This document shows positions 1 to 35,470 of a stretch of DNA of 35,470 nt, piece after piece. This DNA is from an uncultured virus (IMG/VR IMGVR_UViG_3300028678_000003) (Duplodnaviria > Heunggongvirae > Uroviricota > Caudoviricetes): IMG/VR virus record IMGVR_UViG_3300028678_000003, one strand, 5' to 3'. Below the pieces are notes generated by a model, which was not told the DNA's origin, searched no databases, and saw nothing but the letters and a program-made list of their open reading frames with translations. Position 1 is the first letter of the stretch. The number at the start of each line of letters is the position of its first letter. The position numbers were made by a program, and so were the translations under genes.

Positions 1-259
1 TACCGTCAGCCCAACCTTGTTCTTCTTCGCTGATAGGTAGTGGACGCCATTCTTTGCGTGCCCCTTTGCTGATGAGCTTGTTAAAATCTTGTTGGCTTTT
101 GGTGTATTTCAAATCGCCGTAATATTTGAGCGTCGTGCCATTTATTTCGATGTAGTAAAAGTACTCGCTTTTAGCCGTATCAAAATCTCCAGCTTTATTG
201 ATGCTTGTTGTGATTTCTGTGATAACCGTGTTATCTGTGTCATGCATTTGGAGTTTCAT
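1..259 (-). CDS. hypothetical protein, partial (runs off left edge)
   Basis: Hand translation from ATG at 259: MKLQMHDTDNTVITEITTSINKAGDFDTAKSEYFYYIEING..., open to position 1. Same strand as neighbours; absent from the ORF track. Confidence 0.7.
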   Translation of the reverse strand, partial: MKLQMHDTDNTVITEITTSINKAGDFDTAKSEYFYYIEINGTTLKYYGDLKYTKSQQDFNKLISKGARKEWRPLPISEEEQGWADG

Positions 260-287
260 AATGTTGTATTTATTTGGGTTTATATTA

Positions 288-497
288 TTAAGCAGGAAAT
301 TCGTCGTAAGTTTGTTGCCATAATTCAAGGTACAATTCGTCCAAATCATAATCTTCAGAACGGTCTTGGGCCAGTTCGTTCATGATATCAGCCACTTTAG
401 CTTCGTCTGACAGAAAGTCGTTTACTTCATCTTCCTTCATGGGCTTGAATTTCAGCAGCCCGTTTAATGCTATTGTTGAAAGTTTGATTTTACACAT
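288..497 (-). CDS. small hypothetical protein
   Basis: 69 aa ORF with an acidic C-terminus, co-oriented and closely packed. Confidence 0.65.
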   Translation of the reverse strand: MCKIKLSTIALNGLLKFKPMKEDEVNDFLSDEAKVADIMNELAQDRSEDYDLDELYLELWQQTYDEFPA

Positions 498-518
498 GAT
501 GGTAAATTTATGGGGTGA

Positions 519-791
519 TTAAATACAGTTAGTTAGTGTCAAAAATGAATGCATTTCAGCGTCGTCCGTATTTACATTATTAACGCCTATTACTCCGCTT
601 TCTGCGAAAATTGTAGCCACTTTGGTGATGTGGGTATTTTTAAACTCGGTAGTACCCGCGCCCGCTTTCCAAACCTTTACTAAATTTTCCGCTTTTATTA
701 CTGTTACGCTAGTTCCGTTTAATGTATATTTGCAAGAATATTTGTCTGCGTAAGTGACTTTTACTTCTAATTTAATTCTGATAGTTGCCAT
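519..791 (-). CDS. hypothetical protein (probably early gene)
   Basis: 90 aa ORF starting about 30 nt downstream of the promoter-like element at 822-893. Confidence 0.7.
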   Translation of the reverse strand: MATIRIKLEVKVTYADKYSCKYTLNGTSVTVIKAENLVKVWKAGAGTTEFKNTHITKVATIFAESGVIGVNNVNTDDAEMHSFLTLTNCI

Positions 792-821
792 AATATTGAG
801 GTGTTATTTATTAGTTATGGG

Positions 822-893
822 TAAAACTACTAATAAAACAAACACGAACCTAATATTTCAGCATTTATTTTTGGGTTGAACCAAAGATTTAAC
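822..893 (-). promoter_or_regulatory. Bacteroidota-type promoter with conserved upstream block (copy 1)
   Basis: Minus strand reads TTAG-N20-TAGTTTTA, a variant of TTTG-N19-21-TAnnTTTG. Positions 846-893 match 23828-23875 at 39/48 without gaps. Confidence 0.65.
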
Positions 894-945
894 GTTTGCC
901 CAATGTTTTATTGGTCATTTTAATACTTTTTAAATCTCTGGGCAC

Positions 946-984
946 AAAAAAAGAGGCAAACCGTTTCGCAACGCCCTACCTCTT
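946..984 (-). terminator. probable intrinsic terminator
   Basis: Minus strand AAGAGG...CGTT-GCGA-AACG...CCTCTT followed by a T-run, downstream of the small-gene run. Confidence 0.55.
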
Positions 985-1036
985 ATAAATTAATGCGAGC
1001 CGTAATTCACCAACCCGCTTTTAAAACCAAATGAAA

Positions 1037-1228
1037 TTAAACAATAACATATAGAGTTTGCTCCCCATACGGGCATCGAACCCGCTCAATCCTTACATTG
1101 GACTGCCGATATGCTTTACACGAGATGCACCCCGCAGCTTGTTTATCTGGTCCCAGATTATGCACCCATACACCAATGGGGAGTTTCATTGACGGATAAT
1201 TTCGCTTTAATATACCGTCATCAAGCAT
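1037..1228 (-). CDS. hypothetical protein with CxxC motif
   Basis: 63 aa ORF containing CISC and a further Cys; start uncertain. Confidence 0.4.
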   Translation of the reverse strand: MLDDGILKRNYPSMKLPIGVWVHNLGPDKQAAGCISCKAYRQSNVRIERVRCPYGEQTLYVIV

Positions 1229-1351
1229 TTCAAAAGCACATGTGTCAAATACCTAATACTTACACAAAGCATTATACTCACTAACAAAAACAAACCACCG
1301 TTCTCATTATGCCTTTGCAGTTATCCAATTTGCTCCACATGCGCTGATATC

Positions 1352-1717
1352 TTAAATTTCTTTGTTTGACAACATCTTGTTAAACTCAGCAGCTTGTTCT
1401 GTTATGGAGGCAAGCTCTTCCGGAGTAGTATCTTGAGCTTTGATAAGTTCGAACGTTACGTCGTTTAATACGCGGCTCGTACAAAATACTACGTTGTATT
1501 GCTTTTTTAATTCTTCTGTCACTCGACTGCTCGCCATAGAAGCACATTGCGCCATAGACATTGTATCTGGTGTGTAGACTACCAATATATCTTTTGGCTT
1601 AGCTTCCAACGCGTCTTGCAGTTCGTTTACGCGATTCACTAACTTATTTATTTTATTCTCCATCAGCAGAATCAAACGTTCGCCTGAAGCTACTTCTAAT
1701 TTTTCAATCTTGTCCAT
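1352..1717 (-). CDS. hypothetical protein, N-terminal coiled coil
   Basis: 121 aa ORF starting 1 nt from the stop of the upstream gene. Confidence 0.75.
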   Translation of the reverse strand: MDKIEKLEVASGERLILLMENKINKLVNRVNELQDALEAKPKDILVVYTPDTMSMAQCASMASSRVTEELKKQYNVVFCTSRVLNDVTFELIKAQDTTPEELASITEQAAEFNKMLSNKEI

Positions 1718-1718
1718 T

Positions 1719-2051
1719 TTAGCACTTTTTTAGATTTTTAGCTTCTTGATACGTGTGACTTTTTTGATATAAAGTCTCCAACTCAAATTTACCGAGTATG
1801 TTTCTTGAATCAATATTTATGACTTTGTACGGTTCGTCGCGATATCGAATCGGGTTGCCTAATAAGTCCCATTGACAAGCGATCAATGCTTCATCTCCGA
1901 CGGCTATGTCTTCTTTATCCATTGACAACTTCAAATAGTTTATCACCGCAACTATGTCATTAACCTTATGGACGATCTCATTAACTTTGCCCTGAATATC
2001 ATCAGGACATAAACAACCTTCTTGAATGTTCATTTCTTCAATTTTGTCCAT
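1719..2051 (-). CDS. hypothetical protein
   Basis: Track gives 1719..2078. ATG 2051 (MDKIEE) abuts the upstream stop at 2053 and matches the neighbour's N-terminus. Confidence 0.7.
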   Translation of the reverse strand: MDKIEEMNIQEGCLCPDDIQGKVNEIVHKVNDIVAVINYLKLSMDKEDIAVGDEALIACQWDLLGNPIRYRDEPYKVINIDSRNILGKFELETLYQKSHTYQEAKNLKKC

Positions 2052-2052
2052 A

Positions 2053-2295
2053 TTACCGCTTATTAGCTTTCTCCACAAATTCGAAGCTCACCGTCTTACC
2101 GTTACTGAGTGTGTACGTACTTGTCAATAAACTGTAATCGAGCACGACTGCAGCTTCCCCGCGTACTACTACGCACGTACCAATTTGTTCTTTAGCTTTG
2201 CTGTTCATCTCGGCTAATTTCCAAAGACCCAAATTAACCACTACGATTAATACAACTAGCCAAATACCTGTGATGATAACGATTTTTCTTTTCAT
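2053..2295 (-). CDS. small membrane-anchored protein
   Basis: MKRK followed by hydrophobic IVIITGIWLVVLIVVVNLGLW. ATG 2295 preferred over 2328. Confidence 0.7.
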   Translation of the reverse strand: MKRKIVIITGIWLVVLIVVVNLGLWKLAEMNSKAKEQIGTCVVVRGEAAVVLDYSLLTSTYTLSNGKTVSFEFVEKANKR

Positions 2296-2434
2296 ACTAT
2301 CTATTTTGTTAATACTGTTTTCTGCCAATCTGGATTATAATCTAAACTCATACTATTTCTTTTTAAATTGGAATATGCGCTTTTCAAAGTTGTAAGTTGC
2401 CCCGAGGAGTTGTTTCTTTTTCATGTCAAGTTAT

Positions 2435-2653
2435 TTATAGTTCCAAAACCCAGCACAAAGAGCCGTCCATTTTACGACCTTTGACAAATGTAACCGTAAC
2501 ATTTTGCTCTACCAGCTGTTCCAAAGTAAGTTCCGGATCGCCAATTCTTGGTTGCTCTGCAGTTCCTAACATTACCATAACCCAAGGAATGTCTTTTGAA
2601 TTGGGGTCGGGCAAGCGACTATACGCGCCCTTTATTTTATCTAATAGATTCAT
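2435..2653 (-). CDS. hypothetical protein
   Basis: 72 aa ORF with an ATGA overlap with the upstream gene. Confidence 0.7.
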   Translation of the reverse strand: MNLLDKIKGAYSRLPDPNSKDIPWVMVMLGTAEQPRIGDPELTLEQLVEQNVTVTFVKGRKMDGSLCWVLEL

Positions 2654-2961
2654 ACTATCTGTCGTTTAAAGTAAACTTCTATGTAAAATTTCCCATGATA
2701 AGCGTGAATAAGCTCCCAACCCTCATCGCTTAATTTTTTCAATTCATCCAAATCCATCATATCCCAACGATGTTTTTGAAATTCAAACTTGGGAAGTTCG
2801 GTTGTCAAATTTTGACATTCTTGCTCCAATGACCATAATACAAGATCAGCTGCATCTCTAGTAGCTCTACTCCCGCTTTCGGCGTGGAATATTTCAAACG
2901 GGCTTTCGCATTCAACTGTCCAGCCGTTATCTATTAACAATCTTTCGTCTTTGTCTGTCAT
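2650..2961 (-). CDS. hypothetical protein with DUF4177-like C-terminus
   Basis: LDELKKLSDEGWELI...YFKRQ resembles the DUF4177 pattern. ATG 2961 preferred over GTG 3042. Confidence 0.55.
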   Translation of the reverse strand: MTDKDERLLIDNGWTVECESPFEIFHAESGSRATRDAADLVLWSLEQECQNLTTELPKFEFQKHRWDMMDLDELKKLSDEGWELIHAYHGKFYIEVYFKRQIV

Positions 2962-3178
2962 ACTATTTGTTGTTTTATTTTGTTGCAAAATTATCGTCTT
3001 TCCGATACGCCAACCATACTGCGTAATTCTGAGGTCTTTCACTCATGGGTCGCATTTCCGGATTTCTTTTTAGTTTAAGCAAAACATAAAATTCCAATCC
3101 CCGTACTTAATTCCTTGGTAAATTGTCAATCTTTCTATCTTGAAAGGATATATGGAATCGTTGCGGATAAATTGCATA

Positions 3179-4426
3179 TTATTTATTCTTTTTGAGCACC
3201 GCTCCTGTGAAATAATCCTTTTTGGTTTTCTGAGTTGTAATAACTTTGGTCTGCGATTTTAGTAGTTCGTCGTGCTGTCTACCCTGCCCTCTAGCAATTG
3301 GAGTTTCGTCAGCGGTAGTTTCCCTCCTCTTTAATTGTTCCTCTGCAGCAAAGGCAGCAGCGCGCTTTTCCAACTCAACCTTTTGGGCTTGTATCTTGGC
3401 TAGGAATATGTTTCTTATGCTTTCGCCCTTTTCTTTTTCAACGTCGGTTACGTCTTCCGCCTCAATATCCTCAATGTCGTCTTTAGCATTCTTTTGTATT
3501 ACATTGAAGTCATAATTCTCTTGGCTTGGGTAACTCATTTCCGCTTCTGGGTCAAAGTCCCCACTCACATTTACAAACTTAGCATAATAGCTATTGTGCA
3601 ACCCCGCTACTAATTTCTTCAAGTCCCAATTCATACGAGCTGCAACGCGCCCCAATATGATTTCTTTCAAGTTGATTGTTTTGAGGATTTCCTTTTGGAT
3701 ATGGTTTTGTATTTCAACTTCTATATTAATGTCCAAAACCCCATTGATGTTTAATATGTCCCCCTCTGACTCTTTCCTGATTTGCTCCAATACCCGTAAC
3801 ATTGCATTGAAAGCATCCATTGTATTGAGGCTTGTGTATCTCGTTCTCATTTGGGAATACATCCAAGCCAATTCGTCCAGCCTTGGGCGCTTATTGTACA
3901 ACCTGACATCTACCACTTTGTTCCGGAACTCTTCCCGTTGCCGCTCAATATTGACTATATTCTTTTTCAGCACCCGCCTTACATCTCCCTCGTCCATAGC
4001 AATCCCATTATCCTCCCCCATAATACGAACTACTTCCGGAACCGTAAACATCTTACCCAATAGCTCTGTTACATCATCCTCAAACGGGATACTAGCTATA
4101 CGGTTTTTCTTATCCATTCCAGCGTACCGTCCTTTCCGATTATAGGCCATAGCCTTTGCGGTATTTGCTTTGGCATTCAAACTATTCCACTTACTCTTTA
4201 TCTCCAAAAGGTATTCCTGTTCTTTGGGGCTCAAGTGTTCAATACATTTCTTGAGCCTATGGGGAAGCATAGCTATATTAATATCCTCCCCTGTAGAGAC
4301 GGGGATATGCGTCTGTGTTAGAACTTTATTTTGTTTATACGCTACCCACTTCAAATACTCCTTGGGATTTGTTACGTCCTCAGGGATATTAATTATTTTT
4401 CTTTCATCAAAATCTTCTTCGCTCAT
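3179..4426 (-). CDS. large helical protein, candidate terminase small subunit (DUF2280-like segment)
   Basis: 415 aa. REEFRNKVVDVRLYNKRPRLDEL...VLEQIRKE resembles the DUF2280 pattern IPIANKAYRLRxL...LLEQAAKE, preceded by an HTH-like segment. Confidence 0.45.
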   Translation of the reverse strand: MSEEDFDERKIINIPEDVTNPKEYLKWVAYKQNKVLTQTHIPVSTGEDINIAMLPHRLKKCIEHLSPKEQEYLLEIKSKWNSLNAKANTAKAMAYNRKGRYAGMDKKNRIASIPFEDDVTELLGKMFTVPEVVRIMGEDNGIAMDEGDVRRVLKKNIVNIERQREEFRNKVVDVRLYNKRPRLDELAWMYSQMRTRYTSLNTMDAFNAMLRVLEQIRKESEGDILNINGVLDINIEVEIQNHIQKEILKTINLKEIILGRVAARMNWDLKKLVAGLHNSYYAKFVNVSGDFDPEAEMSYPSQENYDFNVIQKNAKDDIEDIEAEDVTDVEKEKGESIRNIFLAKIQAQKVELEKRAAAFAAEEQLKRRETTADETPIARGQGRQHDELLKSQTKVITTQKTKKDYFTGAVLKKNK

Positions 4427-4437
4427 TACGTTGCTTT

Positions 4438-4746
4438 TTATTTCTTTTGACTTTTTATAATTGCTTCACTTTTATTCTTTGCGTTTCTTTTGCGTTTCTT
4501 ATCATCCTGAAAGCACAAACGGTCTACATATAAAATGCAAACCGTCTCGTCAATCTTTATGTCAGGTTCTACTACTTTAACAACCTTATACCTTCCTGAC
4601 GACTCCAATGCTTTCTCCACTATCCTTCGCTTTAATAAGCGGGTCAATAGTACCCTACATTTATTCGGTTCGTACCTTACTACTTTTGTCGGATACTTTT
4701 CAACCGCTTTTATTATTTCCCTGAGTTCTTTCTCTAATAAGTCCAT
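4438..4746 (-). CDS. basic hypothetical protein
   Basis: 102 aa Lys-rich ORF, closely packed. Confidence 0.7.
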   Translation of the reverse strand: MDLLEKELREIIKAVEKYPTKVVRYEPNKCRVLLTRLLKRRIVEKALESSGRYKVVKVVEPDIKIDETVCILYVDRLCFQDDKKRKRNAKNKSEAIIKSQKK

Positions 4747-4907
4747 AACAATATATATACGGCTACCGCCAAAGCCGCTGAAAATACAGACAAAAATACG
4801 TTCGTTCTGAATTTACCCCACTTTACTTTTTTCATCAACTGAAATGTCAAAGTGTACACGACCAAATACGCTATAAAGTCCAAAGCCATAAATGCTAATA
4901 TTTTCAT
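4734..4907 (-). CDS. 57 aa protein with two transmembrane helices (not in ORF track)
   Basis: MKILAFMALDFIAYLVVYTLTFQLMKKVKWGKFRTNVFLSVFSAALAVAVYILLWTY. ATGA overlap with the upstream stop; fills the apparent gap completely. Confidence 0.7.
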   Translation of the reverse strand: MKILAFMALDFIAYLVVYTLTFQLMKKVKWGKFRTNVFLSVFSAALAVAVYILLWTY

Positions 4908-5197
4908 ACTGTTTTATTTTTGTCGGCAATAATCATTTTTACTCCCCCACTGACATTCTTCAAATCTCCCAATATAAACGATAGCCCGCGGTCTAAATAT
5001 TGCTTGCGTTGCTTTAAATCTTTTAATGTCTTTTGGCAATTTTTTATACCTGATTTATAAACTAATCCCGTTTTATCTTGCATTGCTTCATACCATGCTA
5101 AACTAGATTTGTAAGTTTCAATGCTTTGACTATTACCCGTTATCAACGCTATTTGAGCTTGTAGTTGAACTGCGCGCTTCTTTGTTAAGATTTTCAT
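4904..5197 (-). CDS. hypothetical protein
   Basis: 97 aa ORF with ATGA overlaps at both ends. Confidence 0.7.
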   Translation of the reverse strand: MKILTKKRAVQLQAQIALITGNSQSIETYKSSLAWYEAMQDKTGLVYKSGIKNCQKTLKDLKQRKQYLDRGLSFILGDLKNVSGGVKMIIADKNKTV

Positions 5198-5736
5198 ACG
5201 GGTATCAAATTTATTCCCGCTCTTAATGCACTTAATACTCCAGCTATGTCTAGCACAACCTGCGGCAAAACAAAGAACAATTTCAAAGCGGCTTGCAATA
5301 AATCAATCAACACTTTAGACACTGAATCCAACATTGTAAGCAATGTATTCTTCTTTATCTTACTTTCTAATAGAATAGACGCTGGGTTTGGAGCAGCCGT
5401 CCCTATAACGGTTGGAACTAATATAGAAGCGACGGTTGTTTGTAACCCCTCTTGAATTTGTTTAACCCCGCTAACCACATTCTTGTACGCTACTTTTATT
5501 TCTATTATTTTATCATCCACAAACGAACGCCCTGCGTTATGAAAATAATCTACCAATTCTTTTGTTAACGTATCACGTTGTTCTTTTGTTTTGCACTGTT
5601 CGAACATCGGTTTATAATCGGGAATCAGCCCAACCATATTGTTAACGATAGAATCAAAATCTAATCCTGGTAATGTTATCGAACTGTCGGAACTCAAAGC
5701 GGTTACTGCCGCTTGCATATCTGCTATTGTTGCCAT
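5194..5736 (-). CDS. helical hypothetical protein with hydrophobic C-terminus
   Basis: 180 aa ORF, tightly packed. Confidence 0.75.
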   Translation of the reverse strand: MATIADMQAAVTALSSDSSITLPGLDFDSIVNNMVGLIPDYKPMFEQCKTKEQRDTLTKELVDYFHNAGRSFVDDKIIEIKVAYKNVVSGVKQIQEGLQTTVASILVPTVIGTAAPNPASILLESKIKKNTLLTMLDSVSKVLIDLLQAALKLFFVLPQVVLDIAGVLSALRAGINLIPV

Positions 5737-5737
5737 A

Positions 5738-6073
5738 TTACTTTTGTGTCGCTGATATTATTACTAATTTTTCTACGGGAACATTCATACGCAAAGCAAT
5801 TTCTTCCAAAGTGAATGTTGATATGCCCGATTCTGTTTGAAAATCTTTTCCCGATTCGTCCAAATAAATATCAAACGTATTATACATTGGTGCTCTTTGT
5901 ATAAGAGCCGTATATCTACCTTGGTTATCTTCTTTTAGCTCTACATCAAAAACTTCATTGTCTTTATCCCCAAAAGCCAAACTTCCAATAGTTTCGAATA
6001 TTTTGTAATGTTTCAATACCTTACCCATTGATACGAGAACTAATTTGTCCCCCGCTTTTAATTGCTTAGTCAT
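5738..6073 (-). CDS. hypothetical protein
   Basis: 111 aa ORF overlapping the upstream gene by 8 nt. Confidence 0.7.
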   Translation of the reverse strand: MTKQLKAGDKLVLVSMGKVLKHYKIFETIGSLAFGDKDNEVFDVELKEDNQGRYTALIQRAPMYNTFDIYLDESGKDFQTESGISTFTLEEIALRMNVPVEKLVIISATQK

Positions 6074-6443
6074 TGTATTGTGCCTCCAAATTTCTTTTAT
6101 AAAGTTCTAATTCTTGAGAAATTTTTTCATCTATTGGAGTCGGTGTGTAAACATCAACCCAATTTGCCTTTTCTTTAGGTTCGTTGCAAGCGTACTGCTC
6201 CAGTGGCATCTCATATTCGACAACTTCCCAAGGATATTTGTTCATAAAGTTATCAAACACTTCAATCAATACCCGTAATTTTAAAGTGTCTATCAAATTC
6301 AAAGAACGATAGCATATTTCAGCCCAATGAGAAATACTCAAAGAATCACGCACTATACCGTTATTCCAATTCTGAGCATAAATGTCCTTGCCGTTTTCAT
6401 CTACGGATTTCAATAAATAAAAATTTCCCTTTGGAGTTTCCAT
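6066..6443 (-). CDS. hypothetical protein
   Basis: 125 aa ORF, tightly packed. Confidence 0.7.
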   Translation of the reverse strand: METPKGNFYLLKSVDENGKDIYAQNWNNGIVRDSLSISHWAEICYRSLNLIDTLKLRVLIEVFDNFMNKYPWEVVEYEMPLEQYACNEPKEKANWVDVYTPTPIDEKISQELELYKRNLEAQYND

Positions 6444-6444
6444 A

Positions 6445-7002
6445 TTATATTTTTGGTTTTATTATTAGTTTACCTTTTGGATAAGCAGTTGTGCGTTCTA
6501 GTCTATTTTTCTCTGATACTAGGAAGGCATACGGTTTATCGTTCATATTTGGTAACGTTGTTTCAATATTCCCTTCTTTTAATACCAATCTCCAACCCTC
6601 AACTTTCGGTTTAACGTACTTGGTTTTTGATTCTGTTATGCCATATTTCATATGTAACCCAAACGCCCTCTTTTCTTCATACGTCGGTTCGATTACTGTT
6701 CGCTGCCATTCTTCAAGAGCTTCTTCATTTTTTTCGAAAAACCCTTTTGGCATTAAATCTGATTCACACACAACTTTTTCAGGGCAGATAAATTTCTCAA
6801 GTGCTTGCTGAACAGTCTCGTCAATTTCCGGAGTACAAATTTCCCCGTCTGAATTAGCCGATCCGAATATTTGGTCATGCCAACGTTCAAGGGCATCTTC
6901 ATAAGATTCTTCTCCTCCCTCTATTTTCCACCCACTTTCTTCACCTGCATCAAATTTACTCATATAGTCAAACCCGTAATCTTCAGGTCTTGGTTTATTC
7001 AT
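6445..7002 (-). CDS. acidic hypothetical protein
   Basis: 185 aa ORF with two similar E(D/E)ALE(R/E)W segments. Confidence 0.75.
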   Translation of the reverse strand: MNKPRPEDYGFDYMSKFDAGEESGWKIEGGEESYEDALERWHDQIFGSANSDGEICTPEIDETVQQALEKFICPEKVVCESDLMPKGFFEKNEEALEEWQRTVIEPTYEEKRAFGLHMKYGITESKTKYVKPKVEGWRLVLKEGNIETTLPNMNDKPYAFLVSEKNRLERTTAYPKGKLIIKPKI

Positions 7003-7008
7003 AACGTT

Positions 7009-8496
7009 CTATTTTTGTATAATAACGTTGGATGTAATGTCGTCTAAAAACATACTTCCATTAACATAAATCAAATTCTCACGCGCTCTAGTAATCCCCA
7101 CATATTTAAGATTTTGCTCTTGTTCAAGTTGCCAAGGTAACGTTGCAAACTTCGACGGGATAAGCTCAGGGCAAAGAAAGAATATTGTATCATTCTCCAA
7201 ACCTTTTGCTTTATGGATAGTGCTTAGCAATATGCCTTTTACCTCATCTGAAAATATGTCCTCAATCAGCGCTGTCAATTGTTTCACGTTATCAACTTCT
7301 CCGCACAAATACCCAATAACTTCTATGCGTTGCATTAACGCTTCCATCTTTGGATGCATTAAAGGGTTTCGGAACCCCCGAGATTCAAGTTTTCTATACA
7401 ACTTATCTTGTTCAATATCCATCATCCTAAGCAATGCCCCGATGCTCTTAGCACCAGTTTTAGATATAAGAAGCAATATACCTTCACCGATATCTTTACC
7501 CCTCACCTTGCTCTTTATTTTGTTCTTCATCAACCAAAGATAAGTTTGTATCAACGGCTTCAAATTACGACAGAGTATCCAATCGCCATATTCTAATTCA
7601 GTAAGGCTTCCGTCACGAACCGAACCTTCTTTTGCATTCGGAGCCCAACTTATCTCTGGAACTATTTTTTGAGCTTCTTTAACCACATTTATAGCACAGC
7701 GGTATGAAACGGAAAGGGGGAGTTTGATAGCGGCACCGTTTAAAGCCGATAGTTTACTGTAGCTTCCTGCGTCTGCCCCCGCGAAGCCGTAAATTGCTTG
7801 ACGTTCATCTCCCACCGTTATCAATCTCCCCCTTCTATTTAAACAATTTTTTATAATAGCATGTTGAGCCAATGAGAAGTCTTGGCTTTCATCGCAAAAT
7901 ACATAATCAAATTTACGGAACCTCAATGTTGCGTCAACGGCTGGTTGATATATCATATCCATAAAATCGAATTGGTTCTTATCCTTATTCATTAATTCAA
8001 ATACTTCTATCGCTACGTTAACTTCAGTTTCGCCAACGTTCAGGTCATACTGTTCACATAATGCAGTTACAACTTCAATGTTACTTTCTACCAAGTTGCA
8101 ACGCATCAAATCAACAATCTTTGGTATTATATAAAAGTAATACCCCTTCTTGTTTTCACGTATTTCCTCAAATTTTTTAATTACCTTCTCAATCTTAGAT
8201 ATTGCTTTATTTGGGTTCATTTTCACTTTCCCCCCATATCTGGATAATATCATACGCCAACCGTAACTATGCAAGGTCATAATGTCAACATCTTTCCTTT
8301 CAGAACGCTCTTTTAATTCGTTTATGATTGAATTATTGAACGCTAAAAATATCGCAGACTTATGTTCAGGAACAAACTTTAACAATTCCAGCAGCACAGT
8401 GGTTTTACCCGAACCTGCAACTGCTGAAATGTTTATGTTAGCATCAGTGTCTTGGAATGCCTTATAAATTGTTATTTGATTTTTGCTCGGTGTCAT
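7009..8496 (-). CDS. UvrD/Rep-like superfamily 1 helicase
   Basis: Motifs AVAGSGKT, DESQD, GDERQAIYGFAGAD, LSVSYRC, STIHKAKGLE, YVGITRARE. Confidence 0.93.
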   Translation of the reverse strand: MTPSKNQITIYKAFQDTDANINISAVAGSGKTTVLLELLKFVPEHKSAIFLAFNNSIINELKERSERKDVDIMTLHSYGWRMILSRYGGKVKMNPNKAISKIEKVIKKFEEIRENKKGYYFYIIPKIVDLMRCNLVESNIEVVTALCEQYDLNVGETEVNVAIEVFELMNKDKNQFDFMDMIYQPAVDATLRFRKFDYVFCDESQDFSLAQHAIIKNCLNRRGRLITVGDERQAIYGFAGADAGSYSKLSALNGAAIKLPLSVSYRCAINVVKEAQKIVPEISWAPNAKEGSVRDGSLTELEYGDWILCRNLKPLIQTYLWLMKNKIKSKVRGKDIGEGILLLISKTGAKSIGALLRMMDIEQDKLYRKLESRGFRNPLMHPKMEALMQRIEVIGYLCGEVDNVKQLTALIEDIFSDEVKGILLSTIHKAKGLENDTIFFLCPELIPSKFATLPWQLEQEQNLKYVGITRARENLIYVNGSMFLDDITSNVIIQK

Positions 8497-8497
8497 A

Positions 8498-8818
8498 TTA
8501 AATTTTCGACGCGGACGACCATTTTACCCATTTAGTATTTTTAGAGAACTGCAACCTCATAACCGCGCTATCCGTAACTATTTGGTTTAAATTTGATAAG
8601 AAGTTAGTTAGATTTGGATTAATCGAATTTCTAACCAAAAATGAAGTAATGTCTATACCGTCAGCAACGCAATATTCAACCGATTCTACATTGTTTTGTG
8701 TTGATTCTGTAAACTTATGGCATAACAAATAAATGTATTCGTTATTGTTAAGTACTTGCGCTTGCAATACTACATAACCTTCATTTGTTAATCGATTTAT
8801 CGCTTCAATATTTTTCAT
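8498..8818 (-). CDS. hypothetical protein
   Basis: 106 aa ORF coupled to the upstream sigma-like gene by a 4-nt overlap. Confidence 0.7.
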   Translation of the reverse strand: MKNIEAINRLTNEGYVVLQAQVLNNNEYIYLLCHKFTESTQNNVESVEYCVADGIDITSFLVRNSINPNLTNFLSNLNQIVTDSAVMRLQFSKNTKWVKWSSASKI

Positions 8819-9435
8819 AATTCCCCCGTTTCTTTATAATAATTTAATGTCTCTTTTATTTTTTGTAAGCTTCTCGAATATTGATTGCAAGTAACGTCTG
8901 CATTTTCTTTAAGAAATTCAGATATCTTTTTATCTTGTAACCTTGAGCGAGTAATTCGCTTATCTATTTCGGTAAAATGGAAGTGATGCATAAGAGCCTC
9001 AATTAAGTCAGGTTCTGAGTTGCAGTGTAATTTTGGGTGTGTTGTAGAAATAGCATCTGTCAACTCAACCGATAGGCTTTGACATTCTCGTTGGTAGTAT
9101 TTGAAGAAGTGTCGAGATATTGATTTATTGTAATAAAAATAAAAGTTATTACCTTTTTCAATATTGTATTTTGATAAGCACTTGTCGAAGATTATGTAAC
9201 ATTCCGATATCAACTCATCACGTTCCGGCATATCTTGCTTACCTGCCCCGTTTAACAGATTTAAGCAATTGCTGATATTCTTCTTAACAATGTCCTTCAT
9301 CATTTTGAAGACTACGATTTTGAAAGCCTCTTCCCGCTTTTGGCATTCGGTTGTTTTAATAATTCGTATCCAATCATTTACTAACTTAACACGATAATCA
9401 AATGTTGCTTTAAAAATAGTATTTTCTAAATTCAT
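8815..9435 (-). CDS. sigma-70-like RNA polymerase sigma factor
   Basis: Region-2-like DELISECYIIFDKCLSKYNIEKGNNFYFYY and a region-4-like C-terminal HTH (FTEIDKRI...SLQKIKETL); 206 aa. Confidence 0.65.
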   Translation of the reverse strand: MNLENTIFKATFDYRVKLVNDWIRIIKTTECQKREEAFKIVVFKMMKDIVKKNISNCLNLLNGAGKQDMPERDELISECYIIFDKCLSKYNIEKGNNFYFYYNKSISRHFFKYYQRECQSLSVELTDAISTTHPKLHCNSEPDLIEALMHHFHFTEIDKRITRSRLQDKKISEFLKENADVTCNQYSRSLQKIKETLNYYKETGEL

Positions 9436-9758
9436 TATTTAACCCCCCTTTTCATTTCTTTGATAGCTTGCCCCATTAATCCTTCCTTTCGGTCACGTAT
9501 CTCTTTGTTGAAATGGTTATGGGTTCGCTTTCTTAAGACTTTTACCTTATCTTCTTTAGACATTGATGCGATAGCCCCAAACTGAATATTTTTGTCTGAG
9601 AGAGGCAGGATTTCAGTTATATTTGTCATCCTTTTGCCGCACTTATAACAAAATAATTTCGGCAATGATTCGATACCAACGTACACGAAAACCACTTTCA
9701 CTTCTTCTACCACATTGCCTAATCTTTCACAATCAGGGTTTGAACATTCAAATTTCAT
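9435..9758 (-). CDS. zinc-ribbon protein
   Basis: FECSNPDC...CYKCGKRM cysteine pairs. Confidence 0.6.
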   Translation of the reverse strand: MKFECSNPDCERLGNVVEEVKVVFVYVGIESLPKLFCYKCGKRMTNITEILPLSDKNIQFGAIASMSKEDKVKVLRKRTHNHFNKEIRDRKEGLMGQAIKEMKRGVK

Positions 9759-9760
9759 AT

Positions 9761-10252
9761 CTATTTATTTTGAAGGATTGTCACTCTCGCATATTCCATT
9801 ATTAGGACTGCGTCTGAAGTGTCTAGGGTTATTTTTTGAGATGGGAATAATTGTTGCGCTCTGGACTTTAATTTATTCTTCCACTGGCTTGTAGATGAAT
9901 GTCCTTTGACGCCGAATTGGTAGTGTTTTTGCCATTTTTGTGGGGTAACTTCCACGGTAGGAATTTTGCGTGACATAAGAGCCATTTCAATATGTCCGAA
10001 GTTTTGACCGAAGTTGAACATCTGCATTCCACCCATTCCTGGCATCCCGCCAACTCGTTCCAAAAAACAAACTGAATTTTGACAATAAAGTTTAAAAAAT
10101 AGGTATAAATCTTGCATCGTTTCAGGCATCTTAGCAACCTCAATAATGCTGTTTCGGGTCAATGAAAATATAGCAATTCCACCTGATTTGCCAGGATCTA
10201 TTGCTATGATTTTATCATCATTAAAGTACTTAGCTCGGTCTTTGTTTTCCAT
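9761..10252 (-). CDS. RuvC-like Holliday junction resolvase
   Basis: IAIDPGKSGG, FLERV, FNFGQNFG, VTPQKWQK and DAVLI motifs of phage RuvC-like nucleases. Confidence 0.85.
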   Translation of the reverse strand: MENKDRAKYFNDDKIIAIDPGKSGGIAIFSLTRNSIIEVAKMPETMQDLYLFFKLYCQNSVCFLERVGGMPGMGGMQMFNFGQNFGHIEMALMSRKIPTVEVTPQKWQKHYQFGVKGHSSTSQWKNKLKSRAQQLFPSQKITLDTSDAVLIMEYARVTILQNK

Positions 10253-10270
10253 TTTATTAGTTTTACTTAC

Positions 10271-12109
10271 TTAAACTAATAACTTTGGTAACTCCGTGTA
10301 GTAACTGTTTCCGTCAACTTTTTTTACATACAGAGCGTTCTCATTATTGAAACCTTCAGAGACCGTCTGGGTTATCATCAAAATAGTAATTCCCATTTTT
10401 TCTAAGATTTTTATAATGTTCTCTTGACCCATAGAATCCACCCCAGGAAATACTTCATCGAGCAATAAAAGATTTAACCCAAGACCATTGGTCGAAAGGT
10501 TAATCAAATGTTGTATTCCTAAAATACCCGCTACTTGAACACGCCCGCGTTCACCGCCCGACTTGCCCTTAAATACTTGGGGAGTGATTCCGTCGTTTTG
10601 AACAAACACGTCTATCTTCTCCCGCACCGAGCCGTCCTTCAATATCTTGAACCCATTGATTAGAACCGACGTGTCAACCCCGAACTTCTTTAGGAAGCTA
10701 TTTGTCATCCCCTCGATTATCTTTATGCTCTTGTTTGCTAAATAAGTAAGGAACCCTGATTTGCCCATATTGTACTGCCAAAAGCTTATCATCTCCAACT
10801 CATCGCTATATCCTGCGGCTTCCTTGGACTTTAATTTCAATTCAGCATTTATTTCGGACAGCTTTTCGTTTAGCAACTTCAACGCTTTATTGTCTTTCTT
10901 TGAAGCTTTGAGCGCGTTAATCTTTTGTTGAATCTTATAAACTTCTTTCGCTTCGTAATCAATTTCCTCAGTATTTCGCTTGTTTTTTCGCTGGATGACA
11001 CGTATTTCTTCAGTTATGTCGTCGGCTGTTTCTTGACGTTCTTGAATAGCTTTTTCTTTTTTAGTTATGGCAAGAAAGTCAGCCTCAATAGCAAGCTTCA
11101 ATTTTTCTGTTAGCGCAAGAAGCTCTTTAGCTTCCGGAATTGTTAACTGGTATTCCGAATTGAGTATGAAATCTTTTTTGCAATGAGGGCAAGTTATTAT
11201 TTCCTCAAGCTCGTTTTTGAGTGTACGAATTATTTTTACCGTATCGCTCAATTCTTTTACTTTGTCACTGCTTTCTTTTTTGAGCTTAGTTTTTTCTTCT
11301 ATGCTTACCTTTTTAGTTTCAAAATCTTTTTGCTTCGACTTAACATCTTCATCAAGACGCCCGTTTTCTTCCATGCGTAAACGCATTGATTCTTGCTTAG
11401 TTTTTTTATCGGTTTCAAGTTCCTTTATATCTTCAGCAGTAGTGTCCTCTAATTCCAGCTCCGCTTTTTGCTCATCAATTAAATCCACCTTAGCAATAAG
11501 TTTATCCGTCTCTAAATTTACACCGTCTAGCAATGCTTTATATTCCTTGTTCCGTTTAACAAGTTCTTCAATTGCTGGGTTAATCATATCAGCTGATGTA
11601 ATACGGTTCATGATTTCTTTTTTGTCTAAATCATTAGCCGTAAAAAATGAGAACTTTGAGTCTTGGTCTATTATGAAGTACCTCAACAAATCTTCTTTGG
11701 TTATCCCTAAAAGCTCAAATATTCGCTTGTTGGCTTCGTTGGTTGAAACCACCTTCTTGTTTATTTCGCCGTTTTCCCATAACGTCAACAATGTGGTTTT
11801 ACCGCGTATAAATTTGCGATATATCCTCAATGTGGAGTTCAGGAATTTATTTTCCAATTCCAAGTCAACCTCACAGGTTTCAGATTCATAGTTTATGAAC
11901 GCGTCTTTACCCAAGTTTCTCAAATCGTCCCCAGTCAAAGCAATGCCAATACCCTCGAACAATGTCGATTTTCCGGAGCCGTTATTTTCCATGGCTCGGT
12001 CCGTTTCATTGTGACCGAATATAACAGTGCAAACCCCATTACGAAATACATATGTACTGTCTCTGTGCGAAAATAAATTTCTTATTTCAATTTTGATAGG
12101 ACTCCACAT
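10271..12109 (-). CDS. SbcC/Rad50/T4 gp46-like ATPase
   Basis: Walker A NNGSGKST, coiled coil with CPHC zinc hook, SGGE signature, LLLDE Walker B. Confidence 0.92.
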   Translation of the reverse strand: MWSPIKIEIRNLFSHRDSTYVFRNGVCTVIFGHNETDRAMENNGSGKSTLFEGIGIALTGDDLRNLGKDAFINYESETCEVDLELENKFLNSTLRIYRKFIRGKTTLLTLWENGEINKKVVSTNEANKRIFELLGITKEDLLRYFIIDQDSKFSFFTANDLDKKEIMNRITSADMINPAIEELVKRNKEYKALLDGVNLETDKLIAKVDLIDEQKAELELEDTTAEDIKELETDKKTKQESMRLRMEENGRLDEDVKSKQKDFETKKVSIEEKTKLKKESSDKVKELSDTVKIIRTLKNELEEIITCPHCKKDFILNSEYQLTIPEAKELLALTEKLKLAIEADFLAITKKEKAIQERQETADDITEEIRVIQRKNKRNTEEIDYEAKEVYKIQQKINALKASKKDNKALKLLNEKLSEINAELKLKSKEAAGYSDELEMISFWQYNMGKSGFLTYLANKSIKIIEGMTNSFLKKFGVDTSVLINGFKILKDGSVREKIDVFVQNDGITPQVFKGKSGGERGRVQVAGILGIQHLINLSTNGLGLNLLLLDEVFPGVDSMGQENIIKILEKMGITILMITQTVSEGFNNENALYVKKVDGNSYYTELPKLLV

Positions 12110-12111
12110 GA

Positions 12112-13140
12112 TTATAAAGTTTTGATTAATTTCATGCCGTAAACTAATTGCTTACCGCTTATTGATTGTTGTTTGGAGAACGCTATGAAATCCTTCATAA
12201 CGCTTTGTTTGTCATACAATAATACGCTTTCTGACTCAGACATTTCAATCGCTTCTGTTTCTTCTGTTGACTCAAATTTTATATCAATTCCAAGCTTGTG
12301 TATTTCGCTTGTATTAATATTAGCAAAATCAACCTTACTACCTTTAAACAAAAACCTGACGTGGTCATAATTTTCTCCGTCATATTTCTCCATAAGGTTT
12401 CGGGTTGACTCTTTGTCCTTGACTTCGATTACTTCTTTGATATACTTAGGGAACTTAGAAGGAACGAACTTAATTGAACCATCGCTATACAAGACGGTGA
12501 ACCCCTTGTCAGTTATGTTTTCTCCGAAGTTATTTTGATATGCCGAACCCGTATAAATGACATTTTCAGAGAGCTTTGAAGCGTCATGGTAGTGGCCAAT
12601 TAAAACCTTGTCAAACATTTTGAACATTGATGGTTTAATCGATGACTCTACTAGTGAACCGTCGTTGTTACGAACGCCGTCAAACCCTATATGAGTTATC
12701 AAAAAGTTTGTTTCTTCAACATCTATATTTAACGTTTCAAATTCTTCAAGCCATTTCTCTTCTCCGAAATACGGCACAAAATAAACGCATACCCCGCCTA
12801 CCAATATGCCGTCGGCTCGGTCGTAAACTTTTGTTCCGCTGCGTCGGTATAAATCTAAATAGCTTTTTCGAGAATTTGGGTCTGTTTTATCGTGGTTTCC
12901 TGGTATAATGTGCATAGTTAACCCGTCTTCTTCTACCATGTCTATAATGTCTTGAAAATCGGTAAGAGTCGATAACGGTTGACCTGAACGGTTGGTAAAG
13001 TTATCTCCCCCATCGAAGATGTGCTTTACCCCGTATTGATGACAAACGTTAATAAGTTGCCCGATTATGTCTTTAACTAATTCACCATTATCCTTTGTCA
13101 AATGCAGGTCGGTTGCAAAAACTCCTATCGCTTTTTTCAT
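12112..13140 (-). CDS. SbcD/Mre11/T4 gp47-like nuclease
   Basis: Metallophosphoesterase motifs TDLH, GGD, PGNHD, THI, GHYH, YTGS; adjacent to the SbcC-like gene. Confidence 0.92.
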   Translation of the reverse strand: MKKAIGVFATDLHLTKDNGELVKDIIGQLINVCHQYGVKHIFDGGDNFTNRSGQPLSTLTDFQDIIDMVEEDGLTMHIIPGNHDKTDPNSRKSYLDLYRRSGTKVYDRADGILVGGVCVYFVPYFGEEKWLEEFETLNIDVEETNFLITHIGFDGVRNNDGSLVESSIKPSMFKMFDKVLIGHYHDASKLSENVIYTGSAYQNNFGENITDKGFTVLYSDGSIKFVPSKFPKYIKEVIEVKDKESTRNLMEKYDGENYDHVRFLFKGSKVDFANINTSEIHKLGIDIKFESTEETEAIEMSESESVLLYDKQSVMKDFIAFSKQQSISGKQLVYGMKLIKTL

Positions 13141-13145
13141 ATCAA

Positions 13146-14264
13146 TTATTTTTTCTCAAAATCTTCTTCTATTTTAGCTTTCAACGCCAAAAGTTCTTTG
13201 TTCCTTGCTTTCCTTATTTGAGCGTGCAGTACTGGAATCATTTTGTTGTTTGTGTCGTAAAGAGCAAACAATTCGCGAACCGAAGTCCACTTCATTTTAT
13301 CTCCTAAATAAGTAATTTTTTTAGCGCCTTCTTTTTTCAATATACCGTTGTCCAATGCGAACTCAATGTCTTCTTCTGAAAGAATTATACCATAACCGAG
13401 CAATATTCTTATGGCAGTTTCTTGCCTGCTGCCAAAATCATTTTTGACTACTTTCACATAAGTAACTTGAGCTACTTCTGTATCGTCAATTTTCTCGTGC
13501 TTCCCTATTGTAGTGCTTAAACGTAATGTTGATAAAAGTTCAACCCATTCGCCGCCCGTACTTTTTTTCTTAGAATGTTGTCCAAACCCAGCGATAGTGT
13601 CGTATTGATGGTTTAACATAACAAAATGAATTGTCCTAGTGTACATTTCACCCATCAAAAATTTAGCAAACATTTTCGCTGGTTTAGCAAACGCCCCTAT
13701 CTTTTCGTGCTTCATTTCAGTTATATCGTCGCCCTTAATAAATTTCTTTGATAAAGTGTCGGTATTTTCTTCCATAGTGTCTAACTCAGATTTACTCAAT
13801 GTAGCTCCTAAACTGTCCCACAGAAAGTAAAACTTTGGTTCTCCCATTTTATATTCTTTGAATAACGCATCAACATCATCCAATAATTTCTTAACCATCA
13901 TAAACATTTTTTCAACATACCGTATCTTCATAACGATAATCTTGCTCGGGTTAATTCCAAGCTGAACTGCGTATTCTTTACTATCTCGGTTTTCACTTGA
14001 TAATATAACAGCAACCCCAAGCTCAGGATTTTCTTTTAAAAAATGTTTCATACCTGTCAAACCAAGTGTGGTCTTTCCAGAACGACTCGGTCCGGCAATT
14101 TCGATTATACCTGTGGGGAATCCCATTATCCTTAGATTATAGTCCAGCTCTGAACTACCAGTGTGAGCCCAACTCTTCATCTCCTTGAAGCCATCTTTAT
14201 CAGATAGCTTAATAACGTCTTCGTTATTAAATCTTTTGATTATATCGTCTGTTATGTTAGCCAT
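13146..14264 (-). CDS. RecA/UvsX-like recombinase
   Basis: GFPTGIIEIAGPSRSGKTT, WDSLGA, LNHQY, STGG and VKVVKN motifs. Confidence 0.88.
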   Translation of the reverse strand: MANITDDIIKRFNNEDVIKLSDKDGFKEMKSWAHTGSSELDYNLRIMGFPTGIIEIAGPSRSGKTTLGLTGMKHFLKENPELGVAVILSSENRDSKEYAVQLGINPSKIIVMKIRYVEKMFMMVKKLLDDVDALFKEYKMGEPKFYFLWDSLGATLSKSELDTMEENTDTLSKKFIKGDDITEMKHEKIGAFAKPAKMFAKFLMGEMYTRTIHFVMLNHQYDTIAGFGQHSKKKSTGGEWVELLSTLRLSTTIGKHEKIDDTEVAQVTYVKVVKNDFGSRQETAIRILLGYGIILSEEDIEFALDNGILKKEGAKKITYLGDKMKWTSVRELFALYDTNNKMIPVLHAQIRKARNKELLALKAKIEEDFEKK

Positions 14265-14276
14265 ATATTTTTTTAT

Positions 14277-14305
14277 AAAAAAGGGTTGCTATTTCTAACA
14301 ACCCT
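14277..14305 (-). terminator. intrinsic terminator after the SSB gene
   Basis: Minus strand AGGGTTGTTA-GAAA-TAGCAACCCT followed by TTTTT (10-bp stem with one G-U pair, GNRA loop). Confidence 0.85.
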
Positions 14306-14326
14306 CAATTTTTAGAATGTTACAAA

Positions 14327-15706
14327 TTATTTGCTTTTTGCCAATTTGTCTTGAATATCCTTCAAAGACATTTTTGCTTTTGGCTTAACTTCTTCTGGTT
14401 CTTCAACATCAGGTTCCGGAGCGTCGCCCTCACCGCCAATTGCTTCACGGATAGCTTCACGAATTTCTTCGTCCACCATAGATTTCTTAACCCGAACATC
14501 TAAATCGTTTTCGGCGATATATTCTTTCAGAGTTTCTCTGTCCATGTCATCAAACTCATCGTTAGTTGTTTCAGGTGCGTTATCAGAGGCAGTGGCAATA
14601 ATAGCTTCGCGGATGAGCTCGCGAATTTCATCGTCCTCAAAGGATTTTTTTACCCGAACATCAAGTTCGTTTTCGGCAATATATTCCTTCAATTCTTCCC
14701 TATCCATGTCATCAAATTCGTCACCCGCTTTTTTCTTAACAGATTTTTTCACAGGAGCTTCTTCTTCTTCGTCATCAACAACTTTCTTTTTAGCGGCAGG
14801 TTTTGCAGTTTCCTTTTCAACCGTTTTCTTTACCAATTTTTTTGCAGGAGCTTTGTCTTCTTCGGCTTCTTCAACTGCGTCGTATTGAGAACGAATTTCT
14901 TCAAGTTTTTCAATCCAAGCTTCATTTTCAAATAAGCCAATTTCGTTTGTTTCATCGAAATTTTGAAGACCTTCTACAGCACGGTCAAAATCACGCATAT
15001 TGTATTTTCCGATAATTTCATCCAATGGTTTTAAAGCCATAAATGCTTCCAACACTTCGTCGGTCAACGGATACGCAATATTCTTTTTAGGGAACGAAGT
15101 TTCGTAATAGTTTTCCCCCTTTTTTCGGTTTGGACTTTTCAAATACTTAACCAAAATTGGTAGACCTTCGTCTGGGTCTGTGAATGGGTCGATTTCAATA
15201 GCATCATCGTCTTCTTCAGAAAACGCCAATTTGTTCATTGCATCACGTACCATTTTCTTAAATTCCCATAGCATAGGATGTAATTCTTCGTCGGACGATA
15301 CTTTTGAAGCATAAGCCATCCAACTGTAAGTAGGCTTCAAAGAATCTTTATCTCCAGAGATTGCGTCAAGCTTATCGCTATCTTTAGCGCAAAATTTAGT
15401 TGCCATTTTTGAATATTCTTCAACAACATCCATTTTTGTTCCGCCGTGCAATCTTGAATCGTTAATAGTGCCGCGCCCCATATCGCCATCTCTCTTAGCG
15501 AAGCTCAGCCAGTAACATTTTTTAGCTACGTAAAAATTTTCCTTGCCAGGATGTGGTGGAAATATACGTATTTTTACAGACTTGCCATCTTCAAGATTCA
15601 AATACTCGTTATTGCTTGCGCCAATAAGAGTGTTGTCATCTTCGACATGCTTCTTCAATTTTTTAATAGGAGTAGCTTTGAATTGGCTACGAAAATCTTT
15701 TTCCAT
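14327..15706 (-). CDS. gp32-like single-stranded DNA-binding protein with extended C-terminus
   Basis: KIRIFPP and DPFTDPDEG motifs, an acidic tail, position between RecA and the UvsY-like gene, and its own terminator. Confidence 0.7.
   Translation of the reverse strand: MEKDFRSQFKATPIKKLKKHVEDDNTLIGASNNEYLNLEDGKSVKIRIFPPHPGKENFYVAKKCYWLSFAKRDGDMGRGTINDSRLHGGTKMDVVEEYSKMATKFCAKDSDKLDAISGDKDSLKPTYSWMAYASKVSSDEELHPMLWEFKKMVRDAMNKLAFSEEDDDAIEIDPFTDPDEGLPILVKYLKSPNRKKGENYYETSFPKKNIAYPLTDEVLEAFMALKPLDEIIGKYNMRDFDRAVEGLQNFDETNEIGLFENEAWIEKLEEIRSQYDAVEEAEEDKAPAKKLVKKTVEKETAKPAAKKKVVDDEEEEAPVKKSVKKKAGDEFDDMDREELKEYIAENELDVRVKKSFEDDEIRELIREAIIATASDNAPETTNDEFDDMDRETLKEYIAENDLDVRVKKSMVDEEIREAIREAIGGEGDAPEPDVEEPEEVKPKAKMSLKDIQDKLAKSK
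14438..14722 (-). repeat. two copies of a 41-aa helical module within the SSB
   Basis: 14600-14722 and 14438-14560; 35/41 aa identical; 162-nt period. Confidence 0.9.
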
Positions 15707-15722
15707 CTTTTGTTTGTTTTAA

Positions 15723-16241
15723 TTAACCGATTAATTTCTTAGTTTTCTTAATAGTAATGTTATTAACTTTGCCCTGAATCATATCATCAGTAATGTCCCC
15801 CGTTTGCATACTCATAGACAATTTATCAAGCTTGCCCGATTTGTCTTTAGAGCTCCAAAATACGCTTTGGATATAGTCGCGATTCTTTTGAGTTTCGATA
15901 AAAGATTTCTTCATTGCTTGAAAACCTTTATCTAACATTATGGCTGAATTTAATTCGTCCACCGTCGCCGCCTTACCTCCTTTTTGATTGGTTATCTCAA
16001 CCCTAAGACGTTCTTTCACTTTAGCTTCAAATATGTCCACGTTCAGTTTCTTTTCTGAAACTTGTGCTTCCATGTCAGCCAACAATTTACCAAACCGATT
16101 AACAATGACTGGGAACGTGATTATTTCGCCAATCAAATTTGAATAATCAATTTTCAACAAAGAATCAATATCGACTTCTTCATTAAACTCGTCGAATACC
16201 AATTTATAATCAGTACCTCCAACAGTTATTAATTTAATCAT
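15723..16241 (-). CDS. UvsY-like recombination mediator
   Basis: 172 aa helical protein with a KAATVDELNSAIMLD segment, directly upstream of SSB and RecA. Confidence 0.55.
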   Translation of the reverse strand: MIKLITVGGTDYKLVFDEFNEEVDIDSLLKIDYSNLIGEIITFPVIVNRFGKLLADMEAQVSEKKLNVDIFEAKVKERLRVEITNQKGGKAATVDELNSAIMLDKGFQAMKKSFIETQKNRDYIQSVFWSSKDKSGKLDKLSMSMQTGDITDDMIQGKVNNITIKKTKKLIG

Positions 16242-16560
16242 CGTTGCTTGTTTTTAATATCGGTTTATCTTCCACAATATCAGATTTAAGGATATGCAAC
16301 CCGATAACCGCGTATCCCATTATATCTTTAAGAGTGTCTTCCAGACTTTCAAAATTAGCGGGGATTCCCCTCATTTGTTTTTCCACCAAACTCCTGTACC
16401 TTCGAGCCTTGTCCCAAATATGTACCATATTCCCATTAACTCCTAAATCAAACGAAGCCCCACCGTAATCTAAATTCTTTTTTACGAGAATAACCGTAAC
16501 CGCCGCGAATATTTCTTCGATAGTTTCCTTTGTCATTCTTTCTTTTTCTTCCTTGCCCAT
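16234..16560 (-). CDS. DUF1599 / nucleotide-modification-associated domain 1-like protein
   Basis: KKNLDYG, IWDKARR and ESLEDTLKDIMGYAVI patterns. Confidence 0.8.
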   Translation of the reverse strand: MGKEEKERMTKETIEEIFAAVTVILVKKNLDYGGASFDLGVNGNMVHIWDKARRYRSLVEKQMRGIPANFESLEDTLKDIMGYAVIGLHILKSDIVEDKPILKTSNDD

Positions 16561-16580
16561 TCTTTATAAATTTTTTATGT

Positions 16581-17219
16581 TTAAAATTCCATTATTTTTT
16601 CAAAGTTCAACATTTCAGCGGGAAATTTACTCGCCAATACTTCAATCAATTCAGCTTTAGCTTCAAATTGACTGTTGTGAACATATTCAATCCTATTTAA
16701 GAAGTCATCATTCCCCAATGCTATTTCACGAACTACGTAAAATTCGACTGCAAGCCAGTCGCACCACTTTACAAACTTTTTTACACCACACACTGGATTT
16801 TGTATATAATCTTTCAACATTTTCGAAGCTGAAGTTATTTCCGGAAATTCAGATACATCCCCAATATGTTTTTTCTCGGTGAAATGTTTGTTTGCTAAAT
16901 GCCCCGACAGCCTATCGAGTTCAGACCTTAATGCGTTGCCGTTAAAATCGTTGTACTTTGTTTCGTGCGATATATCCCTACGTAATAAACACTCATCCCA
17001 ATCGTGTAAAGCTGACTGTCGAATAACATCTAATTTGTACTTCAATACTTCAACATTATCGGAATTACCAAATATATCTTCCAGCGCGATAGTGGCAAAA
17101 ACTAAAACTTTGTAAGAATGTTGAGAAACGCTTTCGTGCTTGATTACGTCAACTTCTTGCCATTGGATTATATTATCCAACCTCTTTAAATAATCCCCTT
17201 CGAAAATTCTTTTTAGCAT
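16581..17219 (-). CDS. YfbR-like HD-domain deoxynucleotide phosphohydrolase
   Basis: ESVSQHS, LHDWDE, VKWCD and REIALGNDDF align with E. coli YfbR ENVSEHS, YHDASE, VKQAD and EELAAGNNEF. Confidence 0.85.
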   Translation of the reverse strand: MLKRIFEGDYLKRLDNIIQWQEVDVIKHESVSQHSYKVLVFATIALEDIFGNSDNVEVLKYKLDVIRQSALHDWDECLLRRDISHETKYNDFNGNALRSELDRLSGHLANKHFTEKKHIGDVSEFPEITSASKMLKDYIQNPVCGVKKFVKWCDWLAVEFYVVREIALGNDDFLNRIEYVHNSQFEAKAELIEVLASKFPAEMLNFEKIMEF

Positions 17220-17222
17220 GAT

Positions 17223-20200
17223 TTATGATATTATATATATTTTTGTTTTGTCCCAAGAAAATACCCCTTTTTGACCTCGGTATGTATCCATCTTAACTCT
17301 ACCGTTGATTACTATAACCTTGCCGTTCAGATCAGATACTTCTTCCGACATATCAGCCCATGTATCTGGCCATACCGTAACCCCTATCATAAAGTTGTTA
17401 CTTTCTAAATTTATTGAAAGCATATTCCCGTTTTTAGTTTTACGCTCGTTAACCGCTATAACCTTGCCTGCTACAGCAACTTCGCTGCCCTCCTTCGCTT
17501 TATTGAACTCATCGCCCGCAATGTACAACCCCGCTATTCTTTTGCTTGGTATGGCGTCTTTAATCATTGTTTCATAATCTACATCTCCAAACCCTGTCAA
17601 ACGCTTTTGCTCGAATACCCAAAATGTATTTTTATCGGCTTCTGGAGAATTATAGATATCAGGTAGTGGAACTCTTTTTAGATTAAAATACCAAACTAAC
17701 AATATTTTCCTTTGCAACGGCATAGTAAAATCTTCAATTAAATCAAAAGCCCCCGCCAATATTAAATTAGTTATGACTCCTTTATTCACCTTACTCGGAA
17801 CTCTACTGACAAATTCTTCCAAATCAAAGAATTTTCCCCCCTTGTTTCGTGTCTCCATTATGTTAGTAACAGCAACTTCCCCCACGCCTTTTATTTTTGT
17901 CAAACTAAAAAATATTCGTCTGTTTTTATGGTCACAAGTAAAGTTTTGATCCGAGAAGTTCACATCTGGCGGTCGTATTTCAATTTCTTCGCCAATCTTT
18001 TTTATTTCCGCTAATCTGAAAGGTATATCGACCTCACTTGCGTGTTGCAAAGAAGTTGTCCAAAATTCCAGCGGATAGTTTACTTTGAACCATTGACTCC
18101 AATATGACATTATTGAATAAGCGGCAGCGTGACTTCTATTGAAACCGTATCCAGAGAACTTGTCTAACTTTTCCCAAATTTCCCCTGCCTCAACTTCAGG
18201 GCACCCGCGAGATATAGCTCCGGCAATAAACTTTTCAGACATAGCAGCCATGGCTTTCTTGTCTTTCTTTTTCATTATGGTTCTCAATATATCGGCTTCG
18301 ACTAATGACAATCCGCCTAAAACGTGAACCGCCTTCATAATTTGTTCTTGATAAATATATAACCCAGAAGTCCCTTCTGTTACCTCTTTTAATCCAAAAT
18401 CGTAATGAGGTTTCTTTTTACCGTTTTTTATATCGGAATAATCTTGATGAGCGTTACTTTCCATTGGACCAGGACGAAATACAGCTGTCATTGCTATTAA
18501 ATGCTCCAAGTTATCTGGTTTTACGCTCCGGCAATAACTCATCAGTCCTGTGGTACCGAATTGAAATACGTCCTCGTTCCATCCTCGCTTAAACATCTTA
18601 AAAACATTTTCATCGTCAAAAGGTATTTCGTTGGTATCAACCGTAATATTATAATTCGCTTTTATGAGCTTAATTATTTTTTGAAATTTGTCTAGTTGCG
18701 TTAACCCCAATATATCTTCTTTCAAAAATCCGGACTTGTCCATGTACTTACCTTCCCATTCAGATACTAATAATCCGTCAATCATCTTAACGGGAAGCCA
18801 CTCAAATAAGTCTATATCTCTTCCATCCGAAGCTTGCTTCGGTACAATTACAACAGCCGACGGGTGAACGGACGAAGCTCGGCACTGAAATACGGCGAAC
18901 TTAATCATGTGGACCAGTTCTGGATATGTCTGGACGAACTTAAACAATCGCTTTGATTTAGAAGCATATTCTATTAGGTCTCCCCAAGATTCTTGTTGCC
19001 AATCATCAATATCTTTAGTAAGCATATTCATGTCGTCGAAATTTAGACCCTTTATTTTGCCAAAATCTTTTATGCAAGTCTTTAGTTTCATCCTTGTGTA
19101 CGTTCCAATAACACAAGTATATGAATGACCATATTTTTCTTTTATGTAATTTTTTACGCTATCTCTATATTCTGTAGGAAAATCCACATCAATATCGGGC
19201 ATACTGTCAGCGCTTTTAGCGCGCTCGCCCGACACACGAGTTTCATTCAAGAAACGTTCAAACAATAAATCATATTTAATAGGGTCTACGTCGGTAATTC
19301 TCAGTAAAAAAGCAACCAAAGAACCGCACACTGAACCACGTCCCGAGCCAACCATTATGTCGTTTTCACGGCACCAATGACAAATGTCCCAGTGAATCAT
19401 AAAATAGTCGCAAAGACCGTTTGGTACTATTACATTACATTCTGTCGCTAAGCGCTCCATATACAATTTCATTTCATCTTTGCTTAAATGCGATAGCCGA
19501 GTTTCGATGCCAACTTGCAACTGCTCAAAGAAAGAAGATTTAACATCAGATACTTCAAATAACGGCAATTTTCGTTCGCTTGTATTAATCTTCATTTCCA
19601 CTGACTCGGACAATGAAACAGAGTTTTCTACGCCAGATACTATTACTTCTACTAAATCGTCAACATCTTCCAACCATTCCGAGTAAGACTCAACCGTATC
19701 TTGAAAACTTTTGTAAAATTGAGATTCGCTTTCTGCGTCGGCTCTGCCGTCTATTTTGTTCAGAGCTGACTTTAAACCGCCATTTTCTTTATCTAAATAG
19801 TAACTATCGTTTATCAATATGGGGTCTAAATATTTTCTGTATTTACAAATATACGTGTCTATATTGGACAAATGTTTTTTAAATAATGTAGAAGACGAAT
19901 ATTCAACCGTATCTATTTGGTAAAATAAAGAATCAAAAGACTTCTTATAAATGTTTATTAGATTGAAACAATGTTTCTTATCGTCTTTAAAGTAGTTGAA
20001 TTCACTTTCTTTAGGTATTACCAAACATAACCCGTCCCCGTATGTATAAAGTAACGTATCAGGAATAAAACCGTTGTAGTCGACGTTTATAGCCTTATTA
20101 ATCAAAAGTAAATTTTTCCAGCCAGCGTAATTTAACACAAACAATTTTAATTCAAAAGTTTCTTGTATGTCCGCTTCAATATCGTATCCTCTAGACACTG

Positions 20201-20741
20201 TGACGGTTTCTCCAAGAATACATTTTATTTTGTTCTTTTCACACGCAGTTTGAAATGACAACGCTCCCGCTAATGTATTTTTATCGCATATGCCTAAAAA
20301 TTTATGTCCTAAGAATTTTGCTTTATCAGCCCAAAGTTGACACCCCCCGCTCCCGTTTAATATTTCATATTCCGAATGAACCCCCAAATGTGAGAACTCC
20401 ATGACTGTCGGTTCAGAAGTTAACCCACGAAACTTAAAATCATTAAAGCTCGGTTTGAAAATTAATTCATTGTATTTGTTTTTACCTCTTGCTAAATTAG
20501 AATAATAAAACCTTCCTCCGAACTCAAAAAGTATGTTGTCTACTTCTTTATCATCTAATAAGTCATACTCTTCATCCGACAGAATAAAGCTGAAATCATC
20601 ATCTATTATTTTCCCATCAAAAGATTTAAGGTAAAGATATTTACTCTCCCCCTCAATAGTAATAATGTCGGAACCATTATTATCTGATTCCGACACTACT
20701 AGTTTGTTTTCTTTAACCCAATTTAATAAACTTTCAGTCAT
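17223..20741 (-). CDS. dnaE: DNA polymerase III alpha subunit (C family)
   Basis: PHP domain, GSGRGS, LLFERFLN, SMPDIDVDF, KEDILGL, YQEQIM, YGFNRSHAAAY, HhH IKGVG and a C-terminal OB fold. Confidence 0.97.
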   Translation of the reverse strand: MTESLLNWVKENKLVVSESDNNGSDIITIEGESKYLYLKSFDGKIIDDDFSFILSDEEYDLLDDKEVDNILFEFGGRFYYSNLARGKNKYNELIFKPSFNDFKFRGLTSEPTVMEFSHLGVHSEYEILNGSGGCQLWADKAKFLGHKFLGICDKNTLAGALSFQTACEKNKIKCILGETVTVSRGYDIEADIQETFELKLFVLNYAGWKNLLLINKAINVDYNGFIPDTLLYTYGDGLCLVIPKESEFNYFKDDKKHCFNLINIYKKSFDSLFYQIDTVEYSSSTLFKKHLSNIDTYICKYRKYLDPILINDSYYLDKENGGLKSALNKIDGRADAESESQFYKSFQDTVESYSEWLEDVDDLVEVIVSGVENSVSLSESVEMKINTSERKLPLFEVSDVKSSFFEQLQVGIETRLSHLSKDEMKLYMERLATECNVIVPNGLCDYFMIHWDICHWCRENDIMVGSGRGSVCGSLVAFLLRITDVDPIKYDLLFERFLNETRVSGERAKSADSMPDIDVDFPTEYRDSVKNYIKEKYGHSYTCVIGTYTRMKLKTCIKDFGKIKGLNFDDMNMLTKDIDDWQQESWGDLIEYASKSKRLFKFVQTYPELVHMIKFAVFQCRASSVHPSAVVIVPKQASDGRDIDLFEWLPVKMIDGLLVSEWEGKYMDKSGFLKEDILGLTQLDKFQKIIKLIKANYNITVDTNEIPFDDENVFKMFKRGWNEDVFQFGTTGLMSYCRSVKPDNLEHLIAMTAVFRPGPMESNAHQDYSDIKNGKKKPHYDFGLKEVTEGTSGLYIYQEQIMKAVHVLGGLSLVEADILRTIMKKKDKKAMAAMSEKFIAGAISRGCPEVEAGEIWEKLDKFSGYGFNRSHAAAYSIMSYWSQWFKVNYPLEFWTTSLQHASEVDIPFRLAEIKKIGEEIEIRPPDVNFSDQNFTCDHKNRRIFFSLTKIKGVGEVAVTNIMETRNKGGKFFDLEEFVSRVPSKVNKGVITNLILAGAFDLIEDFTMPLQRKILLVWYFNLKRVPLPDIYNSPEADKNTFWVFEQKRLTGFGDVDYETMIKDAIPSKRIAGLYIAGDEFNKAKEGSEVAVAGKVIAVNERKTKNGNMLSINLESNNFMIGVTVWPDTWADMSEEVSDLNGKVIVINGRVKMDTYRGQKGVFSWDKTKIYIIS

Positions 20742-21970
20742 TATAATTTACCTAAGTATTCGTGTGTGTAATTAGTTAACCTTGATGCAAAAAAGTTCTT
20801 AGCAAGCACTACAATGTCTAGAGTATCTGAATTTCCCCCCGCTATGTAACTGAAAGACTCGATTTGTTTTATCGCCCTTATCCTTAATGAATCTTTGTCA
20901 ACCATACCGTCAGACATATTACTTTTGTATTGCAAATAAATTGCGCAAAGATTATACGCTAAATACAAATACTTAGAAAATTTCAATACTGATTGTAGCT
21001 CGGTTAATGAAGCAGTTTCGCCCGCTGCTAATTTAGTTAGATTATCTATAATCAAATTCAAATGTATGTCCACTTCCCTGAGTCGATTTCCAGGAACTTC
21101 GTGCTCAAAGTTGAAATCCATTTTTTGCGAATGAGACACTTCGTACAATTCAGGATGGGTAGATTCCTTAGCATGGTCTTCTTCAAATAACCTATCTTCA
21201 AAAGCATCTTTCATTTTTTCAGCCGTATCGTTCCATTCATAGATATGCAAACTTTGCGAATTATGAGTTTGAGTACCTAATTCAACGCCTATGCAATTTG
21301 CGAATAACTCGGTCAAAAAGCTGAATTGAAAAATGTTCGTTGGCAACCCCCAATGCAAATCATTGCTTCGATTTTGTATCGTTGTTATCAACTTGCCTTT
21401 TCTTACTTTCAACATCACCGTATCATTACAAGGAGTATCTTTTGTTTTTGCCCCTAAATCAAAATCTGGGTTCCAAATCTGTAATACAACTTGTCGACTA
21501 TCTGAATTTTCATTCAATATCTTTACCGCATCGGCAATTTGGTCATGCCCTTGGGCCACATTCATATTTTCTTCCAAAAATGTATCTTCGGCTCTTACTC
21601 CCCAATGTCTTAATCTAAAACCGTATGGCGCATGAAATGTTTTGCCGTCGTCTGAAAAATCCGACATCTTTTTATTGAATAACGCTAAGAAGTGTACATC
21701 CTTCTTACCATTAAATATCCACATTGCTTCGGCAAGTAAAAAGAAAATGTTTATATCTCTACCGAATCCACCCACGCAGCGATTATACGGGTTTGTAAGC
21801 ATCGTTTTGAAATCAAGAAGCTCTTTTGTTTTGCCAACTCGACTGTCTTGAATATCCAAATTATCTAACATCCATTTATTCAGTATCGGGTACACCGCTG
21901 AAAATTTAGTAGTTTTTGCTACCCCTAACTCGGGACTTAATACATTATCAATGTCTTTCATATTACACAA
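20741..21970 (-). CDS. thymidylate-synthase-fold enzyme, probable dUMP hydroxymethylase
   Basis: FSDDG, YGFRLR, DQI, SRQVV, KDTPCN (catalytic Cys181), RSNDLHWGLPTN, SLHIY. Confidence 0.8.
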   Translation of the reverse strand: MCNMKDIDNVLSPELGVAKTTKFSAVYPILNKWMLDNLDIQDSRVGKTKELLDFKTMLTNPYNRCVGGFGRDINIFFLLAEAMWIFNGKKDVHFLALFNKKMSDFSDDGKTFHAPYGFRLRHWGVRAEDTFLEENMNVAQGHDQIADAVKILNENSDSRQVVLQIWNPDFDLGAKTKDTPCNDTVMLKVRKGKLITTIQNRSNDLHWGLPTNIFQFSFLTELFANCIGVELGTQTHNSQSLHIYEWNDTAEKMKDAFEDRLFEEDHAKESTHPELYEVSHSQKMDFNFEHEVPGNRLREVDIHLNLIIDNLTKLAAGETASLTELQSVLKFSKYLYLAYNLCAIYLQYKSNMSDGMVDKDSLRIRAIKQIESFSYIAGGNSDTLDIVVLAKNFFASRLTNYTHEYLGKL

Positions 21971-22012
21971 TTTTATAATTTATACTTTATACTATTAGTA
22001 ACGTTGGGGCAT

Positions 22013-22039
22013 AAAAAAAGAGCGCTGTAAAGCGCTCTT
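22013..22039 (-). terminator. intrinsic terminator
   Basis: Minus strand AAGAGCGCT-TTAC-AGCGCTCTT followed by TTTTT. Confidence 0.85.
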
Positions 22040-22064
22040 CTCATTATATAAAGTCCAATTTACT

Positions 22065-23093
22065 TTATTCTTCTTCCTCAACTACAACCTTTTTTGTTTT
22101 TGATTTTGCTTCTGCTATTTTTGCTTTAGCGGCTGCAACCTTATCTACCACGGGAGCAGCTGTCTTGGCTACGGCAGGTTTTACGGTTTCTTTGGCAGAT
22201 GCTTTTGCAGCAGGCGCTTCTGACTTCGCAGACTTTTTCAAATTTTCTTCCATTTTAGTTCTGTTTTCACCTAACTTTTTGTCAAGTTTATTTACAGATG
22301 TTTCGATGCTTGGAAGCAAAGCTGTCAATATTTCCGTAAGTTCGTCAATATCCAATGCTTTGATAAAAGGAACTCCAGACCAGCAAATTTCGTGGTCGAT
22401 TCCGTTCTCGGTTAACCCGTCAACATGACCGTTGAATGTTGGTAAGTACAATGTTGCTACAAAAGTGTCATCTGCTTTTACTGAGCCATTTTCCAAAGAC
22501 AATACGGCACGGTTTGAGTTTTTGCCTTTATATTTAACAGTAACTCCAGCGTTGCTAATCCAAGCGTACAAGTAATCTTCATCAGGGAATAACGCTTTCA
22601 AGAACTCAAAATGTACGCGGTCTTCTTCTACATCTTTAGGATTCAGTTTGGTTGCTTTGGCAGTTTTTACTACTTCTTCCTTTTTTGGGATAGATTTTGC
22701 AACTTCTTTAACCGCTGCTTTTGCGACTGGTTTTGTGGCTGCTTTCGCTACTGCCTTTTTTGCCGGAATTTCTTCTTCTTCTTCTTCAACAACTACTGTT
22801 TTTTTAGCAGGTGTTTTAGAAACAGGTTTCTTCGCTGGAATTTCTTCTTCAGCAGCAAGTTCTTCTAATTCTTCTTCTGTTTCTGTTTTAGGTTCTTCTG
22901 CGGCTGGATTCTCATCCAAGTCAACAAATGATTCAGCTAAGTCAATAAGAGTTTCAAGCTCTTCATCTTCCATACCTTCGATGCCATTTTTGATAAGAAA
23001 GGCGTTCACAACTGTTTTTGCTTCTTCTTCGCTTTTTTCTTTGAATCCCAATGCAGTCAATTTCTTGCTAGTGGGTGCGGTTAATTTTGTCAT
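22065..23093 (-). CDS. Lys/Ala/Glu-rich protein with a central folded domain
   Basis: 342 aa with EEEEIPAKK and AAKA low-complexity tracts flanking an aromatic-rich core. Confidence 0.85.
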   Translation of the reverse strand: MTKLTAPTSKKLTALGFKEKSEEEAKTVVNAFLIKNGIEGMEDEELETLIDLAESFVDLDENPAAEEPKTETEEELEELAAEEEIPAKKPVSKTPAKKTVVVEEEEEEIPAKKAVAKAATKPVAKAAVKEVAKSIPKKEEVVKTAKATKLNPKDVEEDRVHFEFLKALFPDEDYLYAWISNAGVTVKYKGKNSNRAVLSLENGSVKADDTFVATLYLPTFNGHVDGLTENGIDHEICWSGVPFIKALDIDELTEILTALLPSIETSVNKLDKKLGENRTKMEENLKKSAKSEAPAAKASAKETVKPAVAKTAAPVVDKVAAAKAKIAEAKSKTKKVVVEEEE

Positions 23094-23139
23094 TTTGTTC
23101 GATTTTTTATTTGTTAAAACTATTTTGTTAAATACATTT

Positions 23140-23769
23140 TCAATCTTCGTGGCTATATGTTCTATATATTTCTCTTTCTCGGTGCAATTCAGAGCCGTAC
23201 TTAGTAAGTAAAAACTCTTTGTGCATTTCTATTATTTCGTCTGGGGTGAATGGGTCGTCGTCGTTATACATTACTCCCTTTATTGGTTCACTATTATTAT
23301 AAACTTTGGAGATAATTTTGTTGGTGCAACCTTTCAGATATAATGAGAATACAACTCTGTTCATTCCAGTCAATCCTTCCAATAAATTTATACCGTTTAA
23401 AATAAATTTGTTTTCTTCCGGAACTATGCAAGTATCAATGTCTGAACCAAAATCGTATTCTATATCGTCCATGCGAACTTTATAATTTTCACGGGCGATG
23501 TACTTCATAAAATCTTTGGATTTATTTGAACACGCGGCTTCTAAATAATACTTTAATGGTACTGGTTTTGCATAACCCTCAAGTTTGTATTTTCTCCAAC
23601 GCTTCCCGTAAGATTTAATCGAGGTGAAAATTTTAATTTTAAATTCTTGTAATAAATCTTCGTATTGATACGACAGTTCAGAGTAGGAGTAAATTTTGTT
23701 GGCATATTTTTTAGCCAAATGTTCATATCTGTCGTAGAGCACTTCAGACATTTGTTTTTTGATTTCCAT
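23140..23769 (-). CDS. sigma-70-like RNA polymerase sigma factor
   Basis: Region-2-like YEHLAKKYANKI...YEDLLQEFKIKIFTSIKSY and region-4-like LTGMNRVVFSLYLKGCTNKIISKV. Confidence 0.7.
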   Translation of the reverse strand: MEIKKQMSEVLYDRYEHLAKKYANKIYSYSELSYQYEDLLQEFKIKIFTSIKSYGKRWRKYKLEGYAKPVPLKYYLEAACSNKSKDFMKYIARENYKVRMDDIEYDFGSDIDTCIVPEENKFILNGINLLEGLTGMNRVVFSLYLKGCTNKIISKVYNNSEPIKGVMYNDDDPFTPDEIIEMHKEFLLTKYGSELHREREIYRTYSHED

Positions 23770-23803
23770 TTTAAATTTACGATTTAGTATTACAATTATG
23801 GTA

Positions 23804-23875
23804 CAAAGATAATATATTTTAGGACTAGAACCTAATGTTTTTGTATTTATTTTTAAATTTAGCCAAAGATTTAAC
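23804..23875 (-). promoter_or_regulatory. Bacteroidota-type promoter with conserved upstream block (copy 2)
   Basis: Minus strand TTAG-N20-TATCTTTG (exact TAnnTTTG), 35 nt before the sigma gene ATG; same spacing as copy 1. Confidence 0.75.
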
Positions 23876-23912
23876 TAATTTTAAAAATATAACGCGAATC
23901 GTCAACTAAACA

Positions 23913-24350
23913 TTATAATATTCGGCATATTTTGTCGCTGTCTAAAACGACTGAAGAACCCGTTTTCTTGCAGGTTAATTCGAAAGTATGATAATCGATT
24001 TGACTATGTAAAATCCAAACTGAACCTGAATAGGAAAATTCACTGCCTAACGAATAATAATTGACAAAGTCAAGCTCCGACATTCTAAATGTAGGATTCC
24101 CCATGTCATCAAATAATTCTTTATGGAATTTATCTCTCGTGAGTTTATCGTTAATAACGCTATTCAAGTTATTTCTTTCGGCAATATTATTAATCTTATC
24201 TGCTTTGAAAGCCATCACCTTTTGGTAATATTGCTTATCTTTTACATTATAATATATCTTCCTTTTAAAATCAGCAATCAAATATTCTTTTTGAACCACT
24301 TCAAAATATCCCGCTACTGATAAATTCCTCGATTTAACTTCGTCCATCAC
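23913..24350 (-). CDS. hypothetical protein
   Basis: 145 aa ORF overlapping the primase stop by 4 nt. Confidence 0.75.
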   Translation of the reverse strand: MMDEVKSRNLSVAGYFEVVQKEYLIADFKRKIYYNVKDKQYYQKVMAFKADKINNIAERNNLNSVINDKLTRDKFHKELFDDMGNPTFRMSELDFVNYYSLGSEFSYSGSVWILHSQIDYHTFELTCKKTGSSVVLDSDKICRIL

Positions 24351-25294
24351 ATTTTTACTTTTGAAATAATATTTTCACTAAACTCTCTTGGTCTGCGCAA
24401 TCTTGTGAAAACTTCTAACGCTTCCTCGTCGCTGCATTCATCTATATCTTTCTTCAACGTAAATGTTATATTTGTAAAAAAGTTTTTTTCTAGTTCAAAC
24501 CCATATTTTTTTATTTCTTTTAGCGCGTCAAAGTCATAAAGCAATATTACATTAATGATTCCTTTGCTTTTTAGTTTTTCAATTTGCCAAGGACTTATTT
24601 TTTTGCCAAATGTGCAACAACATTTAACAGTTGGACAATTATCAAGTTCTAAAACTCTGTCTACTGCCACCTTATCAAATCTTCCTTCGACTAATATAGC
24701 CGTTGCCGTAATGTCTTTTATTATTTCATCAAAGCCGTCTAATAATTTAGAAAAATCAGTTCCAGCGCTATTATTATATCTTAATCTGTCTTTTGGCACT
24801 TTTTTGTTTGCGTATCTACCGACGAACCCTCTTATTTTTAAATTGTCGTAAATGGGGAATAAAACATACCCCTTATATTTAGAAATAATATTTGCTTCTC
24901 CAAACTGGTATCTTATAAAATGTTTTTTGTTTAACCCTCGGCTAGACAAATAATCGCTTTTGTCAAAAACTTTCCATCCCGCTGGCATCTTAACAATAGG
25001 CAAATCTTCAAGAGTTATTTTTTCATCTTCTTCCACAAAACCAACTCCATTGATTGAATCTCTAAATTCTATTGTCGCTCCTTCTAATAAGTATGACTTG
25101 TTCAGGAAACGTAACAATTTATATATAGAACCTGATTCTCCGCACTTTTTACAGTCCCAGCGCTGTGTTACCTTCGATATATAAAAATGTTGGCTTTTAC
25201 CGCAAAAAGGACAGTCACAAATGTACTGTCCTCTGGTGTTTAACTTACTATTTACAAGTAACACATTTAAATCTGAATCGTCTATTTTATTCAT
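24347..25294 (-). CDS. DnaG-like DNA primase
   Basis: Zinc finger CPFC...CKKC; TOPRIM motifs VEGRFD, LYDFDA, KDIDE. Confidence 0.9.
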   Translation of the reverse strand: MNKIDDSDLNVLLVNSKLNTRGQYICDCPFCGKSQHFYISKVTQRWDCKKCGESGSIYKLLRFLNKSYLLEGATIEFRDSINGVGFVEEDEKITLEDLPIVKMPAGWKVFDKSDYLSSRGLNKKHFIRYQFGEANIISKYKGYVLFPIYDNLKIRGFVGRYANKKVPKDRLRYNNSAGTDFSKLLDGFDEIIKDITATAILVEGRFDKVAVDRVLELDNCPTVKCCCTFGKKISPWQIEKLKSKGIINVILLYDFDALKEIKKYGFELEKNFFTNITFTLKKDIDECSDEEALEVFTRLRRPREFSENIISKVKM

Positions 25295-26636
25295 CCCAAG
25301 TGGCGTTCATGGTTTTCTTTCTGTCATAAAATCTCGAGAAAGCAAAATTGTTGTATATAAATATCGGGTCTCCATTTTGATAATCCCTCAACTTGTCGGT
25401 GTGGAGTCGCATTATTTCTTCTTTCATTTCGTCACGCGTTTGATTTATTGTAACGAAAATATCAAATGGGCGAATCTTGCCCTTGTCTTCTGATAAATTA
25501 GCGCGGGTGATTACAAATGCTGGGTCGTTTCGTTGTTCTTCAGGTATGGAATTACTTTGAGTTGCCGTGTGTACAACAGCATTAAATTCCATCGCTAATT
25601 GCTTCATGCCTTTTGCTAATTTAGCTTGACGGAAACGTTCTTCGCTCGGTGAGTAATTATGCCCGTCTCCAACTTCTACCAATTCTAAATAGTCAATAAC
25701 TATTACATCAATCTTGCCGTGAGCCTTCTCCATTTCCTTCAACTCACGATGAATATCAACGAGCGTCTTTCCTCCCCAATTTTCTTCTGACGAAACAAAT
25801 ATATCAGACTTGCGTAATTTCTTAATTATCCTTTTGGAAATTTCCATGCGCTTGTCTGTAATATTCCCCATCTTTACGTCAGAATATAATGTACCAGTCC
25901 AAGCAGCATCGTACCTATTTAAGCATTGCTCCCTCGTGCCTTCAAGTTGAAAATGTGCTACTCTGTGACCATTACGCGCAGCGGCAACTCCAACGTGTAC
26001 CAGACATTGAGATTTACCAGAGCCTGAATCTCCCAACCAAAGCACACATTCACCCGTTTCCGGACCTCCAAATTGTCCGCCTAACCTATAATCAAGTTCA
26101 TCAATATTAGTCGGAACTTTAAAACGGAAATTATAATCTTCGGATTTACGCTTAGTTTGTCGTTCTTCAAAATCATTAAAAACGCTTTCAAACTTCGCAT
26201 TTTGAATACTGAACTTAGATATATCGTCAGCGTACTTTATCAATAAATCATATGAGGCATCCTTTTCTCCTCTATTATAGGCTTCAACTATCTTATCATT
26301 AGCCTCAAGGAATTTCATTTGCTTGATGTAACGCTCAAAAGTTTCGACTATTAATTCAGCTTCATTTTCGTTGGTTGGCTCAAAATCTTTTATTTCTTTT
26401 ATTTTGTCAAGAATGTCCTCGTCATCAATAAATTCTTGTTGCATTTGTCCGATAGTCGGAACCACCCCCGTTTTATCATAACGCTTGGTTATCCATTGCC
26501 ACATTCTTTTTTCTGATTCTTCTTGCAGGTAGGAAAATTTCAGATACTGCTTAGCAATATCCATTATAGTACGTTTCTGAAGTGCAACAGCCAATAACTC
26601 CACAATAAAATTCTCAGCCAGTTTGTTATTCGCCAT
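25287..26636 (-). CDS. DnaB-like replicative helicase
   Basis: GDSGSGKS, FQLEG, VIVIDYLEL, TATQSN, KLRD. Confidence 0.92.
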   Translation of the reverse strand: MANNKLAENFIVELLAVALQKRTIMDIAKQYLKFSYLQEESEKRMWQWITKRYDKTGVVPTIGQMQQEFIDDEDILDKIKEIKDFEPTNENEAELIVETFERYIKQMKFLEANDKIVEAYNRGEKDASYDLLIKYADDISKFSIQNAKFESVFNDFEERQTKRKSEDYNFRFKVPTNIDELDYRLGGQFGGPETGECVLWLGDSGSGKSQCLVHVGVAAARNGHRVAHFQLEGTREQCLNRYDAAWTGTLYSDVKMGNITDKRMEISKRIIKKLRKSDIFVSSEENWGGKTLVDIHRELKEMEKAHGKIDVIVIDYLELVEVGDGHNYSPSEERFRQAKLAKGMKQLAMEFNAVVHTATQSNSIPEEQRNDPAFVITRANLSEDKGKIRPFDIFVTINQTRDEMKEEIMRLHTDKLRDYQNGDPIFIYNNFAFSRFYDRKKTMNATWDE

Positions 26637-27213
26637 ATCCTCTTTTTAAATATATTTTATTGTATTCTTGTTTCAATAATAATTTGCATTCATTTTTGTT
26701 AGAACACATCACACAAAAGGAACTTTTATGGAAGTACAACGTTGTAGTTGCTATGCACCATAAAAATCCTCGGTCGGTGTTTAAATGTAAAGCTTTTTGT
26801 TTTTCTTCCCTTTGAATTAGGGTAACGACTATTTCATTAATCTTAGAATTACGTTTAATAACGTTGATGTTATGTCGGATTTTTAGTCCAGCCCGCGTCA
26901 TAAAAACATTCATTTCCATAGAGCACATATTCCAACGCTTTATCGCTGCTGCACCGAATATCCAACTAATTCGTACACGACGGGAGTAATCAATGTCAGA
27001 ACCTTCATTAAACCAACTCTGCATGCCGTATTCTAAGAACTTCCTTATAAAGTCTTCGCCTATCGCGTCACCGAAATAATCCATGAAAGCATCAAAACTT
27101 TTTACGTCAGTGTCGTTGCACTTCAATGGGTGTTTTTTCTTAGTAATTTGCTCAAGCAACTCAATTAAAGTGTCTACCGCGTATCTGAATAATCTTTGTC
27201 TTTTCTTGTTCAT
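26626..27213 (-). CDS. hypothetical replication-associated protein with C-terminal Cys cluster
   Basis: 195 aa, WC...CVMCSNKNEC; lies between two helicase genes with no gaps. Confidence 0.75.
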   Translation of the reverse strand: MNKKRQRLFRYAVDTLIELLEQITKKKHPLKCNDTDVKSFDAFMDYFGDAIGEDFIRKFLEYGMQSWFNEGSDIDYSRRVRISWIFGAAAIKRWNMCSMEMNVFMTRAGLKIRHNINVIKRNSKINEIVVTLIQREEKQKALHLNTDRGFLWCIATTTLYFHKSSFCVMCSNKNECKLLLKQEYNKIYLKRGYGE

Positions 27214-28713
27214 TTATTTTCGAAACCATTTAGATATCCAGCGTTCAAGAGTGGGAAAACAATCGTCAACTGAAGTGTCTAAAATTCCGACTTCATCTTC
27301 CCCGATTGCATTTATATAAGCGTTTAACCTTGCTTCGGAATGTTCGCTAAAATACAAAGAATACACATCAAAAAAATCAATAATCAAACTTCTATCCTTT
27401 GAAGCGGTTGTTCCTAAAACACGCCCCTTCTTCTGAATAGTGTTGGCATCTTCAAGACCACCATCGACATTTATCAATACTTCAACCTCGCTTACCGTAA
27501 CCCCCTTCTTGAATATCCCCGACGCCAATAAAAATCCTCCGCTTTCTTTCAAGAAGTTATTCTTTGCTTCTTCACGTTCTTCGCTTTTAGTGCCACCGTG
27601 TATGAACTTAATGCCGCTCGCTTTAGAAATATTTTTGCCATGGTCTATATTCTGAAATAAAATCAATGTTTTCAGGTTTAACCTTTTCAAAATGTCAATA
27701 ACGTGAAACAACGTGTTATTGCGTATCACATTCTCAAATATTATCTTTTTGCGGTATTCATTATAATCTGTATTATCTTCCATCTCCGACCCGTAATCCA
27801 CTTGATTGTGGTCCAATAAAAGCATAAACACCTTATAATCGCTCAATACCTTTCGGTCTCTTAAAGTGGATTCTTTAATGGTATACACAACTCCGCCAGA
27901 CCAAGCTTGAAGTTTTAAATTTTGAATAAATGAATTGGTTCTGTACGGAGTAGCTGAAAGACAAAGTAAATAATCAATCTTATGGCATTTCTTATAAATA
28001 GATAATCTTGTGTCTGAGCAGTTGTCATGTATCTCGTCCACGCAAAGAAATTTCAAATACTTTAAATACTCCAACATCTTTTTCTTTTTTGCCTTATCTC
28101 GGCATCTAGGCGATACGGCTTGTTGGATAGTTTGTATCATGGCCACTGTAACCAAATAGTTTGTGTCGACCTTTCCTGAACGTATCTCTCCAATTTCTAT
28201 GCCCCCATACGGTTCAAAAAATTCCTTTATATCTCCAACCGCTTGACTGAACAAAACATCGGTGTCAACCACAAATAAAAACTTGTCTGTTGGGTTATTT
28301 GCGTTGAATATACGTATTATTTCGGAAGCAATGAATGTTTTACCACCTCTTGTTGGAACTACAATTATACCGAAATGTTTTTCAAAGAATGCCTTAACAG
28401 CTTCGGATTGATGGTCATATTTCCCAAACATACGAGAATCAATAATTGTATCCGCTGGAAGTTCAAATTCATAATTGTATAAAACATACGTTATATCATT
28501 TTCGTTCAAATAAGCTTCCAATACGCTTAGCATACCAATCTTGAATGTATAAATACGCTTATCAAACATTTCGCTGTACTTCTTAGCGGCGTATGGGTCT
28601 GGGTTCTTAAACGATAGTGCTTTCCCCACATGCTTCAACCCAATCTTAGTAGATTTAGCAAAACTGAACTCAAAATTATTTATTCTCTCAATAGATACAA
28701 CAGGTTGTTTCAT
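27214..28713 (-). CDS. superfamily 2 helicase (UvsW-like)
   Basis: VPTRGGKT, VDEIH, LSATPYR and QKKGRVL motifs. Confidence 0.9.
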   Translation of the reverse strand: MKQPVVSIERINNFEFSFAKSTKIGLKHVGKALSFKNPDPYAAKKYSEMFDKRIYTFKIGMLSVLEAYLNENDITYVLYNYEFELPADTIIDSRMFGKYDHQSEAVKAFFEKHFGIIVVPTRGGKTFIASEIIRIFNANNPTDKFLFVVDTDVLFSQAVGDIKEFFEPYGGIEIGEIRSGKVDTNYLVTVAMIQTIQQAVSPRCRDKAKKKKMLEYLKYLKFLCVDEIHDNCSDTRLSIYKKCHKIDYLLCLSATPYRTNSFIQNLKLQAWSGGVVYTIKESTLRDRKVLSDYKVFMLLLDHNQVDYGSEMEDNTDYNEYRKKIIFENVIRNNTLFHVIDILKRLNLKTLILFQNIDHGKNISKASGIKFIHGGTKSEEREEAKNNFLKESGGFLLASGIFKKGVTVSEVEVLINVDGGLEDANTIQKKGRVLGTTASKDRSLIIDFFDVYSLYFSEHSEARLNAYINAIGEDEVGILDTSVDDCFPTLERWISKWFRK

Positions 28714-28950
28714 TTCTTAATATTTTACAGGAGAAAGGATAAAGAAGAAGACCACCCCCTCTCCCCTCTTTGGGTTACTTTACAGTATGAAAGTCGTGAG
28801 TTGTTAATAGACCACCCCTTGTTCAGACCGAAACAGAGCTCACACGTTAGTCTTAAACTTTGAACGGAAAATGCCGATTTAAAAGCATTCTAAGCAATCT
28901 TGAAAGCTCTTTCATATAAGTAATTGAACCCATATAGAAAGTTTATTAAC

Positions 28951-28981
28951 AAAAAGAGCGGGCATAAATAGCTCGCTCTTT
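28951..28981 (-). terminator. intrinsic terminator ending the structural module
   Basis: AAAGAGCGAGC-TATTTAT-GCCCGCTCTTTTT on the minus strand (one mismatch), 20 nt after the stop at 29002. Confidence 0.75.
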
Positions 28982-29001
28982 AGATGCATTAAGTAATCAA
29001 G

Positions 29002-29817
29002 TTATACGAGGTTGGTGCCGTCCCAAATGTAACTTGCATTATTATAAATATAAATTGTTCCTTCAGATGGAGTTACACCTGAATCAAAAACATAATCTCC
29101 ATCAGGTTGTATTATTGTGTGAATCTTACTGTCTGTCGTTGAAAAATATTTATCACCTAGAACCAACAAGCGAGGATCGGGCAAATCTCCATTTATTGAT
29201 AAAAGTCTAACCGAAGGATTTGAATAACCTAAAAATGGCTGTGTTTCCCAACCTTGAAAAATTCTTGAATAAAATCCGTTATTTGAAAAGTTTGGATCTC
29301 CTTTTACCGAAACTATTTCTCCTAATGAAATGGATAACCCGTCAATTCCAATAGGTGCGGCAGAATCGGCATTCATTACAGATTTTAAGTTATAGGTCTT
29401 TCGTACATTCAAAACTCTTGTGTAATTGTTAGTTTGATTAACAACCGTAACGCTTGTCGCGAATACCTTTGATTCCCAATATTTAGTATTCCACATTAAT
29501 ATTACAATCGCTCCAGAAGTATCTGTAGTTGTTACAGTTATCTTTGATCCGTTGGCGTCATAAAAATTAGCAAATTCAACTGAACTTCCTTTGTCGACTC
29601 CGGATATATAACTAACACGTGAATTATCGGGTTGTATTGGAACCGTACTAGCTGTAGCGAAACCAGTCAAAGCTGATTGTGTGGCTAACTCTAATCCCCT
29701 TACATAATCCAGCAAACTCAATGCATAAGCTTGTTCACTTGCCGGAGTTATTTCAGTTCCAACCGCTCTTCCTAAAAGAGCAGATATTATCAAATCTTTA
29801 GTATCGTTATATCCCAT
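29002..29817 (-). CDS. probable virion structural protein
   Basis: Ser/Thr/Gly-rich and beta-rich. ATG 29817 (MGYNDTK) avoids the overlap implied by the track start at 29880. Confidence 0.65.
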   Translation of the reverse strand: MGYNDTKDLIISALLGRAVGTEITPASEQAYALSLLDYVRGLELATQSALTGFATASTVPIQPDNSRVSYISGVDKGSSVEFANFYDANGSKITVTTTDTSGAIVILMWNTKYWESKVFATSVTVVNQTNNYTRVLNVRKTYNLKSVMNADSAAPIGIDGLSISLGEIVSVKGDPNFSNNGFYSRIFQGWETQPFLGYSNPSVRLLSINGDLPDPRLLVLGDKYFSTTDSKIHTIIQPDGDYVFDSGVTPSEGTIYIYNNASYIWDGTNLV

Positions 29818-29830
29818 GATTATTTTTTGT

Positions 29831-30730
29831 TTAAGAATAAGATTCTTGTTGGTAATCTTTATTAAAATTTTCAGTTTCAATCAAATCGTATTCTAAAACG
29901 AATTCAACTTCTTCGGAAGTGTTATTTATCGTTTTAGCCTTATATTCAGCAAACAAAGTTTCATCGGTTTTGTTGCTGCTTTTTTTAATTATACGTTGTA
30001 TCCAAAGACCAATAGCGCTTCCTGACAAAAATGGCTCATCTTCGTTAGTTAAAGCAACAGTATTATCGGCTTTGTTTTGATACGTACCGTCAAACTGCAG
30101 TACTAACTCACCGTCTGTTATAAAAGAGCACACCTCGGGCACTGATACTACCGCTTCGTCAGTTCTTTCTATCCTAAGAGTATCATCGGTTAGACGCTTA
30201 ACCGTATATTCGGTATCTTCAAGAGCCGAATCAATTGCGCTATATGTTCCGTATAATCCTTCAAAAGATACTTCGCACATTATATCAAATGGGTATAATA
30301 CAAATGTTTCTCCAACAGCTGCTGGTTTTTCTATCTTTATATTTACCCCCGCTCTAAAAAATGAAGCTGAACAAAACTCGGCTTGGATAGGCTCTTGATA
30401 TCTATTTGCTATTTTCTCCATGAATAAATCAGGTCCAACCGAAACGGCTGCCACTCTAAACTCGGCCAAGTTTGTATCGTCTCCAATAATTTTTAAAGTA
30501 ACATTTTTTACAGGAAATTCAAACTTATTTATCAAACAAATTCCAACGACTTCTTTTTGTCTTTTCTCTAAAGTCAAAGAAGATATCAAATCAAATATCC
30601 CATTAACCGCGGCATTTGGAACTGGCGAAGAAGAAACAAATCCGCCCAAGCTTCTCATAGGATCATTTTGAAGAAAATCACCTCCTGATTTTACGAGTGA
30701 AGAGGATGAACCTGTTAAGTATATCATCAT
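29831..30730 (-). CDS. probable virion structural protein
   Basis: 299 aa ORF within the tail/baseplate run. Confidence 0.6.
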   Translation of the reverse strand: MMIYLTGSSSSLVKSGGDFLQNDPMRSLGGFVSSSPVPNAAVNGIFDLISSLTLEKRQKEVVGICLINKFEFPVKNVTLKIIGDDTNLAEFRVAAVSVGPDLFMEKIANRYQEPIQAEFCSASFFRAGVNIKIEKPAAVGETFVLYPFDIMCEVSFEGLYGTYSAIDSALEDTEYTVKRLTDDTLRIERTDEAVVSVPEVCSFITDGELVLQFDGTYQNKADNTVALTNEDEPFLSGSAIGLWIQRIIKKSSNKTDETLFAEYKAKTINNTSEEVEFVLEYDLIETENFNKDYQQESYS

Positions 30731-30734
30731 AATA

Positions 30735-32087
30735 TTAAGAGTATTGACGAGTTGTTATTATCTTGTTTACAGATATATTAAAAGAAGAGTTGGATAATAA
30801 TTCATTATCACTCAATAAGTTTTTAAAGTTAGCAACGCAAAATTTTTGCAGTATTGTTCTTACATCGCCAATTAATCTATACCGTAATGATATTTCGCTT
30901 TGTCCGTAATTTACTGGTATTAGAATACGATTGTAAATGTTATCAATATTCATTTTGAAATACATTGGACATATTTGATCTGAAACTAAGACCTCAACTT
31001 CAATCTCATTGAAATTTGGTATAATAACGAAATCGTTTTCCAAATCAGATATAAACGAATTATCCATATCCGGAACCGACAGATCTTTATTAGAATTTGA
31101 AGTTATTGCCGCTCTTTCCATATTGGATCGGTTTAACAAAGTCCAACCTGAAAACAAATTATCGGGGATGTCTCCTGTTCCTAAAAAGTTACAACTGCCT
31201 GTTATTCTGAAAGTATTGTTTGTTGAAAGCGGAAAGAAAGAAAAGGAAGAAATCTTATACCCATGTTCAATTGATATAGATAATTGTTGATCATGATATA
31301 AAGAAGTTGAAAGCAAACTTACTATCGGGTTAATGGTTGAATTTGAAGAAACAACTTTGTCAAATACGGATAACCATCTCAAATCATTTATTTCCAAAAC
31401 TCCATTTTGGTATTCTGTTTTTGTTAGAAAGTATTGGTTTTCAGCTAATATAGGTTCAACTTCAGAAATTAATTCTATTATGTCGCATGAGTCATATTCG
31501 TATATCAAATCATCGTCATTCACTGGTTGTGCTCCTGGAGTAAAAGTGCCGACAACGCCGTAATTCAGATTATTTTCAGGAGCAAAAGATCCACTCAATA
31601 TCGCTGAAGTGTCTGATATTACCTTCAAAACTTCATAATCGCTTACATTTAAGTTGGACGATAAACGCACTTTGTTGGGGAAATTATTTCCACCGCGAAG
31701 CACTTCAGTGAATTTTGTTCCAACGCCTGTCAAAGAGCCATTTGTTGTAACGCCGACCGAACCGACCTCAAAGTTTGTTGTTTTATATTGTGCAACGAAC
31801 CAATGTTTGAACCCGTCTTCAGGTATGGTTACATCTAATGGATTTGATAACGTTATTACATTCAATTTGGAATCTATAGCTATACCAGGATTAAATGTTA
31901 TGGAGTTCAGGCTTCCAGTTTTTTTAGAAGCTTTTAGATAAGTGTTTTTAGCGTCTTTTACTACGCCGAAAGATTTTACTATTGCTCCTATAATTTTCAA
32001 GTACCCTTCTTCTTTCATAAAACTTTGAAGCTTGTTTAATTCACAAACTTCAAGGAACAAATCAGGGCTTATTTTTATTCTTGACAT
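30735..32087 (-). CDS. probable baseplate/tail protein
   Basis: 450 aa with a tail-fibre-like GSVGVTTNGSLTGVGTKFTE motif. Confidence 0.6.
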   Translation of the reverse strand: MSRIKISPDLFLEVCELNKLQSFMKEEGYLKIIGAIVKSFGVVKDAKNTYLKASKKTGSLNSITFNPGIAIDSKLNVITLSNPLDVTIPEDGFKHWFVAQYKTTNFEVGSVGVTTNGSLTGVGTKFTEVLRGGNNFPNKVRLSSNLNVSDYEVLKVISDTSAILSGSFAPENNLNYGVVGTFTPGAQPVNDDDLIYEYDSCDIIELISEVEPILAENQYFLTKTEYQNGVLEINDLRWLSVFDKVVSSNSTINPIVSLLSTSLYHDQQLSISIEHGYKISSFSFFPLSTNNTFRITGSCNFLGTGDIPDNLFSGWTLLNRSNMERAAITSNSNKDLSVPDMDNSFISDLENDFVIIPNFNEIEVEVLVSDQICPMYFKMNIDNIYNRILIPVNYGQSEISLRYRLIGDVRTILQKFCVANFKNLLSDNELLSNSSFNISVNKIITTRQYS

Positions 32088-32115
32088 ATCTTCAAATCTT
32101 TCTTATTAATACTTG

Positions 32116-33462
32116 TTAAATGTATATTGTTATGTTGTTCAAATTATATGGCAACAGATATTTGTTTGCTAAATACGTTATTTGCTCATTGGTTTTGCCT
32201 TTATTGTTATTCTTAGCATATATGTAGAACAAATTATAAGATTGCACGAACCCATCGCTTTTAGCATTGGTGTCGCCGCCTTTAAGCGGAAGTATATTAG
32301 TACCTAAAACTAGCGGTCTAACTTTGTAATTCCATATAGAGACAGCACCTCCGTCATTACTTCGCATTTGTATAATAGGGTAAATAAATTTAACAAATTT
32401 GTTATTGAAATATAAATTATTACCAATATTAAGATTGTTAACGTAATTATCTTTGTTTTCACTCGAGTAACAATGAATGATACCCCTTACATTATACCAA
32501 ACGTCATTTCTGAAATTAGTTAAAGGAGTTTCAAAAAACAAATCTGTTATAGCGTCACCGTTAGGAGTTATAAACGCATCCACTAATTTGTTTTTCAAAT
32601 TATCAAATCCCTCAACTCCAAAAATTAATTTACTATCAGCGGAAGCATTTATCAATTTGAAGCTGAATGTGATCTCATAATCTATGGAGCTACTTGCTTT
32701 CATTAAATGATCTGAAGCATCGTCTGAATCTAAAGATCTTCCTATGCCGCAGCTTCCTGGGTTTGATGATAATAATAATACTTTTCTATCATCAACTGTT
32801 ATTATGTTAGAATAACTAACTTCTGAAATAAAATAATTATTAAAATCTACAAAATCTTTTGTATTTTCTTTTGTTTTGTTTAAAGAATTAATTCCATTGA
32901 CTCCTCGGTACATTGGAGAACTATTACCCACGCACCACCCCATTTTAGTTTTTGGAATTTTTGAATTCAACAGTTCATCATTTGGTTTTGAATTCAACAA
33001 CCTTCTAAACTCTCCGTCAACTGGCATAACCTTTGAAACTCCATACGGTTCCCCGACGCCCTTAAAGATCAAAGAAGTTCCCCGTTTTCGTATTTCGTCG
33101 TATAAATGAGAAGACAAATATTGAAGATTTTCCAAATTAGCGTTAGACTCATCAATAAACAAATTATTTTGCCTAACATTTTCTTTCATCAATTCAAAAT
33201 CAGTATTGAAATTTTCGAACCTTTTAGAAAATCGTATAATCAATGCAAAAAATTTAGCGACTGAATAAAACAAGGCGAGATAATCAGAGTCTTCCTCTTC
33301 GTCTCGATTATCTCCCCTTGTAATGTAGTTAGGTATTATTCCTCTAAAATATAACTTCTTCAAAAGATTAGAACTTATAACTTCTGTCAATGGATCATTG
33401 AGTATATCTTTAAATATACTGTAATTTGTTACATTAAACTCATCAACTTTAGGTACAGCCAT
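32116..33462 (-). CDS. probable baseplate wedge-like protein
   Basis: 448 aa; LYDEIRKRGT recalls the KGT motif of P2 gpI-like wedge proteins; structural context. Confidence 0.5.
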   Translation of the reverse strand: MAVPKVDEFNVTNYSIFKDILNDPLTEVISSNLLKKLYFRGIIPNYITRGDNRDEEEDSDYLALFYSVAKFFALIIRFSKRFENFNTDFELMKENVRQNNLFIDESNANLENLQYLSSHLYDEIRKRGTSLIFKGVGEPYGVSKVMPVDGEFRRLLNSKPNDELLNSKIPKTKMGWCVGNSSPMYRGVNGINSLNKTKENTKDFVDFNNYFISEVSYSNIITVDDRKVLLLSSNPGSCGIGRSLDSDDASDHLMKASSSIDYEITFSFKLINASADSKLIFGVEGFDNLKNKLVDAFITPNGDAITDLFFETPLTNFRNDVWYNVRGIIHCYSSENKDNYVNNLNIGNNLYFNNKFVKFIYPIIQMRSNDGGAVSIWNYKVRPLVLGTNILPLKGGDTNAKSDGFVQSYNLFYIYAKNNNKGKTNEQITYLANKYLLPYNLNNITIYI

Positions 33463-33467
33463 GATTT

Positions 33468-33980
33468 TTATTTTTTTCTCTTCGGTTTATCTATTTTTGA
33501 TTCAGTCTTGTTGGGTTCTTTTTTGGCCCAATTTTTTGCGTTAAAAAAGAATGATAATACCGCTGATTCATCAACACCAAATTCAATTGGGATAATGTGT
33601 TGTTTGTCACCAACTGTAATGGCTTGAACTAACTGCGTTTTGTCAATTACTTCAAGAACAATGTCACGATTTTCATGCATTGATTCATCATACACTAATC
33701 GCAATTTTTCATGCGCTTCTTTTTCCTCTTTTGAAAGCAAAGATAAAGCAAGTTTCAAATCGTAGTTTTCTTTCCCTTCGGCTAATTTAAAAGCTTTTTC
33801 TTCTAATTCAACTAGTTCGGGGTCTGTACATTTATCTATCAGTGATACCTCTCGAGATAATATCTCGAAATTTGATAAAAGACCCAGATTAAGATGAACA
33901 TTCTTAATTTTGTTCGTCTTGCAATAATTGAGAAGGCTTTGTACATTTTGTTGTACGATTTTAATTTCTATTAGTTCCAT
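33468..33980 (-). CDS. hypothetical protein
   Basis: 170 aa helical ORF, closely packed. Confidence 0.7.
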   Translation of the reverse strand: MELIEIKIVQQNVQSLLNYCKTNKIKNVHLNLGLLSNFEILSREVSLIDKCTDPELVELEEKAFKLAEGKENYDLKLALSLLSKEEKEAHEKLRLVYDESMHENRDIVLEVIDKTQLVQAITVGDKQHIIPIEFGVDESAVLSFFFNAKNWAKKEPNKTESKIDKPKRKK

Positions 33981-33985
33981 TTTTC

Positions 33986-34327
33986 TTATTCAGCGATGAT
34001 TGTACAATCGCTATACTCCGGTAATGTTAATAAATATGTTTCGCAATTTGTTTTTAAATCCCCAGAAGCAAAGTAAGTTTCAAACGGATTAATCTGTTCA
34101 GGGGTTGGCATAGGTGGGATAGTATAATTCATTCCTTGACCTACTGAATAGTATTTGTCTGGGAGAATCGTTCCTAATCCCGCATCTTTAACTTCCTTAT
34201 TTAAGTAAGTTTTTACATTGAAATTTACCGTCTTATTCGTGAAGTCGATATTAGCGTTACTTACTTCAATGTAAGCTGCATCGGTGATGACTCCGTTCTT
34301 GAAGTCAATTGCTTTTTTGAGTGACAT
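33986..34327 (-). CDS. possible tail-fibre assembly/chaperone protein
   Basis: ATG 34327 (MSLKKAIDF) preferred. The C-terminal YLLTLPEYSD resembles small proteins that follow tail-fibre genes. Confidence 0.5.
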   Translation of the reverse strand: MSLKKAIDFKNGVITDAAYIEVSNANIDFTNKTVNFNVKTYLNKEVKDAGLGTILPDKYYSVGQGMNYTIPPMPTPEQINPFETYFASGDLKTNCETYLLTLPEYSDCTIIAE

Positions 34328-34346
34328 AATTTTTTTATTTATTAAA

Positions 34347-35405
34347 TTAGTATTGCATTGTATAAACAAATCTGTAAAAGTCACCCCCTGTTAGCGATGG
34401 TAAGGACGGTGAGTTGTATGTAGTATTGAATGAAATGTTTTCATTAATTAAGTTTCCTGCTTCCAAGTATGAAGGCTCACTATTTATGTCTGTTGCATAG
34501 GTATTTGTAAAGGCAATCGAATTATCGCTATTTTTATAAACTGTTAATTTAATATTAACTAAGTTATAAGAATAAGTTAATACACCTGTTAGTTTTGCAG
34601 CCTGATAAACTTGCCCAGCATTTAAAACGGCTGTTCCAGTTTTACTTATTTTTTTAGAATCAACAGACTGTAAACCACTAAATGCAAATGAGTAAGTATT
34701 TACACCTGCTGCTGCAATTACTACATATTTCGTTGCAACATTTTCATCACAATTTAAAGAATACATCATTTGAGTAACTGAACTATTCCAAGCATTTATA
34801 ATTGTACCTGTTATAAATGCTGTAATAACTACTGACCCCGAAGAAGTAACTAAATCACAGTCGCCAATTCCTACCACATTGCCACCTGCTACGATTGTAG
34901 TTGTTGCTGTTTTGAATTGCATTTGTGTACCTAAGTCTGTGGTTTTTTGAATACAGACACCTAAATATTTTACACCAAATAAATCAGTTAAAGATACATT
35001 ATCACTTGCCACATTTGAATCAATAATCTTAACCTGTAGTCCGCCTTGCCCTGTTGTTATTGATACTGGTATTTGTAAAGAATAAGGCTGTATTGCCTGA
35101 TGATTATATCCTCTAAAATCCCCCAGTCGGTAAGGGCTTGTAGCACCGCCAAAAGGCTTATTATAAATAAATGTTGAGAGTAATAAGCCATCTGAATTGC
35201 TATCTGTTGATGGTATTGTTAACCCATAATTCACAGATTGAATTTGAGCTAATGTAATACCTGTGATTGTAGGGTATGAAACAGGCTTATATTTAGCCCA
35301 TTTGTTTACATTTTCACTGATACACAATAGCCCTATATTGTGACTTCCTAACCCAATTGCCTGACCTACTACAGTAGTACTAATATTTGTTGTTCCTATA
35401 CTCAT
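34347..35405 (-). CDS. tail-fibre-associated protein
   Basis: N-terminal VNKWAKYKPV and PFGGATSPYRLGDFRGYNH motifs, which I recall from Bacteroidota phage tail regions; beta-rich C-terminus. Confidence 0.6.
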   Translation of the reverse strand: MSIGTTNISTTVVGQAIGLGSHNIGLLCISENVNKWAKYKPVSYPTITGITLAQIQSVNYGLTIPSTDSNSDGLLLSTFIYNKPFGGATSPYRLGDFRGYNHQAIQPYSLQIPVSITTGQGGLQVKIIDSNVASDNVSLTDLFGVKYLGVCIQKTTDLGTQMQFKTATTTIVAGGNVVGIGDCDLVTSSGSVVITAFITGTIINAWNSSVTQMMYSLNCDENVATKYVVIAAAGVNTYSFAFSGLQSVDSKKISKTGTAVLNAGQVYQAAKLTGVLTYSYNLVNIKLTVYKNSDNSIAFTNTYATDINSEPSYLEAGNLINENISFNTTYNSPSLPSLTGGDFYRFVYTMQY

Positions 35406-35406
35406 T

Positions 35407-35470
35407 TTATTTACTTTCTAATTTTTTTATTTTTTCTGTTAGTTCTTGAATTGATGCAATTAAATAAGGT
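35407..35470 (-). CDS. C-terminus of a tail fibre, probably an intramolecular chaperone (peptidase S74-like) end, partial
   Basis: Hand translation PYLIASIQELTEKIKKLESK*. Confidence 0.55.
   Translation of the reverse strand, partial: PYLIASIQELTEKIKKLESK

Follow-up and report, generated by a model that had tools for sequence, protein, structure and literature searches.

Phages with 5-hydroxymethyluracil (hmU) in their DNA classically possess dTMPase and dTTPase activities. In the Bacillus phages SPO1, SP8 and SP10, whose DNA carries complete or hypermodified hmU, the gp29-type dUMP hydroxymethylase has the thymidylate synthase (TS) fold, and PaMx11 and M6, two phages of Pseudomonas, are described as hypermodifying thymidine via 5-hmdU, using a 5-HMUDK and an amino-acid:DNA transferase (AADT) (PMC8989533). 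For Acinetobacter phage SH-Ab 15599 (alpha-dapT; hereafter 15599), experiments are reported to show that the gene next to the hydroxymethylase, on its downstream side, encodes a dTTPase/dUTPase (PMC13458397). Within the TS fold, L143D/E is described as letting water in, N177 as setting the specificity for dUMP, and D169N as the mark of 5-hydroxylases (PMC13326640). Here we analyse a locus in an uncultured Caudoviricetes virus (IMG/VR record IMGVR_UViG_3300028678_000003), the window being the whole stretch of 35,470 nucleotides. In our best reading, the DNA of this phage would be hmU-based, probably glycosylated, and copied by a C-family polymerase. A modified, possibly sugar-decorated thymine is probable because the TS-fold enzyme, judged by its sequence, should make 5-hydroxymethyl-dUMP and not dTMP. 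We hold with moderate confidence the fuller proposal that hmU stands in place of thymine and that four adjacent genes form a nucleotide-supply and polymerase core.

These four genes, recognised as one coupled unit in the preliminary description, are real, and their open reading frames, all on the minus strand, match the coordinates given there: a TS-fold enzyme and predicted dUMP hydroxymethylase (20741..21970, minus strand, 409 aa from TTG), a DnaE-type (C-family) DNA polymerase alpha subunit (17223..20741, minus, 1172 aa), a YfbR-like HD phosphohydrolase (16581..17219, minus, 212 aa; PF12917) and the small helical protein DUF1599/Nmad1 (16234..16560, minus, 108 aa; PF07659). Pfam assigns a family to each of the four proteins. 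At the first junction the minus strand reads ...TTA TAA TG ACT..., so that the TS stop TAA (20743-20741) overlaps the dnaE ATG (20741-20739) in the TAATG described earlier, and the open reading frames likewise place 3 nt between DnaE and HD and 20 nt between HD and DUF1599. The TS-fold gene probably starts at the ATG three codons inside the TTG, giving 406 aa, because a 406-aa database form (P0001) is 100% identical to it. The unit extends past position 16234, where DUF1599 overlaps by 8 nt the gene for p172 (15723..16241, minus; phrog_20212, E 1.1e-23), a conserved 172-aa protein without assigned function or Pfam family that is found downstream of the post-HD slot in related loci. Next lies p459 (14327..15706, minus), a conserved 459-aa protein of no assigned function whose C-terminal half is acidic and contains internal repeats; it matched no family among Pfam and PHROG profiles, was unrelated to 15599 gp18 and Molly gp104, and keeps its position before RecA in related loci. 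The RecA/UvsX-like recombinase gene (13146..14264, minus; PF00154, E 7.3e-17; phrog_97, E 3.2e-41) closes the conserved block on its downstream side. Upstream of TS, also on the minus strand, are p342 (22065-23093), a sigma-70-like factor (23140-23769; TIGR02937, E 3e-6), p145 (23913-24350) and a primase (24347-25294; phrog_47, E 9e-33), p342 and p145 being conserved proteins of 342 and 145 aa without assigned function. Related contigs show this arrangement again, reading primase-p145-sigma-p342-TS-DnaE-HD-small ORF-p172-p459-RecA.

Conservation of this synteny was checked across 82 related IMG/VR loci (TS identity 45-100%), and TS-DnaE-HD was kept in all that reach far enough. The arrangement is more than chance: in 80 of the 82 the gene immediately downstream of TS, on the same strand, is dnaE, and the two exceptions end right after TS; the translational coupling of a hydroxymethylase-clade gene to a C-family polymerase, to which the preliminary description drew attention, holds throughout a large lineage. 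HD follows DnaE in 66 of the 82 loci, the sequence ending inside DnaE or HD in the other 16, and is thus invariant beside DnaE (66/66) in loci reaching that position. The polymerase matches PF07733, PF17657, PF14579 and PF02811, with residues 1-113 lying ahead of the PHP domain, and exceeds the cut-off of TIGR00594 (634 vs 434) but not that of the cellular equivalog PRK05673 (675 vs 1002). Its closest relatives in isolates (30-36% identity) belong to phages of Chryseobacterium, Cellulophaga, Tenacibaculum and Bacteroides; as every one of the nearest DnaE matches in phage isolates is from a Bacteroidota phage, they agree with the host suggested earlier, and this lineage of ~100-kb genomes probably infects Bacteroidota.

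The TS-fold protein matches PF00303 (E 2.4e-26). Among 50,697 phage records its top matches were SP-10, SP8, SPO1 gp29 and CP-51 (40-44% identity, E down to 8e-42) and not ThyA, with the SPO1, SP8 and SP10 enzymes being its closest characterised homologues (aligned over residues 39-291), and canonical TS chains in the PDB reached only E 3e-18. NCBIfam ThyA equivalog models scored far under their cut-offs, which span 108-576 bits (e.g. 71.2 vs 327). At E. coli ThyA positions the protein shows L143D, C146, H147N, D169, N177, W83F and no W80; it keeps the catalytic C146, E58, R21, R166, S167, D169, N177, H207 and Y209, and a long C-terminal extension replaces the TS C-terminal tail. H147N, W80 loss and W83F/Y are common to SPO1 gp29, SP10, PaMx11 gp51 and 15599 gp17 and occur in 127/127 representative homologues, whereas L, H and W80 are kept by E. 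coli ThyA and thyA2 of Chryseobacterium phage MA9V-3 (22% identity to our protein), position 83 being W in the former and F in the latter. In a tree of half of the representatives with three outgroup rows only, the protein falls inside a hydroxymethylase superclade split from ThyA and T4 gp42 (SH-aLRT 92). SPO1 gp29, SP10, PaMx11 gp51 and 15599 gp17, all from phages with measured hmU-derived DNA, span the base of this superclade, and none of the 36 rows in the query's own subclade is a characterised enzyme. Residue signature, best matches and tree all support placement in the dUMP-hydroxymethylase clade. Canonical ThyA was rejected as an identity: of the residue signatures known from characterised dUMP hydroxymethylases, the protein lacks none.

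The record is 49% complete, and two contigs (G011 and G012) share 6253 bp with its left end, their identity being 99.98% and 100%. Genes on these contigs specify HMUDK_hel (E 1.2e-51), a TAGT DNA glycosyltransferase (E 3.6e-19; phrog_842, E 4.6e-22), a trimeric dUTPase (E 9.5e-26; phrog_135, E 7.6e-51) and a DEDDh exonuclease. The HMUDK_hel gene, ~14 kb beyond the left end of the record and beside the portal gene, is present in 16/16 relatives at least 97% complete; of the phages with names, the hypermodifiers SP10, PaMx11 and 15599 gave a match, and SPO1, Molly, P26218 and MA9V-3 gave none. Its product aligns over its full length with PaMx11 gp50 (25% identity, E 1e-18), and the M6 counterpart, gp55, is reported to be dispensable in vitro (PMC8989533). 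The protein also partly matches a PHROG whose annotation is terminase small subunit (E 1.3e-10). A phage P-loop kinase gene is located outside the window. The preliminary description had left hypermodification open: TAGT, HMUDK_hel and dUTPase on the overlapping contigs now add to the case, and no AADT was found. PF18724, the AADT family, was absent from all five complete relatives and every ORF scanned, though this absence is weak because no control genome gave a PF18724 match. Of the other enzymes it had listed for a genome-wide search, dCMP deaminase appeared in only one of five complete relatives and the P-loop 5-HMUDK (PF18748) in none of 11 records, using an insensitive model that gave the verified PaMx11 gp49 only E 0.002. 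TAGT, too, was present in only one of five complete relatives. In the ten complete ~100-kb relatives the TS-fold gene is single (10/10), and neither DHFR nor ThyX was found (0/10 each).

The HD protein exceeds the PF12917 cut-off (32.0 vs 25.9 bits), matches phrog_7076, 'dATP triphosphohydrolase' (E 3.3e-10), and in a profile search aligns over its full length with YfbR (2paq, E 4.3e-6). Residues H34, H72-D73, E76, D82 and D154 do not vary across 32 homologues, and the YfbR 'RW' is 'QW', the phosphate-binding Arg being changed to Gln. We predict a deoxynucleotide nucleotidase or phosphohydrolase. YfbR itself is not known to be base-specific, and nothing in the HD sequence points to thymidine specificity; a thymidylate-clearing role is suggested by the protein family, by the catalytic residues, which are intact, and by the repeated occurrence of such genes next to hydroxymethylases. 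The link proposed earlier is strengthened by PaMx11, with its proven hmdU-derived base, and Rhodoferax phage P26218, in both of which a gene of the same YfbR-like family, PF12917, directly follows the hydroxymethylase, without significant pairwise similarity to HD (E 0.65 and 0.006, respectively). HD had no tblastn match in the phage collection. DUF1599 passes PF07659 (27.2 vs 25 bits) and is slightly longer than most homologues (108 vs 89-105 aa). Its proposed place as a constant part of the unit did not hold up: it fills the slot after HD in 25/65 loci, is present in 3/14 complete relatives and is absent from 10/14 at E <= 0.01. It is an exchangeable accessory, not an obligate component; its fold is weakly MazG-like, and it is possibly a MazG-like nucleotide pyrophosphohydrolase.

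In the pathway that we propose, the TS-fold enzyme would convert dUMP and methylene-tetrahydrofolate to 5-hydroxymethyl-dUMP, with the exocyclic methylene intermediate resolved by water and not by hydride, a product suggested by the shared diagnostic residues and clade membership. Kinases would raise this to hmdUTP, for which DnaE, whose start overlaps the hydroxymethylase stop, may have a preference during incorporation. HD may hydrolyse competing thymidine nucleotides (dTMP, possibly dTTP), and the trimeric dUTPase, encoded on the half of the genome missing from the record, would supply dUMP. Once the DNA has been replicated, its hydroxymethyl groups would probably be decorated, given that TAGT and HMUDK_hel are encoded by the same phage, though no recognisable AADT is.

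Were this an ordinary replication module, a divergent thymidylate synthase would make dTMP for canonical thymine DNA, with HD and DUF1599 as housekeeping genes. Pfam and all four matching PHROGs do label the protein thymidylate synthase, its catalytic residues are retained, and Bacteroidota phages with DnaE, such as MA9V-3, encode a canonical-type TS. However, MA9V-3 thyA2 is a distant relative; L143D, H147N, W80 loss and W83F together occur in all characterised hydroxymethylases compared and in no canonical enzyme compared; and the score of 71 bits against ThyA equivalog cut-offs, the C-terminal extension in place of the TS tail, the lack of DHFR in the ten complete relatives and the presence of TAGT and HMUDK_hel in the same phage make this explanation improbable. 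It is also unlikely that the enzyme yields another C5-modified pyrimidine, such as 5-hydroxy-dUMP or a different one-carbon product, which would then be the TAGT acceptor instead of 5-hmU. TS homologues are reported to make 5-hydroxy-dCMP by unexpected chemistry (PMC13326640), the query subclade is uncharacterised, and a glycosyltransferase was found where an AADT was not. Against this, the query and 127/127 homologues keep D169 and so lack the D169N of hydroxylases, the remaining signature positions all agree with enzymes from hmU phages, and the lineage has as one of its core genes HMUDK_hel, a family that in this analysis turned up in hmU hypermodifiers only.

A further alternative, to which we give a lesser but appreciable chance, accepts hmU and makes HD and DUF1599 replisome-associated, pool-sanitising or counter-defence factors that happen to be located in the replication operon and are unrelated to thymidine exclusion; dTTP would be excluded by other genes or by none, giving partial replacement. 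It draws on the slot after HD, which holds non-homologous small proteins in 40/65 loci, with weak matches to DUF3310 in 3/16 occupants tested; DUF3310 is reported across many kinds of phages, and DUF1599 itself occurs in Gordonia and Streptococcus phages and one Bacteroides genome. The lack of known base specificity in YfbR and of any PF12917 gene in SPO1, SP10 and 15599 points the same way. The constancy of HD beside DnaE argues for thymidine exclusion instead, as does its family following the hydroxymethylase in PaMx11 and P26218, which are unrelated PolA phages; HD is also not beside DnaE in MA9V-3 or phi13:1, both without a hydroxymethylase-clade gene in the stretch seen.

Among known systems, SPO1, SP8 and SP10 share with this phage the active-site signature, the long C-terminal extension, a hydroxymethylase located a short way upstream of the replicative polymerase, and the presence of an HU-type gene in the genome. 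They differ in their Bacillota hosts and in a differently annotated, non-DnaE polymerase lying two to four genes, including TF1, from gene 29; SPO1 and SP10 also differ in lacking a detectable PF12917 HD gene, and SPO1 in lacking HMUDK_hel. PaMx11 and P26218 resemble our locus in having a hydroxymethylase-clade TS, a YfbR-like HD and then a small protein, whereas in these phages and M6 the polymerase is not DnaE and none stands between TS and HD, and AADT/aGPT-Pplase and the P-loop 5-HMUDK adjoin the hydroxymethylase; in our phage the searches gave no AADT, and HMUDK_hel is distant. In 15599 the hydroxymethylase is described as being immediately followed by an enzyme removing dTTP and dUTP but not hmdUTP, and then by RecA/UvsX (PMC13458397). 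This is the logic that we propose for TS and HD, although the 15599 dTTPase joins an N-terminus resembling a kinase to an all-alpha dUTPase_2 domain and is not an HD protein, is unrelated to DUF1599 (hhalign) and to p459, and works beside a T4-like replisome.

More distant parallels are found beyond hmU. The Z-genome cluster of cyanophage S-2L and vibriophage PhiVC8 (PurZ, DatZ, MazZ and DpoZ), whose base is 2-aminoadenine, combines a non-canonical synthase, an HD hydrolase acting against the canonical competitor, a MazG-type enzyme and a polymerase. Our unit is alike in outline, and its HD matches a PHROG named for dATP triphosphohydrolase, but base and synthase family differ and DatZ was not among the PDB profile-search matches of HD at E <= 1. 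T-even phages possess a dCMP hydroxymethylase and DNA glucosyltransferases, including TAGT in T2 and T6, which attaches another glucose to a base that has already been glucosylated. They too pair a TS-fold hydroxymethylase acting on nucleotides with a TAGT-family DNA glycosyltransferase in one genome, their substrate residue being Asp (cytosine) where ours is Asn (uracil). No TET/JBP gene was seen in this phage; its predicted product, a glycosylated hydroxymethyl-uracil, would resemble kinetoplastid base J.

The TS-fold gene (20741-21970; 409 aa from a TTG; PF00303 Thymidylat_synt), the DnaE gene (17223-20741; 1172 aa; Pfam DnaE domain set), the HD gene (16581-17219; 212 aa; Pfam YfbR-like HD) and the DUF1599 gene (16234-16560; 108 aa; Pfam DUF1599) lie on the minus strand, as does every gene in the window, and PHROGs and NCBIfam gave family calls consistent with those from Pfam. 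The preliminary description had read these four ORFs as one coupled unit of a modified-thymine DNA system, and their presence, families and spacing were confirmed: the minus strand reads TTA TAA TG ACT at 20746-20736, where the TS stop and the dnaE start have one base in common (the TAATG overlap), and the gaps of 3 nt (DnaE to HD) and 20 nt (HD to DUF1599) match the ORF coordinates. The unit does not end at DUF1599, which overlaps the next ORF downstream by 8 nt in a packed series that continues to RecA/UvsX. A 406-aa database form at 100% identity points to the ATG three codons inside the TTG as the TS start.

The full record is a single 48,299-bp contig (CheckV completeness 49%); for the HD protein a contig of 102,762 bp is on record, in line with a full genome of ~102 kb. 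In Pfam and PHROG profile searches the genes of the 48,299-bp contig form a module for replication and recombination, with primase, DnaB-type helicase, SF2 helicase, UvrD helicase, SbcCD, RecA and resolvase, together with two sigma-70-like factors, an HU-type protein, a P-loop kinase and, at one end, a tail-fibre gene. Both phage-encoded sigma-70/ECF-like factors were located, one at 23140-23769 of the window, in the part of the conserved block that immediately precedes TS, and one at L002:6369-7637 (L002 being the full record). The window differs from the genome record at two single bases, 9159 (C vs A) and 15469 (T vs C), which could reflect strain variation or ambiguity codes that were resolved in different ways. 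The 459-aa neighbour p459 (14327-15706) is acidic in its C-terminal half, where BLAST revealed an internal repeat of two near-identical segments at ~329-356 and ~383-415; no family assignment was found for it, and comparison revealed no relation to 15599 gp18 or Molly gp104.

Related loci were gathered by protein query (10) and from a 30-homologue alignment (80 of 564 confirmed IMG/VR stretches), giving 82 distinct loci that span 45-100% identity, many of them on 90-124 kb contigs with terminal repeats; the lineage comprises at least 564 related stretches in IMG/VR. In 80 of the 82 loci the gene directly behind TS is DnaE, in the same orientation, with the other two loci ending right past TS, and an HMM of the HD family found a complete HD ORF after DnaE in 66, the remaining 16 ending inside DnaE or HD. 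Gene order is also kept upstream (primase, the 145-aa neighbour p145, sigma factor, p342) and downstream (p172, p459, RecA). Of the synteny that the preliminary description had proposed to examine, TS-DnaE-HD is conserved wherever a contig extends far enough. The slot between HD and p172, readable in 65 loci, is variable: DUF1599 occupies it in 25, one other family in 36 (hhalign probability 0.2% to DUF1599), a 208-aa protein in two and singletons in two, one of the latter perhaps a distant DUF1599 (probability 43%). Weak, sub-threshold DUF3310 matches occurred in 3 of 16 alternative slot proteins tested, and DUF1599 scored above the Pfam cut-off in 3 of 14 complete relatives. DUF1599 is therefore no fixed member of the unit, as had been supposed; TS-DnaE-HD is the fixed core and DUF1599 an exchangeable accessory. 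Judged from these sequences, a TS-fold enzyme translationally coupled to DnaE and accompanied by an apparently intact YfbR-like HD enzyme is a property of a large lineage.

The best matches of the TS-fold enzyme among phage records, over residues 39-291, were SP-10, SP8, SPO1 gene 29 and CP-51 (40-44% identity), and no close relative of the lineage was found in 50,697 GenBank phage records. The Cys146 nucleophile and the dUMP-binding R21, R166, S167, D169, H207 and Y209 (E. coli ThyA numbering) are all kept. A canonical ThyA was rejected on scores and on residues: NCBIfam ThyA equivalog models gave 15-72 bits against cut-offs of 108-576 (71.7 vs 174.55 and 71.2 vs 327 bits at best), thymidylate synthases in the PDB matched at E 3e-18 at best, a level close to that of the CMP hydroxymethylase MilA, and the protein carries L143D, H147N and W83F and lacks W80. 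These positions were read from a MAFFT alignment with SPO1 gp29, SP10, PaMx11 gp51, P26218 gp16, Molly gp103, 15599 gp17, T4 gp42, MA9V-3 thyA2 and E. coli ThyA, the last serving as canonical reference in place of the intron-split T4 td, which would need joining, and with 127 of the best 150 cluster representatives from a 1.84-billion-protein library (23 outside 300-520 aa were dropped). According to PMC13326640, an acidic residue in place of Leu143 admits water and gives a hydroxymethyl, not a methyl, product, Asn at position 177 denotes uracil, not cytosine, and D169N marks the 5-hydroxy-pyrimidine nucleotide synthases, TS homologues of the RB69/DLP3 type. Position 143 is Asp in the TS-fold protein, SPO1 gp29, SP10, PaMx11 gp51, 15599 gp17, T4 gp42 and all 127 homologues, and Leu in E. 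coli ThyA and MA9V-3 thyA2; position 177 is Asn in the TS-fold protein and 124 of 127 homologues, with the Asp of T4 gp42 adjoining that column. H147N, the loss of W80 and W83F/Y (Phe here) recur in every characterised dUMP hydroxymethylase of the comparison and in 127/127 homologues, whereas E. coli ThyA and MA9V-3 thyA2 retain L143, H147 and W80, with Trp at 83 in E. coli and Phe in MA9V-3. By the D169N mark as that source describes it, the 5-hydroxylase type is also rejected, since D169 is retained.

An IQ-TREE phylogeny of 75 rows (11 references and every second representative) split a dUMP hydroxymethylase superclade from ThyA and T4 gp42 with SH-aLRT 92 and, with only three outgroup rows, is supportive and not conclusive; the TS-fold protein fell in a 36-row subclade containing no characterised member, beside the SPO1/SP10, PaMx11/P26218 and 15599/Molly groups. 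Among complete relatives it is the only TS-fold gene in 10/10, and neither DHFR nor ThyX was found in any of the ten. Residue signature, best matches and tree agree with the dUMP hydroxymethylase clade, upholding the original call and identifying the protein, as far as its sequence can, as a hydroxymethylase-type enzyme specific for a uracil nucleotide, whose product would be hmdUMP.

The DnaE protein contains PHP, polymerase core, fingers and HhH domains and passes the TIGR00594 cut-off (634 vs 434 bits); it misses that of the cellular equivalog PRK05673 (675 vs 1002 bits). Its nearest counterparts in the 50,697 GenBank phage records, at 30-36% identity, belong to phages of Chryseobacterium, Cellulophaga, Tenacibaculum and Bacteroides, from which we infer a Bacteroidota host. 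Such a polymerase, lying directly behind a putative dUMP hydroxymethylase, may incorporate hmU (5-hydroxymethyluracil). The window's own DnaE gene is uninterrupted; in relatives it is often split (L013:4215-4784; L101:1226-3970; many further loci), with a GIY-YIG/NUMOD3 homing-endonuclease ORF between the two halves in L013, a 914-aa ORF bearing the intein signatures Hint and LAGLIDADG in contig G005, and, in many related loci, a best DnaE match beginning 2.8-3.7 kb past TS, compared with 1.2 kb. The nearest isolated phages by DnaE, MA9V-3 (L021) and phi13:1 (L022), carry queE, folE and queD/PTPS of the 7-deazaguanine pathway near that gene; MA9V-3 thyA2, considered as the hydroxymethylase of an isolated DnaE phage, proved to be of canonical type with an insertion.

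The HD protein matches PF12917 at 32.0 bits (gathering 25.9) and, as a profile against the PDB, E. coli YfbR over its full length (E 4.3e-6) as well as PH0347, OxsA and HDDC2; DatZ was absent from these matches at E <= 1. H34, H72-D73, E76, D82, H85 and D154 are invariant in a 32-sequence alignment, and all of these except H85 align with the YfbR metal ligands H...HD...D and the catalytic Glu/Asp. In YfbR an Arg-Trp pair reportedly sits at the substrate's phosphate and sugar; here 'RW' is 'QW', with W20 kept and the Arg position occupied by a family-invariant Gln19. The intact catalytic residues make the HD protein look active, and its substrate cannot be read from sequence; its best PHROG is annotated 'dATP triphosphohydrolase'. 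No match to it was found in the phage collection by tblastn, and BLASTP against the HD proteins of PaMx11 and P26218 was not significant.

For the role of this protein, genomic context is a stronger argument than sequence. In PaMx11 a PF12917 HD gene comes directly after the hydroxymethylase-clade gene, and next to it lies one for a small protein that matches DUF3310 weakly; P26218 has the same TS-HD-small protein order and also encodes an amino-acid:DNA transferase (AADT) and a kinase whose match to HMUDK is weak. Molly encodes both a PF12917 and a DUF1599 protein, with its TS-fold gene adjoining a beta-glucosyltransferase. PF12917 was not found in SPO1, SP10 or 15599. In 15599 the gene after the hydroxymethylase is, according to PMC13458397, a demonstrated dTTPase/dUTPase that spares hmdUTP; its fold is dUTPase_2, unlike HD. 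The PaMx11 base 5-AcNmdU is derived from 5-hmdU, and classical hmU phages induce dTMPase and dTTPase activities (PMC8989533, the latter from its introduction). The arrangements in PaMx11, P26218 and 15599, taken with the classical activities, make removal of thymidine nucleotides by the HD enzyme a reasoned inference by analogy.

The part given to DUF1599 in the original interpretation is weakened. The protein clears PF07659 (27.2 bits, cut-off 25), its atlas neighbours are DUF1599 clusters, and its homologues are unusually similar, at 60-86% identity compared with 40-57% for aligned HD homologues (one near-identical strain, 90%) and 36-56% for aligned TS homologues. A single-sequence AF2 model was too poor to use (pLDDT 55) and was replaced by one from a 35-sequence alignment (pLDDT 82), with which Foldseek returned nothing at E <= 0.001; its list above that threshold is headed by AF_0060 (2p06), which we take to be a member of the all-alpha NTP pyrophosphohydrolase superfamily, and also holds YpjD, dCTPase from mouse and human, and chains of HisE and MazG, making a link to all-alpha NTP pyrophosphohydrolases possible. 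The DUF1599 profile gave only chance-level matches to PDB sequences. Kinship with 15599 gp18 was discarded, hhalign indicating no relation in what is, with a low-diversity profile set against a single sequence, a weak test. SP10 gp189 (L016 11075-11524), directly after the dUMP hydroxymethylase, matches the DUF1599 model below cut-off (E 0.0012, 16.8 bits), with a stretch 'ES..DT..D...Y' aligned and an hhalign probability of 0.7%, a hint of relationship only; comparison with SPO1 gp30.2 gave nothing. Among the matches listed, a literature search returned no functional study of DUF1599/Nmad1 or DUF3310.

A search with a pattern of 39 bases taken at the left end of the record retrieved two IMG/VR contigs of the same phage, G011 and G012; each shares 6253 bp with the record (99.98% and 100% identity) and continues far past it. 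They carry large terminase, portal, capsid and lysis genes, a DEDDh exonuclease, a trimeric dUTPase (E 9.5e-26) and a 336-aa protein of the helical-domain family HMUDK_hel (PF18723, E 1.2e-51). Also encoded are a TAGT-family glycosyltransferase (PF20691 E 3.6e-19, 69.9 vs 27.5 bits on G012; phrog_842 E 4.6e-22, annotated 'beta-glucosyl-HMC-alpha-glucosyltransferase'), a radical-SAM/SPASM protein among the virion genes (L109:3927-4895 in G012) and, adjoining the dUTPase, a 168-aa protein whose PHROG is annotated DNA methyltransferase (L108:7767-8273 in G012; E 3.5e-42). According to PMC13216743 and PMC13390438, the TAGT enzymes of T2 and T6 transfer glucose onto glucosyl-hmC.

Over its whole length the HMUDK_hel protein aligns with PaMx11 gp50, and part of it also matches a PHROG annotated 'terminase small subunit'. 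It recurs in each of the 16 relatives with a completeness of 97% or more, whereas the fragments G006-G010, same-species or related and 25-64% complete, gave no match to it. Among named phages the family is present in SP10 (inside the frame of the verified kinase gp186), PaMx11 and 15599, and was not found in SPO1, Molly, P26218 or MA9V-3. In the relative G001 an FkbM-type methyltransferase follows HMUDK_hel. The verified kinases are P-loop proteins, and the M6 counterpart of HMUDK_hel, gp55, was dispensable in vitro (PMC8989533, Table 1). The AADT family (aGPT-Pplase2/ADDT, PF18724) was found in none of five complete relatives and in no ORF of the record or G012, and the P-loop kinase PF18748 in none of 11 records; both absences are weak because no positive control matched. 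A 167-aa P-loop kinase lies outside the window (L002:8857-9360; AAA_33 E 1.3e-15), nearest to T4 PseT kinase domains (29% identity) and sharing the P-loop alone with PaMx11 gp49 and P26218 gp15. It was considered as a 5-HMUDK; its possible roles include phosphorylation of hmdUMP, polynucleotide kinase activity and that of the missing P-loop partner of HMUDK_hel. TAGT and dCMP deaminase were each found in one of five complete relatives. The hypermodification that the preliminary description had left open is, with TAGT and HMUDK_hel in the same phage and no AADT found, probably glycosylation, which would make glycosylated hmU the final base. An HU-type protein is also encoded outside the window (L002:316-597; PF00216 E 3e-25); in SPO1 and SP10 an HU-type gene (TF1 / 'histone family DNA-binding protein') lies between hydroxymethylase and polymerase, and TF1 prefers hmU DNA.

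The gene arrangement is real, and the central interpretation placed on it, though entirely predicted, is well supported by sequence. A fuller proposal, which we regard as unlikely in its entirety and offer tentatively, is that a widespread, uncultivated lineage of ~100-kb Bacteroidota phages possesses base-J-like glycosylated hmU DNA made without a TET/JBP oxidase. A dUMP hydroxymethylase acting at the nucleotide level would feed a DnaE-type replicase that accepts hmdUTP, the YfbR-type HD enzyme would be a thymidylate-specific nucleotidase, the gene type behind the classical 'dTMPase' of hmU phages, and the TAGT enzyme would place a sugar on hmU in DNA. Were this correct, a C-family polymerase would for the first time be linked with a fully modified base, and hmU would be a new TAGT acceptor. 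Should the central prediction hold, a C-family replicase would be known to replicate and synthesise DNA in which hmU is fully substituted, the HD gene recurring beside hydroxymethylases would gain a testable role in thymine exclusion, hmU-directed glycosyltransferases could be drawn from the lineage, and there would be consequences for metagenome recovery of such phages and for restriction evasion in Bacteroidota. For glycosylated hm-pyrimidine DNA in Bacteroidota phages, the isolated flavobacterial Maribacter phage Molly_5 (L014, 8210-12969 and 23024-23410) seems to offer a test case that can be cultivated: its TS-fold gene, in the hydroxymethylase clade, directly follows genes for UDP-glucose dehydrogenase, epimerase and beta-glucosyltransferase, a DUF1599 gene comes right after DNA polymerase I, and a PF12917 HD gene lies elsewhere.

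Knowledge of how phages replace or hypermodify thymidine comes from a handful of cultured phages whose hosts are Bacillota and Pseudomonadota. By title and abstract, among the matches listed, the literature held no work combining hypermodification, hydroxymethyl, DnaE and Bacteroid*, and none of the polymerase genes of the hmU and hypermodifying phages compared is annotated DnaE. The pathways of SPO1, M6 and 15599 work like the system proposed here, and the Z-genome cluster resembles it in outline. It differs from the known pathways in polymerase family, in host group and in the direct coupling of TS to polymerase, their first step being wired here to a DnaE-type enzyme by overlapping stop and start codons, and in pairing a predicted nucleotide-level uracil hydroxymethylase with a TAGT glycosyltransferase, without a recognisable amino-acid:DNA transferase.
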